From positions 30,152-94,151 of IMG/VR virus record IMGVR_UViG_3300020198_000006: 64,000 bases of DNA. One strand, given 5' to 3'. Position numbers and translations under genes: made by a program. Below, one piece after another: positions 1 to 64,000 of this stretch (positions within the stretch are counted from its first letter, which is position 1; every line of letters starts with the position of its first letter). The notes under the pieces were generated by a model. It saw nothing but the letters and a program-made list of their open reading frames with translations, had not been told where the DNA came from and did not search any database. Source of the stretch: a virus.

Positions 1-2
1 CA

Positions 3-1070
3 AAACAGGCGTCAAGTGTTGAAGAAAGAAAAAGACTATCCAATTATCCAATCGCCGCCAAGAAAGTATCTAAATTACATCTAAGGAAATTCCCTGAAAA
101 GAGAGAATTAAGAATTGATGTTGTTGAAAAGACAAAATATGACAATGCAAATTTATTGTACGTAATTGAATATTCAATAGATAGTATATCTACCCCTACA
201 ACAATTAATTTTTTTGTTTACAAAATTAACACGGGGGGTTACGGGGATATTTTCAAATCAAATACTTTTACAGAATTTACCGAAATACCAACCACATTAA
301 GTGTTTTGTTAAATAATGATGGGACCACAACAACCCCAACGTTTAGTGTAAATATGACCACAAAAACTGATTATACAACTGATACTATAAATGACAAAAT
401 AACCGCAATTTGTTCAGAAATAAGATTAACTCTTCTCAAAATAAAAGAAGACGGATTTGATGGATTATTTAGTTCTACTATTAGGGCAAAATTTTATTCA
501 CAGGAAGAAGATTTAAAACTAATATATCCATTCTTTTTTAGACCAACACAATCACTAAGAACTTTATCAACGTCAAATACCACAGAATTAGAAAGAAAAA
601 ATACTTTATTAAATGGGGTTAAGTTATGTAAAGGAGTTCAACAGAGCGGACTTGTGTGGTCAACATCGAGATTTAGCGCACCATCATCTATAAATAAAGA
701 AGAATCTGAAAAATTAGTAAAAGACAATACCTCAAGGGAACAAACATTTTCAAGTTTAACATCTGATAAAATATACCTTTTGTCGACTGATACAAACTTC
801 ACAGACAAATATGTGGAATTCGAGAAATTAAACAACTATGAATATACCCAAGACGACTACTTAGGTGAAATTGACCCAAACACATATGCAATTGTTAGAG
901 GGGAGGTTCTTTTGGAATTTTTAAGGGCGATGTACAATGTCCTATTAACTCACACCCATAATATCAACAGACCATACGCAAGGACAACATATGACTCACA
1001 TGATACCTTAGTGGAGCTCTTCAACAAACTAGAATCAGAACTTCTGAACAAGTCGGTGAGAACCAACTAA
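3..1070 (+). CDS. Partial (5'-truncated) probable virion/baseplate structural protein
   Basis: The frame is open from position 3, so the ORF starts before the window. C-terminal 'LLTHTH' resembles spike/hub tips. It lies upstream of late-motif genes. Confidence 0.4.
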   Translation, partial: KQASSVEERKRLSNYPIAAKKVSKLHLRKFPEKRELRIDVVEKTKYDNANLLYVIEYSIDSISTPTTINFFVYKINTGGYGDIFKSNTFTEFTEIPTTLSVLLNNDGTTTTPTFSVNMTTKTDYTTDTINDKITAICSEIRLTLLKIKEDGFDGLFSSTIRAKFYSQEEDLKLIYPFFFRPTQSLRTLSTSNTTELERKNTLLNGVKLCKGVQQSGLVWSTSRFSAPSSINKEESEKLVKDNTSREQTFSSLTSDKIYLLSTDTNFTDKYVEFEKLNNYEYTQDDYLGEIDPNTYAIVRGEVLLEFLRAMYNVLLTHTHNINRPYARTTYDSHDTLVELFNKLESELLNKSVRTN

Positions 1071-1075
1071 TTTGA

Positions 1076-1082
1076 TATTTAT
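1076..1082 (+). promoter_or_regulatory. Putative phage late-promoter motif TATTTAT (representative copy)
   Basis: TATTTAT 11 nt before ATG 1094. The same motif precedes scaffold, protease, portal, terminase, endolysin and many other genes. Confidence 0.6.
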
Positions 1083-1093
1083 TAAATAAAAAG

Positions 1094-2470
1094 ATGTCAT
1101 ATTTCCGTTCATATTTCGAGAAAAACAATACAATTATTAAAAATTCTCAGGTTAATACCGCGAAAAATCCAACCACGGAGATTTTTTACGGGTCCAGTTT
1201 TTCCAAATTTTTATTTAAAGTAGATTTTACGGATTTAATATCTAAAATCCAAAATGGTGATTTGGTTATTAATTCAAATACCAAACATTACTTAAAAATA
1301 ACCAATACGGTGTCAGGAGATGCTCAATTGGTGGGTGAGAAAAGAAACACGGGAAGACAAAGAACCACATCTTTTGATTTGATTCTTTTTCAAGTACCTG
1401 AGAATTGGGACGAGGGTGTTGGTTTTGATTATGAAGATGGTGGATATGATTATACTGTTGGTAACAATACATTTGATGAAAGACCTTCTAACTGGTATAA
1501 TAGAACGACTTTAAATCCGTGGACAACACCCGGCGTATACCAAAGTACCCCCACAATAGTTAGTACAATACACTTTGATAATGGTGACGAAAATATAAAT
1601 GTGAATATTACAGACTACGTTAATGGTATTGTACTATCAGGTAACACCAACCACGGGTTAGGTTTGGCTTTTGCCACATTATATGAAAATATTAATGATG
1701 AATATGACCAATCGGTCGCATTCTTTACCAAATACACACAGACATTCTATGAACCCTTTGTTGAAACAGAATTTGCAGATAGAATTGAGGACCATAGACA
1801 AAACTTTATAGGTGAAAGACAGAATAATTTATATCTATATGTAACAAAAGGAACAAACTTTTATAACTTAACAAACCCCCCAACTGTGGATATTCTCAAT
1901 AGTTCTGGAGTTGCAATTTCCGGATTAACAGGGTTAACTACAACAAGAATAAGAAAAGGAATATACAAACTAACCTTTGGTTTAACAGGTCAGTTATGTG
2001 ATGGTAATAGATTCTTCTATGATAAATGGAAAAATCTATCTATAGATGGGGTTTCAATTGCGAATGTAACTCAAAAGTTCGTACCAAAACCATTTACCGA
2101 TTACTACTCATTTGGTTCAAACCCAACCGAGGCTCAAAAATACATAGTTCAGTTTTTCGGTATTAAACAAAATGAAAGGATTATAAGGGGGGAGTTGAAA
2201 AAAATAGTTTTAACATTTAAATCTATTGAAGTACGAATGGCTCAACTATTTGAAGATGTTTATTATCGTGTTTTTGTAAAAGAGGGTAAAACCAATGTCA
2301 TTGTATATGATTGGACTAAAGTTGATATGACAACAACTGAAAATTCATTCTTTTTGGATACATCATATATGATTCCAAGAGAGTATTTTATGGAGTTCAA
2401 AGCCAAAACTCACACGGAAGAAATCTTCTATGATGATTATGTAAAATTCGAAATATTGTCAGAAAAGTAA
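1094..2470 (+). CDS. Putative virion structural protein (beta-rich, DNRLRE-like segment)
   Basis: 458 aa, Asn/Thr/Gly-rich, contains 'FDLILFQVPENWDEGVG', late motif upstream. Confidence 0.45.
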   Translation: MSYFRSYFEKNNTIIKNSQVNTAKNPTTEIFYGSSFSKFLFKVDFTDLISKIQNGDLVINSNTKHYLKITNTVSGDAQLVGEKRNTGRQRTTSFDLILFQVPENWDEGVGFDYEDGGYDYTVGNNTFDERPSNWYNRTTLNPWTTPGVYQSTPTIVSTIHFDNGDENINVNITDYVNGIVLSGNTNHGLGLAFATLYENINDEYDQSVAFFTKYTQTFYEPFVETEFADRIEDHRQNFIGERQNNLYLYVTKGTNFYNLTNPPTVDILNSSGVAISGLTGLTTTRIRKGIYKLTFGLTGQLCDGNRFFYDKWKNLSIDGVSIANVTQKFVPKPFTDYYSFGSNPTEAQKYIVQFFGIKQNERIIRGELKKIVLTFKSIEVRMAQLFEDVYYRVFVKEGKTNVIVYDWTKVDMTTTENSFFLDTSYMIPREYFMEFKAKTHTEEIFYDDYVKFEILSEK

Positions 2471-2484
2471 AATATTTATAGATT

Positions 2485-3243
2485 ATGAGTAAACTTGAAA
2501 ATATTATCAAAAAACACCTTAAAGCAATTAGTGAAAGTGAAATGCCAGAGCAAGAGAATTACATGTTCTTTGGTAACATTGAACAAATGAAAAGACAATG
2601 TGAATTGTTGATGAATGAGGATAAAAATGAAATTGACTCCATTCTTAAACAACACGATTGGGCTCAGGACCACATCGCAGAAGCTAAGAGTTTATTGGAC
2701 CAAGTGTTTGATTTTTTAATGAATCAAACTAAAGGTGGGGATTCTGAAATAGACGAAAGTTTATTAAGTGAACAACCATTTAATGATGGTGGAGAACCTA
2801 TGATGACCCATCAACAATATAGAGATTATAGTGAACCAGCTGAACCAGATGACGATGATTATGGTGGTGATGTGCCCAATAATGACACCGCAGTTGGTTG
2901 GTTAAGGAATGAATTAGAAGAAAACAATATTTTTTTAGAAAACTATGGTGGTGACGAATATATGATATCTTGCGAAAAAGTCAGATGTGATTTCATGATA
3001 TATTTTGATAATAAAAATGACATTGAAACATCCGTGAAAATATACATATATAATGGCGATACCAATGAAGAGATTGAACAAAGGTTCGTGGATGTGATTG
3101 AGGCATTCAATTTTATATTAAGTGTAAAGGATAAGTATCAATTCCAAAGTTATGAAAGTGCGGTAAGAGATTATGTGAAGTCACAAAGAGATGACGCTAT
3201 GGATAGATATAATAATAGAATGGAACGCGGTAGTTTTGACTAA
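2485..3243 (+). CDS. Hypothetical acidic late protein (possible head cargo)
   Basis: 252 aa, TATTTAT at 2473-2479, ISE/LSE motifs. Confidence 0.5.
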   Translation: MSKLENIIKKHLKAISESEMPEQENYMFFGNIEQMKRQCELLMNEDKNEIDSILKQHDWAQDHIAEAKSLLDQVFDFLMNQTKGGDSEIDESLLSEQPFNDGGEPMMTHQQYRDYSEPAEPDDDDYGGDVPNNDTAVGWLRNELEENNIFLENYGGDEYMISCEKVRCDFMIYFDNKNDIETSVKIYIYNGDTNEEIEQRFVDVIEAFNFILSVKDKYQFQSYESAVRDYVKSQRDDAMDRYNNRMERGSFD

Positions 3244-3253
3244 ACGTAATTAT

Positions 3254-4218
3254 ATGAAGATTATTGTTAACGAAGAGGATAAGAAATATATTCAAGAATG
3301 TCTTGATAGTGGTGATGTCCTAAAAGAAGACCTTAGACGTTGGTTTAAGGAAAAGTGGGTGGACGTAAGTCGTAAGGTAGATGGTAAACATCCACCCTGT
3401 GGTAGAAAAGACGCGGATGGTAAGTCTTACCCAAAATGTAGACCATCTAAAAAAGTATCTAAAGATACTCCAAAAACCGCAGGTTCATATAGCAAAAAAG
3501 AAAAAAATCTATGACTTCTCAAAAAAGAAGGGCGGAAAAAGAAAATCCAAAATCAGGTAAAGGTAACACACTCACATTCACTCGTTTTGATGAAAATAGA
3601 ACCATTACATTGGACTTCACGGAATTTATTGAGTCATACCCCGCACCAAAAATTGCTTCTCTTAATGAGTCTAAAAATCAATTAAGTGAGGGTTTATTAT
3701 TTCATATTCAAAATGAAAAACCATTAATTGAAAACGTATTCAGAATATACTCTGAAAAATTCTTTGGTTTGTTTAACGAATCAAGAGAATTATTAAACAA
3801 AGGTATTCTTGAAGTTTCTGGTGATGATTATGAATTATTAATGACAGATATCGGTAAAACGGGTATCTACGAAGGTGAAGAAGTTTATTTAGATATTCCG
3901 TTTATATTAGATGAAGAAGAATATCTTGTTGAAGCGAAACACGGGGGTAAAAATGTGAACTTGGGTAGACCCTTTAGAACTCCCGGTGGACCAAAAAAGT
4001 TTGCGGTTTATGTAAAGAACAATAGTGGTAATGTTGTTAAAGTAACTTTCGGCGACCCCAATCTTAAAATAAGAAATAATAATAAATCAGCCGCAAAATC
4101 ATTTAGAGCTCGTCACAAATGTGACCAAAAGAAAGATAGAACTACGGCAGGATATTGGAGTTGTAACATATCAAAATATCGTAAAGCTCTCGGTATCAAA
4201 TCATCAAACCCTTGGTAA
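3254..4218 (+). CDS. Basic conserved phage protein split into two ORFs (3254-3514 and 3511-4218) by a -1 frameshift at an A-run
   Basis: 'LRRWFKEKWVD..HPPCGR..YPKCRP' and 'KVTFGDPN..AAKSFRARHKC..AGYWSC' modules. One extra A in gAAAAAAAtct joins them (EKKSMTSQK). Confidence 0.55.
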
Positions 4219-4511
4219 TGGATTTTCCATTTGAAGAAGAACAACAAGGCGGGTTTTACATTAGAACATTTTCATCGAACTTACCCGATATGGAGTTAAA
4301 GTGGCATTTTGATGAAGAGGATAGAACTGTTGTTTGTGAATATGAAACAGATTGGATGTTTCAAATGGACGACGAACTACCAATCGTTATAAAAAAAAAT
4401 ACCCCCATTTTTATTCCTGAAGGTACATATCATCGTATCATTAAAGGAACAGGAGACTTAGTTGTCAGGGTAAAAAAACACCTGAACCCCACATTCTTTG
4501 AACATTTCTAA
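4218..4511 (+). CDS. Cupin-fold small protein
   Basis: 'LKWHFDEEDR...IFIPEGTYHRIIKG' cupin motifs. Confidence 0.6.
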   Translation: MDFPFEEEQQGGFYIRTFSSNLPDMELKWHFDEEDRTVVCEYETDWMFQMDDELPIVIKKNTPIFIPEGTYHRIIKGTGDLVVRVKKHLNPTFFEHF

Positions 4512-4907
4512 TGATATTTTTTGTTGTTCATTCCATTTTTCATTATTTTTAGTTGTACATATTTCTTTACAAAAAATAGTTTTTATACCTGCATTTATTA
4601 TTCCTTTAGCACAATCTGTACAAGGAATACCACAAGTAAGATAAATTGTAGAATTTTTTGTAGATACCCCTGTTCTTGCAGCATTAATGATACTATTGAT
4701 TTCTGCGTGTACCATGTAAAAGTACTTTTCAGGTCTCTCCTGACGTTCTTTTTTAGAATCATCCATTCCCCTCGGAAATGAATTATAACCCGTAGAAAGT
4801 ACCTCATTGTCCTCCCCAACGATAACCGCACCTATTTGTGTTGATTGGTCTTTGGATTTTAACTTAACTTGTTCCGCCAATCCTAAAAAATACTCTGTCC
4901 AATTCAT
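4458..4907 (-). CDS. cd: dCMP deaminase (ComEB/cd family)
   Basis: 'STGYN', 'HAEINSI' and 'PCTDC' zinc-deaminase motifs. Confidence 0.9.
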   Translation of the reverse strand: MNWTEYFLGLAEQVKLKSKDQSTQIGAVIVGEDNEVLSTGYNSFPRGMDDSKKERQERPEKYFYMVHAEINSIINAARTGVSTKNSTIYLTCGIPCTDCAKGIINAGIKTIFCKEICTTKNNEKWNEQQKISLEMFKECGVQVFFYPDN

Positions 4908-5218
4908 ATTAACTTTTGTGGTATCCAATACCACACCCTATCTTCTGAGTATCGGTTTAAAGACTTACCTTCCTTTTTTTCGATTATTTTGCTTATTTGT
5001 TGAATATGATTACTATTGGATATATCAACACCAACCATATATCCCGAACCATCTTTTAAGTGAATGGTTTCTTTAATTGGATGTTTATACTTACCCTCAT
5101 CGTATAAGATTAACATTTTAACCATTTCATCCTTTTTCATTTTACACTCAATACTTCTTTGGTGTATTAATTTTTCAAGGACATCCAATCTTAATTTACT
5201 ATAATCAATTTCAGACAT
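4904..5218 (-). CDS. Hypothetical protein
   Basis: 104-aa ORF coupled to the dCMP deaminase gene. Confidence 0.5.
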   Translation of the reverse strand: MSEIDYSKLRLDVLEKLIHQRSIECKMKKDEMVKMLILYDEGKYKHPIKETIHLKDGSGYMVGVDISNSNHIQQISKIIEKKEGKSLNRYSEDRVWYWIPQKLI

Positions 5219-5277
5219 AATTGCAAATATACCGAATATTTTTTGGAAATCAAAATAATTTTTATTATACTTTCAAT

Positions 5278-5646
5278 ATGGAATTTGTTAGTGATTTTAA
5301 AAAGGATTTAAACTTAGGTCAAGAAGGTGAAAAAAGAGCTGCGAAGATTTTTGAAATACCTGTAACGGGTATTGAGGTAAAAGACGACCAACAGGCACTA
5401 TACACCGGTAATCTTTTTATCGAATATGAAAGTAGAGGTAAAAAAAGTGGAATTTCTACAACGGAAGCGGAGGTTATATTTTTTCTAATTAAAGGAAGTG
5501 CGGGTGGATTATTTTTCTACACAGAAGAACTTAAAAAGATATTAAGACCATTAATTAAAACGCACACAATTGTGGGTGGTGATAATAACACAAGTAAAGG
5601 AATATTAATTAGTATTTCTGAATTAATGAAACTACGTGTAAAATAA
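5278..5646 (+). CDS. PD-(D/E)xK-type nuclease-like phage protein
   Basis: 'GQEGE...IEVKDD...TGNLFIEYESRGKKSGISTTEA'. Confidence 0.55.
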   Translation: MEFVSDFKKDLNLGQEGEKRAAKIFEIPVTGIEVKDDQQALYTGNLFIEYESRGKKSGISTTEAEVIFFLIKGSAGGLFFYTEELKKILRPLIKTHTIVGGDNNTSKGILISISELMKLRVK

Positions 5647-5673
5647 AAAACCCCCGAGAAATCGGGGGTTTTT
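5646..5673. terminator. Bidirectional intrinsic terminator (ends the capsid transcript)
   Basis: aaaaa-cccccga-gaaa-tcggggg-ttttt between convergent genes. A near-identical hairpin lies at ~19434-19457. Confidence 0.85.
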
Positions 5674-5689
5674 ATATTAAGATAAACGA

Positions 5690-7408
5690 TTATCTTAAAG
5701 TGTCAAGACTGAATGTAACCAATCCATGTACGTCGATTACACCATAGTAACGGTTGTTAACCATTTTCTTAGCGTATCTCGTCATAATACCCTTAATTGG
5801 GGTAAAGTTGAACGGATTATACATAGTCGGAGTCAACTGTAGAGGTACATATGGTGCGTAAATGTAACCAGCGTCTAACAATGACTTACCTTTGTGACCG
5901 ACGATAACCTTAGTAGGTGGTAAGTATGGGTCACGGTACACTTGGTAACGACCTGATAAAGAACCGATTTTCTCGATACCCATGTTGTATTGGTCTTGCT
6001 CAGGAGCTGCGCTTGATACGTGGAAATACTCCAAATCATCAAATATTGCAGATACCTCAGAAGATACTACAATCCAGTTAGCTCCACCACGAAGAGTTGT
6101 CTTGTGGATTTGAGCAGATAATTGGTTAATTTTGGTAACCAAAGTTTGGTTCCAGTCCTTTTGAGTATAACCCAAGAATGGAGTGTTACCACTTGCTCCG
6201 TATCTCCATTCGTTGTAGTCCCACTTAGCTCTCCAAGCGGCACCTTTACGAAGGTCACGAAGAATTTCACGGTCAATTTCAGCCGCAACTTGCTCAGACA
6301 ATAAAGCTGTTAATTCAGCTTCAGCGTCGATGTTGTGGAATGCTGACACGTCTTGAGCCAATTCAGGAGACCAGCTAGCTCTTAACTTTCTTTCACTAAC
6401 AGAAACTGTTACTGATTGAAGGTCGAAAGTTACTTCACCGATTTCTTCTTCGAACTCAAGAGATGCATATGACCTGTAACTTACCATAACGTTAACAAGT
6501 TCCAAGTCGTTAGAAGAGAAGTTAGCAGGTGTGAAACCTGATACTGCGCTATATGACTCAAGGTCAACAGCCAAGAAGATTTTACCTTCTTCATCACAGA
6601 TGTCTTGGAATTTGTCCATGTTAGTACCGCCTTTTTGACCGTACTCGATAAGACCTTTACCATATTTCTGTGTTACAACGTTGAAATTTTTAACACCATT
6701 GTTTCCAGTGTTACCAGTAATTTCAACACTTAAAGATGAAAGGAACTCGTCGGTATCCATAAGGCTACCATCAGCACCTAACATTTTACCTTGTCCTGCT
6801 TTAGTGAAACCACTAATAACAACAATTGCACTGCTAACGGATGCACCACTTAAGGCGGCTGTACTTTGAGTTGGTACACCATTGCTGAAAGTTACGAAAG
6901 CGAAAGGCGTAGCTGTGGTAGTTGTAGCGGCTCCTTTAGAGTAATCGAAGACACCAGAAGAAGCTGAATCATCGACCTCATAGAAACGGTCATAAAGATT
7001 TTTTGTATTACCGCTATAATATGCGTCGGGGTCAGCCTGTGTATTAGGATAACCGAAAGGTGCAGCTTTTCCGTCTGCAATTTTAGGTACAAAGAAGAAC
7101 AATTTACCGATTGGTAAGTTCATTGCCTGTACAGAAACGATGTCGTTTGCTAACAATTTAGAGAAAACGCGACGAATGATTGGGAAAACCACGGTCTCGA
7201 AAGAACCACTTGCATCAGCAGTTGCGGCTTCGTTGATTAAGTAAGACGCTTGGTTTTCGTATAATTGTGCTACGTTATCTTTTTGGTGACCGTCAAGTCC
7301 TTCAAGGAACCCGAGGTCATCCCATTTTTTAATGGTATCTTCTTTGATAACACGAAGGTGCTTAAGACCGATGTTACCAACCATACCTGATTCTAATAGT
7401 GCTCCCAT
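5690..7408 (-). CDS. gp23: Major capsid protein (T4 gp23-like)
   Basis: 'LANDIVSVQAMNLPIG', 'RKLRASWSPELAQD..AFHNIDAEAELTALLSE', 'AGYIYAPYVPL', 'GIMTRY'. Confidence 0.97.
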   Translation of the reverse strand: MGALLESGMVGNIGLKHLRVIKEDTIKKWDDLGFLEGLDGHQKDNVAQLYENQASYLINEAATADASGSFETVVFPIIRRVFSKLLANDIVSVQAMNLPIGKLFFFVPKIADGKAAPFGYPNTQADPDAYYSGNTKNLYDRFYEVDDSASSGVFDYSKGAATTTTATPFAFVTFSNGVPTQSTAALSGASVSSAIVVISGFTKAGQGKMLGADGSLMDTDEFLSSLSVEITGNTGNNGVKNFNVVTQKYGKGLIEYGQKGGTNMDKFQDICDEEGKIFLAVDLESYSAVSGFTPANFSSNDLELVNVMVSYRSYASLEFEEEIGEVTFDLQSVTVSVSERKLRASWSPELAQDVSAFHNIDAEAELTALLSEQVAAEIDREILRDLRKGAAWRAKWDYNEWRYGASGNTPFLGYTQKDWNQTLVTKINQLSAQIHKTTLRGGANWIVVSSEVSAIFDDLEYFHVSSAAPEQDQYNMGIEKIGSLSGRYQVYRDPYLPPTKVIVGHKGKSLLDAGYIYAPYVPLQLTPTMYNPFNFTPIKGIMTRYAKKMVNNRYYGVIDVHGLVTFSLDTLR

Positions 7409-7444
7409 TTTAATATTTTTTTGGTTTTTTATTGTTTATTTTTA

Positions 7445-8731
7445 TTATTTCAACTTACTCATCAAGTCTCTCATTCTTCTGAATTGAGGATTCTCATAAG
7501 CTTTTGACTCTGAAAGAACCCCAGTTGAAGATGAAGTACTTGGTGCTGTAGTTATTTTTTCAACCACCGATTCAGTCACGGGTTTTTTAGTGTCTAATTC
7601 GGCTTTAATTGATACATAAAGATTCTTAGATTCCTTCAAGGTTGAGATTGAATCGAATCTTTTAAGAATATTTAGTTTTTCCTGTTTTGTTGTGGAATGT
7701 TCTGTGAACAAACGAGTGGCATATGCTAAATTGGCGTTGAAAACAGCAACTTCGTTAAGTTTTTCCTTGAATAAGACAAGTGCTTTTTTATACTCGCTGT
7801 TTTGTTTTTTCAAGTTTTGAACTTCTTCGTTTAATTCACCACCGTGATTTGAACCAGCTTTAAAAACTTTTTTGCTTTTTATACCAGCTCTTTCACCGCC
7901 ATGAGGATTCCATTTTGTTCTTGCGGCTTCACCCACTTCTTTTTCATTTTCATTAGGTTCATCAAAAATAGTTTCAGAAAACTCTTTATCACCTTCGCCA
8001 TCATTTGGTATAAATACTTTATCATCAAGCTCTGGTTCATCATCAAGTTCTGGTTTATCTTCATCATCAAGTTCTGGTTCATCATCAAGTTCGATTTCGT
8101 AAACTACTGTATCGGATTCTTCCTCCATCGGAATGTCTAAAGTTTCGTCGATAGGTTCATCCGCATCTTTTTCTTCATCTAACTTAATGATGTACTCATC
8201 GTCGCCATCCTCAAGTTCAATTTGGTCATCATCTTTTTTAACAATGATTCCATCTTCAGGTCTCATAGCTTTGAAGACTTTCAAAACTTCGTCTTCATCG
8301 GCACCTGTCATGTCAACAACATCATCTCCCATTTCGTCAGAATCTTCTGGATTCATTTCATCTTCTGGATTCATTTCATCTTCTGAATCCTTAGAATTGA
8401 TGTCCTTAGATATTTCATCTTCTGAGTCCTTAGAATTGATGTCCTTAGACATTTCATCTTCTGAGTCCTTAGACATTTCATCATCACCATCTTCGTTATC
8501 GAGACTATCCTCTTCATCCCCAGTTTTTACTGGTACATCATCTGATGCCTCTTCTTCAGAATCGGGTTGTTCTGTAACAACCTCTTTCTCTTCTTCCAAT
8601 GATTCTTTTAGCAAATCGTTTAGTTCTTGTTTCATTGTAGAAGCAAGTATACCTTTTGCATTTGCTTTGACTGCCTCTTCAAGTGTCTGCACCTGAAGTA
8701 ACGCTTGTTCTAAAATAGATTTTTCGCTCAT
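7445..8731 (-). CDS. Prohead core/scaffold protein (gp22-like)
   Basis: Very acidic with coiled-coil C-terminus, located between protease and capsid genes. Confidence 0.8.
   Translation of the reverse strand: MSEKSILEQALLQVQTLEEAVKANAKGILASTMKQELNDLLKESLEEEKEVVTEQPDSEEEASDDVPVKTGDEEDSLDNEDGDDEMSKDSEDEMSKDINSKDSEDEISKDINSKDSEDEMNPEDEMNPEDSDEMGDDVVDMTGADEDEVLKVFKAMRPEDGIIVKKDDDQIELEDGDDEYIIKLDEEKDADEPIDETLDIPMEEESDTVVYEIELDDEPELDDEDKPELDDEPELDDKVFIPNDGEGDKEFSETIFDEPNENEKEVGEAARTKWNPHGGERAGIKSKKVFKAGSNHGGELNEEVQNLKKQNSEYKKALVLFKEKLNEVAVFNANLAYATRLFTEHSTTKQEKLNILKRFDSISTLKESKNLYVSIKAELDTKKPVTESVVEKITTAPSTSSSTGVLSESKAYENPQFRRMRDLMSKLK
8020..8480 (-). repeat. In-frame tandem repeats in scaffold (ELDDEP; SKDSEDEM / SKDINSKDSEDE; EDEMNP)
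   Basis: Repeated tcatcatcaagttctggt and atttcatcttctg units. Confidence 0.85.
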
Positions 8732-8811
8732 TTGGAGTTTTATTTTCTTATAAATATTATGATTATGTAAAAAAATACTTTTTACGATATTAAAATCTTA
8801 AATAAATTAGA

Positions 8812-9495
8812 TTACTTAGATAGGAAAGTATCCAATTTTAACATTAAAGTTTTCATTCTATCCGATTGCGGGTCACCTTCCTGAATAGGTTCTTGGTAGT
8901 TGTCTATTTCACCTGGGTCCTTAAAAATATAAGCGCCGGGGGTAGATGGAGATGATACTAAATCAAAACATACTAATTCGAAATCATCTTGTACTATGTT
9001 TTGACCTTTTATATTTTTTAATGAACCAACCCCTCTTGAGGATATACCTAACGATGCACCATTCATTAATAACATCGCCGCTTGGTCCCCCTTGGTACTA
9101 ACGACACCCATTTTCTTCCAACCGGGTGACGTAAATAACTTTAGTTTACCCATTAGTATTTTACCATCCCACCAAGTCTCAAGGATAGAGTGTGAAACTC
9201 TATCTAAATCAATTAATGAAGATGTTGGGTGATTAAGTTCACTTAATGCTCCACCCTTTTGAATTAAATTTTGATATTTTTCGGCTTCTCTTTTTAAAAT
9301 GGTTTCAGGATATACTCTACCATTTTTATTTGGAGTATCGTATTTTTGTAAAACAGCATAAAGAATTATATCCTGTGAAAAATCCACGTCTTTCATCTCG
9401 GATATAATTTTTTTGTTTTCTTTCGGGGAAACGTGACCCGCGTCGTATTCTATTAAAACGCCATTGCCAGTCTCATTAGGCCCAAGTACTTTCAT
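8812..9495 (-). CDS. gp21: Prohead protease (T4 gp21-like)
   Basis: 'NKNGRVYP', 'ELNHP' (His), 'GISSRGVGS' (Ser), 'FDLVSSPSTPGA'. Confidence 0.95.
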   Translation of the reverse strand: MKVLGPNETGNGVLIEYDAGHVSPKENKKIISEMKDVDFSQDIILYAVLQKYDTPNKNGRVYPETILKREAEKYQNLIQKGGALSELNHPTSSLIDLDRVSHSILETWWDGKILMGKLKLFTSPGWKKMGVVSTKGDQAAMLLMNGASLGISSRGVGSLKNIKGQNIVQDDFELVCFDLVSSPSTPGAYIFKDPGEIDNYQEPIQEGDPQSDRMKTLMLKLDTFLSK

Positions 9496-9530
9496 TTATC
9501 CTTTTATATAATAAATACCACAATACCGAA

Positions 9531-9956
9531 TTAATTCTTTGTTTTGTAGAAATTAAACAAAGTTTCGTCATTTAATATGGTATCCACTATAGTTACAGAT
9601 AGGTCTGTGACAATCTTTTTTACCTCTTTAATCTTAATATCGAAGTACTTGTCCGCATATAAAGTTATCTCCAAATCCATAAAAGACCTTTTGTTGGTTT
9701 TTACACCTCTAGTTTTGATGTCTAGGTCCACTATGGATTCTGGCTTGAAATATTCAGACCTCAAATCGTAAATTTTCTGTTTTATTTTCCTCCTTGTTTG
9801 TGATATGACCCTATCAAAGTCACAATCATCATCGTTTGGCTGCGTCCACGAATTTAATTTAACATATATTGTTTTTAAATTTTTATAGTCAACCGTTCCA
9901 TAACCAATTTTTACGTTTTTATAGACACCAAGTTTTATAAATTTTCCACTTTTCAT
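9531..9956 (-). CDS. Hypothetical protein
   Basis: 141-aa ORF divergent from bS21. Confidence 0.55.
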   Translation of the reverse strand: MKSGKFIKLGVYKNVKIGYGTVDYKNLKTIYVKLNSWTQPNDDDCDFDRVISQTRRKIKQKIYDLRSEYFKPESIVDLDIKTRGVKTNKRSFMDLEITLYADKYFDIKIKEVKKIVTDLSVTIVDTILNDETLFNFYKTKN

Positions 9957-10056
9957 TAATATTATTCATACTTAATATATTTTATGGTGTATTTAAAATA
10001 TACAAAATAAACTTAACAAAACCAAATTTTTTACTTATATTTAAAAAAAAACGATT

Positions 10057-10248
10057 ATGATTATTGTCAATGTTTCAAAAGAAAAAAACCTTGAATCCGC
10101 ACTAAAAAAATACAAAAACAAGGTTCACAAAATAAAACAAACTGAAGAACTAAAAGGTAGACAAGAATATGTTAAACCATCGGTACAAAAAAGAAGTCAA
10201 AAGCTCAAAGCAATTTACAAAGAACAACTAAACAGAACCGATAATTAA
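10057..10248 (+). CDS. rpsU: Ribosomal protein bS21 (Bacteroidota-type)
   Basis: 63 aa, 'NLESALKKYKNK...ELKGRQEYVKPSVQKR...KAIY', Tyr at position 54. Confidence 0.92.
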   Translation: MIIVNVSKEKNLESALKKYKNKVHKIKQTEELKGRQEYVKPSVQKRSQKLKAIYKEQLNRTDN

Positions 10249-10982
10249 TCCAAGTTCTTATTTAATTCAATAAGTCTATAGTAATTAAACTTACTAATTT
10301 CTGATTCGGTAATATCCTTCTTAACCTCTGTTAACTTTGTCAGCAAAAAAGAATCAGAATTCTCCTTTAAAATCTTTTCAATTTTCTGAGACATACTTTC
10401 TCTCAATGAATTCATCTCCGTATTTAATTCTTCGGGTTTCATTGAAACGATTTTCTTAAAGGTTTCCTTTTGTCCATCATTCATAAAATCAGTAAACTTC
10501 GTATTAAAGTTGTTTACCAATACCGCAGTAAGTAATGATTGATTATTGGTATAAGATGCTGATTCCGAAACATTAGATGATTTTGGTGAAGTAAGATGTG
10601 ATATGAGTCTTTGTTTGGCGTTTACCTTTCTTTCAACATTTAACAATGATGTTTGTTCAGATAAAACATCTAAACAATCATAAACTTCATTTTTTAAAGG
10701 AGTTACACTTTTTAAAATGTTGCTAAGATTAGATACCCCCTCATCCAATAGTTTTGATTTTTCTACTAAAAGGGTTTCTATTTGTTCAACAAACAATCTA
10801 GCGGTATCCACATTTGGAATGTGTTTATTTTCGACATCTCCATAAAACAAATACATTTCAATCAAATTTTTATTTGATTTGATTTGTTTTAATAAATCTT
10901 TTACATCTGATTTTTTATCAGAAGCGAAAGACTCGGTTAATTTAACCAACAATTTTGTTTTTACATTACCAAAATTTGACAT
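10245..10982 (-). CDS. Conserved head-module protein downstream of portal
   Basis: 245 aa helical protein coupled to portal. Confidence 0.55.
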   Translation of the reverse strand: MSNFGNVKTKLLVKLTESFASDKKSDVKDLLKQIKSNKNLIEMYLFYGDVENKHIPNVDTARLFVEQIETLLVEKSKLLDEGVSNLSNILKSVTPLKNEVYDCLDVLSEQTSLLNVERKVNAKQRLISHLTSPKSSNVSESASYTNNQSLLTAVLVNNFNTKFTDFMNDGQKETFKKIVSMKPEELNTEMNSLRESMSQKIEKILKENSDSFLLTKLTEVKKDITESEISKFNYYRLIELNKNLD

Positions 10983-10983
10983 C

Positions 10984-12780
10984 TTATTTTTCGTTTAATA
11001 TATTTTTTAATTTATTTTCTATCTCATAAATATTCTGTTGGGCCTTATTAATATCAAAAAGGTCATTAATATTGTCACCCTCACCTAACATTCCCAAAAT
11101 ATTACGTTTTTTAGTTGATTCACTTAATGGTGCTGCCGGTCCTGCTCCCGCCAGTGGTGGAGGTTCACCCATATTACCACCCGGAGTGGCTACTTCACCA
11201 GCGGCCCCAGCCTCCTGTCTTTCTTCTTCAGGTACACCATACTTTGCATCCACATCGTCAAATACACCTGAACGTTTAATAACGATTTGTGTATTTTGTA
11301 ATTCCATACCCACGGCTCTTTCAAGTCTTTGTTGTTGTAAATCCAACAACACCTCACTATCACTCATTCCAAGAATATTTTTCTTAGCCCATGTATGTGA
11401 TACTGGTAAGATACCAACTTGAGATTGGTCAGACGTGGCATTTTTATAAAGTTCAATCTTTTCTTTCCATTGTTCAATCCTTAATAAATCAGATTGTGCT
11501 GATGGATTTGTTAATGAAAGAGTGAAGTTATTTAATTCATCTTCCATTCCAAGAAGATATAAGTGAACAAGAGCAATCTTATTCAATTCTTGAATTAAAG
11601 ATTTTTGAATTCTATTGATTGTTCTTGCGAAACGAATATCCATTAACGCAAGTTGTTTACCGTCACCAACAACTTCTTCAAATCCTAAGAATGCCTTTGG
11701 AATTCTAAGAGCGGCTAATAATTTCTTTTGAATATATTCAATATCCGCAATCTCTCCTAGGTTTTGTGCTCCCGCTAAAGTTTCAATCGGGTTAGTTTGT
11801 GATGGGTCACGAATTGGAATAAAATAATCTTGGTCAACCGCCATTTGATTATATCTCATATCAACCTGACCATTTCTTGGGTCAACTACTTGGTCTCTTT
11901 TGAATTTATTAGCAACACGTTGAACATATTGTTCAATGTCCTTATCATCCATGTTACCAACAAATACTTTAAATACGCGTCTTTCGGGTGCTCTCGTTGT
12001 TCTATAAATCAACATCGCGTCTTCTGCAAGAAGTAATTGTTTCCAAATTCTTCTAATCTTGTCCAACATGGATGTACCATATGGAAGTTTTCTATCATCA
12101 CCAAGTAATCTAAAATGTGCGATTTCCCAAGCTTGAAATTCCAATTCTTTATTTTTCCATTGGAATCTTAATTCTCTTGTTGGTGCTTTAATGTCTCTTT
12201 GATGTGGTGTCTTTGATTCCCTACCCTCTATTCTCTCTATTTCAATATTTGGTAATTGTTGGCAACCAATGATACCCTTTTCGGGGTCAATTTTTAAATA
12301 AACAAAATCATCACCATACTTACAAACGCCTCTAGCCCACATCTGTAGGTTTGTGTTTAAATCTAAACGATTGATAAATAAGTCTTCTAAAATTTGTTTG
12401 ATACGACTTGACTCCGAGAATATTGTTAGAATATCGCCCTTCTCAGAAAGTGTCGTAGACTCTTCAGCATAGATATCAAGTGATGCTGAAATTTCAGGAG
12501 TAAACTCCATGGATTCGTAGTCATAATATGCCGCTAATCTATTTGGTTCATAATAGACGGATTGGTTATAAAGAGATTGTTCGAGTTTTGTCCATTTATC
12601 TGCAATGTATTGACTCTGTTGAGCTTGTAACATTGCTTTCTCATACTCTTCTCTACTATTGGTTTTTATTATCTCATCCCTCGAAAAATTAAATGACGGG
12701 GTCTCTTCAGGTCTTTGATTACCCGCAAACCCAAACATTTTGGTTAATCTTTGGAATACTGTTAAATTATTATCCGCCAT
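10984..12780 (-). CDS. gp20: Portal protein (T4 gp20-like)
   Basis: 'LLAEDAMLIYRTTRAPERRVFKVFVGNM', 'DYFIPIR', 'IETLAG', 'ALRIPKAFL'. Confidence 0.96.
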   Translation of the reverse strand: MADNNLTVFQRLTKMFGFAGNQRPEETPSFNFSRDEIIKTNSREEYEKAMLQAQQSQYIADKWTKLEQSLYNQSVYYEPNRLAAYYDYESMEFTPEISASLDIYAEESTTLSEKGDILTIFSESSRIKQILEDLFINRLDLNTNLQMWARGVCKYGDDFVYLKIDPEKGIIGCQQLPNIEIERIEGRESKTPHQRDIKAPTRELRFQWKNKELEFQAWEIAHFRLLGDDRKLPYGTSMLDKIRRIWKQLLLAEDAMLIYRTTRAPERRVFKVFVGNMDDKDIEQYVQRVANKFKRDQVVDPRNGQVDMRYNQMAVDQDYFIPIRDPSQTNPIETLAGAQNLGEIADIEYIQKKLLAALRIPKAFLGFEEVVGDGKQLALMDIRFARTINRIQKSLIQELNKIALVHLYLLGMEDELNNFTLSLTNPSAQSDLLRIEQWKEKIELYKNATSDQSQVGILPVSHTWAKKNILGMSDSEVLLDLQQQRLERAVGMELQNTQIVIKRSGVFDDVDAKYGVPEEERQEAGAAGEVATPGGNMGEPPPLAGAGPAAPLSESTKKRNILGMLGEGDNINDLFDINKAQQNIYEIENKLKNILNEK

Positions 12781-12842
12781 TTATATAAATAGTTTTCTTT
12801 AAAAGATAATTAATTTCTTCAGTATAATAAAGTTGTGTGGCG

Positions 12843-14618
12843 TTATTTTTTTTTAGAGAAAAGCCAAGAATATTCCTTGTATTGGTCCTTACCTGGTACC
12901 CCAAAAGTTGTATTTACAATTTGTTTTCCGTCAGTTTGCATTGCACCAATTTGGTCAAATGCAGTTCCATATGAATAAAAAGATTTCTTTGTTTCATATG
13001 TTCTTTCAGATAAAGTCCAAGATTCCATCATTGCTTTGTTTTTGGAATTATTTCTCTGTAACTGATTAAAACTTATGTCTCCAGCATATAACGCCATTGA
13101 CAAACTCATAATGGCATCGTCATGATGACCCTTCATATGGTCGGGTCTTCCATTTAAGTAAACAAACGTACTTAATTCATTTAATAAACGACTTGACCTA
13201 ACACCAAATCCCTTTCTCAATTGTTCTTCAAATGCCGCGACAATTTGAGTTCTTTTGTTGTTAAAATTGATACCGGGAATTTTTTCCATTGCTTTTTTAT
13301 TATAATCCCAAATGTTCTTGGTATTCATCCCATCAATAAACAAGTTTTTGTAATTCATTTCTTGTAGTTTTCTTGATGTAGCAATACCCATTCCACCAGT
13401 AATATCAATCACAATGAACGCGTCATAAAGAATACCCCATTTGTAACATACTCCCGCCAAATCGTCTGGCGGCATTTTACCAATATATTCTGCAACTTGT
13501 TCTCTTTCATCAAAATCAATAATGCTTATCGAGGAAAAATCTTCACTATCTCCGCGACTAACATCCACACCCATAATATATCTGTTACCTTGTACAGGTT
13601 CTTTCCATTGCCAAAAAGTACCATTAATGTATTTTTCTTTAGGTACTCTAATTAAATTTTTTGCTATATGTTCTTGCATCTCACCCGGTATAACCCCATC
13701 ACCTGAACCTAAAAAGTCACACTCTAATTCCTGTGCAATTTTTCTCCTATCGTACTTAAACTTTTTCGCCATTGATTCAAACCATGATGAAAATGGTTTA
13801 TAACCCTGTTCTTCATACCCTTGATATTTTTCTATATCAAATTCATATAAAACTACTTCATTATCGTCGTATTGCTCTCTATTCAACATATAATGAACAA
13901 TGTCATTACACTTAACCCATCTTAAATCTTTTGTATATCGAGGGTCTTTAAACCAACGTAAATTTGAAATATGAAAATCATTTATTTTACGAATTGCTTG
14001 GTCGTATACACCATAATAAATTGGGTCATATCCGTTTGGGGTTGAGATAAGAATAATCTTACCTCCTGTAGACAGGGACGCCATAGACGCCGCCCAAAAG
14101 TCATCTCCCGCTTCGATATATGCTGCCTCGTCAAAAATAAGAATTGTGGGAGTATAACCACGTAGAGCATCCGCGGATGTTGCAACCGCTTTTACTTCAC
14201 AACCATTATTTAATCTAAATCTACTTTCAGAGTTTTTATCGGGAGAAAACCCGACATTAATCCACTCTGGCCATTGGCCTAAGAAATAACGAATTTTATT
14301 TGCCATTTCTATCGCCGTATCACGTTTGTTTGCAATTACAAGTACCCTTTCGGGATTATCAGTATTTGCCAATTGTATTCTTCTTGAAATCCATGCCGCG
14401 GTTACCGTAGACACCCCCGCCTGTCTATACTTTCTTGTTATGTTATCATTATATTCTTCATAATCTTTAAGTAACTGAATTTGGTCTGGAAATAAATCCA
14501 ATGGAACAAACTTTTTTTGCGTATTATCATAAGTTGTTAAGTATGTTTTTAATGCATACACAACATCTTTTTTAATACGAGCAAATTCTTTTAATTGTAA
14601 TAGTTTTTGATTGTCCAT
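12843..14618 (-). CDS. gp17: Terminase large subunit (T4 gp17-like)
   Basis: 'KYRQAGVST' Walker A, 'LIFDEAA' Walker B, 'ISTPNG', nuclease 'GVDVSRG..D', 'HDDAIM'. Confidence 0.97.
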   Translation of the reverse strand: MDNQKLLQLKEFARIKKDVVYALKTYLTTYDNTQKKFVPLDLFPDQIQLLKDYEEYNDNITRKYRQAGVSTVTAAWISRRIQLANTDNPERVLVIANKRDTAIEMANKIRYFLGQWPEWINVGFSPDKNSESRFRLNNGCEVKAVATSADALRGYTPTILIFDEAAYIEAGDDFWAASMASLSTGGKIILISTPNGYDPIYYGVYDQAIRKINDFHISNLRWFKDPRYTKDLRWVKCNDIVHYMLNREQYDDNEVVLYEFDIEKYQGYEEQGYKPFSSWFESMAKKFKYDRRKIAQELECDFLGSGDGVIPGEMQEHIAKNLIRVPKEKYINGTFWQWKEPVQGNRYIMGVDVSRGDSEDFSSISIIDFDEREQVAEYIGKMPPDDLAGVCYKWGILYDAFIVIDITGGMGIATSRKLQEMNYKNLFIDGMNTKNIWDYNKKAMEKIPGINFNNKRTQIVAAFEEQLRKGFGVRSSRLLNELSTFVYLNGRPDHMKGHHDDAIMSLSMALYAGDISFNQLQRNNSKNKAMMESWTLSERTYETKKSFYSYGTAFDQIGAMQTDGKQIVNTTFGVPGKDQYKEYSWLFSKKK

Positions 14619-14632
14619 ATATATAAATATGA

Positions 14633-14659
14633 AAAAAGGGTGATTTTACCACCCTTTTC
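14633..14659 (-). terminator. Intrinsic terminator hairpin
   Basis: aaaagggtg-attttac-caccctttt. Confidence 0.6.
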
Positions 14660-14674
14660 TTATTATCTCCATTA

Positions 14675-16015
14675 TTAACTGCTAGGGTCGTCATCAGATA
14701 AGCTTATTCCAAGACCTCCTAAGAAGTCCCCAAGGTCATTATCGTCAGTATTATCTGTAATGTTATCTAAATCTTCATTAAATCTGGCGACAGCATCTTG
14801 ATAGTTTTGGTCTTTGAACATTTGGTCAATACCTTGCATCAATTCACCCATCAAATGTTTACCCTTCTCAGAACCCGAAACAACTTCTTTCATGAATACT
14901 AAAAAATGTTTTGCGGGAAGTTTAAAAATTTCAACCAACAAATAGTTTTGTAACTCTACTTTATTTTCATTAGTTAAAATATCTTCAGGGAATTGTCTTC
15001 TAATTCTATCCCAAATTGCGGGACCTAAACGTAAATCCCACATCTCTTTTTCAATAGTATCTTCAGAACCTTCAATTTCTGACCACGCTTCCGCGTCTTC
15101 ATTACCCTCTTCGTCAGTAGGTTTTCCTTGAATTGCAAATAATTCCATAATACCTTTAATCAATTCATGAACAAGTATTGGAAAATTAATACCTCTAGCA
15201 ACGATTGTCGGAGGATTGGTATTTCTTTTTACTTCTTCCTTTCCACCAACTGAACCACCACCTTCAGGTCCTCCCATCATCATTCTCATTGTCTCATCAC
15301 TTAACTGCCAATATAGAGTGTCATTAATTGACATCAAAATACCATATTGGGCAATTATATTATCTGAACCTGTAATTTCTCTGATTCTATCTGCTGCGTA
15401 GTGATACATGTAGTGACCTTTCTTAGAAGCACCCTGTATCATATTATTTATAAGTCTTCTTTTCGCCTTTTCCATGGTCATTGACTCTAAATCTGTCATC
15501 AAATCTTGTTCAATATCGACAGGGTCAAGGTTTTGTTGTTGTTGTATTTCTCGATTGAAGTTTTGAGTATCAATTTCACCCATACCAACAATCTTAGCAT
15601 CGAATTGTAATGACCCTTCAGGTATCCCCATTTCTTTCATCACTAATTCAACCGCGAGTCTTTCTAATTCTTCTCTATGTGCAGACTCAGTTTGAACAAT
15701 TTCATTATGGGCCGTCATCATCATTTGAGCCAACGGCATGATACCTTGTTCACCTTGCATAGGAGTATTAACACCAGTATATTCTCTAACTTTCGATACT
15801 ACTTGTCTGTATCTTTCAGAAGCAAGTAATTCTTGGAAATTATTATTAGGTTCCTCTCCTGTTGATGGTAAAGGAATTTTTTTTAATGGCGTATCTCCTC
15901 GTGATAATTTATCTTGTAAACCCTGATATGGTCTATCAGGTGTATCAAAGCCCATCGCCATTTCGTCTATGTTTTCCCTTAATATAGACAATAAATTCTT
16001 TTTAGAAAACTCCAT
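14675..16015 (-). CDS. Conserved phage late protein of unknown function
   Basis: 446 aa, 'FPILVHELIKG', N-terminal 'LLSILRE' leader. Confidence 0.55.
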   Translation of the reverse strand: MEFSKKNLLSILRENIDEMAMGFDTPDRPYQGLQDKLSRGDTPLKKIPLPSTGEEPNNNFQELLASERYRQVVSKVREYTGVNTPMQGEQGIMPLAQMMMTAHNEIVQTESAHREELERLAVELVMKEMGIPEGSLQFDAKIVGMGEIDTQNFNREIQQQQNLDPVDIEQDLMTDLESMTMEKAKRRLINNMIQGASKKGHYMYHYAADRIREITGSDNIIAQYGILMSINDTLYWQLSDETMRMMMGGPEGGGSVGGKEEVKRNTNPPTIVARGINFPILVHELIKGIMELFAIQGKPTDEEGNEDAEAWSEIEGSEDTIEKEMWDLRLGPAIWDRIRRQFPEDILTNENKVELQNYLLVEIFKLPAKHFLVFMKEVVSGSEKGKHLMGELMQGIDQMFKDQNYQDAVARFNEDLDNITDNTDDNDLGDFLGGLGISLSDDDPSS

Positions 16016-16890
16016 TATTTTTTCTTTTTTTCTTCTCTCAACGCTTTTGGTTTAGGGTCCTTTCCGGGTCCTGGCTCATATGGAGTTTTTGGTTTACTTG
16101 GTTTTTCAGTTGGTGGTGCATCGGGAATTACTTCCGGCGGCGCCGGTTTAGTTTCAGGTCGATTACCCACAATTGAATCATACGTCATGAATTCAGGAAC
16201 ACCGTTGTGACCTTTTCTCGCCTTAGTCATTGGCATTGGTGATGCGGTCTCTGTAATTTTTTCTGTAATTATCGATAAAATATCAGACTTAGAAGTAAAT
16301 TGTGAGAATTTTGATTCTGTTAAACCCATAACCCACTCATTCATACTTCTTTTTTTAGCATTAGAAGTCTCAATCATTTTTTTTATACATGCTTTAACCT
16401 CTTCATCTGTTACCTTTCTTCCTAATTTTTTTTCCATCTCAGTTTTAAACCATGACATAGACATCTTCTTAGAATCTTCTTCATCAAGCTCGTAACTCTT
16501 TTTACCTCTAGCACTATATTTTGATTCTTCCTTTTTTTTGTCTCTGATTGTCTTTTCACTAAATCTACCATCATACGCCCCTTGCTTAATCATATTATCT
16601 CTCTTCGCGCCTCGCCTAATTGAATCGAGTTTTGATGCAATCTCATCCTTGTTAGGTATTTTGGTTTCATCCTCTTTCATTTCTTCCTCGTATGTAACGA
16701 TTGTTTGATTTGATTTTTTAGCCTTATCGACTTTCTGTGCAAGTTGTGGGTCTTTTTTAGATATCATCACATCTTCTTCAGATAGTACCGTTTTAGCTAA
16801 AGTGGTGAGTTGTCCATCACTCAAACGAGACAAGGTTTTTTCAGAAAAACCTTCAAATAACAACTTTTCAATTATGTCTTTACGTTTCAT
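16015..16890 (-). CDS. Hypothetical head-associated protein with Pro-rich C-terminus
   Basis: 291 aa, several L/I-x-E motifs. Confidence 0.5.
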   Translation of the reverse strand: MKRKDIIEKLLFEGFSEKTLSRLSDGQLTTLAKTVLSEEDVMISKKDPQLAQKVDKAKKSNQTIVTYEEEMKEDETKIPNKDEIASKLDSIRRGAKRDNMIKQGAYDGRFSEKTIRDKKKEESKYSARGKKSYELDEEDSKKMSMSWFKTEMEKKLGRKVTDEEVKACIKKMIETSNAKKRSMNEWVMGLTESKFSQFTSKSDILSIITEKITETASPMPMTKARKGHNGVPEFMTYDSIVGNRPETKPAPPEVIPDAPPTEKPSKPKTPYEPGPGKDPKPKALREEKKKK

Positions 16891-17288
16891 ATCTCTTTAA
16901 ATTTTAGTTCTTGTTTTTCTAATAAATACCCTCTCGATTTTAATTTTTTTGTTACCGATTCGATACTTTCACCAAAACGAAAAAACAATCTTTCAAACTC
17001 TAAATCGAAATTAGATTTTTCCCAAGCCATGGCGATTATACCATCCACAGCATCAATAACACCGAAGTAGTCTGAATTTTGAATTAATTCTAAAACCAAA
17101 TCGGTGTCTTTGAGTAATCCAACCAAGTCTATGTATTCAACCCTTGGGGATTTTAATGTCATTGTAGAAGATGCGGGAACGTCAAACCACTCCTCTATGT
17201 CAATCTCAGTCCTTTCGCTGAATATGAATTCGTACTGTTTTTGACCTTTATAATCTGAGCCGATTTCATTGACATAGATTAGACGCAT
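16887..17288 (-). CDS. Hypothetical protein
   Basis: 133-aa ORF within the late operon. Confidence 0.55.
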   Translation of the reverse strand: MRLIYVNEIGSDYKGQKQYEFIFSERTEIDIEEWFDVPASSTMTLKSPRVEYIDLVGLLKDTDLVLELIQNSDYFGVIDAVDGIIAMAWEKSNFDLEFERLFFRFGESIESVTKKLKSRGYLLEKQELKFKEI

Positions 17289-17289
17289 T

Positions 17290-18288
17290 TTACTTAAAGT
17301 ATTTTCCTAAAGTCTCTTCAATACTTTTGTTAATATCTCTTTTAATTTCATCTAAATCAAGTTCCACCACATCTGTTTCGTTCATACCGATATCAGCAAA
17401 CTTTCTTAGGTCGATTTCTTCATCTTGAACCGCGGGCATATTAACAAAACTCTCTAATTTATCCATTGTTTCGCCCAATTCAGATTCTCCGCTTTCAGGT
17501 TCTTCTTTCGCGGGCATTTCTGGTTCCTCCGCTGGTATTTCTGGTTCTTCACCACCTTCCTCAGATTCTTCTCTTTCAAACTTCTTAGCAATTTCCTCGA
17601 TATCATCGTCCTCAAGTTTCTCTAAGTTTACTGCCGAAATAACCATATTAAGAACGTACTTGATATCATCACTTTCCATCTTCTCTTTTTGGTCTCTTAA
17701 TTCTTGACCAAGTTTACCAGCAAATTTTTGAATTTCCGCCATGTAATCAGATGGTTTACCTTCTGCACTCATTTCGTCTGACGGCATTTCACCTTCCGGT
17801 GCGGCGGGTTCCATTCCCGCATCTTCAGCTGGTGGAGGTGGAATTTCTCCCCCTTCTGGTGAAGGTGGTGGAGGTGGAATTTCTCCCCCTTCTGGTGCTG
17901 GTGGGACTTCCATAGTAGGTTCCGCAGGAGGAGCCTCTTTTTGGTCCTTATTTTGTTTTAAAACATATTTTGTAACTTCTTGTAATTCTTGACTTTTAAC
18001 TAATTCAAGTCTTTTTAATGCTTCGGAATATGACTTAAATTTATTTTTATTCTTCATGAATAGACCACCAATGTAGTCTAATGAACCTTCGTTTAAACCC
18101 TTTTTAACATAATAACCATCCTTTTCTTTAACAATACCATACACACCATTTGCAGACTCAGTTATGTGTTCCACTTTATTTGATTTGGTTACTTTAGGTT
18201 TATTACCGTAATAAGTCAATTCAAGAATTCTCTTTAACTTATCATCTCCGTGAAGTTTTTCACTTCCTAATGGTTTTAAATCTCCCAT
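17290..18288 (-). CDS. Acidic Pro-rich hypothetical (possible prohead core) protein
   Basis: 332 aa, duplicated PEGGEIPPPP, late motif upstream. Confidence 0.5.
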   Translation of the reverse strand: MGDLKPLGSEKLHGDDKLKRILELTYYGNKPKVTKSNKVEHITESANGVYGIVKEKDGYYVKKGLNEGSLDYIGGLFMKNKNKFKSYSEALKRLELVKSQELQEVTKYVLKQNKDQKEAPPAEPTMEVPPAPEGGEIPPPPPSPEGGEIPPPPAEDAGMEPAAPEGEMPSDEMSAEGKPSDYMAEIQKFAGKLGQELRDQKEKMESDDIKYVLNMVISAVNLEKLEDDDIEEIAKKFEREESEEGGEEPEIPAEEPEMPAKEEPESGESELGETMDKLESFVNMPAVQDEEIDLRKFADIGMNETDVVELDLDEIKRDINKSIEETLGKYFK

Positions 18289-18363
18289 GTTTTTAATTTA
18301 TTGATTGTATATTATTCTAGTATCCTATAAATATGTGCATATAAAGAAAAAAATTGGGGCTTA

Positions 18364-19149
18364 CTATTGTGGAAGGGACAATTTTTTATCTCTAACCATT
18401 GTTTTTATTGACATTAACTTCTTTATATAACCATTTCTCCTTAACAATTTAAATGTTAAATTCTCATATGAATATTCACCTCCTGATTCGAGACCACATT
18501 GTCTAAATTTCTTAATCTTGTCCTTTAATTCATCTACCTTCTCAGTTACGTCCTCTCCCGATTCACCCAATTCATTTAATAAGTCTATCTGTTTTGCGTA
18601 TTCCTCACCCTTTTCAAGTATTTTTTTCTCATCAATGTCTTCAGGGTTTTCTAATTTCTTAGGTTCTACCACCCATTCATTATTTAGAACGGAGTATACT
18701 CCCGTAGACGTATGTTTTTCATCAATATCTTGAACATAAAGTTCAACGTCGAAATTTTTTATTGTAATGCTGGTATTGGAGTTCCAAATATTTTTTTTAC
18801 TATTAAAAAATTCTTTAACTATTGTGTGATAGGATACCGAACTTGCTTTACCAGAGTCAAACTCATCTAAATCAATCAATATGTGTAAATCAACATCAGA
18901 ATAATTTGACCAATTAAAATTTGCCAATGAACCTGTTAATACAATATCATATACAAAAAAATCTATATCAACAAACTCTAAAAATTCATTACTTATTGCA
19001 AGTAATTTTTCCCTTATTTCTTCTTTTAGTATAAATGTGTCACCATCTTTATCAAAAATTACATCGGACAAAGAATCTTTTGACCTGAAAGATTTTACAA
19101 TCTCTTGGTCTTTTTCCATATCTTCTATTAGTTCTGATATTAAACTCAT
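18364..19149 (-). CDS. Pol-beta superfamily nucleotidyltransferase
   Basis: 'LTGSLANFNWSNYSDVDLHI' (GS..DxD) and 'VELYVQD'. Confidence 0.8.
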   Translation of the reverse strand: MSLISELIEDMEKDQEIVKSFRSKDSLSDVIFDKDGDTFILKEEIREKLLAISNEFLEFVDIDFFVYDIVLTGSLANFNWSNYSDVDLHILIDLDEFDSGKASSVSYHTIVKEFFNSKKNIWNSNTSITIKNFDVELYVQDIDEKHTSTGVYSVLNNEWVVEPKKLENPEDIDEKKILEKGEEYAKQIDLLNELGESGEDVTEKVDELKDKIKKFRQCGLESGGEYSYENLTFKLLRRNGYIKKLMSIKTMVRDKKLSLPQ

Positions 19150-19391
19150 TTTACTTTACGATACTTGTAATTTTTTGATATAGTACTATTAAAATATTTT
19201 CCTTGTGATTCTGCCATACGAAACCTTGTAAAGGTTTCCCATGGAACATCATCGTACTCATAAATAGAGCCGTTATTAAATTCCATTAACAACTTCTTAT
19301 CGTCAGTATTGTAAGTTGACGACTTTAAATTAGAAGAACTAATACTAACCTCAATTAGGTTACCCGTGATTTTTTCTGATGTTATACTCAT
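19146..19391 (-). CDS. KTSC domain protein
   Basis: 'SSSNLKSSTYN...LLMEFNNGSIYEYDDVP....F..AESQGKYFN'. Confidence 0.9.
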   Translation of the reverse strand: MSITSEKITGNLIEVSISSSNLKSSTYNTDDKKLLMEFNNGSIYEYDDVPWETFTRFRMAESQGKYFNSTISKNYKYRKVK

Positions 19392-19433
19392 TTTGATATT
19401 TTTAATATAATATACTTAATAAATATCAAAAAG

Positions 19434-19457
19434 AAAACCCCGAGAAATCGGGGTTTC
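19434..19457 (-). terminator. Intrinsic terminator after hsp20
   Basis: aaaaccccga-gaaa-tcggggttt. Confidence 0.75.
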
Positions 19458-19459
19458 TA

Positions 19460-19831
19460 CTAATTCAAAGAAATGAACCTTTCAAGAGATTTTTTCTTGG
19501 ATTTTGGAAGAATGATTTCTAATACACCATTTTCTACTTTACCTGTAATGTCCTTTTCAGAAACATCATCAGGTAGTGAATAAGTCTTTTTAAAAGAACT
19601 TACGAAAGAATAATTGACATTATCGTTTTCTTCCTTTTTATAGGAGATAGTTAGGATTCCCTCTTTAATTGAAATCGACAAATCTTCTTTTGTCAATCCC
19701 GGAACTGAGAGGTAAACCGCATACTCATTATCTCTTGTAAAGAGTTTCGATGAATTATCCCTTACAAAGGATGGTCTTTCAAAGAAAGTGTCTAACACGT
19801 CTTTGAATGGGTCTCTATAAAATGTAATCAT
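19460..19831 (-). CDS. Small heat-shock protein Hsp20
   Basis: 'VPGLTKEDLSI', 'SFKKTYSLPDDV...I.GKVENGVLEIILPK' alpha-crystallin domain. Confidence 0.93.
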   Translation of the reverse strand: MITFYRDPFKDVLDTFFERPSFVRDNSSKLFTRDNEYAVYLSVPGLTKEDLSISIKEGILTISYKKEENDNVNYSFVSSFKKTYSLPDDVSEKDITGKVENGVLEIILPKSKKKSLERFISLN

Positions 19832-19982
19832 AGTTTATTATATTTTTGTATACTTGTACTCAAATAACATTCCAACGAATAAAATTAGACAAAGTGTCAT
19901 GTGTTTTTAATTTTAATTGAAAATTTGTCTTTGATTTGTTTTTTAGACGGATTATTGTTATATTTTATTAAAATAAAACGAC

Positions 19983-22001
19983 ATGCCAGTAGATTTTTTT
20001 GAAGAAGGACCGACGACCACCCCTAAAAGGGGGAAAAAGGGTTCAACAACCCCAATTCTTGATAATTTTTCAAGGGATTTAAACAAATTAGCTGAAGAGG
20101 GTAAAATAGACCCAATCATCGGTAGAGATAAGGAAGTAAAAAGAATCGCACAGATACTTTCCCGTAAGAAGAAAAACAACGTAGTTGTTGTTGGTGATTC
20201 TGGTGTTGGTAAATCGGCATTAGTTGAAAAATTGGCAATGTTAATTGTCAAGGGTGAGTCTCCATCTAATCTAATAGACAAACGAATAATGTCTTTAGAT
20301 TTAACTTCTCTTGTTGCGGGAACAAAGTATCGTGGCCAATTTGAAGAAAGAATTAAAGCGATATTAAATGAACTTCATAATGAACCAAATGTAATCATCT
20401 TCATTGATGAATTACATACCATGATTGGTGCGGGAAATGCTAGTGGTTCAATGGATGCTGCTAATATACTTAAGCCCGCTCTTGCAAGAGGAGAAATACA
20501 ATGTATCGGAGCAACAACCTTTGATGAATTTAAAAAACATATTGAGAAGGATTCAGCATTGGTTAGAAGATTTCAAAAAATAGTTTTAAAGGAACCTACC
20601 TATCAAGAGACAATACAAATTCTACAAAACTTAAAGGATTCATATCAAAACTATCATAAAGTATTCTACGAAGATGGTGTCATTGATACCATTGTTAAAC
20701 TATCTGGTCGTTTCATAACAGACAGACAATTCCCCGATAAGGCAATAGACGTATTAGACGAACTTGGTTCAGATAAAAAAATAAATATCAAAGTTCCCGA
20801 CATTGTCGAGAAACTAAAAAAGGATGCTGACGAAATCAAAAACAAGAAGATACTTGTAGTAAAGAGTCAGAACTATGAACAAGCAGCAAAGCTCAGAGAT
20901 GAAGAAAGAAAAATAATGTTAAAACTAGAAGCAGAAAAAAATAAGTGGTTAGAACAACAAAAAGATAACAAGACACCAATCTATGTTGATGATGTCTATG
21001 AGATTGTATCTAACATGACGGGTGTTCCCATTACAAAGTTAGACGACAACGAAACAAAAAACTTATTAAATCTTGAGGAGATATTGTCCTCCAAGGTTAT
21101 TGGACAAAACGAAGCGATATCAATTATATCTAAAGCGATTAGAAGAAATAGAGTTGGGATAAAAGATAATAACAAACCAATTGGTTCATTTATATTCTTA
21201 GGTTCTACAGGTGTTGGTAAAACATTTCTTGCAAAATCAATTGCTGAATTATTATTTGGTGACCCCGAAAAAGTGATTCGTGTTGATATGAGTGAGTTTA
21301 TGGAAAAACACAATGTATCTCGACTCATTGGCTCACCTCCTGGTTATGTTGGGTATGATGAGGGGGGTCAACTTACCGAAAAAATTAAAAACAACCCATT
21401 TGCTGTTGTATTATTTGACGAAATTGAAAAAGCACATAAAGATGTATTCAACATCCTTCTTCAGATTTTAGATGAAGGATATTTGACTGATTCTTTTGGT
21501 AGAAAAGTAAACTTTACTAATACTATCATAATCATGACCTCAAACATCGGCACCAAGAAAGTTTTCGATTTCGGAGGCGGTGTTGGATTCAATACCTCGT
21601 CAAGTGAAACCCAAAAGTATGAGATTAGAAAATCAATCATACAAAAATCACTTAAACAACAATTTAATCCCGAATTCTTAAATCGTATTGATGATGTTAT
21701 TTTATTCAATGCACTCAATGAAGAAACTATTAATAAAATTATCGAGATTGAACTTTCGAAATTGGTTACAAGATTGTGCGAAAAAAACTTCAACATTTTG
21801 TTTGATAAAAGTGTAATCAATCAAATTGCAGAACTTAATACCCAAGAGGAGTATGGTGCTCGACCAATAAAAAGAATAATACAAAACTTGTGTGAAGACT
21901 TTCTTTCCGATGAAATATTGAGGGGCACAATAAAAGAAAATCAGGTAACTACAATTAGGTTTAAGGATGGCCAACTAAAGATTTTAGATAAAATGGTGTA
22001 A
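19983..22001 (+). CDS. clpC: ClpC-type AAA+ unfoldase lacking the N-terminal Clp-repeat domain
   Basis: Two AAA modules ([16 protein letters not shown]), UVR middle domain ([13 protein letters not shown]), GYVG pore loop, 'GVGF' ClpP-docking loop. Confidence 0.92.
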
Positions 22002-22041
22002 ATATTCTGATTTTTTAAAAAATCATATATATTTATATCTA

Positions 22042-22135
22042 CAAGGAAATCTTTGCCGAAATCCTTTCGTTTTTAGTCTGTGGGGTTGAACCCACAAAAT
22101 GACCTCAAAGCCCCGATTCCCGTCGGGGCTTTTTA
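22042..22135 (+). ncRNA. Candidate small late RNA (sRNA-A)
   Basis: TATTTAT at 22030-22036, hairpin tgtggg-gttgaa-cccaca, terminator agccccga-ttcccg-tcggggct-ttt, no credible ORF. Confidence 0.4.
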
Positions 22136-22148
22136 TCTAAAATTTTTA

Positions 22149-22156
22149 TATATTTG
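22149..22156 (+). promoter_or_regulatory. Bacteroidota sigma70 -7 element TAnnTTTG
   Basis: TATATTTG immediately before ATG 22161. Confidence 0.6.
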
Positions 22157-22160
22157 TAAA

Positions 22161-22343
22161 ATGATAAAATATATTTTAATTTTAGTCACGGTATTCTCAT
22201 TGGGTATCGTGGCGTGTGGTAACAATTCCACCACATCAACGGAAACAACGGACTCAACCGCGGTAGCAGTGGACCCTTTCTCACCTACCGCAAATGATTC
22301 TACTACTGCTCAGATTACCGACAGTACTTTGAATCAACAATAA
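22161..22343 (+). CDS. Small lipoprotein with D-S-T motifs
   Basis: Signal peptide with lipobox 'IVAC', Thr/Ser-rich, three DST motifs. Confidence 0.7.
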   Translation: MIKYILILVTVFSLGIVACGNNSTTSTETTDSTAVAVDPFSPTANDSTTAQITDSTLNQQ

Positions 22344-22437
22344 TTTGACAAGTGCTCACTACCAATGGCGGAAATGTGAGTTGAATGTATTGATTGTGAC
22401 ACCACAGCCTCCAATTTTATAAAACAAATAACTTTAT

Positions 22438-22851
22438 ATGAAATATAAAATATATTTAGATGATGTTAGAACCCCCATTGCAAAAGATGAATGGGTGGTG
22501 GTCCGTTCGTATGAAGAATTTGTGAATATAATATCCGAAATTGGACTAGAAAATATCGAACTAATTTCTCTTGACCATGACTTAGGTGATACCGCAATGG
22601 CTGAGTGGCATTGTAATGTTTATCACAATTACAAATTGGATTATGATAACATTTTGGAAAAGACTGGAATGGATTGTACTAAATGGTTGGTTGAACAATG
22701 GATGGGTGGGAAACCTGTTGTAGATGTTGTTATTCACTCGGCTAATGCAATGGGTAGTGGGAATATGATGGGATACATAAACAATTATAGACATATACAT
22801 CGTCTACCTCAGAATTGTGTGAGGGTTCAATGGGAGCACACAATTAATTAA
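22438..22851 (+). CDS. Cyclic-phosphate-processing receiver-like domain protein
   Basis: 'IYLDDVR', 'ISLDHDLG', 'TGMDCTKWL', 'IHSAN'. Confidence 0.8.
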   Translation: MKYKIYLDDVRTPIAKDEWVVVRSYEEFVNIISEIGLENIELISLDHDLGDTAMAEWHCNVYHNYKLDYDNILEKTGMDCTKWLVEQWMGGKPVVDVVIHSANAMGSGNMMGYINNYRHIHRLPQNCVRVQWEHTIN

Positions 22852-22939
22852 CAATGGGGTGTTGAAAAACTTTTTGGTGTATCCCGAACTTTTAATCATA
22901 TTTGCTTAACCGATTAACTAATTTATAAACCAACCCTGT

Positions 22940-23272
22940 ATGTCTAAAATTAAAACTAACGTATCTACAAAAAAACTATCTATAAAAGGAAAGTATAATG
23001 AATTTAGCGACTTCTATGACGTTAACAAAGTAATAATCTATCAGAACATACTCAAGTTGTTCAAAACCTTTGAGGATAAAGAAAAAAACACACTTGTTTT
23101 AACAATATCGGCAAAGATTAAAAACATTGAATGGGAAACCGATTTGAAATTTACTCGTGATGAGATTAATGTTCTAAAAAGAGATATTATGCCCTATTTT
23201 GAAGAGATTGAGGATTATGAAACTTGTGGTGAGATATGTGAACTATATACAAGTTTGAAAGAAAAAAAGTAA
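22940..23272 (+). CDS. Hypothetical protein
   Basis: 110 aa, C-terminal 'YFEEIEDYETC' (UVR-like, also seen in 36770-37072). Confidence 0.5.
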   Translation: MSKIKTNVSTKKLSIKGKYNEFSDFYDVNKVIIYQNILKLFKTFEDKEKNTLVLTISAKIKNIEWETDLKFTRDEINVLKRDIMPYFEEIEDYETCGEICELYTSLKEKK

Positions 23273-23361
23273 TTTTAATCTCCTGAAATTCATATTAATA
23301 AATATTAAAATGGGGGTCTATTAACCCCCATAATTTTTATACATAATCATTTTTTTAACCA

Positions 23362-24117
23362 CTAATTAGGGAAAACACCTTTTTTAATCATTCTAAGAAG
23401 AATTCTACAACAAGCAATATCTAAAGCTTTTTTTGTTGATATACCAATTGTGGATTGATTGAACTTAACCTCACTTAAATTATCGTCATTTAGTAGTGTT
23501 AATTCTCTTACAGTTTTAGCTTCTCCTAAACCACTTGCAGCGATTATTTCTCCGGTCTCAGCATCAGTAAATCTTACTTGAAGACCTAATCTTGTATTTA
23601 CAATATTTTTTACACCATCTTTTAAATTTACAGTTTCATCTTCCGATACGGAAAAATCATAAACTTCAATCGTAACGAAATACCGAGCTAACCTGATTTT
23701 ACCTCTCTCATCAAGTTTATCTTGAGTTATACCTGATTGTGATGCCTGGAATTGTTTTACCATACGATTTTTTATCTCCGTCTGACTTTCAGTAAACACA
23801 AATCTGTTTAGTTCTGATAGAAATTCTAAACTGATATTTGCAACACCTAAACCAACTTTCTTTTCTTTTAATTCGGGATATTGTTCATAAACCTCATCAT
23901 TGATACCAATTTTTAAAATTTGAATGGGTATTTGAGGTCCACCATAGTCCATCAAATAATTGATATTAACACTTGTTTCAAACGAAGCCTTATATTGTTC
24001 TGTTTGTGTTTTACCAACAACTTGAGCGGTTAATTTATTTGTTATACAAAACATTAAAATAAACCAAATAGCAATAATACCAACTGTTATCCACAACTCT
24101 TTACTTTTTTCGCTCAT
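23362..24117 (-). CDS. CsgG/HfaB-like envelope protein
   Basis: N-terminal TM/signal, 'YFVTIEVYDFS', 'RLGLQVRFTDAETGEIIAASGLGEA'. Confidence 0.7.
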   Translation of the reverse strand: MSEKSKELWITVGIIAIWFILMFCITNKLTAQVVGKTQTEQYKASFETSVNINYLMDYGGPQIPIQILKIGINDEVYEQYPELKEKKVGLGVANISLEFLSELNRFVFTESQTEIKNRMVKQFQASQSGITQDKLDERGKIRLARYFVTIEVYDFSVSEDETVNLKDGVKNIVNTRLGLQVRFTDAETGEIIAASGLGEAKTVRELTLLNDDNLSEVKFNQSTIGISTKKALDIACCRILLRMIKKGVFPN

Positions 24118-24138
24118 TTTAAACATGTAATTCATATT

Positions 24139-24422
24139 TTATTCTATAATATCTTTTATTTTACCACACTTTAAACATTCTTCGACGCCATCACCATCCA
24201 TATCCCCCCATACGTGTTCACATTGTCTATGTGCGAAATACATATCAATCTTACCATCGCCATCAAAGTCAATACCATCCATTATACCATCTTCGTCCAC
24301 TTCTACACCAGTTCTTGCTTTAGTTGTTTGTTTTTCTTCTAATTTTGATACTGTGGGTATAACTTCTTCCTCTTTTTTAAACCAGACCATGTTCCGTCTT
24401 GTTCTTGTGTTTCTTCTGACAC
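24139..24422 (-). pseudogene. Chimeric gene fragment with EF-hand-like DxDGDG motifs and a C/H cluster
   Basis: An upstream GTG-SEETQEQDGTWSGLKK start is out of frame with the downstream 'DFDGDGKID..CEHVWGD..C..C' segment. Confidence 0.45.
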
Positions 24423-24426
24423 AGTT

Positions 24427-24881
24427 TTAGACTTTTAAAAATTGTTTAGTTAATTGTTTATTATAATTATTTAGAACTAAATAATAGCTTCCATTACTTA
24501 CATTCGTCATATCAATTTGTTTATATACCACAGTTTGATATCCATTTCCTGATATATTACCAAATTGTTTAATCATTTTACCTGATACATCGTAAACCGC
24601 AACCCCCGATTTAGTCGAAACAATATCAAAGAAGATTAATTCAATATATAACGTATAATTAGGTTGTTCTTTAGCCCCAACTAAGATTAAACCACCCTAC
24701 CCTGCTCGTTTATTATTTCTTGAGCAATATTTCTAACACCAAACGCCAAATTTTTATTACCCACAAGTGTTCCAACCTTAATATTGTTAACAACTGGGTC
24801 TACGAAAATTGTCGCATTACTTTGAGCTTCTACACCCAAGAAGAGTAAAAGTGTTAGTATCGTTATAACAATTAATTTCAA
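24427..24881 (-). pseudogene. Frameshifted signal-peptide protein fused to a T9SS type-A C-terminal sorting domain
   Basis: A 5-nt AGGGT duplication breaks the frame. The downstream frame ends 'AVYDVSGKMIK...IDMTNVSNGSYYLVL....LTKQFLKV*'. Confidence 0.7.
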
Positions 24882-24925
24882 TGATTTAATTGGTAAATTT
24901 TTATAAATTATGATATTAACCTAAA

Positions 24926-25180
24926 TTATTCGGGGGTCGCGCCACCACCATTCTTCTTATTTATCCATTTGTCTACCGATGCAATACCAAATGAACCTAA
25001 GGTAATAACCAAGAATCCATCGAATATGAATTCATTAATTAACAACTCTTTACCTAAAAAACCTGTAGTTAGGTCAACAAAGAGTGCAATCACCATCATT
25101 GTGAAAGAAAGAAAACCAACTACTGACTTTTCGTTGATTGTGTTGTTGTCGTTGAACAACTCGCTAAAAAATTTTTTCAT
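24926..25180 (-). CDS. Small two-TM membrane protein (holin-like)
   Basis: Two hydrophobic helices, late motif upstream. Confidence 0.5.
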   Translation of the reverse strand: MKKFFSELFNDNNTINEKSVVGFLSFTMMVIALFVDLTTGFLGKELLINEFIFDGFLVITLGSFGIASVDKWINKKNGGGATPE

Positions 25181-25477
25181 ACTTCATAGTTTTAGTTAGT
25201 GTTTAGTTTATGTTTTGGTTATCTATAAATACATTGAAATGGTTATAAACGGTTGGATTTTTACACTAAAAATTTTTTTGAGTTTTTATTTACTTTTACG
25301 GCACTTATTATTACCTTTATAATAGATTTAAACTTAAATTAATCTTCGATGAGACAATTCGTGCATACGACATCATTTACAATCTGTTCAAAATGGGCGG
25401 AGGTCTCTTGTAAGTATTTGAGTTTTATAGGATACTGAAAGAACCTCGGGAGAAATCTCAAGGACCTCCCAACCAAC

Positions 25478-25553
25478 GGTCGGGTAGCTCAGCGGTAGAG
25501 CAATCTCACTAAAACGAGACGTGACGCGATAGGTTCGACCCCTCCCCCAACCA
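25478..25553 (+). tRNA. Degenerate tRNA (pseudo, undetermined anticodon)
   Basis: D-arm 'tagctcagcggtagagc', 'ggttcga' and 3' acca are present, but the anticodon loop is irregular and the T stem is mismatched. Confidence 0.5.
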
Positions 25554-25599
25554 CTACGATTATCGTTCTTTGACATATTTTTAAAAAACAATTATTATT

Positions 25600-25956
25600 A
25601 TGGAACAGTTATTTGCATTTGTTCTTGGTGTTGGCATTATGTCATTGATTTATGGTTTAGTGTTAGTATTGAGAATGAGAAAAGAACTCAACAATGTTGA
25701 ATCAAATTTACATAACACAAAAGATGAGGTTATGTCAATTAATAGGGAAATTGAAAGAATCGATAAGAGAATTGACTCAAGGGTCGATAAACTTACCGAT
25801 ATAATATTTCGAGAATTAGAAAATAAGGAAAAAGACCTCCAAGATTCTATGACTCGAAATTATGAACAAACAAACAGAGATTTTGAATCCGTATGGAGAG
25901 AAATTGATAAACAACAACAAAACAAAAATAAAACACGTAAAGTGTTAACAGACTAA
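25600..25956 (+). CDS. Membrane-anchored coiled-coil protein inside the tRNA region
   Basis: N-terminal TM helix plus heptad-rich body, flanked by a 17-bp inverted repeat. Confidence 0.65.
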   Translation: MEQLFAFVLGVGIMSLIYGLVLVLRMRKELNNVESNLHNTKDEVMSINREIERIDKRIDSRVDKLTDIIFRELENKEKDLQDSMTRNYEQTNRDFESVWREIDKQQQNKNKTRKVLTD

Positions 25957-25990
25957 AAGTCATAAACAAAGAACGGTAATCGTTTTTTTT

Positions 25991-26066
25991 GTTCCTGTCG
26001 TCTAATGGTTAGGACACCTCCCTTTCACGAAAGTCATGTCGGTTCGAGTCCGACCTTGGGGGTACA
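25991..26066 (+). tRNA. Degenerate tRNA-Glu(TTC)
   Basis: 'gtctaatggttaggac' D-arm, ctTTCac loop, intact T-arm. Anticodon and acceptor stems are mismatched. Confidence 0.55.
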
Positions 26067-26182
26067 GAAATAGTCGGGTGGTGGAAGCGAGTAGTTGTAC
26101 AGCTGCCGATGGAAAGACACGGGGATGTGAAAGTCCCCACCAATAACGGCATATAGGTTCGAATCCAATCGGGGATACTCAC

Positions 26183-26256
26183 AGGGAAATATCGCGGTTC
26201 TGTAACGTACTTGGTTTAGGACCAATGAGTTGCGGGTTCGAATCCTGTTTTCTCAA
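26183..26256 (+). tRNA. Degenerate tRNA-Pro-like body with TAG anticodon (pseudo)
   Basis: cttgg-ttTAGga-ccaat anticodon arm (Pro would be ttTGGga), T-arm gcggg-ttcgaat-cctgt, D-arm decayed. Confidence 0.45.
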
Positions 26257-26306
26257 CTTTATCATCGGTAATGATGATAATTTATTTTATCGTCTATTTC
26301 AACGAT

Positions 26307-26378
26307 GTCTCCTTAGCTCAGCGGTAGAGCATCTCGCTGTTAACGAGAGGGTCCGAGGTTCGAAACCTCGAGGGGACG
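26307..26378 (+). tRNA. trnN: tRNA-Asn(GTT), intact, CCA not encoded
   Basis: Acceptor gtctcct/aggggac, D-arm, tctcg-ctGTTaa-cgaga, cgagg-ttcgaaa-cctcg. Confidence 0.93.
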
Positions 26379-26383
26379 CTTTA

Positions 26384-26437
26384 GGACCCTTAGGACTCAT
26401 AATCATTAGGCCCACGGTTCGAGCCCGTGAGGGTCCA
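26384..26437 (+). tRNA. D-arm-deleted tRNA-Met/Ile2(CAT) remnant
   Basis: Perfect acceptor ggaccct/agggtcc, ctCATaa loop, perfect T-arm cacgg-ttcgagc-ccgtg, no D-arm. Confidence 0.65.
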
Positions 26438-26604
26438 CTATGATGACCTATAGTGCAAACCATTTGGTGGGGATTTAAAAAAAATTTAAAAATTTTTTAA
26501 AAAAATTTTGGAATTTGGTTTTTTTCCTTTATCCTTGTAAAAGATTTGAGGATTTAGATATTGAGTCGAGAATCCAAAAAATAAGATTGTTCTTTGAATT
26601 AAGA

Positions 26605-27410
26605 TATTGGGCGGTCTATAGTCCATAAAATAAACCATGAAAGTGGTATAAAGTGACCTATTTGGTTTAAGTAGGTTGCGGCTTCCGCAAGGGAGCTCGA
26701 GTAGACAAACGAGGTATCGTTGAATCTTGAGTACCGAGGGTAACACTGTAGGGAAAGTGGTTTGATGAACGGGGGATGCGGGTCCTTCGTTTGAGGTGGG
26801 AACACCAATAAGAATAACTCGTAAGGTTTATGCAAGAAACACGGTCATCCAACTATGTCATTGCGTAATTCAATATGATGGGAATCTTAAAACCGAAAGG
26901 TATGGTTGTGTACGGGTGGTGCTGTTACAATCCTTGAATTGAATCTGCCAAGGTTTATTTCATGAAGGGGTCCAAAAATATGGAGGTCGGGAGACTTCAG
27001 AGGGTAGTTCAGTATCGTGTTGTCCAAAAGATAACATGGCTGGTTGTCGAGCCGCTACCTTCACCATCCGCGAACCAATACTTTGGTCTAATCAATGTCC
27101 AAAACATTAAATTAAATCAAGGAAAAGCGCTCGTCAGTCGTCGGAAACAGGTGACTACTTAGTAATGATGTGTTCATTGCCGTAGAGGGCTCCAAACCCA
27201 ATACGATTTTTAAGAAAGTTCTCTAATCTCGCAAGGATTAATTGGGGTGGCAACCTCGAAGAGTGATGAGTATTAAGAGAGTATTCGATGACTCAAGGAT
27301 TGGTTAATCTAATTGACCGTCACTGGTTGGTACAACCCAAAAGGTTGTGGATATGAAGGCAAACCATAAACCTTCTAAAGTCAACTACATAAACGTGTAA
27401 TCTCAACGTG
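26605..27410 (+). ncRNA. Large structured ncRNA, GOLLD-like (~800 nt)
   Basis: GC-enriched, no credible ORF, many GNRA-type hairpins (cttccGCAAgg, accGAAAggt, tctcGCAAgga), promoter-like element upstream, terminator at ~27445-27472, adjacent to tRNAs. Boundaries approximate. Confidence 0.65.
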
Positions 27411-27444
27411 TTTTTTATTTTATTGAGAAGCCAACCGCTATATT

Positions 27445-27472
27445 AAGTCAGAAGAAATTCTGACTTTTTTTA
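27445..27472 (+). terminator. Intrinsic terminator after the large ncRNA
   Basis: aagtcagaa-gaaa-ttctgactt followed by a T-run. Confidence 0.8.
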
Positions 27473-27833
27473 TGTTTTTAACATAAATTTCATTATATTA
27501 TTTTATGAGAATTATTTCCATTGCAAAACAATAATAACATGGATAAAACCAAATAAAAAAGAAAAAGAAAAAAATGAGTAAAAATCTTGAAGAAAAATTA
27601 TTAATCGGATATGAAGAATATTTGAAACTACCAAAAGCAGAGTGTAGTGGTATTAATAAAAAAACGGAATTATATACAAATGGTTGATGTGTATTATTAG
27701 GAAGGTCAATATCACACCCACATCCGCATAGACATTATACATTATTAGAATTTGTATATTGGTGTGGAAAAAATGAATTATTATACAGAAGATTTATACC
27801 ATAAACCAACCAAATATTAAAGTCATACAAAGT

Positions 27834-27941
27834 ATGAAAATGAAAAATAAACAACAAAAAAAAATAAAATGTCCTCATTGTGGTATTGAGGGTGGTAACA
27901 CTATGGGTAGATGGCATTTTGATAACTGTAAATATAAATAA
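27834..27941 (+). pseudogene. C-terminal remnant of a homing endonuclease
   Basis: 'KIKCPHCGIEGGNTMGRWHFDNCK' zinc motif without a nuclease domain. Confidence 0.6.
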
Positions 27942-27948
27942 TAAAATT

Positions 27949-28698
27949 ATGTGTAGAATCGTATGTATATCTGACACGCATGGTCTTCATAAAATAATGG
28001 GTAAATATGGGCGGTTACCTGAAGGTGATGTATTAATTCATGCGGGTGATTGTACAAATGTTGGTAAAGAAAAAGAAATAGAAGATTTTGTTCATTGGTT
28101 TCAAAATCTAAAAGGATTTGATACTAAAATTTTTATTGCCGGTAACCACGATTTTGGTTTTGAAAATTACAATGGTATTAGACATAATGGTGATGCTCCT
28201 TGGTTACACCATTTGTTGAATGAGGAAAATCTCTCACAATCCGATGTTGTTTATTTACACGATTCTGAGTTTATTATTGAATCACCTGAATTTTCAAGAC
28301 CAATAAAATTTTATGGTAGTCCCTGGCAACCTGAATTTTATGATTGGGCATTTAATTTACCGAGGAATGGGTCTGAGTTAGAAAAAAAATGGTCTCAAAT
28401 ACCTGATGAAACAGATGTTCTTATAACTCATTGCCCACCACACACTAAAAGAGATTTTATACCAAATAATCTACAAGTTGGTTGTGAACTTCTAATGTTT
28501 CGCGTGGAACAATTGAAACCATTAGTTCATGTTTTTGGTCATATCCATAATGCACATGGTGCCCAATACAATGAGGATACTATCTTCGTTAACGCCGCGA
28601 TATGTACCGAAAGATATGTTCCATCAAATAAACCGATAATCATCGATTTAAATGAAGTCGATGGTAAAATGATTGCTACATATGTCGAAAATAATTAG
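27949..28698 (+). CDS. Calcineurin-like metallophosphoesterase (MPPED-like)
   Basis: 'ISDTH', 'HAGD', 'AGNHD', 'LITHCPP', 'FGHIH'. Confidence 0.92.
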   Translation: MCRIVCISDTHGLHKIMGKYGRLPEGDVLIHAGDCTNVGKEKEIEDFVHWFQNLKGFDTKIFIAGNHDFGFENYNGIRHNGDAPWLHHLLNEENLSQSDVVYLHDSEFIIESPEFSRPIKFYGSPWQPEFYDWAFNLPRNGSELEKKWSQIPDETDVLITHCPPHTKRDFIPNNLQVGCELLMFRVEQLKPLVHVFGHIHNAHGAQYNEDTIFVNAAICTERYVPSNKPIIIDLNEVDGKMIATYVENN

Positions 28699-29359
28699 TC
28701 CTGTAAGTGTTGTTATATCAACCAGAGCCATAGATGAGGTTCACATGAATAAGGTGAAAAAAAGTTTTTCTCACCCTAAAACAGAGATGTTAATTTATGT
28801 AAATAACGGGGATTACTCACTCCCTCAGTTATACAATAAAGGTTTGAGTGAATCAAAACATGACATTGTTGTTTTCATGCACGATGATGTTATTTTTGAA
28901 ACCACCAACATAACGGGTAAACTAAACAAATTATTTAAAAATCATCCTGAACACGGAATTATTGGTTTAGCGGGTACCGATACGTTGGTGACAGGTAAAT
29001 GGTGGGAAAGAACCGACAAAACATATGGTCAGGTTAAACACGAATACAACGGTAGAGTACATAGGAACAATTTTTCAGGAACCTTTGGTGATAGTCTTAA
29101 AGACGTTGTCGCGGTTGATGGTTTATTCATTGCAGTTCACAAACAAAGAATAAAAGAAAAATTTGATGAGGAGTTTCCCGGATTCCATTTTTACGATATA
29201 CCATTCTGCGTTGCTAACTACACAAAAGGTGTTAAAGTCGGTGTAACAACCAAGATTTTAGTTATCCATAAATCAGTAGGTATGTTGAATAAAAAATGGG
29301 AAAAGAACAAATTGTTCTTTGAAGCCAAATATGGTAATTTACTCCCACTAAAAACATAG
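28682..29359 (+). CDS. GT-A fold glycosyltransferase (GT2-like)
   Basis: 'YNKGL', 'VFMHDDV', 'VDGLFIA', 'FDE..GFHFYD'. Confidence 0.8.
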   Translation: MSKIISPVSVVISTRAIDEVHMNKVKKSFSHPKTEMLIYVNNGDYSLPQLYNKGLSESKHDIVVFMHDDVIFETTNITGKLNKLFKNHPEHGIIGLAGTDTLVTGKWWERTDKTYGQVKHEYNGRVHRNNFSGTFGDSLKDVVAVDGLFIAVHKQRIKEKFDEEFPGFHFYDIPFCVANYTKGVKVGVTTKILVIHKSVGMLNKKWEKNKLFFEAKYGNLLPLKT

Positions 29360-29408
29360 TAGTTTTTTCAAATAATAGAAATATTTATTTATATAAAAAC
29401 TATATTAT

Positions 29409-29603
29409 ATGGTAACAATTATTGTAGTATTACTAATTTCAGCTGGAGTAGTATACTTACTAGTTAAGAGTGGTAAACTTAAAGATGACAACGGCAATAA
29501 CATACCTAATGTTGTTGAGAAACCAGTGGTTGATGTCGTTGAAAAAGTTAAAAAAACAGCAAAAAAAGTAACCGCTAAAAAATTAGAAAAAAAAACTAAA
29601 TAA
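29409..29603 (+). CDS. Small membrane protein with basic tail
   Basis: N-terminal TM helix, 'KDDNGNNIP', Lys-rich C-terminus. Confidence 0.6.
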   Translation: MVTIIVVLLISAGVVYLLVKSGKLKDDNGNNIPNVVEKPVVDVVEKVKKTAKKVTAKKLEKKTK

Positions 29604-29636
29604 CTTTTTTATCAATCAATATATTGTGGGTTAAAA

Positions 29637-29668
29637 TTTGTTTTTTAACCCTTTTTTATCTATGTTTG
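29637..29668 (+). promoter_or_regulatory. Bacteroidota sigma70 promoter for tmRNA
   Basis: TTTG (29637-29640), 20-nt spacer, TATGTTTG (29661-29668). A TATTTAT follows as well. Confidence 0.7.
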
Positions 29669-29685
29669 TATTCTATTTATCATAT

Positions 29686-30080
29686 GGGGGTGACAGGCAT
29701 TGATTGGCGTTGATATGGTAAATGGGCACGTAGTCGGATGTCATCTACGACTTAAATCTATGGTGGTAGTTTTTAAACGGCAACGTTTATAACAACATGG
29801 AAGTAGCAGGTCTTCTTGCAACTTCTAAAGTAGCGGCCTAACCAAGTTAGGTTCTACAACGGGTCGACGGACATATAACCCAGGAACAGAAGTCCTTACG
29901 GTGTAACACCACCTCAGAGTGTTGGAGCAAACTTGACGGCTCTTGAAAATCCGGTTATGAACAGGTTTGTTAATAGCTCTGAAAGAAATTAACTATTTGT
30001 TGGTTATGAATAATCAAATAAACGTGTAGTCCATTTATGATATTGCGAACAAGACGCGGGTTCGAATCCCGCCATCTCCA
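29686..30080 (+). ncRNA. ssrA: tmRNA, predicted tag (A)GNVYNNMEVAGLLATSKVAA at 29779-29841
   Basis: Acceptor gggggtg/catctcc with G3-U, T-arm gcggg-ttcgaat-cccgc, tag ORF ending in AA-stop, terminator after. Confidence 0.93.
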
Positions 30081-30086
30081 CAAAAA

Positions 30087-30112
30087 GAAACCCACCTATT
30101 GGTGGGTTTTTT
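30087..30112 (+). terminator. Terminator after tmRNA
   Basis: aaacccacc-tatt-ggtgggttt followed by a T-run. Confidence 0.85.
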
Positions 30113-30134
30113 ATTTTAAACCTATGGTATCTTA

Positions 30135-30240
30135 TAAACGAGCAAAGAGGTCAATTAAGACCCCTTTGCCTAGATGTTGGATACCCCCTTTCGTTTTTTA
30201 GTTTAGTTATCATCTATTGGCGACCAAACCAATAGAGTCT
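30135..30240 (-). ncRNA. Candidate small late RNA (sRNA-B) with an extended Shine-Dalgarno-like tract
   Basis: TATTTAT on the minus strand at 30245-30251, 5' hairpin cuauugg/ccaauag, central GAAAGGGGGUAUCCA, 3' hairpin at 30142-30169. Confidence 0.45.
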
Positions 30241-30266
30241 ACTAATAAATATCAAGAAAGTATCGA

Positions 30267-31220
30267 TTAAGTATATAACCTGGCTAATAATTTTAGACCT
30301 GCTAATGTTAGTACTCCACCCACCAAACCACCCCCTCCATCCAAAAGTCCACCACCTTCCCTACCTTGAGGTTGTCCTTGGACTGGGACGGGATTCTGAG
30401 CAATGTATGAACTCATTTGTGGGTTATCAGCTACTTTTTCTTCTCTAAACTTCTTATCATTTGTCATTTTATCTTCAAGAGCTGATAATGATGGTAACCC
30501 AAAAGTTGACAATAAGTTATTGGCCATGATAAATTTTCTAAATGAGTTTCTTCTATCTTGTCTTGACCAATACCGAAACCACCAATCTTTTACAAGCTCA
30601 CCCGGATTGATACCCTTTCTAGCTGCGTATCTTGTCAATCTTTCACCCTGATAAAAACCTTTAAGTCCTGACCTAAATGATGTTGGTGAAGTAAATGCCG
30701 ATTTTAATGCTCCTATAGGTTTTATTTTGGTTACCGAACTGGTAACAGATTTTGACAATCCTGCGAGACCTTCTTTAAGTCCCGATGCCCATGAAGATTT
30801 TACACCACCTAATTTTTTTATTGTAGTTTGTACACCAGGATGATTCACATATTTTAATGCTTTTTGTAATTCGGCGCCTAATTTTGGATTAGACGCAATC
30901 ACTCTCGCTAAATCATCACCACTTCTATAAATACCTTTACCAAAGGCTTGTAAAGCTTTAATCAATGGTTTAACTGTAATATCCCCAATAACAGGTACAA
31001 GAGCAATTAACATAAGTGCAGCATATAATTTCTCACCTTTTATCAGATAATAAATAATTAAGCCAATATCAGCAATTTCACCAATTACGGGAACAAAACC
31101 CGCCGCCATGAGAAGAGGCTCCACGTAGCGGGCGATGAACGCTAAAATAGCAGCTCCAACGACACCCTCATTGAGTTGTTCTTTTTTATATTCTAATATC
31201 TGTTTTTTTGTTAGTTCCAT
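30267..31220 (-). CDS. Membrane-type virion protein with a pre-toxin-TG-like helical hairpin
   Basis: 'AGFVPVIGEIAD...GEKLYAALMLIALVPVIGD', leader ending 'LNE'. Confidence 0.55.
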   Translation of the reverse strand: MELTKKQILEYKKEQLNEGVVGAAILAFIARYVEPLLMAAGFVPVIGEIADIGLIIYYLIKGEKLYAALMLIALVPVIGDITVKPLIKALQAFGKGIYRSGDDLARVIASNPKLGAELQKALKYVNHPGVQTTIKKLGGVKSSWASGLKEGLAGLSKSVTSSVTKIKPIGALKSAFTSPTSFRSGLKGFYQGERLTRYAARKGINPGELVKDWWFRYWSRQDRRNSFRKFIMANNLLSTFGLPSLSALEDKMTNDKKFREEKVADNPQMSSYIAQNPVPVQGQPQGREGGGLLDGGGGLVGGVLTLAGLKLLARLYT

Positions 31221-31807
31221 TAGTGTATGAATTTACAAACTTTGTCTGATATGGTCTCACCAATATTAGAATCTTTTATTACTTCACCTAAAATGTTTCC
31301 TGCAACTGTTGACGTTATGGGTCTAAACCCAATACTATAATCATCTCTATCAGAACCGATTTCACCCGCCGCAATATATCTTAACATAACAGTTAAAAGA
31401 CCATCAATTAATCGCGGCATACCTTCTTTAGACATACATGTCTCCATACTTTTAAATGGTTTTAATAAATGTAATGGATTGTAACTCGCAAAAAATTGTG
31501 CGGCGGTTGTTGAAAACCCGGCACCCGCCCCAAATACTTCTCTTAGAATAAATCTGATTATATATTCTTTTGCGGAGTTAATTGCGGCGTCTCCCATTAC
31601 CGATTTCCAATCCAATTTCTCCAATTGACCCCTTACATCAATTTCTTCAATTGTGTAACCCTCTTCAATAAGTTTAGATGAAATAGAAAAGATTCGCTCA
31701 ACTCTGAACGAATCGTCTCTAATATCTTCTACTTCAGAAAACGCCTCCTCGAGTTTTTTTTTACGTTCCTCAAGGAGTGTTTTTTTTATCTTGGTTTTTA
31801 ATTCCAT
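31220..31807 (-). CDS. Hypothetical late protein
   Basis: 195 aa, leader 'IKKTLLEE'. Confidence 0.5.
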   Translation of the reverse strand: MELKTKIKKTLLEERKKKLEEAFSEVEDIRDDSFRVERIFSISSKLIEEGYTIEEIDVRGQLEKLDWKSVMGDAAINSAKEYIIRFILREVFGAGAGFSTTAAQFFASYNPLHLLKPFKSMETCMSKEGMPRLIDGLLTVMLRYIAAGEIGSDRDDYSIGFRPITSTVAGNILGEVIKDSNIGETISDKVCKFIH

Positions 31808-31809
31808 TT

Positions 31810-33693
31810 TTACTTAATTGGTTCTTGGGTAAGACCCGTAGGTTCATTTGTATCCTCTTCGTTATTTCTTTTAAACACTATCTTATCACCTTTTTTATAA
31901 TCCTTAACTAATCTAGAAAGCCTATATCCCGTTTTTTTCATATGCTCTTCAAGTTTTGCTATTTCTTCTTTTGATAAGTCTGGTCCTTTATAAACAATTC
32001 GTCTACCTTTAAGTCTTCCAACCAACGTTTTATTTCTAACTAATCTAGTATAAACATCTGAAGGTGATTCACCTGTCACTGTTGTGGTTGTACCTGTAGT
32101 AGTTGTACCTGTAGTAGTTGTACCTGTGGTTGGACCTGTTGTACCTGTGGTTGGACCTGTTGTACCCGTAATAGTTGTACCTGTGGTTGGACCTGTTGTA
32201 CCTGTGGTTGGTGCGGGTTCACAATCCTTTATAATTAAGTTGTAGACATCTTCAGATAATCCGGTGGTAAAAAGGTGAATCGACGTTTTATTTCTTCTTG
32301 ACCACGCCTCTAAAGCCTCTCTAGTTCTATTACCAAGGTTACCTGTTTGGTATTTTTCTTCCATACCTAAACACTTCTGTACTTTCTTTATTTTTTCATT
32401 TTTACATCCAAAGAAAAATGGGAAAGAATCACACTCCTTATAGGTAATTGGTGGTTTTATGGGGTCAAGTGGTTTAGGTGGTACAACAGGCACTGGTTTC
32501 TTGTTATCCCAAGTAATAACAATATTTTGTTCTTTTAATAAACCTTCAGATACTTGTTCTGCACCTGCAAGTCCACCACCTACAACGGCAGCAACACCGC
32601 CATCAGATGTACAAGCCCATGTACCTGACATCGCGTTGTCCATAGTCCAAACTCTTTGATTGGGATAGAATTTAAGACCTCCGTGACCTTTTGATTCCTC
32701 ATCAAATTCATTTGTGGTATAAATCATCGGGTCGCCGTTACTTGTAACTCCCCATTCCATACCTTCTAAATTTACAACACAATCGGCCATTACCACTGGT
32801 TCTGGTTCACTATCACCAAATAAGCTTTTTAATATTTCATAAGTACCCCAACCAGCCAATCCATAAAGAATCATATTTTTCCAATTCAATTTTCCTCTTA
32901 TATTCCTTAATTTGTCAAATGATTTGTACCTCTTTATTTTATTAGTGATATTACTAACGGCAGCTTTCAATTTAGCGGGCACTCCTTGAGCTGTTTTTAA
33001 TTTATTTACTTGATTGGCGGCATCTGCAGCGGTTGCAGCATTTGTCTCAAGCCGCTTTACTTCTGGCGCAGCACCTCTTAAAGTTTTTGCTTTATTTAAA
33101 GTTTTTGCTTTATCTGCTGCAACTTGAACCGCTTTTTTAGTACCAACTGCACCACCCTGAGCAGCAGACTTTAACATATCATCAGCAGCTTTACCTTCGA
33201 TACCCCATTGAGCCATTGTCTTTTTAGCCAATTCTAATTTTCTTGGGTCCGCAGGGTTCAACGTACCCTTAGGATATACTTGCTTTGCAATTTCAACGAA
33301 TTTTGGTTCTGCTTGTAAGAAACCCTTTACCCTCTTTGTAAGTTCTGCACTGTTTTTAATTACCATTTTAACTAAATTAGCAGATTCAACTGCAGTTAAT
33401 TTATTTGTATTAATTGCTCTGATAAACTCCTCCGCGGTTTTATACTTGCCGCCGGTTATTTTGCTTAATTCTTGCCATAAAGCCTTTTCTTTTTTAGCTG
33501 CCATACCCAATGATAACGCAATATCCCTGCCCACTTGCGTTACTCGGGATTCATTTACAGGTTGTTCTGTTTCATCGACAGGAATTTCGGGTTGTGATTT
33601 CTCATTTTCATTTAAAGAAATTTCATTCTTTGGTTTAAATGACTCAACCAAATTGATGTACTTTCTTATTAGTTTTGCGTCTTTGTTTTCCAT
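31810..33693 (-). CDS. Large Ala/Lys-rich virion protein with a TM segment and Thr-Gly repeats
   Basis: 627 aa, PG-binding-like 'IKKVQKCLG...TGNLGNRTREAL', PTTGTTG repeats. Confidence 0.55.
   Translation of the reverse strand: MENKDAKLIRKYINLVESFKPKNEISLNENEKSQPEIPVDETEQPVNESRVTQVGRDIALSLGMAAKKEKALWQELSKITGGKYKTAEEFIRAINTNKLTAVESANLVKMVIKNSAELTKRVKGFLQAEPKFVEIAKQVYPKGTLNPADPRKLELAKKTMAQWGIEGKAADDMLKSAAQGGAVGTKKAVQVAADKAKTLNKAKTLRGAAPEVKRLETNAATAADAANQVNKLKTAQGVPAKLKAAVSNITNKIKRYKSFDKLRNIRGKLNWKNMILYGLAGWGTYEILKSLFGDSEPEPVVMADCVVNLEGMEWGVTSNGDPMIYTTNEFDEESKGHGGLKFYPNQRVWTMDNAMSGTWACTSDGGVAAVVGGGLAGAEQVSEGLLKEQNIVITWDNKKPVPVVPPKPLDPIKPPITYKECDSFPFFFGCKNEKIKKVQKCLGMEEKYQTGNLGNRTREALEAWSRRNKTSIHLFTTGLSEDVYNLIIKDCEPAPTTGTTGPTTGTTITGTTGPTTGTTGPTTGTTTTGTTTTGTTTTVTGESPSDVYTRLVRNKTLVGRLKGRRIVYKGPDLSKEEIAKLEEHMKKTGYRLSRLVKDYKKGDKIVFKRNNEEDTNEPTGLTQEPIK
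32075..32212 (-). repeat. Tandem Thr/Gly coding repeat (PTTGTTG, TTTGT)
   Basis: Repeated gtacctgtggttggacctgtt and gtacctgtagtagtt units. Confidence 0.9.
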
Positions 33694-33728
33694 TTTTTTT
33701 ATTTTTATTTATTGTTATAGGTTTATAA

Positions 33729-35081
33729 TTAGTTGTTCGGTAAGCCCCTTGTAATTCTAAAAGTTGTCATAGTATTATCTAATGCACTGAATTGTGATTG
33801 TAAAGCATCCATTTCTGTTGATACCGCTCCTTTTACCATATCGTCGTTTGATGCAATTTGATTAATTGCTTGGTTTACAGCGTCACTATTTTTAGCGGCT
33901 TTCCAGTCTACATAAGCGTCGACCCCATGTTCAATTCCTTTTAATGCTCCGTGAGTGGCTAAACCCCATGTGGTACCTTTAATTGCCGCCTTTTTAATTA
34001 ATGCTGGGTTTTTAATTGCCGCCTTAGCGGGATTTATAATGTCAGTTTTAATACCTTGTTTTAAAGTTCCACGAATACCTTGTTTACCAGCACCCGCCAC
34101 AGCGGTTGAACCACCCTTTAAAAAGTTATTTAAACCATCAAAAACTTGAGCAATTTTAGATTTAGCAACACTAACCATTTGTTGAATCTTAGGTCCCCCA
34201 ACATTTTTAGCTAACCATTCAATTGGTTTTAAAATTGCATTTGCAATGAAATTTAAACCCTTACCTAATAGTTGAACAATAGTTTTGATTACTGGGAGTT
34301 TTAATAATTTAGCAGTGCTCTTACCAGCCGCTTGTATTCCCTTTTTTAATGCCAGCGCAGCTCCACCTGTTAAAACTAAACCAACAAGACAAATCGCAAT
34401 ATCGACGTATGACCATATATCATTAGCTATTTTTCCCGTAAATAATTGGTATATCTTCCAAACACCTAACGCTCCCCATATAATTGCAGTTGCAATTTTA
34501 CCAACACCAATCACGTTAAGAGCCACGTCAATACCAATACCAAAAGGAGAGAGAAGAAAGGATTCTAATTTAGAAAAAAACCACGGAAGACCTTTATTTA
34601 AAATCCATGCTCCCGCTTGTTTAAGTTTATCACCAACCCATTTAACGGCTTGTTTTCCTTTACTAAGAACCCACTCACCACCTTTTTTTACGGAGTCCCA
34701 TGTGTCACTCAACCAACTCTCCATTAATTCTTGTGTTACGGGAATCACACCAAGAATTTTGGTTTTTACAAAATCCCAAGATTCCTCTATAATTCTACCT
34801 GTTGTGTAATTAATCAAATTCATACCATATCTAACTTCATATTCCAAAACTAAGTCTCTGTCAAATTCAATTAATGGGTATATTAATTGTTTCATTTTAC
34901 TGAACAATTCATTTGATTCCATTAATTTGTTTTTGTATGTATAGCTAAACTGATTTTTAAACATTTCACATATAACAGCGGGATGAGCATGCTCAATGTC
35001 AAATTTTAAACCTGTATGGGTATCCCATATGATGGTTTCTATTTGTAAGTATCTATTGTCTTTGGTAATATTGAATCCCAT
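33729..35081 (-). CDS. Multi-TM, tape-measure-like (W-periodic) virion protein
   Basis: 'WLSDTWDSVKKGGEWV..AVKWVGD..AGAWI' followed by hydrophobic helices. Confidence 0.5.
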   Translation of the reverse strand: MGFNITKDNRYLQIETIIWDTHTGLKFDIEHAHPAVICEMFKNQFSYTYKNKLMESNELFSKMKQLIYPLIEFDRDLVLEYEVRYGMNLINYTTGRIIEESWDFVKTKILGVIPVTQELMESWLSDTWDSVKKGGEWVLSKGKQAVKWVGDKLKQAGAWILNKGLPWFFSKLESFLLSPFGIGIDVALNVIGVGKIATAIIWGALGVWKIYQLFTGKIANDIWSYVDIAICLVGLVLTGGAALALKKGIQAAGKSTAKLLKLPVIKTIVQLLGKGLNFIANAILKPIEWLAKNVGGPKIQQMVSVAKSKIAQVFDGLNNFLKGGSTAVAGAGKQGIRGTLKQGIKTDIINPAKAAIKNPALIKKAAIKGTTWGLATHGALKGIEHGVDAYVDWKAAKNSDAVNQAINQIASNDDMVKGAVSTEMDALQSQFSALDNTMTTFRITRGLPNN

Positions 35082-35122
35082 TTTTTTTTGTGTTTACTAT
35101 ATAAATATTTCGGATTTTGTAT

Positions 35123-35368
35123 TTATTTCAAAGGATTTGCTTTTCCTCTTTTTAAAGTATTACCGACGACATCGGACCATTTAGTTACTCCAACCTGATT
35201 TGCGGGTCCTCTGGTAACACCCGACTCCCACTTTCCAACCTCTGGATATCCTTGTTTGGCGCCTGTAGAGCCCGTACCAGCAGTTGATGCCCCGGCTCCT
35301 GTAACAGATTGTTCCTCAACATCACCAATCAAAAGTTTATATTGTTTTTCTGATATTACAATTTTCAT
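35123..35368 (-). CDS. Small late protein with MKIVISEKQ leader
   Basis: Leader plus repeated 'KWESGVTRGPANQ / KWS...KRGKANPL'. Confidence 0.6.
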   Translation of the reverse strand: MKIVISEKQYKLLIGDVEEQSVTGAGASTAGTGSTGAKQGYPEVGKWESGVTRGPANQVGVTKWSDVVGNTLKRGKANPLK

Positions 35369-35452
35369 ATTACTATAAATACCAAAAAAAATCTTTAAAA
35401 TATATTTGGTATATTCAAAAATATACCTAATTTAGCCCATAAATTCAATCTT

Positions 35453-36010
35453 ATGAGAGTTATTTTAGGTTTATTATTGATATTACTTTTCGCGGGATGT
35501 GAAAAGTATGAAAGCCCATCATACCCACAAATAAGTGGTCGATGGGTGGTGGATGGTGTAACCTTTCCTAATTTGGGTAATGGTTCTCAAATCATATTAT
35601 CGGATACTGTTATTCTATCCAATAGAGTGTTGAGTTATATTGATAGTAATGGTGTTGGTTTATTCATTCAAAATTGGAACGACAAATATATTCCATGGTT
35701 TGATAAGTTTATTGTTGGTGAAACTGTTTGGGAATTTGAAACTAATATTGTTGGGACACCCGCACCTACAAATTCGGGTACGAGAGGATATTCTAATTGG
35801 AATTATTATTCCTTATCCCCCGATTTATATGATAGGGATTATTGGAGTAAGCTAACCATCCACTCTAGTAGGGTGAGAAATCTTAATATCACTCAGTATG
35901 GGTTACAGACCATGACATTAACATTCCCAAAAGTGTGGACAATGTACCGTTATAATGGTCAAACTTATTTTTTGGAGGAATCTATTCGATTAGTGTTAAA
36001 ACGTCAATAA
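35453..36010 (+). CDS. Lipoprotein (lipocalin-like)
   Basis: Lipobox 'FAGC', 'ISGRWVV'. Confidence 0.65.
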   Translation: MRVILGLLLILLFAGCEKYESPSYPQISGRWVVDGVTFPNLGNGSQIILSDTVILSNRVLSYIDSNGVGLFIQNWNDKYIPWFDKFIVGETVWEFETNIVGTPAPTNSGTRGYSNWNYYSLSPDLYDRDYWSKLTIHSSRVRNLNITQYGLQTMTLTFPKVWTMYRYNGQTYFLEESIRLVLKRQ

Positions 36011-36382
36011 TTATTCATCATATATGGTCTCATCCATTTTTGAGAATATTTTGATGTATTGACCAGCCCTTGCATTTGCTTCATCCTCGATTTCTCCACC
36101 AATATCAGGTGGTTGTACCTTTAATCTACCCTGTTCAAATTGTTTGTGGTGTACCATTTCATGAGCAATACTTCTCATAACATCTACCATGGCTCTATTT
36201 TTAGCATTGACTCTAATTACTTTATTTTCTTTTGTATAGTCGTAATTGGCTGTAGTTTTTAGATTACCCTTACCATTTTGCAATACAATAGTTGGACACT
36301 TTTCTAAATCAAGTTCCTTTTTTACAAACTTTACAAACTCTGTAATCCTATCTTTTTTGCCCTTTCCTAAAAATTCCATCAT
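36011..36382 (-). CDS. HExxH zincin-like protein
   Basis: 'RSIAHEMVHHKQ...EIEDEANA'. Confidence 0.7.
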   Translation of the reverse strand: MMEFLGKGKKDRITEFVKFVKKELDLEKCPTIVLQNGKGNLKTTANYDYTKENKVIRVNAKNRAMVDVMRSIAHEMVHHKQFEQGRLKVQPPDIGGEIEDEANARAGQYIKIFSKMDETIYDE

Positions 36383-36440
36383 TTATAAATATCCCGACTT
36401 AATATATACAACTTATTGTTTTTTCAATATAATTAACAGT

Positions 36441-36770
36441 ATGATGGATTGGTATGTCATTCAATATTTGTACCCAAGCGCTATGAGACGATTCTGTGAA
36501 AGAATGTTCCCAAACCTAGGTGTGCCATGTGTATCTGTACTTGAATTTTATGACATTAAAAAATTATATCACTTTTTTGACAAACAAGGGGTATTCTTAA
36601 CAGTTGAAATGTATGCTAAAGATATGTGGATATATACTATTTCTTTGGATGGTGGTAGGGTAATCTCGTCAACCAATCAATCAAAAAGTAAAAGAGAAGA
36701 TATTGAAACAGAAGGTTTTGAAGAGTGTTTTAGACTACTTGATAATAGAATAAAACGTGGATATAAGTAA
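36441..36770 (+). CDS. Hypothetical protein
   Basis: ORF starting MMDWY after a host-type promoter-like region. Confidence 0.5.
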   Translation: MMDWYVIQYLYPSAMRRFCERMFPNLGVPCVSVLEFYDIKKLYHFFDKQGVFLTVEMYAKDMWIYTISLDGGRVISSTNQSKSKREDIETEGFEECFRLLDNRIKRGYK

Positions 36771-37072
36771 TGGAGGAGAATTTTTTATTTTTATTACAAT
36801 CTGCCAAGCTAATAAAATCGGGTCATTATAATGAAAAGGACATTGAATTTATAAATGAATTAGTTTTAAGTATTGACAATAACATTTTAAATGGTTATAA
36901 TAAATCAACAAGTTTAATAATTTTAGGTAATGATTTAGATTTTTATATTAAATTATTAAATTTTTTAATAAAACATTATGAGAGTGTAGAAGATTACGAA
37001 AAGTGTCAAATCCTAAAGAACAAATTAGATGAGTCATTAAAAATTAAAAAAGAAAAAAATGAGTATACTTAA
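36770..37072 (+). CDS. Hypothetical protein (UVR-like C-terminus)
   Basis: 'HYESVEDYEKCQILK'. Confidence 0.5.
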   Translation: MEENFLFLLQSAKLIKSGHYNEKDIEFINELVLSIDNNILNGYNKSTSLIILGNDLDFYIKLLNFLIKHYESVEDYEKCQILKNKLDESLKIKKEKNEYT

Positions 37073-37331
37073 AATGTCCGATGAGGAAAAAAAGAAAATC
37101 TTGGATAAACACAAGGAATCAATCAAGAACCAAAAAATAAAAAAAGAGGACTTAAAGAAGGGTTTGCAATCACCCAAAAAAGAAGACGAAAAAAAACCTA
37201 ATCAATAATGATTAGGTTTTGTATTTGAATATAAATCCCTTTGCTTTTTTAAATTTTCCATTACAACATCCTGAGATATATGTCTTATGTATATTTAATA
37301 TCTGACATGCATCCTTACCGTATGGTTTAAA

Positions 37332-37550
37332 TTATTTACTTAAACGTTTGCGTAATAAAAAATAAGAAGTAAAAAATAGACCCGATATGAAATACATAAT
37401 AATATTGGCTTTCCAAATATTTCCGGTTATCAATATTAAAGTATACTGCACAACATCGAACCCAAAGGGGAGAAAGAACATCGCCAACATTAGAGATGTA
37501 TCTCTGTAAAGGGGTAACCTTTTTTCCTTGTCTTTCAATTTTACTATCAC
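37332..37550 (-). CDS. Small membrane protein
   Basis: Two hydrophobic segments. Confidence 0.5.
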   Translation of the reverse strand: MIVKLKDKEKRLPLYRDTSLMLAMFFLPFGFDVVQYTLILITGNIWKANIIMYFISGLFFTSYFLLRKRLSK

Positions 37551-37632
37551 CGTCGGGGTCCATGTATTATTATTAGTCAGTTTATGGGTCTTACCAAAAT
37601 CCTATTTCGGTATCCTTATCTCTTTATAAATA

Positions 37633-39318
37633 TCAGTTTTCTCTTCTTTCTACTGCTGTATAGTGGTCGAATCTTTCATGTCGTATTGGTGATAAAAGAA
37701 GTACCGCCGGTTTAATTTCTTTCTTTTTTATTTTTTGAAACACATGGCTCATCCACGTCTGTTCAAAAGGATGGTCCCATTTAATATCTATAAAAATTTT
37801 ATGATTACCATCTCTTGATATCCATAATGGCCAATTACAATAATGTACCTCACCTTCCATATAAGTCACATCTTGATATTTTTTCATTTTTGTAAAAATG
37901 GTTCTCGGAGCATCAGGGTCTAAACCCCTAACAGGTAAACGTTTCTTTTCTGGAAAAAACTCCTCCCTTATATTTTGTGGTAAATTATACCATGCCCATT
38001 GAACCATGTTATCACCATAAAATTCAGAAAATGACAACTTTAAGTAATCATATTCATTTTCATATATAATTCTCAAGGACTTGTTAAACAAGTTATCCTT
38101 GTGTTTTGGGAACCCCGACATACATAAATCGGTTGTTTTCGGATGTAGAAACATATCATCCTCAAAGAAAATATAGTAATCGGAATCACTTTCATCAAAA
38201 TGCTCCGCAACCAATTGTCTACCCCCACATATCCCGATATTATCTTTTTTTATTTCCTCAAATCCATATTTCTCACATAGATAGGAATATGTTAAATCAG
38301 TCGATTTATCCAAAGAATTGTTCAATAAAAATTTCTTTGTCTTATCCAAAAAGTTTTTATCAACCTCTTCAAATGATTTACATAAAGCCCCAAATTGTTC
38401 AGGAGAATTATAAGTTAGAACATATAATGAAGTTTTAATTTCAGAAAATGGTTTTAAACCTCTCGATGTTTTTTTAATCCTTTCTTTGATACCTTTCAAA
38501 TTTTCAAAGAATGGCCATGCCAATCCGTTACCCTCAATTTCAAATCTATGTATTAAATCTGGATGTTTGTGACATAAGATAGTAAACAAACATTCATCCG
38601 CACCCATATAACCTGATTTAATTGTTGTATCAAGAATATTATAATACAACATATTAATTTGTGCCACCAACGATTTTTTTCCTCCAAAGAACCCACCTCT
38701 AGCAACATAATCGACAAACTCAACGCCACAATATTCCGCCATTTTTTTTCTTTCAAATCCGTGTATCTCATCATTGGATGTATATGGATATGTTATGAAA
38801 GTAAACTTATCATATAAATCAGAATAATAATCTAAATTATCTAAAACTTTGTCCTTATGAAAATATCCGCTATTAACAGTTGATGTTAATCCCCCGTCCA
38901 TCCAATAGTAATATTCAGAATCAAATGGATTATAAATCATGGTATCATGCACCATAAACATTTTACACATCATCATTGGATTATAAAACTCTAATGCCGC
39001 TTGTGGTGATTCCCTTAACCACCCCGCAAAATCATACCAACTTGGGTTTGTTCTTATCTCTTGTAATTTATCAAAGAAGGGAAACCAAGTTTTAAAATCC
39101 TCAACTTCTTTTATGTAAACTTTTGTATTGTCCTTATCCCTTATCTTCCAAACATCCTCTTCCAATTCTTTTGGTATCCAAATAGCCATAAAAGCATCGG
39201 CTTTAAGTGTTTCCAAAAACTTTTCTTTATAGTTGCTAAAATCTCTTTTACCCCAACCTTCTATTGAACCTCTTCCAAGGTCCCACAATCCTGTTACTAT
39301 TGTTACGTTTCGATTCAT
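37633..39318 (-). CDS. HtrL/YibB (WlaTC)-family glycosyltransferase fused to a second GT-A domain
   Basis: 'TIVTGLWDLGR', 'NPFDSEYYYWMDGG', 'GGFFGG'; second domain 'YIFFEDD'. Confidence 0.75.
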   Translation of the reverse strand: MNRNVTIVTGLWDLGRGSIEGWGKRDFSNYKEKFLETLKADAFMAIWIPKELEEDVWKIRDKDNTKVYIKEVEDFKTWFPFFDKLQEIRTNPSWYDFAGWLRESPQAALEFYNPMMMCKMFMVHDTMIYNPFDSEYYYWMDGGLTSTVNSGYFHKDKVLDNLDYYSDLYDKFTFITYPYTSNDEIHGFERKKMAEYCGVEFVDYVARGGFFGGKKSLVAQINMLYYNILDTTIKSGYMGADECLFTILCHKHPDLIHRFEIEGNGLAWPFFENLKGIKERIKKTSRGLKPFSEIKTSLYVLTYNSPEQFGALCKSFEEVDKNFLDKTKKFLLNNSLDKSTDLTYSYLCEKYGFEEIKKDNIGICGGRQLVAEHFDESDSDYYIFFEDDMFLHPKTTDLCMSGFPKHKDNLFNKSLRIIYENEYDYLKLSFSEFYGDNMVQWAWYNLPQNIREEFFPEKKRLPVRGLDPDAPRTIFTKMKKYQDVTYMEGEVHYCNWPLWISRDGNHKIFIDIKWDHPFEQTWMSHVFQKIKKKEIKPAVLLLSPIRHERFDHYTAVERREN

Positions 39319-39319
39319 C

Positions 39320-40279
39320 TTAGAATTTGAAATTTAAATGCATCCCTTCATGAGTCCCAATTTTAAAAATTTTACTCGGGTCATTTTCAGGAGAAAAATT
39401 CAATATTAAAAATTTTCTTGTCATGTATATTGGGTCACCTCCCATAGTATTATTATCAATATGAATGTTGAATTGTAGATTATCTTCTTTTAATAATGAT
39501 TCTTTTACAATATCCGTCACATCGTTTACAACGTTAAGTACTGAATTGGTATAACCCTCATCTATTTCAAATTCAGGTGTACCATAATTCGCACTATTCA
39601 ATATAATTTTTTGTCCTTTATATTTTGATTCTCCTTTATACCAATCAGGGTCGATATTTGTTACATACGGATTATATGTGAACTTATGCCATTCATAATT
39701 TTTTACGTCATTAACCCTCTCATTTAACCAAGCTTCATAATCCCAACGAGTACCTATGGATACTTCTTTTGTCTTCTCGATATGTTTGGTTTGTGACCAC
39801 CAGAAATTACCCCAAAACCAATTATTATTACATGTGACACCCACATTGTCATATTCATCAAGTTTTTCAATACACTCTTCCCATTTATCAATTAAGAAAT
39901 ATTCCAAACACTCTTTCCATGCGAGAATATTTTCAATTTTTTCTTTTGATACTTCTTTGGCTGTATATCTTGAATAGGTATTACTAACTCCCTTTGTGTG
40001 TAGGTATAAAATTTTACAATCATTAGATAAACCTAATTCTCTAACTTTTTTAATTGCGGGATATTCGGCTCTATTATCGGAAAAGAATTCTTTATTAAGT
40101 TTAGTAAATTCCTTTGTTAACTCATTAAATTCCTCTTCTGTTCCTTCGGATAGATTAATTGTGACATAAATTAAATTTGCCACGTCATAAAGCCCAGAGT
40201 TTTTTAATCTCAACAGTTGATTTGACACAACTTGTTTCCAATTACCGACCAAATAACAATGATATACTATATTAATCAT
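39320..40279 (-). CDS. Putative glycosyltransferase with a C-terminal lectin-like domain
   Basis: 'ILYLHTKGVS', 'GNFWW', C-terminal 'ANYG...DVT...GGDP...K.L'. Confidence 0.6.
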   Translation of the reverse strand: MINIVYHCYLVGNWKQVVSNQLLRLKNSGLYDVANLIYVTINLSEGTEEEFNELTKEFTKLNKEFFSDNRAEYPAIKKVRELGLSNDCKILYLHTKGVSNTYSRYTAKEVSKEKIENILAWKECLEYFLIDKWEECIEKLDEYDNVGVTCNNNWFWGNFWWSQTKHIEKTKEVSIGTRWDYEAWLNERVNDVKNYEWHKFTYNPYVTNIDPDWYKGESKYKGQKIILNSANYGTPEFEIDEGYTNSVLNVVNDVTDIVKESLLKEDNLQFNIHIDNNTMGGDPIYMTRKFLILNFSPENDPSKIFKIGTHEGMHLNFKF

Positions 40280-41602
40280 TTATTTCTTTTTAATCACACT
40301 CGTTATACTCCAATCAGGTTTTGATTGATAAATCTCAACCGACTCTATATTCTCATTTAAATAATTAATTTCATCATCAGATATAAAATCAGAAACAATT
40401 TTACCTGTATTTTGAAACCCCCTTAACATATCTAAAGTTATAGTCTTACTTGGGTCCCCCCAACCACACCAAGATTTGATTGGTTTTACAACTTCTAAAC
40501 TCGTGTGTAAATCTTCAATTATAAAAATACCCCCCGGTTTTAATGACTTAAACATTTTTGCTAATGTTATCTGTTGGTCACGCATTTTATGTGAACCATC
40601 ATCCAATATTATATCAATATCATTGTGTTCAAATGAAAACATTTCAATGTCCTCAATCTTTGATTGGTTCATTCTAACAAAATTCAATCTATCCTTATTA
40701 TGTTGAGATAATTTATATTCCGCTTGGGCTGGGTTAATGTCAAGACAATAAATTTCTGCGTTTACAAAATAATCTCTCCACAATTTAATTGATTCGCCAT
40801 CGTTAATACCAACCTCAACAAATTTTTTTACATCATTTCTCAATGGTTTAAATAAATCATTATAGATTAAATTAAAAAAATCATGCTCATGGTGTTTATC
40901 GGTCATATAATGATGAATAATATCGATGATTTCTACTCCGTCGGGTTTTGTTATATTGAAAATAGAATAGTATGCGGTATCTAATGTTCTATTTTTAACC
41001 AAACCATATGAAAATGCATGAAAAATAAAATTATTATGAGATGGGTCTCTAAAAACCCTACCATTTAAAACTTTATTATCAATAATTTTTATATTTGAAT
41101 TATATCCTTCATTATCATATAGGTAACCAAAACACGTTTGGTCATGCCATAAACCACTATTATAAAAACCTTCAGATTGTCCTTCAGGACCTTTTAACTC
41201 ATTACTAACATCCCACCATCGTTGAATAAAGGATTTTGACCATTCACTATTTTTAAAAAGTAAAACACCTGCATTCATTTTACTCGGTCCGTGGTCCTTC
41301 GTTACAATACAATCATAGTTTTCATCAATAAAATCCTCTATTCGATATGTTGGTTCACTAACAATTGCATCCGCATCTAAAAACAAAACATAATCGGGGT
41401 TATGCTCTTTTAATACATCTAAAAGTAAAAATGGTTTATACCAAGTAAATGCTCTTGTACCGATACTGTTTCTTATTTTCTCAGCATCAGTCTCAACGTG
41501 ATAAATGTATCCCTTCTCCTCACAATATTTTTCATTTATTGCCTTTGTGAATTTAGAATATGATAAATTAGGTGTCCAAAATTGGGCGATTACTATTTTC
41601 AT
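40280..41602 (-). CDS. GT34-like glycosyltransferase fused to a class I SAM methyltransferase
   Basis: 'WYKP', 'LFLDADA', 'NAGV', 'HDQ'; MTase 'EVGINDGES', 'ILDDGSH', 'LKPGGIFIIED'. Confidence 0.8.
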   Translation of the reverse strand: MKIVIAQFWTPNLSYSKFTKAINEKYCEEKGYIYHVETDAEKIRNSIGTRAFTWYKPFLLLDVLKEHNPDYVLFLDADAIVSEPTYRIEDFIDENYDCIVTKDHGPSKMNAGVLLFKNSEWSKSFIQRWWDVSNELKGPEGQSEGFYNSGLWHDQTCFGYLYDNEGYNSNIKIIDNKVLNGRVFRDPSHNNFIFHAFSYGLVKNRTLDTAYYSIFNITKPDGVEIIDIIHHYMTDKHHEHDFFNLIYNDLFKPLRNDVKKFVEVGINDGESIKLWRDYFVNAEIYCLDINPAQAEYKLSQHNKDRLNFVRMNQSKIEDIEMFSFEHNDIDIILDDGSHKMRDQQITLAKMFKSLKPGGIFIIEDLHTSLEVVKPIKSWCGWGDPSKTITLDMLRGFQNTGKIVSDFISDDEINYLNENIESVEIYQSKPDWSITSVIKKK

Positions 41603-41612
41603 ATTTTTAGTT

Positions 41613-42872
41613 TTACGAAAGATGTCCTTCAATACGCTCGCACCAACCTTTTGAAGTCGAGTATGGCCATACAACCCATTTTTTAGGTTTACCATCGGTG
41701 TTAAATGTTCTCCATACTTTATAGTAACCATCTCCGAAGTCAGCTTGGATTCTTTTTAATTCATTTGCGTCGGCATCTTGTCTATAGATTGTTTCACCTT
41801 TTTCATTTTCAAAAGCCACAACCCAAAACTCATAATCTTTTTCGGGTACTTGATTTGGATAAATGTCAATACAATGTTTGAAAATGGTTAAGAATGACTT
41901 TTCATATTCTTCTTCTGTAACTATTGGGTTAGGTGGTAATTTAAAGTCAAGTGTGTATTGTTGTACACCTCTCTTCTTAAAGGAAATACCGGCATATCTC
42001 TCATACCCTTGTAGTGTCCTTACTTTACCAAAATCATAAATTCCAAAATCAATATCCCTTACCTCTCCATCCATTTCAAACAACTTTCTGTTTCTTTTGT
42101 GACATTCCGAATTCTTGTTATGCCACGATTTATCATCATCCCATTGTTTGGTTCTACCTTTACGTGTGTATTCGTGCCAAGCAACGATTTTGTGAGGATG
42201 AAATAAATCATATCCCCATGTATATGCTCTTACAGCAATTGAAATCTCTTCTCCGTGGAAATAATAATTTGGGTCGTGGGGAACCTCAATAACAAATTGA
42301 CCAAGTGTAAAACAGAAATGTGCAGAATAAAATCTTGATGGTACGGGTTCTGTTAATTCTTTAAAATTATCTATTGATGCGGGTAAAAAGAAAATCGCGC
42401 CTTCAGGGATAAACCTATCAAAATTCATCTTCCAAGGAACCTGTGTTCTACCCGCCGGGTCATTTTCTGGGTCAAATGAAGAAATATACGAAGTGAGTAA
42501 AGGTTTTGTATGTCCCTTTTCCTGAAGTTGTTTTATCATCCCAATACATTCAACATCCCAATTTTGAATAAATCTATGATGTGAATCTAATTGTAATGTA
42601 TATTCTTCGTAATCATATTGTTGTTGTAGTAAATTTCTGGCCCAACACGCACCTTTTGACATTTTGTAATTTATGTCAATAATCTTAAACCTCGGGTCAT
42701 TCTTAAATTCACCCAAGATATCCCAAGCATTTTCTGGTGAGTGTTGCCAAGCTATTGAGAATACTAAATTTTCCGGATGTTTAGCCTTTTCAATACAATC
42801 TTTGAGTGTTGGTACTAGTTGAGGGTCTCTGTACGACGCGATTTGAATAAATATTTTACCATTGCCACCCAT
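41613..42872 (-). CDS. GT60-like (Skp1 GlcNAc-transferase-like) glycosyltransferase
   Basis: 'IFIQIASYRDP', 'GACWAR', 'LQLDSHHRF', 'FHGEEI..AVRAYTWGYD'. Confidence 0.85.
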   Translation of the reverse strand: MGGNGKIFIQIASYRDPQLVPTLKDCIEKAKHPENLVFSIAWQHSPENAWDILGEFKNDPRFKIIDINYKMSKGACWARNLLQQQYDYEEYTLQLDSHHRFIQNWDVECIGMIKQLQEKGHTKPLLTSYISSFDPENDPAGRTQVPWKMNFDRFIPEGAIFFLPASIDNFKELTEPVPSRFYSAHFCFTLGQFVIEVPHDPNYYFHGEEISIAVRAYTWGYDLFHPHKIVAWHEYTRKGRTKQWDDDKSWHNKNSECHKRNRKLFEMDGEVRDIDFGIYDFGKVRTLQGYERYAGISFKKRGVQQYTLDFKLPPNPIVTEEEYEKSFLTIFKHCIDIYPNQVPEKDYEFWVVAFENEKGETIYRQDADANELKRIQADFGDGYYKVWRTFNTDGKPKKWVVWPYSTSKGWCERIEGHLS

Positions 42873-42980
42873 GCGTTCCTTTGTTTAAAAATAAAAAGTA
42901 TCAATTATTATAGAATTTGTAAAGCACTATTTGATTTTATAATAATTATTATTTATACTTTACTATAAGGCCAATTAGAC

Positions 42981-43352
42981 ATGAATACAAAGTACCAACC
43001 CACAGTTATAAAAAAAGCAACCGAGATGATTGATATTCTTGAGGAGATAGGTTTCTTTGAGGAATATGAAATTGAGAATAAAGATTTTACCATGGAGTAC
43101 CTTTGTGAGGCACTAACACAAAAATTTATATTAGATGGTTTAGATGATGAAGAACCATTATTTAGTGAAAAAAATTTAAATAAATGTATAGCAGAAATAG
43201 TTGCGGGTTCTTATCTTTTCGAAATGAAAAAAAACGGAATTTTGGACTCAATAGAGGATGAAAACAACGAAGAGACGTTTTTCTTGACTAAAAGAGGTAG
43301 AAGGCTCGCAAAGGAAATGAAAAAAAGGGGTAAGTTGGGTGGATTAACCTAA
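42981..43352 (+). CDS. Hypothetical protein (winged-helix-like C-terminus)
   Basis: 'MKKNGIL...FFLTKRG'. Confidence 0.5.
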   Translation: MNTKYQPTVIKKATEMIDILEEIGFFEEYEIENKDFTMEYLCEALTQKFILDGLDDEEPLFSEKNLNKCIAEIVAGSYLFEMKKNGILDSIEDENNEETFFLTKRGRRLAKEMKKRGKLGGLT

Positions 43353-44102
43353 TTCAAATGTGTCTATAAAGTTTTTACCTGATTTTTTGTAACTTTCTTT
43401 TGTTTCGTCTTTGGTATCCATTGTAAACTGCCAATTCCAAGACAATTCATCCCTTACATCAAATCCAAAAAAAGATAAAACTTGTTTTTGTACATCAACA
43501 ACGTCTTTACCTCTCCAATTCTGACCTACAGCAATAACACCACAGGCGGTACCCTTTAAAATATTAGATTCACCTAAAGTTGTGTGTCTATTCTCTAACC
43601 AAGTCAATCTTTCAATCAAATTTTGATAAATAGCGTTCATTTGGCCCCACCTGATTGAGCCAAAAAACACAACCGAATCTGATTCAAATAGAATTTTAGT
43701 AATTTTCCATAGTTCATCATCAGGATTATTAATATTTCTCCAACATCTGTGTTGACCCGTTGGGTTTTTGTCTTTATCCTTTAAAGTGGCCCTTTTCAAG
43801 CCACACTCATTACCCTTCATGTGTGAAACATTTGCTTCACACGCATATATCTTTAAGTCGGGAACCTCAACTAACGAACATTTACTTTTACCTAAATAAG
43901 ATTGTATTGATTTTGCCAATAAAGTCGATTTTGGCTCTTCTTTCAACTCTTTCACCGCCCATCCACCCCTATTAGAAGTGGTGAGAAACAATACCCTTTC
44001 ACGCCTCTCTAAAAACTTAACCGTTTCAATTAATTTTTTATAGTTAGGGTCGTCTTTTTTTAATTTTGGGTCTATTTCCTCCAATAATTGAGTGAGGTTC
44101 AT
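43344..44102 (-). CDS. Flavodoxin-fold NAD(P)H-dependent FMN reductase-like protein
   Basis: 'TTSNR', 'KSTLLA', 'IYACE', 'SDSVVFFGSIRWG', 'LIERL'. Confidence 0.7.
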   Translation of the reverse strand: MNLTQLLEEIDPKLKKDDPNYKKLIETVKFLERRERVLFLTTSNRGGWAVKELKEEPKSTLLAKSIQSYLGKSKCSLVEVPDLKIYACEANVSHMKGNECGLKRATLKDKDKNPTGQHRCWRNINNPDDELWKITKILFESDSVVFFGSIRWGQMNAIYQNLIERLTWLENRHTTLGESNILKGTACGVIAVGQNWRGKDVVDVQKQVLSFFGFDVRDELSWNWQFTMDTKDETKESYKKSGKNFIDTFELG

Positions 44103-44434
44103 TTTTTATCTTTATTTTCCTCAACTTGAGTTGGTGGGTTGGCCATTTTTTTATGTTCCCTAACCTTATTCTTCAATTGTTTGATTGTATTATGTGCATT
44201 TGACAATGCAATTGACAAATTTTTCATTCTACCACTACTGATAGTCTTTAATCCTTCAGGAATTGAGTCGTCTAACTTTCTCAACTCTCTTATTGTCTCA
44301 ATAAGTTGGTTTTCAAACTCATCCATTTTGAATTGAACCTTATTATACTCCTCTCTGCGTACCTTTTTAGTTTCCTCAGAAAGAATTCCTCTGATTGTGC
44401 TAATAATATATTCGTGATTTAGTTCTTGTTCCAT
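44099..44434 (-). CDS. Hypothetical coiled-coil late protein
   Basis: 111 aa, late motif upstream. Confidence 0.5.
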   Translation of the reverse strand: MEQELNHEYIISTIRGILSEETKKVRREEYNKVQFKMDEFENQLIETIRELRKLDDSIPEGLKTISSGRMKNLSIALSNAHNTIKQLKNKVREHKKMANPPTQVEENKDKK

Positions 44435-44525
44435 AATAATATAAATACCTTGGTATCGGAATTTGGTTATTTAGATTTTTTTTCGTATATTTCTTATATA
44501 ATAACTAATTAACACCCAACTCTAT

Positions 44526-45551
44526 ATGGAATTATTTGATTTTGATGACATTTTGATTGAACCGGCAAAAATAACTAGCATTCGCTCGCGTAATTTCATA
44601 AACTCAAGGTATGAAAATGGTTACCTACCACTTTTTACCGCTCCGATGGACACTGTCATATGTCCTGAGAACCTACATTACTTCAAAAACAATGGTATTT
44701 TCCCTGTTTTACCAAGAATAAAATTACCAAATAACAATTATATTTCCATAACTGAATTCCTTTCATATGGTTTGGAAGATTTTGAAATGATTTTCCTCGA
44801 GAAGACTCAAAATGTTGACTCTGAGTTTCCAATACTCGCACTAATAGATGTTGCAAATGGGCATATGTCCGATTTAATGGATTTATCAAGTAAAGCAAAA
44901 TCAAAATATGGTGATAAAATAAAACTTATGGTTGGGAATGTTGCAAATCCCGATACTTTCCATGAATATTCAAAATTAGGTGTTGATTATGTGAGAATCG
45001 GCATTGGAAATGGTAACGGATGTTTAACCACCGTTCAAACCGGAGTTGGGTATCCTATGGCGTCACTAATTTCTGAATGTAGTAGATATAAATCAAATAA
45101 AACCAAAATAGTTGCGGATGGTGGATTCAAAAAATACTCAGATGTGGTAAAAGGTTTGGCTTTGGGAGCTGATTATGTTATGCTAGGGTCTGTTTTAAAC
45201 AAGTGTCTTGAAAGTTGTGGAGAAACAACGGATAACCATGGCGAAAAAATAGACCAATACCAACCTGAAACCAAAAAAATGTTTGATGTTAATATTCCCT
45301 TGTTTAAGGTTTTCAGAGGAATGAGTACAAAAGAGGTGCAAAGGGGTTGGGGTAAGACAAATCTAATAACGTCTGAAGGTGTTGTTCGAAAAAATCAAGT
45401 TGAATACACCATTGACGGATGGGCGGGTAATTTTGAATCTTATTTAAAATCCGCAATGAGTTATACTAATAAAAAAGAACTCCGCGATTTTATTGGTGGG
45501 GTTCATTATAACAGAATTACTTTAAATTCCTTTAGGAGATTTGATAAATGA
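44526..45551 (+). CDS. guaC: GMP reductase / IMPDH-family enzyme
   Basis: 'APMDTV', 'IDVANGH', 'GNVA', 'RIGIGNGNGCLTT', 'ADGG', 'FRGMST', 'SEG'; no CBS domains. Confidence 0.8.
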   Translation: MELFDFDDILIEPAKITSIRSRNFINSRYENGYLPLFTAPMDTVICPENLHYFKNNGIFPVLPRIKLPNNNYISITEFLSYGLEDFEMIFLEKTQNVDSEFPILALIDVANGHMSDLMDLSSKAKSKYGDKIKLMVGNVANPDTFHEYSKLGVDYVRIGIGNGNGCLTTVQTGVGYPMASLISECSRYKSNKTKIVADGGFKKYSDVVKGLALGADYVMLGSVLNKCLESCGETTDNHGEKIDQYQPETKKMFDVNIPLFKVFRGMSTKEVQRGWGKTNLITSEGVVRKNQVEYTIDGWAGNFESYLKSAMSYTNKKELRDFIGGVHYNRITLNSFRRFDK

Positions 45552-45552
45552 C

Positions 45553-45783
45553 CTATACGGAGAATTCTTTATCCTTGGCGGGTGTCAATTCACCATCTCT
45601 TTTCATACCCTCCTTAATGTAGGTTCTGATAAGTCTTGATACACTCATTTGTTTTATTAAAGCAACTTTTTCTATTTCATTAAAATAGGCGGGTACGACT
45701 CTAAAAGACAACATTTGTACAAGTTGCTTCGATTTTGGGACCTCTTGGCCCACCTTATCCTCTTCTAAATTATTAAAATCCAT
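45553..45783 (-). CDS. Ribbon-helix-helix DNA-binding protein
   Basis: 'LSFRV...EIEKVA...MSVSRLIR'. Confidence 0.7.
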   Translation of the reverse strand: MDFNNLEEDKVGQEVPKSKQLVQMLSFRVVPAYFNEIEKVALIKQMSVSRLIRTYIKEGMKRDGELTPAKDKEFSV

Positions 45784-45859
45784 ATGGGGACTATTTTTCT
45801 ATAAATATTTGGTAGTTTGTAAATATTTTCATATATTATATATATAAAATAAAAACATT

Positions 45860-46225
45860 ATGTCAGAGGAAAAAATTATCAGAACACAGACAAATGCGGT
45901 TAAATTGTGTGAGGAGAAATACCCCGAAACAACCGCGGAGTTTAAGAAAATACTTAGAGAGCAATACGAACTTTTTTGTAAAAAACAAATGAACTACGGA
46001 CCCGATAATATCTCGGTAGGCACCAGATTAGAGACTCCTGAGGAAGTGAAGTTGTCTCTTATGGGTCTGTGGTTCAGAATGAACGATAAAATCCAAAGAC
46101 TTAAACAGCTTGTTCTATTAGGTAAAGAAGATACCGTTGGGGAAAGCGCTCAAGACACATTTTCAGACCTCTCAGTTTATTCGATTATCTCCCAAATAGT
46201 AAGTAATGGGAAGTGGGCGAAATAG
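45860..46225 (+). CDS. DUF1599 / nucleotide-modification-associated domain protein
   Basis: 'KKQMNYG', 'RMNDKIQRL', 'ESAQDTFSDLSVYSII'. Confidence 0.8.
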   Translation: MSEEKIIRTQTNAVKLCEEKYPETTAEFKKILREQYELFCKKQMNYGPDNISVGTRLETPEEVKLSLMGLWFRMNDKIQRLKQLVLLGKEDTVGESAQDTFSDLSVYSIISQIVSNGKWAK

Positions 46226-46296
46226 GGTTTATAGGGTCTAAAACTCTATTTGATAATTCGAGCAATAAACTATTTATAATAAACGAAAGAGGCAAT

Positions 46297-46656
46297 ATGA
46301 AAATCAACACCCATCACCCTGCGTTTCTAAATTTTTTAGAAACCGTAAACTCGAACATTCTATCTAATATCACCCCAGAAAAATATTTTTCATTAACAAA
46401 AGAAAGAAAGCTTAGTGTACAATATTTAACATTGAAGTTGATTATTCAGTCAGTAAAAGTTAGGGCTAAATTGACGGATGGTGAGCTTTTTGAGTTCTCA
46501 CAAATATTGAGGAAAAAGAACGAGGAAATTGAAAACTATGAGCTTGCTTCAATCTTAAATGACATAATCTCAAATTTTAATACCCTAATTGACATGACTA
46601 AAACAATAAGGAGACAAAAAAGAACAGTTAAAGCGGATAAAACAACCAATGAGTAG
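46297..46656 (+). CDS. Hypothetical protein
   Basis: Start MKINT after a TATTTAT motif. Confidence 0.5.
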   Translation: MKINTHHPAFLNFLETVNSNILSNITPEKYFSLTKERKLSVQYLTLKLIIQSVKVRAKLTDGELFEFSQILRKKNEEIENYELASILNDIISNFNTLIDMTKTIRRQKRTVKADKTTNE

Positions 46657-47044
46657 ACGTGATATTGATTGCGAATTGAGTAAATCCTACACCAAGTATG
46701 CATTGAGATGGTGTGAGGAGAATCTAGGAATTAATCCACGAAAAAGGAAGAAGCTATCCATTGTCATTAGTGAAAGAAAAAGAAAACATGGTAAATTTAT
46801 TTATTACGGTAACTACTGCAATAATAGGAATCAAATTACTATCTATATCAACAATTGTGATTCTTTTAAGGATTTGATATCCACCATAATTCACGAATAC
46901 ACACATTATCTACAACCAATGGGTAGGTATAAAGAATACGAAAAACACTATTACTATTCCACTCATCCGTTTGAGAGACAGGCCAAAAGAAACGAAACAA
47001 GATATACCCAAACCTGTCTATCGTTTATTAGGAATAAATTCTAA
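46649..47044 (+). CDS. SprT-like HExxH metallopeptidase
   Basis: 'TIIHEYTHYLQ...HPFERQA'. Confidence 0.7.
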   Translation: MSRRDIDCELSKSYTKYALRWCEENLGINPRKRKKLSIVISERKRKHGKFIYYGNYCNNRNQITIYINNCDSFKDLISTIIHEYTHYLQPMGRYKEYEKHYYYSTHPFERQAKRNETRYTQTCLSFIRNKF

Positions 47045-47236
47045 TACCTCAGCGTCCTTTATTTCCCTTAAAAAAATAAGAGTTTTGTCGTTTGTGTTGT
47101 TTTGTTTCAAAACAATGTCACACTCTAAAAGGTCCCTTAATTCAGATATTCTATCTGTTTTAACGTGGGTTTCCTTAAATCTGCGGTATATGTAATATAA
47201 CTTTCCTTGGTAATTTACCAGTTCCTTAGTTAACAT
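47018..47236 (-). CDS. Hypothetical protein
   Basis: Small ORF coupled to the nuclease gene. Confidence 0.45.
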   Translation of the reverse strand: MLTKELVNYQGKLYYIYRRFKETHVKTDRISELRDLLECDIVLKQNNTNDKTLIFLREIKDAEVLEFIPNKR

Positions 47237-47838
47237 TAGTGTCCTACACAAGTGATTTCATGCTCCTGCCACGTCTTAGTTGGCTTATTATTTGTGAAAT
47301 AGTAACATTTGTATTTGTTAGTCTTTTCAAATAAAATGTGTTTTTTAAATGCATTTGGTACGGTTGCACCAGTTGGTAATTTAACGGACTTGTTATCAAA
47401 TACCAACTCAACCTTTATTGTGAGGGGTTCCTTATCGTCCCAAAGTCTCTCCTGTTCTTCTAAAATTCTCCACTCGCCCCTATTCATATATTGGTTTTGA
47501 AGTGCACAATTTAAATAACTAAACGTTTGTTTTAGATTATCCATATTATCTGAAAAAGTAGCTGCGGGGGCCATGTGACCCTTATCATATATGTTTTTAG
47601 CGTAATCTGCATCATCTGATGTGTGAATCTTTTGTTCAGTATAAAAATCCATACTCCCTCTATTAACGTTTGTTGGTCTGTTTGTAGACCTATATGTGAC
47701 CATCAATGGTTGTTCTAATTTTTGTGAATAAATCACCGAAAAAACATTATTCTTCACACTAACAACCTTTTGTTGTTGGTAAAATGAGACTAATAAAATA
47801 AAAAGAAATGAGATAGTTAATATGTATAATTTTTTCAT
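47236..47838 (-). CDS. Secreted DNA/RNA non-specific endonuclease (NucA/EndA family)
   Basis: Signal peptide, 'YDKGHMAP', 'TFSYLN..LQ...NRGEW..LE'. Confidence 0.9.
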   Translation of the reverse strand: MKKLYILTISFLFILLVSFYQQQKVVSVKNNVFSVIYSQKLEQPLMVTYRSTNRPTNVNRGSMDFYTEQKIHTSDDADYAKNIYDKGHMAPAATFSDNMDNLKQTFSYLNCALQNQYMNRGEWRILEEQERLWDDKEPLTIKVELVFDNKSVKLPTGATVPNAFKKHILFEKTNKYKCYYFTNNKPTKTWQEHEITCVGH

Positions 47839-48392
47839 AATTTGTTATTGCTTATATGTTTAAATATATTTTCGGCAGTATTGCCACCCACAGCAAATTC
47901 AACAAAAGATATATCATTATCCACCAATCGCGTTTTAATTTCCTCATCAATCTCCTTGGATTGAGTGAGGTTTTGAAATCTACCGTTTTTTTCATATACA
48001 CTATCGTCCCTTTTTAGAAGGATGTTCAAACTATTATATCTTTTAAATAATCCTAAAATAAAATTATCAAAACTTTCATCATAAAAAGACGCGGGATAGG
48101 TTGGTACCCTATCGTATAAATCCTTATAAACTATACCTAATATAATTGGGGAATCGACTATAATGTATTTTACTTTACCATATAATCTACTAATATTTCT
48201 ATGTTGATTGGCAGTAATATAAAATTGGTCTCGTATTGCTGAGTGGTTTTCTTCCCACGCGACAATTTTTGGGAATTCAAAAGTTAACTCAACATCATAA
48301 TGAGATTTTTTCATTTTTGTAAAAAGGTGAGCGCTTTGAGTTGATTTTCCAATGCCGGGCCCGCCAAAAAAATTAATTATTAAACTCTCCAT
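47835..48392 (-). CDS. P-loop kinase (NadR/AAA_28-like)
   Basis: 'GGPGIGKST', 'IIVDSP'. Confidence 0.75.
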   Translation of the reverse strand: MESLIINFFGGPGIGKSTQSAHLFTKMKKSHYDVELTFEFPKIVAWEENHSAIRDQFYITANQHRNISRLYGKVKYIIVDSPIILGIVYKDLYDRVPTYPASFYDESFDNFILGLFKRYNSLNILLKRDDSVYEKNGRFQNLTQSKEIDEEIKTRLVDNDISFVEFAVGGNTAENIFKHISNNKL

Positions 48393-48558
48393 GGTTTAAT
48401 AATATAAATAAAAAGGGGGGGTTTTTCAACCCCAATTATCAATTAATTACCTTTTGTTGGGAATCTTGTCCGACCATCAGACCATAGTGGTTTGGATAGT
48501 TCTTCCATTTGCAATTTTGTATATGTTTTTTCAACGTTACCACATATTTATATAGAAT

Positions 48559-48858
48559 ATGGAAAACCTTTATTCGGTATTACTTGCGGTTGTGACAGTC
48601 CTCGGCTCGGCAGCCGCTTTTAGATACTACGAAAAAAGAGCAATGCGCAAAGAAAGAGATGATGAATTTATTAGACACGATTGCAAAGACCGAATTTCAA
48701 AACTTGAAGCTTTACTAGTTCAGTCATCAAGAGATAAAGATGAACTTAGAGATATTGTTTTGGATTTAACAAAACAAGTATCCGCCCTTTCCGTTAAAGT
48801 TGAATTTTTGACTAGAGAAAACGATAATTTACATAAAAAAAGGAAAGTTTCGAGATAA
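48559..48858 (+). CDS. TM plus coiled-coil protein (holin/spanin-like)
   Basis: N-terminal TM helix, heptad-rich C-terminus, late motif upstream. Confidence 0.5.
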   Translation: MENLYSVLLAVVTVLGSAAAFRYYEKRAMRKERDDEFIRHDCKDRISKLEALLVQSSRDKDELRDIVLDLTKQVSALSVKVEFLTRENDNLHKKRKVSR

Positions 48859-48859
48859 T

Positions 48860-49057
48860 GTGCAAAAACATATTTTTACGGAATCACAATATAATAAATT
48901 AGTTAAAACCATTTTAAAAGAAGACGAAGAGGTTTCGGGTGGTGTGGAGTGTTATCCAGCGGGATATGCGGCCCAAAAATCACTAATGAAAAATTGTGAA
49001 ATTTCCGATATTTGTTGGGGTCAAAACAACGTAATGTTCGGTTCCCAACACACTTAA
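48860..49057 (+). CDS. Small protein with 'IFTESQYNKL' leader (possibly truncated)
   Basis: Leader motif, GTG start. Confidence 0.4.
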   Translation: MQKHIFTESQYNKLVKTILKEDEEVSGGVECYPAGYAAQKSLMKNCEISDICWGQNNVMFGSQHT

Positions 49058-49626
49058 GTGTCTTTGGTTAAAGAATCAAACACCTCAACTATGGTGTTTA
49101 AAGAATCGTAAGAAAAACACTCAGAATAACCCGAAAAACTTTCAAGAATGGGTCGATATTTTTTGACTCCTATTTTTTTTGCCAAGGTATCCTTGATTTT
49201 CTCCTCTAATTTCTCGGCATCTTTTGTGTCTATTCTTCTTAATACGCTTGAAATAGTATAACCTTTATATCCGTAATCTTTACTAAATCTGCGTAGTATA
49301 AACTTTTTAGAAGTTATACCTACTTTAACAAACGTTTTACCCGAACTCCCCTCCTTCATTAATATTAGATAAAGAGATTTGGGTATTTCTTTTATTTTTA
49401 TCTCTTTATCTTTATTATATTTTGATAGTTTTTTTTTAACGTATTTTTTGGCGGTTTCCATGTCGTTAAACTCTTTGGTGTCCCTATTTTGGTTGGGGAA
49501 ATACTTCTTAAATCGTTGTGAATAAACGATTTTACCATTGTCAACCACGATTTTAGTTTTAGGACCAACCATCTTCTCGTAAAAGGAGTAAAACCCTATT
49601 TTGAATAAAAATTTCAACATATTCAA
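49054..49626 (-). CDS. GIY-YIG (T5orf172-like) domain protein
   Basis: 'LYLILM...FVKVGITS...RRF...LEEKI...GYSECF'. Confidence 0.65.
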   Translation of the reverse strand: MNMLKFLFKIGFYSFYEKMVGPKTKIVVDNGKIVYSQRFKKYFPNQNRDTKEFNDMETAKKYVKKKLSKYNKDKEIKIKEIPKSLYLILMKEGSSGKTFVKVGITSKKFILRRFSKDYGYKGYTISSVLRRIDTKDAEKLEEKIKDTLAKKIGVKKYRPILESFSGYSECFSYDSLNTIVEVFDSLTKDT

Positions 49627-49695
49627 TACATATGTTGAAATTTTATTTTGTATATTCTAAAAAGATACTATATTTGCTAAGTAAAAAAACACAAG

Positions 49696-50028
49696 ATGTC
49701 ACAAACAAAGAAATGTACAGGATGTAAAAAAGACCTTCCATTGGGTAATTTTTATAAAAACAAGCTGATTCACGATGGTCACAGCAATTATTGTATTACC
49801 TGCACTAAAATGAATTCTAAAAAGTACTTTGAAAGAAAAAAGGAGCGCATTATAAAAGCTGAAAATGAAAATCTTATGAAAATGGTCTTATTATCTAACA
49901 CAGATTCATCTAATGCTGATAATCTCATGAAAATCATGATGATTGAAAAAATGTGTAAATCCATCTTAGATGAGTTAGAACACCTAAAAAGAGGGTTTGT
50001 AAAAAACGAGATAGAAGTAGAAAAATAG
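49696..50028 (+). CDS. Zn-finger protein (endonuclease-VII-type N-terminal finger, no nuclease domain)
   Basis: 'KKCTGCK....NFYK....DGHSNYCITC'; TTTG..TATATTTG promoter at 49647-49676. Confidence 0.6.
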   Translation: MSQTKKCTGCKKDLPLGNFYKNKLIHDGHSNYCITCTKMNSKKYFERKKERIIKAENENLMKMVLLSNTDSSNADNLMKIMMIEKMCKSILDELEHLKRGFVKNEIEVEK

Positions 50029-50080
50029 GTGGATACAAACCCAAAAATCTTGGTATTTATATTGTATATATTTATCTGTA

Positions 50081-51676
50081 ATGAAATTTAACGATTTACT
50101 ATTCGACATCGTAACGGAAGAGTTCCAAAACAAAAAAATCCTGAATACCATGTTGTTAAAATGGTATGGACATGAATCAACGGAAGAACAAAGAAATGAG
50201 TGCGAGTTTTTAATTTCTAGTTTTTTTAAGGTTAAAGAAAGATTTAAACCCGAACTACCTGAAGTTAGAACCTTTTTAAACAGATTCCCCGAATTTAAGG
50301 TTGAGAATCTAAAGAATGTTTTAGAATATACACTACAACAGGTTAAGTTCATCGTTTCAGAGTACTTTGAACTACCCAATAAAGATAAAGTAGATGACAA
50401 TACTCCTGAAATTTTTATGGGTAGGAATTTACCCCCAACTCCAGAAAGAGTTACTGCGTCAAAAGATTTATGGTTTAAAGAGACCGATAATTTAATGGTA
50501 AACGAACCAGGTTTTAGAGTTTATAAAATTAGAAATAGAGCCGATTCAATTAATTGGGGGTACTATAACGGGTACTTATCTCAAAATCCTCCATATTCAA
50601 ATAGCGGAAAAAGTCATATGCAATGGTGTACAACGAGACACGTAACTGAAAGTAATCTATATGCGGGATATAGGAATAGAAGAACTTTTTATTTTGTAAT
50701 TGATGAAAGTAAAAATCCCGACATTGAAAAAAACCTTTCTCTAAGTCAATATTACATTTCTGCACTACAAGCCTCCGACGATAGTCCAACTGGATTTAGA
50801 ATTACAACAATCTTAAATGATGGCTCAGACCGCGTTATAAGTACTGATGAATTAACTCAAATATATCCTAAGTTATATAACGATTTAGAGAAATTAACAA
50901 AAGTAAAATACGACCAATCGGAACTTGGTGAAATTACTGACGATTTGGATAGGGTTGATGAGAGAGAGGGTAATGATTTTGCATTTTGGAGAGTAAATAC
51001 TACTCTTAAAAAGAGATACATAGATGCTCAACGAACTATTGTTAATCCTAAGTCGTGGGAAACTATGAATGATGGTCTTAAACAATCATACATTGATTAC
51101 ACAGAAAAACGAAACGCAATTGAAAGGTTTTCAACCATGGACTTGTTGAACAAAATTAAATCAATTCCATCTGATAAGCGTAGTTTAGATGCCAAACTAC
51201 AAAAACTTGGTTATAGCGAAGGCTCCGCTTACTTGTTTACTAAAATATTCCAAACCAATTTTCAAGTCTTGAGAACGAGTATGGATTTCCCGAGTGTTAA
51301 GATTTTCGAATCAAGAACAGGGAATAGTGTGGTGGGAATTTTTGATGAATCTAAAGGTGAATGGTGTAAAGCACCAAATGGTGCAGAATACCTGCCCGAA
51401 TATATACATATAAATACACAAACGGAAAAAGGTAAAGATATGGTTAATTATTTGGTTGACGTTTATAGTAAGTCAATGAATCCTACAGATGATTCATTCT
51501 ATATAGTATATCCTATTACTGATGAAAATTATCAGCATCAATATATGGGTCACTTCCTGTCTGCAAGTTCATGGAAAAAATTTAGTGAATCGATGTTAAA
51601 AAAACCAAATGACCATGAAGAACCCGTAACGATTGATAGGGCTAAAGAGTTCCAAGATATATATGAATTGGGATAA
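50081..51676 (+). CDS. Large late protein, 'WCT' family
   Basis: 'QWCTT..NLY..YR...FYFVID', similar to the segment in 57058-58878. Confidence 0.55.
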   Translation: MKFNDLLFDIVTEEFQNKKILNTMLLKWYGHESTEEQRNECEFLISSFFKVKERFKPELPEVRTFLNRFPEFKVENLKNVLEYTLQQVKFIVSEYFELPNKDKVDDNTPEIFMGRNLPPTPERVTASKDLWFKETDNLMVNEPGFRVYKIRNRADSINWGYYNGYLSQNPPYSNSGKSHMQWCTTRHVTESNLYAGYRNRRTFYFVIDESKNPDIEKNLSLSQYYISALQASDDSPTGFRITTILNDGSDRVISTDELTQIYPKLYNDLEKLTKVKYDQSELGEITDDLDRVDEREGNDFAFWRVNTTLKKRYIDAQRTIVNPKSWETMNDGLKQSYIDYTEKRNAIERFSTMDLLNKIKSIPSDKRSLDAKLQKLGYSEGSAYLFTKIFQTNFQVLRTSMDFPSVKIFESRTGNSVVGIFDESKGEWCKAPNGAEYLPEYIHINTQTEKGKDMVNYLVDVYSKSMNPTDDSFYIVYPITDENYQHQYMGHFLSASSWKKFSESMLKKPNDHEEPVTIDRAKEFQDIYELG

Positions 51677-51704
51677 AAATGGGGGGTTTTAAACCCCCCA
51701 TTTT
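51677..51704. terminator. Bidirectional terminator
   Basis: aaaatgggggg-ttttaaa-cccccatttt between convergent genes. Confidence 0.8.
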
Positions 51705-52539
51705 ATTTAAGTAAATTGTAATATTCTTTAAAGTGTTTTAATCTATCAGATAAACCAATTGTACCACCATTAACACATTTGGTTACTGCAGTTACAGTTT
51801 CGTCTGATGCATCAACACATTTTCTTAAACAGTTCTTAGAGAAGAACCATGCGGCTGATAACAAAGGATATTTGGTTGCAACTAAATCAGGATTATTTAC
51901 GATGTCCTCGTTTATTGCCTTACCAAAGGCGGTATAATTGTCCTTTCCGGTCAACTGAATATATCCTCTACCACGAAACTTGAAACCTTCTTTTGTTGGT
52001 TCCGTACCATTACCCATTCTTCCACCATAAACTCTACTAGCAATTGCTTCAGGTTTTCTTTGATATTGTTCCGCCAATGTATCTGTTGGGAAATACTTAC
52101 CAAAAATCCCCCTAAGGCCTTTGGCGGAGTAATTTAGATTTTCCTGAGTCACTTTAAACCCACCACTTTCGTGTCCACATTGAGACAAGAAATGGGCTAA
52201 TTTTACAGGTGTATCAATACCGAACTTCGATGCGGTGTCGTGAATTTGAGATATAACCCCATCAGGAATATGACCCCCCAAATTCTGAAGTTTAAGCTGA
52301 CCAGCGTTAGCAATTGGGGATGGTTCAGTAATCACAGATGGTTGAGAACCAACACTTTCACTAAACATTTTATTCCACGTGCCATCACCAACCAAACCAT
52401 CTGCGGTTAATCCATTATCCGCTTGCCATTTTTTAACCGCGGTCTCTGTGACGGGACCAAATACCCCGTCGGTGCCTAATCCTAATTTGGCTTGGAGTTT
52501 TTTAACTTCCTCGCCACTTGAACCTACTTTAAGTAACAT
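51703..52539 (-). CDS. Endolysin: peptidoglycan-binding domain plus GH19 chitinase/lysozyme
   Basis: 'DGVFGPVTETAVKKWQ..GLTADGLVG..TW'; 'AHFLSQCGHESGGF..ENLNYS', 'FRGRGYIQLTG', 'VNGG'. Confidence 0.93.
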   Translation of the reverse strand: MLLKVGSSGEEVKKLQAKLGLGTDGVFGPVTETAVKKWQADNGLTADGLVGDGTWNKMFSESVGSQPSVITEPSPIANAGQLKLQNLGGHIPDGVISQIHDTASKFGIDTPVKLAHFLSQCGHESGGFKVTQENLNYSAKGLRGIFGKYFPTDTLAEQYQRKPEAIASRVYGGRMGNGTEPTKEGFKFRGRGYIQLTGKDNYTAFGKAINEDIVNNPDLVATKYPLLSAAWFFSKNCLRKCVDASDETVTAVTKCVNGGTIGLSDRLKHFKEYYNLLK

Positions 52540-52624
52540 AATTTTAGTTTTTTTTTTACTATAAATACTCCAAAATTTTTTAAATATTTTTTGGAATATT
52601 CGAAAATGTGCCTATATTTGTGGT

Positions 52625-53176
52625 ATGAAAAAAAAGATACTCCTCCTATTGGTTCTGATACCTGTTTTAGGGTATTCACAACCCTCAGTAAATCGGGATT
52701 CACTCCTGTATTATTTTACAAAAATCATCAATGATTACAGGTCATCGAATGGTTTAGAGACCTTATCTATTGACACACATTTGAAATTGTTTACTGACGA
52801 GTGGTCAATGAAAATGGGTGAAATGAATCGTGTGGGTCATGGTGAAGGGTCTGAACATTTTAGGTACAGAGTTGCTTATAATGAAAAATTAAAAGTCCCT
52901 GGAGGTACAAAATTATTTGAAAATTGTACTGAATTAATGACACCAGATGTACCTATTTCGGTTTCAGTGCAATCATACCCCGAATTGATTCCATACATTA
53001 ACAGGTCATACGCAGGAAAACTTAACCAATACGAGTATGCATATTATGCATTTTTGATGTGGAAAAACTCACCTCCACACAATGGAACAATGTTGAGCCC
53101 ATATACTAAATATTTTTACCTGTCCCCATACAGGAAACACGGAAAGACGTTTTTATGTTACATTGCCAGAAGTTAA
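52625..53176 (+). CDS. Secreted CAP/SCP domain protein
   Basis: Signal peptide, 'INDYRSSNGL', 'WKNSPPHN..ML'; TTTG..TATATTTG promoter at 52590-52620. Confidence 0.8.
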   Translation: MKKKILLLLVLIPVLGYSQPSVNRDSLLYYFTKIINDYRSSNGLETLSIDTHLKLFTDEWSMKMGEMNRVGHGEGSEHFRYRVAYNEKLKVPGGTKLFENCTELMTPDVPISVSVQSYPELIPYINRSYAGKLNQYEYAYYAFLMWKNSPPHNGTMLSPYTKYFYLSPYRKHGKTFLCYIARS

Positions 53177-53198
53177 AATATTTATTAAATAAACAATC

Positions 53199-53651
53199 AT
53201 GGCTAAGTTTATTATCACAGAAAAACAATACAACACCATCAAAAGAAACGTTAATGAAGACATTAACAATAATCGTTATGAAAGACGAGTAAGTACCGAT
53301 ATTGAAACTTACGGCGTGAAAATTAATGGTGAAGATATTGATTGGGCGGTTAGTGGTGAATTAAACTTAAATTATATAATTGAGATGGAACATAGAAGTT
53401 GGGGTGTTAAGGATGTAAGTCTATACGACATCCAAGGTCCATCTGAAATTGAAATCGACATCACCCCACAAGTTGAAGACGCTGAAGACATTACATTAAC
53501 ACTTCAATATGACTGGAGTAATGTTGAACGTGAGACAGAAACCGATAAGGGTATCATAAGTATTGGTTCTGAAATCACAATTAAATTAGGTAATAATGAA
53601 AATGGTGATGTGATTATTCAATCCATACATGTGCCGGTTTACGGAATTTAA
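53199..53651 (+). CDS. Late protein with 'FIITEKQ' leader
   Basis: Leader plus TATTTAT motif. Confidence 0.6.
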   Translation: MAKFIITEKQYNTIKRNVNEDINNNRYERRVSTDIETYGVKINGEDIDWAVSGELNLNYIIEMEHRSWGVKDVSLYDIQGPSEIEIDITPQVEDAEDITLTLQYDWSNVERETETDKGIISIGSEITIKLGNNENGDVIIQSIHVPVYGI

Positions 53652-53811
53652 TTAATTCATTTTACAGATTGTGAGGTTTTTACTTTACACTTTGTAAAAT
53701 ATCCTTATACTTATTATTAGACCTTGTGGTTGAATCGGATGTGTCCTTGTGACATTTGAGTTGGAATTGATACCAACGAAATCGGGTTCAAATACAAAAA
53801 AAAATAAGGAT

Positions 53812-54624
53812 ATGAATTACACAACCTCAATTAGGTATGCTGTACCTCAATCTTTCATTACTAAGAGTAAACAAAGATTAAAACAGCACATTGATACCGT
53901 TTATCTTAACAACGGTGACGAGTTCGAAATCGAACTTTATAATCCCACACAAAATAAAGTTTTAGCAAAAATTGAACTAAATGGTACATCCATTGGTAAC
54001 GGTATTGTACTCCGTCCAGGTGAAAGAGTGTTCTTAGAACGATACTTTGATGATGCTAAAAAGTTTTTATTTGAAACTTATCTGGTAAATGGGGATAACG
54101 AAGAAGTACAACATGCAATTGCCAAAAATGGTGATGTGGTGGTTAAATTCTTCGATGAAATAAAACCACAAACATATAGTTCACCATTTATCTTAAGCGG
54201 TTCCAATACAGTTACATGGACTAACGTAACGACGACAGGTGGATATGGTTTCCCAACATGCACCAATGATTACAATTCCCAGTATTTTACAAATACAAGT
54301 GCGGTTGGTGGGAGTTTTGAGGGAACAATTACCACACCAAATTGTTCTTATAACACCAATAATGTTTTTCGTAAAGAAAAAACAAGTGAAGTAAGACATC
54401 TTGAAACCGGTAGAGTTGAGAAAGGTTCTAATTCGAATCAAACATTTACATATGATAGTTCGAGTTTTAATTCTTACCCGACTAAAACCAATTGGTGGAA
54501 AATAAAACCAAACTCAACTAAAGTATTGGTTCGAGAAGATTTGGTTGTTTACTGTACCGAATGTGGTTCAAAACGTAAAAAAGACAACCATAGGTTCTGT
54601 CCACACTGCGGAACAAAATTCTAA
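53812..54624 (+). CDS. Conserved phage protein with a C-terminal double zinc ribbon
   Basis: 'CTECG....FCPHCG', structured 5' leader. Confidence 0.65.
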   Translation: MNYTTSIRYAVPQSFITKSKQRLKQHIDTVYLNNGDEFEIELYNPTQNKVLAKIELNGTSIGNGIVLRPGERVFLERYFDDAKKFLFETYLVNGDNEEVQHAIAKNGDVVVKFFDEIKPQTYSSPFILSGSNTVTWTNVTTTGGYGFPTCTNDYNSQYFTNTSAVGGSFEGTITTPNCSYNTNNVFRKEKTSEVRHLETGRVEKGSNSNQTFTYDSSSFNSYPTKTNWWKIKPNSTKVLVREDLVVYCTECGSKRKKDNHRFCPHCGTKF

Positions 54625-54645
54625 AATAAACTAATCACAATGTCA

Positions 54646-55467
54646 TTAAAATGAACCCAATTGTGTTATAACCATTTGTCCAACATTTTTAAGTGAACCC
54701 CAATGGGTTGAAGAGTTTGATGATGATGCCCCTTGAACAATTCCTTGACCTCTTCCTGAACCATTACCAACAAAAATATTTTTACGTGGTACCCCATTTG
54801 AAACCGCATTGTTTACAATAATAGTTGTTCTTTGACTTGCACCATATGGTTCAATAACATAAATGTTTTTGACATCCACATTTGGGTCATTTGATATTGC
54901 GGCCGCTTTAGACGCACCGGCACTAAACATAAACACGGGTATATTAGGATTCTGACTTAAAAAGTCTTTGATTATTGAGATATCCGTATTGTATGTAAAA
55001 CCTTTTACATTCTTATCTTTACCAAAACCACTTTTGAATAAAGAAACTTGAGCGTCTATTTTGTAATCACCCGGTCTGTAGTCTAATCCGCCAATTAATA
55101 CGGCATCATACTCTGAATTATTTTTTAATTTGATTGTGTTGGGTTCGTCACCCAATTTGATATCAATTGATTCGGATAATTTAAATTGTACGGGGATAGA
55201 TTTTATATCAGAAATAGTGATATTTTTTAAACCCATTCCGTGTGATATTGGTGCAAAAACACCTTGCATAAATAAAAACTGAAAATAATAGAATAAATAA
55301 TTTTTGTCTATCATGTCTTTATATTCGTCTTTAATCTTGACTCCTATGTTCTCCTCATAGAATTCTTTTAATGGTTTCCCGACACTTTTTTCGGAACCCT
55401 TTCTCTGTAGCCAAAAATCTGCTTCAGGAAAGCTAGTTTTGAATATGCAAATATCACCTAATTTCAT
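54646..55467 (-). CDS. Fusion: type I R-M specificity (TRD)-like N-terminus plus alpha/beta-hydrolase-like C-terminus
   Basis: 'KLGDIC...IDKNYLFYYF...GLKNITISDIKSIPV'; 'FMFSAGA'. Confidence 0.45.
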   Translation of the reverse strand: MKLGDICIFKTSFPEADFWLQRKGSEKSVGKPLKEFYEENIGVKIKDEYKDMIDKNYLFYYFQFLFMQGVFAPISHGMGLKNITISDIKSIPVQFKLSESIDIKLGDEPNTIKLKNNSEYDAVLIGGLDYRPGDYKIDAQVSLFKSGFGKDKNVKGFTYNTDISIIKDFLSQNPNIPVFMFSAGASKAAAISNDPNVDVKNIYVIEPYGASQRTTIIVNNAVSNGVPRKNIFVGNGSGRGQGIVQGASSSNSSTHWGSLKNVGQMVITQLGSF

Positions 55468-57058
55468 TTAATCTGTCGTTTAACATTGAATTAAAATCTT
55501 CCTCATCAATATCGGGTGACCATCTATCATCAATATAGAATCTTGGTTTTTCGTAATATTCACCCATAATCTCATCAAATATACAATGGTAATTTGTCTC
55601 ACCACAATTTTCAAAATATGAATCTAAATCATCGTCATTAATACCCTGATTATCTATTACTTCTTGTAAATCTACTCTTATTGTTGCACCAGTATCATCC
55701 AACTTTAAAACGTCTCCATACTCACTAAGAGCGCTTTTGAGTTGCTTAATCGCATAATTATAGTAACTACTATTTGCAGAATCGTTATATGCGGAAGCGA
55801 TTGAGTTTCTAATTTGATAATCATCATCATACTGACTGAGTAAACCTTCTAAGGATTCTTCGGGGTCAAAATCGTCACCCGCTATTTGTTTAATAATATC
55901 AATTATTTTTTGTGTGTTTTCCTTGTTTGTATAATACCTCAATCCGCCAGGCCAATCATCATAATAATCAATCAAATCCCACATATCTCCCGATAATAGG
56001 GTTTCAATAAAATATATTTTTTTTGTGTATCCATTTTTGTCTTTTGATTGGTAAGTTACCCAATCCCCATCAACATAGTTTCCAACAGAATTAGCATCTA
56101 TTTGCAAATCAATTACCATATTTGGTTCTTCAAAATCGGCAATACCCATTTTAGTGAGAAGTCTTTTAGATGACCTTGAATTAAATAATTCAGGACGAGC
56201 ACCATATAATTTTTTTACTTCAGGTTCCGATAAATCTGATATTTTGAAATCGGATTCACTACCATGTTCTGAACCAAACCCTGTAATTGTTTTAACATTT
56301 GTAATTAAATCTATTACATACGGATGAAATTCCTCTTTTGGTTTTGAATTTTTTGGTCCTTTAAGTTGATAAATAATACCATCTGTTTTACCCACCGCAG
56401 CGGTTAAATGACTTTTATTTATTGTATATTTTTGATTGTATTTTTTGTTTTCTCTAAGTGAATAAATTGTATTATTATCATTTGTTCTACCACAATGACC
56501 CATTCTGCCACATTCTTCTTTTGAATTGTTTGTTTCCAAATCAACCCAATAAAACCCTATACCGTCTTTTCTATAGTCACGTAAAACTTTTTTATTCTCA
56601 TTATAATTAATTGCTCCCTGACCCACATCTAAACTATTGTGCCAATTTCTTGATTCTAGATATAGGTTCTCAAACTTTTTATCCTTCCATTGACCAAGAT
56701 TACCATTCAAACCAACTCTAATCCAATCCATAACTTCGGTTATTGATTGAACATGTTCACCACCTAAACCATTCATTTTTTTTAATCTACCTATACCCCA
56801 ACTCATTCTATACTTTATATCAGTATTCCACTTAGTTCTCGCTTTATTTTCCTCTTCCTCGGGAATTGCTGCCATCATATGTTCAAAGTTTTGTTGACCC
56901 ACATATTCAAGAAATTTATTAGCCATCCATACAGATAGTGGACCACACACCCTATTAAAATCTTTAGCAACTTCTTGATTCAAACCTAACTTATCCACTA
57001 AGATACTCGTCTTATTGGATTCAATTATTAATTCTTCAATTAGGTTTATTATTTTCAT
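55454..57058 (-). CDS. Large late protein (PcfJ-like segment)
   Basis: 'EECGRMGHCG...IYSLR...HLT..IYQLKGPKNSKP', leader 'LIEELIIE'. Confidence 0.55.
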   Translation of the reverse strand: MKIINLIEELIIESNKTSILVDKLGLNQEVAKDFNRVCGPLSVWMANKFLEYVGQQNFEHMMAAIPEEEENKARTKWNTDIKYRMSWGIGRLKKMNGLGGEHVQSITEVMDWIRVGLNGNLGQWKDKKFENLYLESRNWHNSLDVGQGAINYNENKKVLRDYRKDGIGFYWVDLETNNSKEECGRMGHCGRTNDNNTIYSLRENKKYNQKYTINKSHLTAAVGKTDGIIYQLKGPKNSKPKEEFHPYVIDLITNVKTITGFGSEHGSESDFKISDLSEPEVKKLYGARPELFNSRSSKRLLTKMGIADFEEPNMVIDLQIDANSVGNYVDGDWVTYQSKDKNGYTKKIYFIETLLSGDMWDLIDYYDDWPGGLRYYTNKENTQKIIDIIKQIAGDDFDPEESLEGLLSQYDDDYQIRNSIASAYNDSANSSYYNYAIKQLKSALSEYGDVLKLDDTGATIRVDLQEVIDNQGINDDDLDSYFENCGETNYHCIFDEIMGEYYEKPRFYIDDRWSPDIDEEDFNSMLNDRLNEIR

Positions 57059-58878
57059 TACAGAAGATTTTTAATACTGAGTATTGACTCAAATAACTTA
57101 TAATTACTTGCATATGATGCAAGATTCTCAACCTTAATCGGTCCTCTAAATGATTCTCCTGTTTTTTTATTATTAAAAATAATATCTATTGATTCTTTAT
57201 CACAATCAATTTTTAATGATGGTAATTTTAAAATAAATTCATCATTTTCTAAAAATGTACTTCCTTTAAAAATATTTTTAACCACATTGTTTAGAGTAAG
57301 TCTTAATTCTGTACATCTTTTTACCCCCTCAAAGTTCTCAAATCTTTTATCGAAATACTCCTCTATATCTTTTTTTAAATCATCATAATTTACACCAACA
57401 TCATTAAAATCCCAAATTCCTTCATAATCATAATCTATTTTATAGTGTTTAATATATTCTTCTAGTACATCTATTATTTTATATTCATTCCCGTCGATTT
57501 TTTTTATACCACTTTTAGCTAAAAACAATAAAAAATATGAAGTACTAACAACCACATTGGTATCGCCTCTATAGATGTTTCCAAAAGATATATATTTTTC
57601 TATTGCATCAACCTCTTCACCTGCTCTACTCTCAAATGCATCCGTGTTTTTTCTTACATAAGCTTCGCTGTATGTATCCCACATCGAACTATTGTTAGTA
57701 AAATCATCCAAATGGTCGCTTTTGAACTGCTCATAGGTTGTATACCCAAACAATGATTTTAATTGTGATGATTGGTCCTGATAATATGCTTCAAAAAAAT
57801 ATTTCAATGTATCATTAATATACTCTGTATCCTCATTACCCATTCTATCCCACAACACATCATAACCACTATTTGCTTCGGATTGATAATATGATAGTGT
57901 GTTTTGTGTTTGTTCTAACTGACCACTCAATGAATTTTCTAAAGTTATTTCAATATCATTTTTATTTAATTCATAATTTTCAATTTCTTCATCCGTCAAT
58001 AAACTATTTAATAAGTCTTCATCTTGCGAAATCAAAGCACTTATTAATGGATTATCTTTTGAAGATAAACTAAGAAGTTTACCAACTATTAATCTAACAT
58101 CATCATCGTCTAAGGCACTTAATCTACCAATTTGTAATTTAACATCATCTTCCGATACGTTATTGCTAATAAGAGATGGAAAGAAAAAGTTCTTTATATC
58201 TGTATTATTTTCTAAAAATTCGGAAACACCAATTAACTTATCATCTCTGTCCATGTATTGTTTTGATTCAAAATGAAATTGGTATTTTTCATTAACATCG
58301 GAATTTGATATAATAATATATAATGAACCTTGATTATGATATCGACTAAATAAATTACCCCTATCTTTATGTTTTGGATTTAATGATTCTGGTCCCCACG
58401 TTGTGCACCACTCGGTATTAACACCTAAATAACACGATGCCTTTTCTGTTAATGGAACAAATATTGACCATTTTTCATTTTGAAAAACTTTTTTATATTC
58501 TTTTTCATTTAACGAGGACAATATTGAACCGAGGTCTTTTGTGTCCTTTGCATAATAGCCCTTAACCAAATCATATAAATCAGTTAAAGATTTTACCTTG
58601 TTTGAATCTATTGATATGTTATGTTTGTATATATAGTCAAGGTATTCTTTTGCTCTTGGTAAATCCTCAAGTTTTAAACCTTTCTTCCTATATAAACCAA
58701 TTAATAGTTTTGCGTACTTGCCAATTCTTTTTAAACCTGATTCATTGGAAATAGAAACCGGGTCCGCCATAACGATTTGATTAAATTCATCTCTTGGAAT
58801 GTCCTTGTAGTATGAATTATATATCTCGTCAGGAGCGGCCTCCAATATTATAGATTCAATTAAATTTAATATTTTCAT
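57058..58878 (-). CDS. Large late protein, 'WCT' family
   Basis: 'ASCYLGVNTEWCTT..F..Y..QGSLYII...KYQFHFES.QYMD..D'. Confidence 0.55.
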   Translation of the reverse strand: MKILNLIESIILEAAPDEIYNSYYKDIPRDEFNQIVMADPVSISNESGLKRIGKYAKLLIGLYRKKGLKLEDLPRAKEYLDYIYKHNISIDSNKVKSLTDLYDLVKGYYAKDTKDLGSILSSLNEKEYKKVFQNEKWSIFVPLTEKASCYLGVNTEWCTTWGPESLNPKHKDRGNLFSRYHNQGSLYIIISNSDVNEKYQFHFESKQYMDRDDKLIGVSEFLENNTDIKNFFFPSLISNNVSEDDVKLQIGRLSALDDDDVRLIVGKLLSLSSKDNPLISALISQDEDLLNSLLTDEEIENYELNKNDIEITLENSLSGQLEQTQNTLSYYQSEANSGYDVLWDRMGNEDTEYINDTLKYFFEAYYQDQSSQLKSLFGYTTYEQFKSDHLDDFTNNSSMWDTYSEAYVRKNTDAFESRAGEEVDAIEKYISFGNIYRGDTNVVVSTSYFLLFLAKSGIKKIDGNEYKIIDVLEEYIKHYKIDYDYEGIWDFNDVGVNYDDLKKDIEEYFDKRFENFEGVKRCTELRLTLNNVVKNIFKGSTFLENDEFILKLPSLKIDCDKESIDIIFNNKKTGESFRGPIKVENLASYASNYKLFESILSIKNLL

Positions 58879-59417
58879 TTTTGTAATTGGGGTGGAACCA
58901 TCGGTTTTACATATGTATTATCTCTTTGTGCTTGATATTGATATTGATTTTGATATTGATATTGTTGAATCGTTGGTGTGGGCTCGGGTGTTTTAATTTG
59001 TGCCACAAATTGTTTATTTAGGTTATCTATTGAGGATTTCCATTTTGGATTTGTAGATAAATCAAATTCCCTATTCGTAGCTACATTTTTAGCGTACCAT
59101 TTTCCATCTTTGTAACCATATACATAAGCTTTGTCACCAGGATAATTGTATTTGTAGTCAACACCGAATTTACTTGTTGTGGTTGTACTTGTTGTAGTTG
59201 TTGTTGTACCTGTTGTTGACCCCATTTTAAGTTTACCTTGTTGAATTAATTGTTTTGCGGCATCATCCGTGATAGTCCCAAAACCCGCATCAAGTGCCGC
59301 TTGTTGTTGTGGTGTTATTCCTTGTGAACCCGTTGAGGGTGGAGAAGTCTGTTCAGCGATTACTAACATAGCTATTTTTACTAAGTCAGATTCTTTTAAT
59401 TTGATAATTTTTTTCAT
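58875..59417 (-). CDS. Late protein with 'IIKLKESDL' leader and Thr- and QY-rich tracts
   Basis: Leader, low-complexity segments. Confidence 0.55.
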   Translation of the reverse strand: MKKIIKLKESDLVKIAMLVIAEQTSPPSTGSQGITPQQQAALDAGFGTITDDAAKQLIQQGKLKMGSTTGTTTTTTSTTTTSKFGVDYKYNYPGDKAYVYGYKDGKWYAKNVATNREFDLSTNPKWKSSIDNLNKQFVAQIKTPEPTPTIQQYQYQNQYQYQAQRDNTYVKPMVPPQLQK

Positions 59418-59481
59418 TTAGTAATATATTAACATCTATAAATATATTGAGGTATTTCTTTTATTTGTGTGGTTTTTTGTC

Positions 59482-59618
59482 TTTTACCCAGTATTTATTG
59501 CTAGTACTAGATTCTAGAATACTAGAAGCAACCAGATATAATCCAGTATTTATTGCTAGTACTAGATTCTAGAATACTAGAAGCAACCAGATATAATTCT
59601 AGCATATACTGGGTAAAA
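59482..59618. repeat. 2 x 55-bp CTAG-rich tandem repeat bracketed by a 13-bp inverted repeat (candidate origin)
   Basis: Units 59488-59542 and 59543-59597; ttttacccagtat / atactgggtaaaa. Confidence 0.85.
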
Positions 59619-59666
59619 TAACAATCCAACCCTCTTTTTACTATATTTATTGGTATAGATTGTTAA

Positions 59667-59939
59667 ATGAAATACATAATTAAAGAATCGATTTTCAAAA
59701 AATTAACCGATAGGTTGATTAATGAGAATTATTTTGATAGTGATAAGTTATACCACAGAGAATCTTTGGTTAGAAAACTACTAATTAAGGATTCAAAAGG
59801 TTACTATGTGACCCCTAAACCAATTAGAGATATTATTGAAAAATTACCCTATATCGAATGTGAGGACCAAAATGGTAATAAATCAACTTGCACAAAAATA
59901 CCCGAGGTATTGTTCGTCTACCTAACAGGAAGATATTAG
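59667..59939 (+). CDS. Small late protein with 'YIIKES' leader
   Basis: Leader plus TATTTAT motif. Confidence 0.55.
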   Translation: MKYIIKESIFKKLTDRLINENYFDSDKLYHRESLVRKLLIKDSKGYYVTPKPIRDIIEKLPYIECEDQNGNKSTCTKIPEVLFVYLTGRY

Positions 59940-59940
59940 T

Positions 59941-60933
59941 ATGTCAAATAAAATTATAATAACAGAAAGTCAGTTCAAGTATATAGTCGAAAACCAGATT
60001 AAGTTTCTCACAAAGAATGAGCTAACGGAGTTTGAGATGAGTCATCATGCTGAATTCGAAAGGTTTTACGAAAGGTTTGTCGAGGTTGATTATTTCGATA
60101 TCAAACTTTTTAATAAACCTTTCAATATCGATGAAAAACCAATCGGAAAATGGCGTATACCCGAAAATGTTAAAACAGATGTTTTAAAAAAAATAGAATT
60201 TTTAAAAAAATGGCACGTACCCGATAAAAAAAGTATTGCTTATGGTATTATAGTCTACGATTTTAATATTAATCCAAATGATTGTGAATATGAAAATGAC
60301 AGAAATAAGCTCGATGCGATGAATAATTTTATTCAAAAATCACCTTTAATGATATCTGACCCAAAAACAAAATCAATTGGTAATGTTATGATGGCGATTA
60401 TTAATGAAAATACGGTTGTTTCCATAATGTATGAAAGAACACATTTAGGATTGAATGATATTATAAACAGAAAAAAGCAAAAATACACTAACTTTAAGAA
60501 TGTCCTTTCTTGGGATAACTATGTTAACTCGTCAATATCAGATAAGAAGGGAGAAAAAATAAGAAAGAATTTTGATTACCTTCAAGGAAGATGTTATGGT
60601 TATGACGATTTAAAAAATTTACAAGACGATATCGATGTTCAATTTACAGGAACGAATGATAATTTAATTAACAATACAGACAAATTTGATGGATATCCTG
60701 ATGAGTATAATTTTTGTTATCGAACATTAACCACGCCCGATATCAAAAAACAATATTCACCAAAAATAAAATTAATAGATATTATTGGAGATAAGAATAT
60801 TCAAAGTCTTATTGATAGACTAAAAAGTGGTGGTTTAGATAAACCACCAATCGGTTTTTCGGGTAAAGACGTGGCGTCAGCTTTTTATTTTATGAATACC
60901 CCGATGCCCTACTTTGAGGTAAAACATATATAA
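59941..60933 (+). CDS. Late protein with 'IIITESQ' leader
   Basis: 330 aa, leader. Confidence 0.55.
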   Translation: MSNKIIITESQFKYIVENQIKFLTKNELTEFEMSHHAEFERFYERFVEVDYFDIKLFNKPFNIDEKPIGKWRIPENVKTDVLKKIEFLKKWHVPDKKSIAYGIIVYDFNINPNDCEYENDRNKLDAMNNFIQKSPLMISDPKTKSIGNVMMAIINENTVVSIMYERTHLGLNDIINRKKQKYTNFKNVLSWDNYVNSSISDKKGEKIRKNFDYLQGRCYGYDDLKNLQDDIDVQFTGTNDNLINNTDKFDGYPDEYNFCYRTLTTPDIKKQYSPKIKLIDIIGDKNIQSLIDRLKSGGLDKPPIGFSGKDVASAFYFMNTPMPYFEVKHI

Positions 60934-61344
60934 CAAATCTATTTCTTAATAATTTCGGTCAGGTAGAAGATTACACCCTCATGTGTTATATACTGAGTAT
61001 TTCCCGTTAATTCAGTACTCTTGTAAAGTGTGAATATTTCTTTAGTAACCTCACGTCCCCGGACACCTGTTATTACAATTCTTTTCCCCTCAAATTTTAT
61101 TGTTCGCATATAAATTTTTTAAGACCTTGTTATTTTCTTGGACCAGCTTAAATTTCTTTTTTATTGACTTTTTGCTTTTTGGTTTTTGGCGGTCTTTTTG
61201 TGCTCTTGCCACTATCCGTGTTTTTCTTTAAATTATTAGATTCGTAAATACCATCATTGGTCCATTTATTCAGAATTATGTTTCCTAAAAACCACCCCAA
61301 AATCATTACACCAATAATTACTACCATTATCATATTTAATAAAT

Positions 61345-61728
61345 ATGGTTTCTTTATTGTTAATAGTAAAAAACAAAGAATTTCTATTATTTAAAAGAAG
61401 TATGGATGCAATACACCCAGGTTTATTCGGTTTGTGTGGCGGAACTGTAGAGAAGGGAGAAACCCCCGTAGAAGCTATTATAAGAGAGATTAAAGAAGAG
61501 ATTGGTATGGATATATTCAACTCCAACCTTATTAAACGATACAACAGAAACGGGAACATTATAAACCTATTCGCAGTTGTTAATAACGGTTTTGAAGAAC
61601 AGGATATTAGACTGAATAAAGAACACACCGAATGGAAGTATTTCACCTATTACGAGTTATTAAACTCAAAAGAGACAATACCCACAACAATTGAGTTTGT
61701 AAATGACTTTTTTAGGTCTTACAAATGA
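61345..61728 (+). CDS. NUDIX hydrolase
   Basis: Nudix box 'GGTVEKGETPVEAIIREIKEEIG'. Confidence 0.92.
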   Translation: MVSLLLIVKNKEFLLFKRSMDAIHPGLFGLCGGTVEKGETPVEAIIREIKEEIGMDIFNSNLIKRYNRNGNIINLFAVVNNGFEEQDIRLNKEHTEWKYFTYYELLNSKETIPTTIEFVNDFFRSYK

Positions 61729-61886
61729 TTTTCTTTAATTATCATGGTTAGTAGGTCTATTGCGTCTGAATCCCCAATCAGACAATCACATTTACGATAC
61801 CTCTGAGCCACAAACTCCACACCTTTCTCCTCTATTAATTTTTTTAATTCCTCAAGAGATGGAACCACGCATTTATTAAATCCCAT
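61719..61886 (-). CDS. Small hypothetical protein (MGFNKCVVPSLEEL..., 55 aa)
   Basis: ORF below the track cutoff, preceded by TATTTAT. Confidence 0.45.
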   Translation of the reverse strand: MGFNKCVVPSLEELKKLIEEKGVEFVAQRYRKCDCLIGDSDAIDLLTMIIKENHL

Positions 61887-61931
61887 ATAATATAAATAGT
61901 AGAATTAAAGATATTTATTATAAAACAGAAC

Positions 61932-62537
61932 ATGAAAATTATTATTACTGAATCTCAATTGAAGAAACTTGTTGTGAGAAAAGCAACAGAAAAAGACCTA
62001 TCCCAATTGGATGAATTGGATTACGAGAGTTTCCACTCAGATGAAAACCTTTCTCAATTAAGAGATGCAATTGACAGAAATAAAATGGTTAGTGTTGCTT
62101 TTGTGAAGAAAAATGGTTCAGTAAAACACATGTTAATTAGAAAAAACCTAAGTTCATATATTGGAAGTGCAAGAGAAAAGACCGATGCACAAATGAACGT
62201 CGAATCAAATCACAATCTAAAAAAAGTTGTAGATATTAATGCTTATAAAAGAGAACTAAGAAATCTAAGAAATATGGACCCTCAGACTGATGAGGTTATT
62301 CTAAAACAGAAAGCGGCAAAAGTGGCTTGGAGGTCTGTTAACCTAGAAAATGTCTTAGGATTCATGGCAGGGGGTCAATTTATCGATTTAAGAGACGAGA
62401 ACAATATTAGAGATAGGTTTGGAGAAGATGTCTACAATTCGATTACAAGGTCTATGGTGAACGCCATGGCTCAACAAGAAGTACCGGCACCTGAAGAGGT
62501 GACTACCGAACCAGATAATTTACAACAAGGAATCTAA
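61932..62537 (+). CDS. WYL-like/SH3-fold protein with 'MKIIITESQLKKL' leader
   Basis: 'VSVAFVKKNGSVKHM...AWRSVNLENV'. Confidence 0.6.
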   Translation: MKIIITESQLKKLVVRKATEKDLSQLDELDYESFHSDENLSQLRDAIDRNKMVSVAFVKKNGSVKHMLIRKNLSSYIGSAREKTDAQMNVESNHNLKKVVDINAYKRELRNLRNMDPQTDEVILKQKAAKVAWRSVNLENVLGFMAGGQFIDLRDENNIRDRFGEDVYNSITRSMVNAMAQQEVPAPEEVTTEPDNLQQGI

Positions 62538-62722
62538 GGTTTTACCTACTTTAGCGTAGATAGGTCTGTTTCCATGAGGTTCAACCTTACCGATTGGTGG
62601 CTCCACGGGTTCTAAATTTACTATAGTAATTTCTTAACCAACGAAAGAAACAAAGAAATCAATAGGTTAAACCTTTTATATAAGAGACAATCTTAGTGAG
62701 ACCCGGTTCCGGCGTAGGAGAA

Positions 62723-62992
62723 TTACTTTAATTTATCAACAGCATCCACAAACTTGTGGCATTTATCGGATATCTTGTTTTGTTCGTGGTCGAACATAGT
62801 TAGAACAACTTCATTGTACTTAACAATCATTTCAGGGTGATGATTTTGTTTTTCAGCAATTTTTGCCACCTTATTAACAAAATCCATTACCTCTTCGTAG
62901 GAACTAAACTTATACTTCTTTTTTAGTTTCCCATTAACCTCATTCCAAGAGGTTAGTTTTTTAAGTTGTGATTCCGTGATAATTATTTTCAT
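62723..62992 (-). CDS. Pterin-4-alpha-carbinolamine dehydratase with 'MKIIITESQLKKL' leader
   Basis: 'W....KLKKKYKF..Y...MDFVNKVA.IAEKQNHHP.....YNEV..T..DH....ISDK'. Confidence 0.88.
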   Translation of the reverse strand: MKIIITESQLKKLTSWNEVNGKLKKKYKFSSYEEVMDFVNKVAKIAEKQNHHPEMIVKYNEVVLTMFDHEQNKISDKCHKFVDAVDKLK

Positions 62993-63786
62993 TATTCGCC
63001 CCAATCTTTTTTATCTCCAGAACTTTCATTATCGTCATAACCAGCATTATATGCTTCAAGTTCTTCAGGGGTTAAATCGGTAACTTCTTGACCATTATAA
63101 GTACCTTCGGGATAGTAGTGAGGATTTCTTCCTCTTCCATAGTAACTATCCGCAGTACCTCTATCATATGGACTGCCGTGCCAATCGGGATATTTTTTCT
63201 CTTGGCCATATCTACCTGTTTCAGATTCTTCACCATCTTCTTCATTTACAACACCACTAATACCAAATCTATTAAAAAGTTTATGTTTCTTTTTACAACC
63301 AGAACCCCGACTCCTGTCTCTATCACGACCACCAAATATTAATTTGGCAAGTTTTAATACGAGTAATAATGCAACGAATCCAAGTGCAATTGTAAACGCC
63401 GCAGGTGGGACTGAAACTCCCGCCACAATAACCGGTGCCGCTTGTTCATTCATATCTTGAGGTGCGGCAATTGATGATGTGTTTGGTTGTGGTTTTTCTT
63501 GCTTGTTTTGCAGAAGAACCATAACTTGTTTAAGAAGTCCTTTTAGTTCTTCCTTATCATTGATATTACTAATTGCGGTTTCAAGTTGTCCCATAACATC
63601 GGAGTGTTCTGCGGGTTTCTCAATTGGGCAGTCAGGATTTATTTCACTTTTTTCTTCGGGAGTAAGTACAATACCGGCCGATGCCAAAGCACTATCAAAT
63701 TCTTGTTCCGCCGAATCAACGTTTTCGTTTACACCCATCATACTTCTTATTCGGGATACTTGTTCTTGTAAATTAAGTTTTTTCAT
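62992..63786 (-). CDS. Late protein with one TM helix and 'LQEQVSRIRSMMG' leader
   Basis: Leader, internal MNE/VNE motifs, 'HGSPYDRGTADSYYGR' module. Confidence 0.55.
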   Translation of the reverse strand: MKKLNLQEQVSRIRSMMGVNENVDSAEQEFDSALASAGIVLTPEEKSEINPDCPIEKPAEHSDVMGQLETAISNINDKEELKGLLKQVMVLLQNKQEKPQPNTSSIAAPQDMNEQAAPVIVAGVSVPPAAFTIALGFVALLLVLKLAKLIFGGRDRDRSRGSGCKKKHKLFNRFGISGVVNEEDGEESETGRYGQEKKYPDWHGSPYDRGTADSYYGRGRNPHYYPEGTYNGQEVTDLTPEELEAYNAGYDDNESSGDKKDWGE

Positions 63787-64000
63787 TAAATTATCTTTAA
63801 TATATAAATATTAAATTTTTGGTGTTAGATTTTTTTGTTATGGTAAAGTTATTGTTCGGATATTACCGTTTATATTTAGTGTTGCTAAATTATCACATCT
63901 TCCATCTCCAAAGTCAAGGATAGCAACCCAAGGACTTGTATTTGATAAGTTTCTCCTAACTGTTCTAATTTTTCCTTTAACAATCCATCTGCATGTATTC

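What the first reader, a model, noticed from the sequence alone, without database searches (positions are those of the whole stretch)
30135..30251. Small late-promoter RNA complementary to the 16S rRNA 3' tail (anti-SD) in a bS21-encoding phage
Seen: on the minus strand a TATTTAT motif (30245-30251) is followed by a ~105-nt unit with a 5' hairpin, a single-stranded A-rich stretch containing GAAAGGGGGUAUCCA (30192-30178) and a 3' hairpin. Known: the 16S 3' end is ...UGGA(U/A)CACCUCCUUUC, whose complement is GAAAGGAGGUG(A/U)UCCA. The tract matches it with one G-U wobble and one bulge, while I see essentially no SD sequences before this phage's genes. In Bacteroidota the anti-SD is held by bS21/bS18/bS6, and flavobacterial rpsU uses an extended SD for autoregulation. 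Inference: an SD-decoy RNA that binds 30S subunits with an exposed anti-SD, working with phage bS21 to remodel or sort ribosomes late in infection. A 20-aa ORF (MITKLKNERGYPTSRQRGLN, 30213-30151) spans it and is an alternative reading.
Basis: partly seen in the sequence, partly recalled or inferred. Interest (0 to 1): 0.85.

Follow-up and report, generated by a model that had tools for sequence, protein, structure and literature searches.

The report
Phage RNA mimicking rpsU ribosome-binding site
A large lake phage that carries its own ribosomal protein bS21 also keeps a conserved, protein-less small RNA. This RNA copies the unusually long ribosome-docking signal of its host's bS21 gene but has no start codon, so it probably grips the normally hidden tail of host 16S rRNA; a second phage RNA has co-evolved to pair with it.

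Summary
On the minus strand at about 30238-30127, possibly running on to the terminator at 30088-30109, lies a small RNA ("B"). It has a phage promoter-like motif, two covarying hairpins and, between them, the tract AACGAAAGGGGGUAUCCA.

- **Conservation.** I recovered 63 distinct homologues from IMG/VR large phages. Those retrieved with a pattern that excluded the tract all carry AA(A/G)GG(A/G)GGU.
- **Match to 16S tails.** The tract variants GGAGGUAUUCC and GGAGGUGUUC are exact complements of two natural Bacteroidota 16S tail types, GGAAUACCUCC and GAACACCUCC.
- **Match to host rpsU.** The tract with its AACG flank and spacer closely copies host rpsU (bS21) initiation regions. No homologue has a start codon in range (0 of 63).
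- **Not a peptide gene.** The 20-aa ORF is not conserved.
- **Phage context.** Phage genes lack SD sequences, and the phage encodes an SD-less bS21.
- **Partner RNA.** A second RNA ("A", 22038-22146, plus strand) is antisense to B and has co-varied with it between clades.

Best reading: B is a start-less rpsU-site decoy for 16S tails left exposed by missing bS21, and A is its antagonist. Binding and transcription have not been shown. B matches no Rfam family, and I found no paper describing it. This scan has already reported the same RNA family on at least seven other genomes.

The parts
30245..30253 (-). Phage promoter-like motif GATATTTAT directly upstream of RNA B
   Evidence: Exact match. 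ATATTTAT occurs 34 times in the 94-kb contig, and 23 of these lie 2-43 nt upstream of a same-strand ORF start. The motif is conserved in all homologues, but the retrieval patterns required it.
30123..30244 (-). Conserved core of small RNA B (covariance model R1 match). The 5' end is inferred near 30238
   Evidence: R1 scores 106.8 bits here and finds one copy per phage genome. The alignment A1 holds 63 distinct homologues.
30213..30236 (-). Hairpin 1, with a near-invariant apical sequence GGUUUGGUC(G/A)CC
   Evidence: Fold. 8 of its 10 pairs show compensatory changes and 94.9% of cells are paired.
30178..30195 (-). Extended SD-like tract AACGAAAGGGGGUAUCCA, a mimic of the host rpsU extended SD that is complementary to the 16S 3' tail
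   Evidence: -22.0 kcal/mol against the GGAAUACCUCCUUUCU and GGAUCACCUCCUUUCU tails. AA(A/G)GG(A/G)GG was found in all 63 homologues. Host rpsU leaders carry AACGAAAGGAGGUG, AACGAAAGGGGGUG or AAAGGGGGUAUC.
30172..30175 (-). Invariant AUCU, 6-9 nt after the SD core in 60 of 63 homologues. It sits roughly where host rpsU has its AUG (spacing 8-11 nt)
   Evidence: These columns are invariant in A1. Spacing table, and 0 of 63 with AUG/GUG/UUG 3-15 nt after GGAGG.
30141..30170 (-). Hairpin 2, with a purine-rich 5' arm and a pyrimidine-rich 3' arm. Loops in homologues are UUCG, GNRA, CUAAAG or UUAAUU
   Evidence: Fold. 5 of its 11 pairs show compensatory changes and 97% of cells are paired. Loop types were read.
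30126..30131 (-). GAUACC, which can pair with GGUAUC (30185-30180) of the tract. Related ACCUC or AUACCUCC motifs occur here only in the W-like clade
   Evidence: MFE and centroid structures; flanks. Not universal.
30088..30109 (.). Bidirectional intrinsic terminator, the likely 3' end of RNA B. It is shared with the convergent phage tmRNA
   Evidence: Terminator scan. The tmRNA ends at 30081-30083. A comparable terminator lies within 150 nt in 26 of 63 homologues.
22028..22146 (+). Partner small RNA A with its promoter-like motif (22028-22036). CUUUGCCGA (22051-22059) and UCCUUUCGUUUUUAGUC (22062-22078) are antisense to B. A hairpin lies at 22080-22095 and a terminator at 22110-22134
   Evidence: Sequence. 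Model R2 scores 115 bits here and finds A in 5 of 5 phage genomes. The terminator covaries and has a T-run on the plus strand. A-B complementarity and co-variation between clades.
10057..10248 (+). Phage bS21 gene (63 aa). It has no SD upstream and keeps Tyr54
   Evidence: PF01165 at 37.7 bits; ORF and upstream sequence. bS21 is present in 3 of 3 near-complete phages that carry B.

Best explanation
RNA B is an independently transcribed phage small RNA of about 110-155 nt. It presents, between two structural hairpins, a start-codon-less copy of the host's rpsU (bS21) translation initiation region.

In Bacteroidia the 16S 3' tail is normally buried by bS21, bS18 and bS6. Only 30S subunits that lack bS21 expose it, and the host uses this to boost rpsU translation (established: PMC7797042, PMC9976891, PMC13000453).

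Inferred mechanism: B pairs with 12-15 nt of the exposed tail on bS21-free subunits. It then competes with host rpsU mRNA, and possibly holds those subunits. This blunts the host's bS21 feedback while the phage supplies its own bS21 from an SD-less mRNA. RNA A, an antisense paralogue, pairs with the 5' half of the tract and the 5' arm of hairpin 2, and so can switch B off or be titrated by it.

Shown here: conservation, structure, strand, mimicry, complementarity, absence of a start codon, A-B co-variation and co-occurrence with bS21. Inferred: transcription, ribosome binding, the effect on host bS21, and timing.
For: 1. **Family and structure.** There are 63 distinct homologues. Both hairpins covary, loops include UUCG and GNRA tetraloops, and abundant G-U pairs fix the strand.
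2. **Unbiased tract conservation.** A retrieval pattern that lacked the tract gave 86 stretches and 57 distinct sequences, all carrying the tract.
3. **Complementarity to natural tails.** Mean duplex energy is -23.0 kcal/mol (range -19.1 to -27.6), against -10.3 for shuffles. 52 of 63 have 12 or more perfect Watson-Crick pairs, up to 15. The same method gives -9 to -22 kcal/mol for host rpsU against its own tail.
4. **Variants match natural tail types.** UAUUCC corresponds to GGAAUA, UGUUC to GAACA, and GAAAGG or AAAAGG to UUUC or UUUU. Host rpsU SDs show the same A/G split according to tail type.
5. **Mimicry beyond the anti-SD complement.** The AACG flank, the GGGGG variant and the spacer (CCAACAU, AAUC) are shared with host rpsU leaders.
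6. **No start codon.** 0 of 63 have one 3-15 nt after the core.
7. **Phage context.** Phage genes lack SD sequences. The phage bS21 gene has no SD and keeps Tyr54. bS21 is present in 3 of 3 near-complete phages that carry B.
8. **The part that matches the 16S tail is not explained by A.** The 3' half of the tract, which matches 16S GGAAUACC or GAACACC, is a B-specific insertion that A does not pair with. Pairing with A therefore cannot explain why it is conserved.
9. **Promoter-like motif.** The same motif precedes 23 ORFs in the contig. In one relative B follows the terminator of an unrelated upstream gene.
Against: - There is no transcript evidence.
- Phages and hosts are not linked, so the match between tract types and tail types holds at the level of sets, not pairs.
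- Single-sequence folding leaves the tract only about 47% unpaired, with an opening cost of about 5 kcal/mol. In the window, GGUAUC can pair with GAUACC downstream.
- In the window itself the tract has a G-U and a bulge, and it beats the next genomic site by only 1.4 kcal/mol.
- A and B carry the same promoter-like motif. If both are made together, A would mask the core of the tract.
- The correlated A-B changes could partly reflect gene conversion between homologous DNA copies.
Confidence: 0.5

Rival explanations
1. RNA A is the effector. Its pyrimidine-rich segment (UCCUUUCGUUUU) base-pairs with the SD region of host rpsU mRNA, or of some phage mRNA, and blocks it. RNA B is a target mimic, or sponge, that buffers A.
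For: - A and B are complementary over most of their length: -30 to -56 kcal/mol against shuffles at about -27.
- They changed in step between clades, and only 12 of 5000 permutations reach the cognate mean.
- A is present in 5 of 5 genomes.
- By inspection, A's seed is complementary to 10-13 nt of host rpsU leaders such as AAAAACGAGAGGA and AACGAAAGGA.
Against: - The 3' half of B's tract does not pair with A, yet it is conserved and matches host tail types.
- A's own variants (CCUCUCG, CCUCACG) are not compensated in B within the W-like clade.
- No consistent third target appeared in the phage genomes searched.
Confidence: 0.2
2. B is a protein-binding RNA. Its SD-like and anti-SD-like elements (hairpin 2, or the tract paired with a downstream ACCUC) imitate an SD-ASD helix and bind bS21, from phage or host. 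OLE RNA stem P6 does this in Bacillota.
For: - Hairpin 2 always keeps purines (CAAAGGR) on its 5' arm and YCUUUG on its 3' arm.
- Some relatives have AUACCUCC downstream, which is able to pair with GGAGGUAU.
- OLE P6 is an SD-ASD mimic bound by bS21 (PMC12054373).
Against: - The CCUCC core is not conserved in the 3' arm of hairpin 2. That arm covaries freely: GACCUC, GACUCC, GGACCU, GGCUCU.
- The downstream ACCUC motif is restricted to one clade.
- Protein binding cannot be tested with these tools.
Confidence: 0.1
3. B is coding or cis-acting. It would be either the 20-aa ORF (30213-30151), a mini-ORF starting at the conserved AUC after the SD, or a leader for a downstream gene.
For: - The ORF exists in the window.
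- AUC sits 6-9 nt after the SD core, within the range of SD-to-start spacings.
- In three relatives a small zinc-ribbon-like ORF follows about 60 nt downstream.
Against: - The ATG of the 20-aa ORF is present in only 24 of 63 homologues.
- Its reading frame differs between the window and L005, and it stops after 4 codons in L006.
- The AUC frame reads AUC UAG in the window, and runs through a hairpin whose loop and length vary.
- No canonical start codon follows the core in any of the 63.
- In the window and three relatives, only a terminator and a convergent tmRNA lie downstream.
Confidence: 0.05
4. B is a relic or passive element: the leftover leader of a captured host rpsU gene, or simply a structured 3' UTR and terminator region of the upstream 317-aa gene.
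For: - B lies directly after the stop codon of the 317-aa ORF (30267) and before a terminator.
- Its similarity to host rpsU leaders suggests capture.
Against: - Nucleotide conservation far exceeds that of the neighbouring protein, which is only 41-47% identical.
- Both hairpins covary.
- B has its own promoter-like motif, and in G004 it follows a different gene and that gene's terminator.
- It has a co-evolving partner RNA.
Confidence: 0.03

Closest known systems
Extended Shine-Dalgarno initiation region of rpsU (bS21 autoregulation) in Flavobacteriales and other Bacteroidia (Jha 2021 PMC7797042; McNutt 2023 PMC9976891; Naeem 2026 PMC13000453)
   Same: Both have 12-15 nt of complementarity to the 16S 3' tail, with energies equal to or stronger than host rpsU. 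They share the AACG flank, the GGAGG and GGGGG variants, and a similar spacer.
   Different: B is phage-encoded and has no start codon and no bS21 ORF behind it. It is flanked by two conserved hairpins, has an antisense partner RNA, and was not found in the 151 Bacteroidota genomes searched.
Phage-encoded anti-sRNAs and RNA sponges (AgvB and AsxR of EHEC prophages; Tree 2014, PMC4104026)
   Same: Both are small phage RNAs that imitate a target site and pair with another small RNA. A and B form a co-evolving antisense pair.
   Different: There is no sequence relation. Here both partners are phage-encoded and the mimicked site is a ribosome-docking site. Dependence on Hfq is unknown.
OLE RNA stem P6, an SD-ASD duplex mimic that binds bS21 (PMC12054373)
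   Same: Both are non-coding RNAs that carry SD- and ASD-like sequence and have a functional link to bS21.
   Different: OLE is a roughly 600-nt bacterial RNA. Its mimic is an internal helix with an exact CCUCCU. B displays the SD side unpaired in its consensus structure, and its ASD-like arm is not conserved.
Molecular-mimic decoy RNAs (6S RNA for the open promoter; CsrB/RsmZ GGA motifs for CsrA); comparison from general knowledge
   Same: The logic is the same: a non-coding RNA imitates a nucleic-acid ligand in order to titrate a cellular machine.
   Different: Here the proposed target would be the 16S rRNA 3' tail itself. To my knowledge no natural trans-acting decoy for that target has been described.

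Membership tests
rpsU extended-SD translation initiation region (Bacteroidia) | 9-13 or more consecutive base pairs with the 16S 3' tail, at about -14 to -21 kcal/mol | tested here: met
   Family mean is -23.0 kcal/mol, and 52 of 63 have 12 or more perfect pairs. The window copy reaches -22.0 with one G-U and one bulge.
rpsU extended-SD translation initiation region (Bacteroidia) | A start codon about 8-11 nt downstream, followed by the bS21 reading frame | tested here: not met
   0 of 63 have AUG, GUG or UUG 3-15 nt after the core. The phage bS21 gene lies 20 kb away and has no SD.
rpsU extended-SD translation initiation region (Bacteroidia) | Encoded in the bacterial chromosome | tested here: not met
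   B lies on a virus record. Model R1 finds nothing credible in 151 Bacteroidota genomes; the best hit is 29.6 bits, against 95-124 bits in phages.
Any Rfam 15 family | Score at or above the family's gathering threshold | tested here: not met
   No hit at the gathering threshold. The E-value search gave only terminator-driven noise far below thresholds, for both B and A.
Phage anti-sRNA / sponge pairs | Extended complementarity between two trans-encoded RNAs, maintained by compensatory change | tested here: met
   15 of 16 cognate pairs beat nearly all of 200 shuffles (at most 1 shuffle as low); the exception had 4. Three blocks changed in step between clades, and cognate pairs are better than non-cognate in all but 12 of 5000 permutations.
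Phage anti-sRNA / sponge pairs | Both RNAs are expressed and interact in vivo, usually with a chaperone | not testable with these tools
   No RNA run available for the region; needs Northern blots, RNA-seq or RIL-seq.
OLE-P6-like SD-ASD helix that binds bS21 | An internal helix containing the exact ASD core (CCUCC) paired to an SD-like strand | tested here: not met
   The 3' arm of hairpin 2 varies (GACCUC, GACUCC, GGACCU, GGCUCU, GAUUCC). Only YCUUUG is constant.
Small protein gene | Conserved start codon, reading frame and peptide | tested here: not met
   The ATG is kept in 24 of 63. Frame shifts and an early stop separate close relatives.
Intrinsic terminator / 3' UTR of the upstream gene | A GC-rich hairpin directly followed by a U-run, with no independent promoter | tested here: inconclusive
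   Hairpin 2 is followed by UUCGUU(U)AUA, which is not a clean U-run. A true terminator follows in 26 of 63. B has its own promoter-like motif, but the transcript ends are not mapped.

The most novel reading that the evidence does not exclude
Giant bS21-encoding phages of Bacteroidota run a two-RNA circuit aimed at the host's only SD-dependent feedback loop. B is a trans-acting decoy that base-pairs with the 16S rRNA 3' tail of bS21-free 30S subunits. This shuts off re-synthesis of host bS21 so that phage bS21 takes over the ribosome pool. A, a partial mimic of the 16S tail, times or limits the decoy. It would be the first natural RNA known to target the anti-SD in trans.
Probability: 0.35. 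Interest if true: 0.9.

Novelty: new variant of a known kind. Interest (0 to 1): 0.8.

Why it matters
Why phages carry bS21 is an open question (Mizuno 2019, PMC6375957; Chen 2022, PMC9723584). McNutt et al. (PMC9976891) speculated that such phages encode products that help exchange bS21, and that host rpsU autoregulation acts as a counter-defence.

A conserved phage RNA that copies exactly the rpsU signal, without a start codon, is a concrete and testable candidate for the missing phage factor. The reagents already exist: F. johnsoniae bS21-depleted and deltaC ribosomes, and rpsU'-gfp reporters.

The finding also adds two abundant, unannotated RNA families (B and A) to huge freshwater phages. 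It would extend RNA mimicry to the anti-SD of the ribosome.

Tried and rejected
- **RNA evidence.** No RNA holder was listed among public runs for 21900-31300; only lake-water DNA metagenomes hold it.
- **GenBank phages.** blastn in distant mode found no match for the locus or for a relative's core.
- **Rfam.** No family matched B or A.
- **Host-encoded homologue.** Not found in the 151 Bacteroidota genomes searched.
- **Peptide reading.** Rejected.
- **Upstream pairing in the window.** The first MFE fold paired the tract with GAUACUUUCUU at 30264-30254. I rejected this because that sequence lies upstream of the promoter-like motif and is not conserved in relatives.
- **Alternative pairing of the tract with the 3' arm of hairpin 2.** This arm covaries with its own 5' arm, not with the tract.
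Duplex scans of the contig and motif scans of five phage genomes gave no consistent extra site. Only 28% of this genome is held.
- **The second strong anti-SD complement**, at about 26005-26028 on the minus strand. It is only the complement of a decayed tRNA-Glu-like anticodon arm on the plus strand.
- **Linking individual phages to hosts**, to test tract-tail covariation pair by pair. This was not possible with these tools.

Full report
**What is at the locus.** The window is part of a 94-kb IMG/VR virus record that CheckV estimates as 28% complete, so it comes from a large phage. It occurs in lake-water metagenomes.

On the minus strand, the stop codon of a 317-aa ORF (30267) is followed by these features, in order:
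- GATATTTAT at 30253-30245;
- a hairpin at 30236-30213;
- an A-rich stretch ending in AACGAAAGGGGGUAUCCA at 30195-30178;
- AUCU at 30175-30172;
- a 12-bp hairpin at 30170-30141;
- GAUACC at 30131-30126;
- a bidirectional terminator at 30109-30088.

The terminator is shared with a convergent phage tmRNA at 29686-30083. The 156-nt stretch folds at -53.1 kcal/mol, against -30.6 +/- 3.8 for shuffles.

**It is a widespread, structured RNA on this strand.**
- Two relatives found through the neighbouring protein keep the element almost base for base, although that protein is only 41-47% identical.
- Pattern scans of IMG/VR then gave many more copies. Together they make 63 distinct sequences, from contigs of up to 333 kb.
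- On this alignment both hairpins are supported. 96% of cells are paired, 13 of 21 pairs show changes on both sides, and 0 of 500 shuffles reach the observed values. Sliding the 3' partners by 1-3 columns drops pairing to 37-54%.
- About 285 of 1314 paired cells are G-U, which would be A-C mismatches on the other strand. Hairpin 2 loops include UUCG and GNRA tetraloops. The RNA is therefore read from the window's minus strand.
- Covariance model R1 finds one copy per phage genome at 95-124 bits. It finds nothing credible in 151 Bacteroidota genomes (best 29.6 bits).
- No Rfam 15 family matches, and no GenBank phage record matches.

**Independent transcription is plausible but unproven.** ATATTTAT occurs 34 times in the contig, and 23 of these lie 2-43 nt upstream of a same-strand ORF start. 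B and its partner A each have the motif with no ORF behind it. In relative G004, B follows the terminator of an unrelated upstream gene. I could not test timing ('late').

**The peptide alternative fails.**
- The ATG of the 20-aa ORF is kept in only 24 of 63 homologues.
- The frame across the tract differs between the window and L005.
- In L006 the ORF stops after four codons.
- No homologue has AUG, GUG or UUG 3-15 nt after the SD core (0 of 63).

**The tract is the invariant heart of the RNA.** One scan pattern contained only the promoter-like motif and the hairpin-1 apex, not the tract. It returned 86 stretches and 57 distinct sequences, and every one carries AA(A/G)GG(A/G)GGU.

I sampled real Bacteroidota 16S 3' ends. 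They fall into GGAAUACCUCCUUU(U/C)U, GGAACACCUCCUUUCU and GGAUCACCUCCUUUCU, plus two alternative-ASD types. The B variants line up with these:

| B tract variant | Natural 16S tail it complements |
|---|---|
| GAAAGGAGGUAUUCC | GGAAUACCUCCUUUC (15 nt, exact) |
| AAAAGGAGGUAUUC | GAAUACCUCCUUUU (exact) |
| AAAGGAGGUGUUC | GAACACCUCCUUU (exact) |

Across the family the duplex energy averages -23.0 kcal/mol (range -19.1 to -27.6), against -10.3 for shuffles, and 52 of 63 have at least 12 perfect pairs.

The window's own copy has GGGGG, which gives one G-U, and UAUCC, which gives one bulge. It scores -22.0 kcal/mol. That is the best site in the contig, but only 1.4 kcal/mol better than the next.

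**It copies the host's rpsU initiation region.** In Bacteroidia the anti-SD is buried by bS21, bS18 and bS6. In Flavobacteriales, rpsU is typically the only gene with a strong SD: its extended SD forms 9-13 bp at -14 to -21 kcal/mol. Ribosomes lacking bS21 translate rpsU faster, which closes an autoregulatory loop (PMC7797042; PMC9976891; PMC13000453).

I fetched rpsU leaders from sampled genomes whose 16S tails I had read.
- Genomes with the GGAACA tail have UUAACGAAAGGAGGUGUC...AUG or UUAACGAAAGGGGGUGA...AUG.
- Genomes with the GGAAUA tail have AAAACGAGAGGAGGUAUUUUUAAUCAUG or CAAAGGGGGUAUCAUUCCAUG.
- One genome has AUGAAAGGAGGUGCCAACAUAUG.

B shares several features with these leaders that go beyond the anti-SD complement:
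- the AACG (or AUG) flank, which the 16S tail does not pair with;
- the GGGGG variant;
- the A/G split after GGAGGU according to tail type;
- spacer motifs: CCAACAU in the window, and AAUC in relatives.

Where the host has AUG, B has CUC or UCG. With the same method, host rpsU against its own tail gives -9 to -22 kcal/mol, so B pairs as strongly or more strongly. B is therefore best described as a start-less rpsU-site mimic.

**Phage context fits.**
- Phage genes show no SD enrichment: 7 of 96 upstream regions against 6 of 96 controls.
- The phage bS21 gene (10057-10248) has no SD and keeps Tyr54, the residue that redirects the 16S tail (PMC9976891).
- All three near-complete phage genomes that carry B encode bS21.
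- The phages resemble the freshwater bS21 huge phages of Bacteroidetes described by Chen et al. That paper does not mention tmRNA or small, non-coding or intergenic RNA.

**A partner RNA.** Earlier notes from this scan pointed to 22030-22135. This RNA A lies on the plus strand after clpC. It has the same promoter-like motif, a conserved hairpin, and a covarying terminator with a plus-strand T-run. It is 81-95% identical in five relatives. Model R2 finds it in 5 of 5 phage genomes, including a distant clade.

The reverse complement of A is homologous to B, except that B has an extra segment of 9-10 nt (GGUAUUCCAC or AGGUGUUCU). Cognate A-B duplexes reach -30 to -56 kcal/mol, against about -27 for shuffles. 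Between clades, three blocks changed in step:

| B | A | B (distant clade) | A (distant clade) |
|---|---|---|---|
| CGAAAGG | CCUUUCG | CGAAAAGG | CCUUUUCG |
| UCGGCAAAG | CUUUGCCGA | UCGACAAAG | CUUUGUCGA |
| GACUAAAAA | UUUUUAGUC | ACUUAUAAA | CAUAAGU |

Cognate pairs are better than non-cognate ones in all but 12 of 5000 permutations. A C-to-U change in B gives a tolerated G-U pair. Gene conversion between the two DNA copies could contribute to these correlated changes.

The B-specific segment is exactly the part that complements 16S GGAAUACC or GAACACC. A does not pair with it. Its conservation therefore needs an explanation other than A.

**Mechanism and rivals.**
- **Best reading (about 0.5).** B pairs with the 16S tail exposed on bS21-free 30S subunits. 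It competes with host rpsU mRNA and so undermines the host's bS21 feedback, while phage bS21 is made from an SD-less mRNA. A masks or titrates B.
- **Main rival (about 0.2).** A is the effector, acting against host rpsU mRNA or a phage mRNA, and B is its sponge.
- **bS21-binding reading, modelled on OLE RNA P6 (about 0.1; PMC12054373).** This is weakened because the anti-SD-like arm of hairpin 2 is not conserved.
- **Coding, leader or relic readings.** These are unlikely.

Caveats:
- There is no transcript evidence.
- Phages and hosts are not linked individually.
- The tract is only moderately open in single-sequence folds.
- The homologues were retrieved with patterns that require the promoter-like motif and the hairpin-1 apex.

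**Novelty.** I found no paper describing such an RNA. Within this scan, follow-up agents have already reported the same family on at least seven other genomes, with the same reading. My analysis reached the rpsU-mimic conclusion from host leaders before I saw those notes.

Noticed in passing
window 27000-27409 (+): A full-length GOLLD RNA (Rfam RF02032, 309 bits, E = 1.5e-87). It lies between the tRNA array and a metallophosphoesterase gene.
   Followed up: no
window 29686-30083 (+): A phage-encoded tmRNA, found by ARAGORN and by Rfam (73.5 bits), with an unusually long predicted 20-aa tag ending in AA. It converges on RNA B and shares B's terminator. The B/tmRNA arrangement is kept in three relatives.
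   Followed up: partly
whole contig G000; e.g. window 1074, 8750, 35101, 44441, 48543, 61910: ATATTTAT lies 2-43 nt upstream of 23 same-strand ORF starts, out of 34 occurrences. Many are only 2-20 nt from the ATG, which implies very short or absent leaders for phage mRNAs.
   Followed up: partly
window 25991-26065 (+): A tRNA-Glu-like gene whose anticodon stem is broken (CCUCC opposite GAAAG). Its sequence GGACACCUCCCUUUC resembles the 16S tail, so its complement scores -20.4 kcal/mol as an anti-SD partner. This is probably coincidental.
   Followed up: partly
L022 (G004), L010 (G005), L012 (G006): about 60 nt downstream of RNA B: A conserved small ORF of roughly 65-70 aa with CPxC...CPxC zinc-ribbon-like motifs follows B on the same strand in these relatives. 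It is absent after B in the window.
   Followed up: no
G158:C1:148076-148190 (-): A weak second hit of the RNA B model (33 bits, E = 4e-4) in a 324-kb relative. It could be a diverged paralogue or chance.
   Followed up: no
window 26183-26256 (+) and 25478-25554 (+): Rfam calls a weak tRNA (34.9 bits) at 26183-26256 that ARAGORN misses. ARAGORN calls a tRNA with an undetermined anticodon at 25478-25554. This is consistent with a partly degenerate tRNA array.
   Followed up: no
window 30267-31220 (-) and upstream ORFs to 35081: The four co-oriented ORFs upstream of RNA B (317, 195, 627 and 450 aa) have no Pfam or PHROG match.
   Followed up: no
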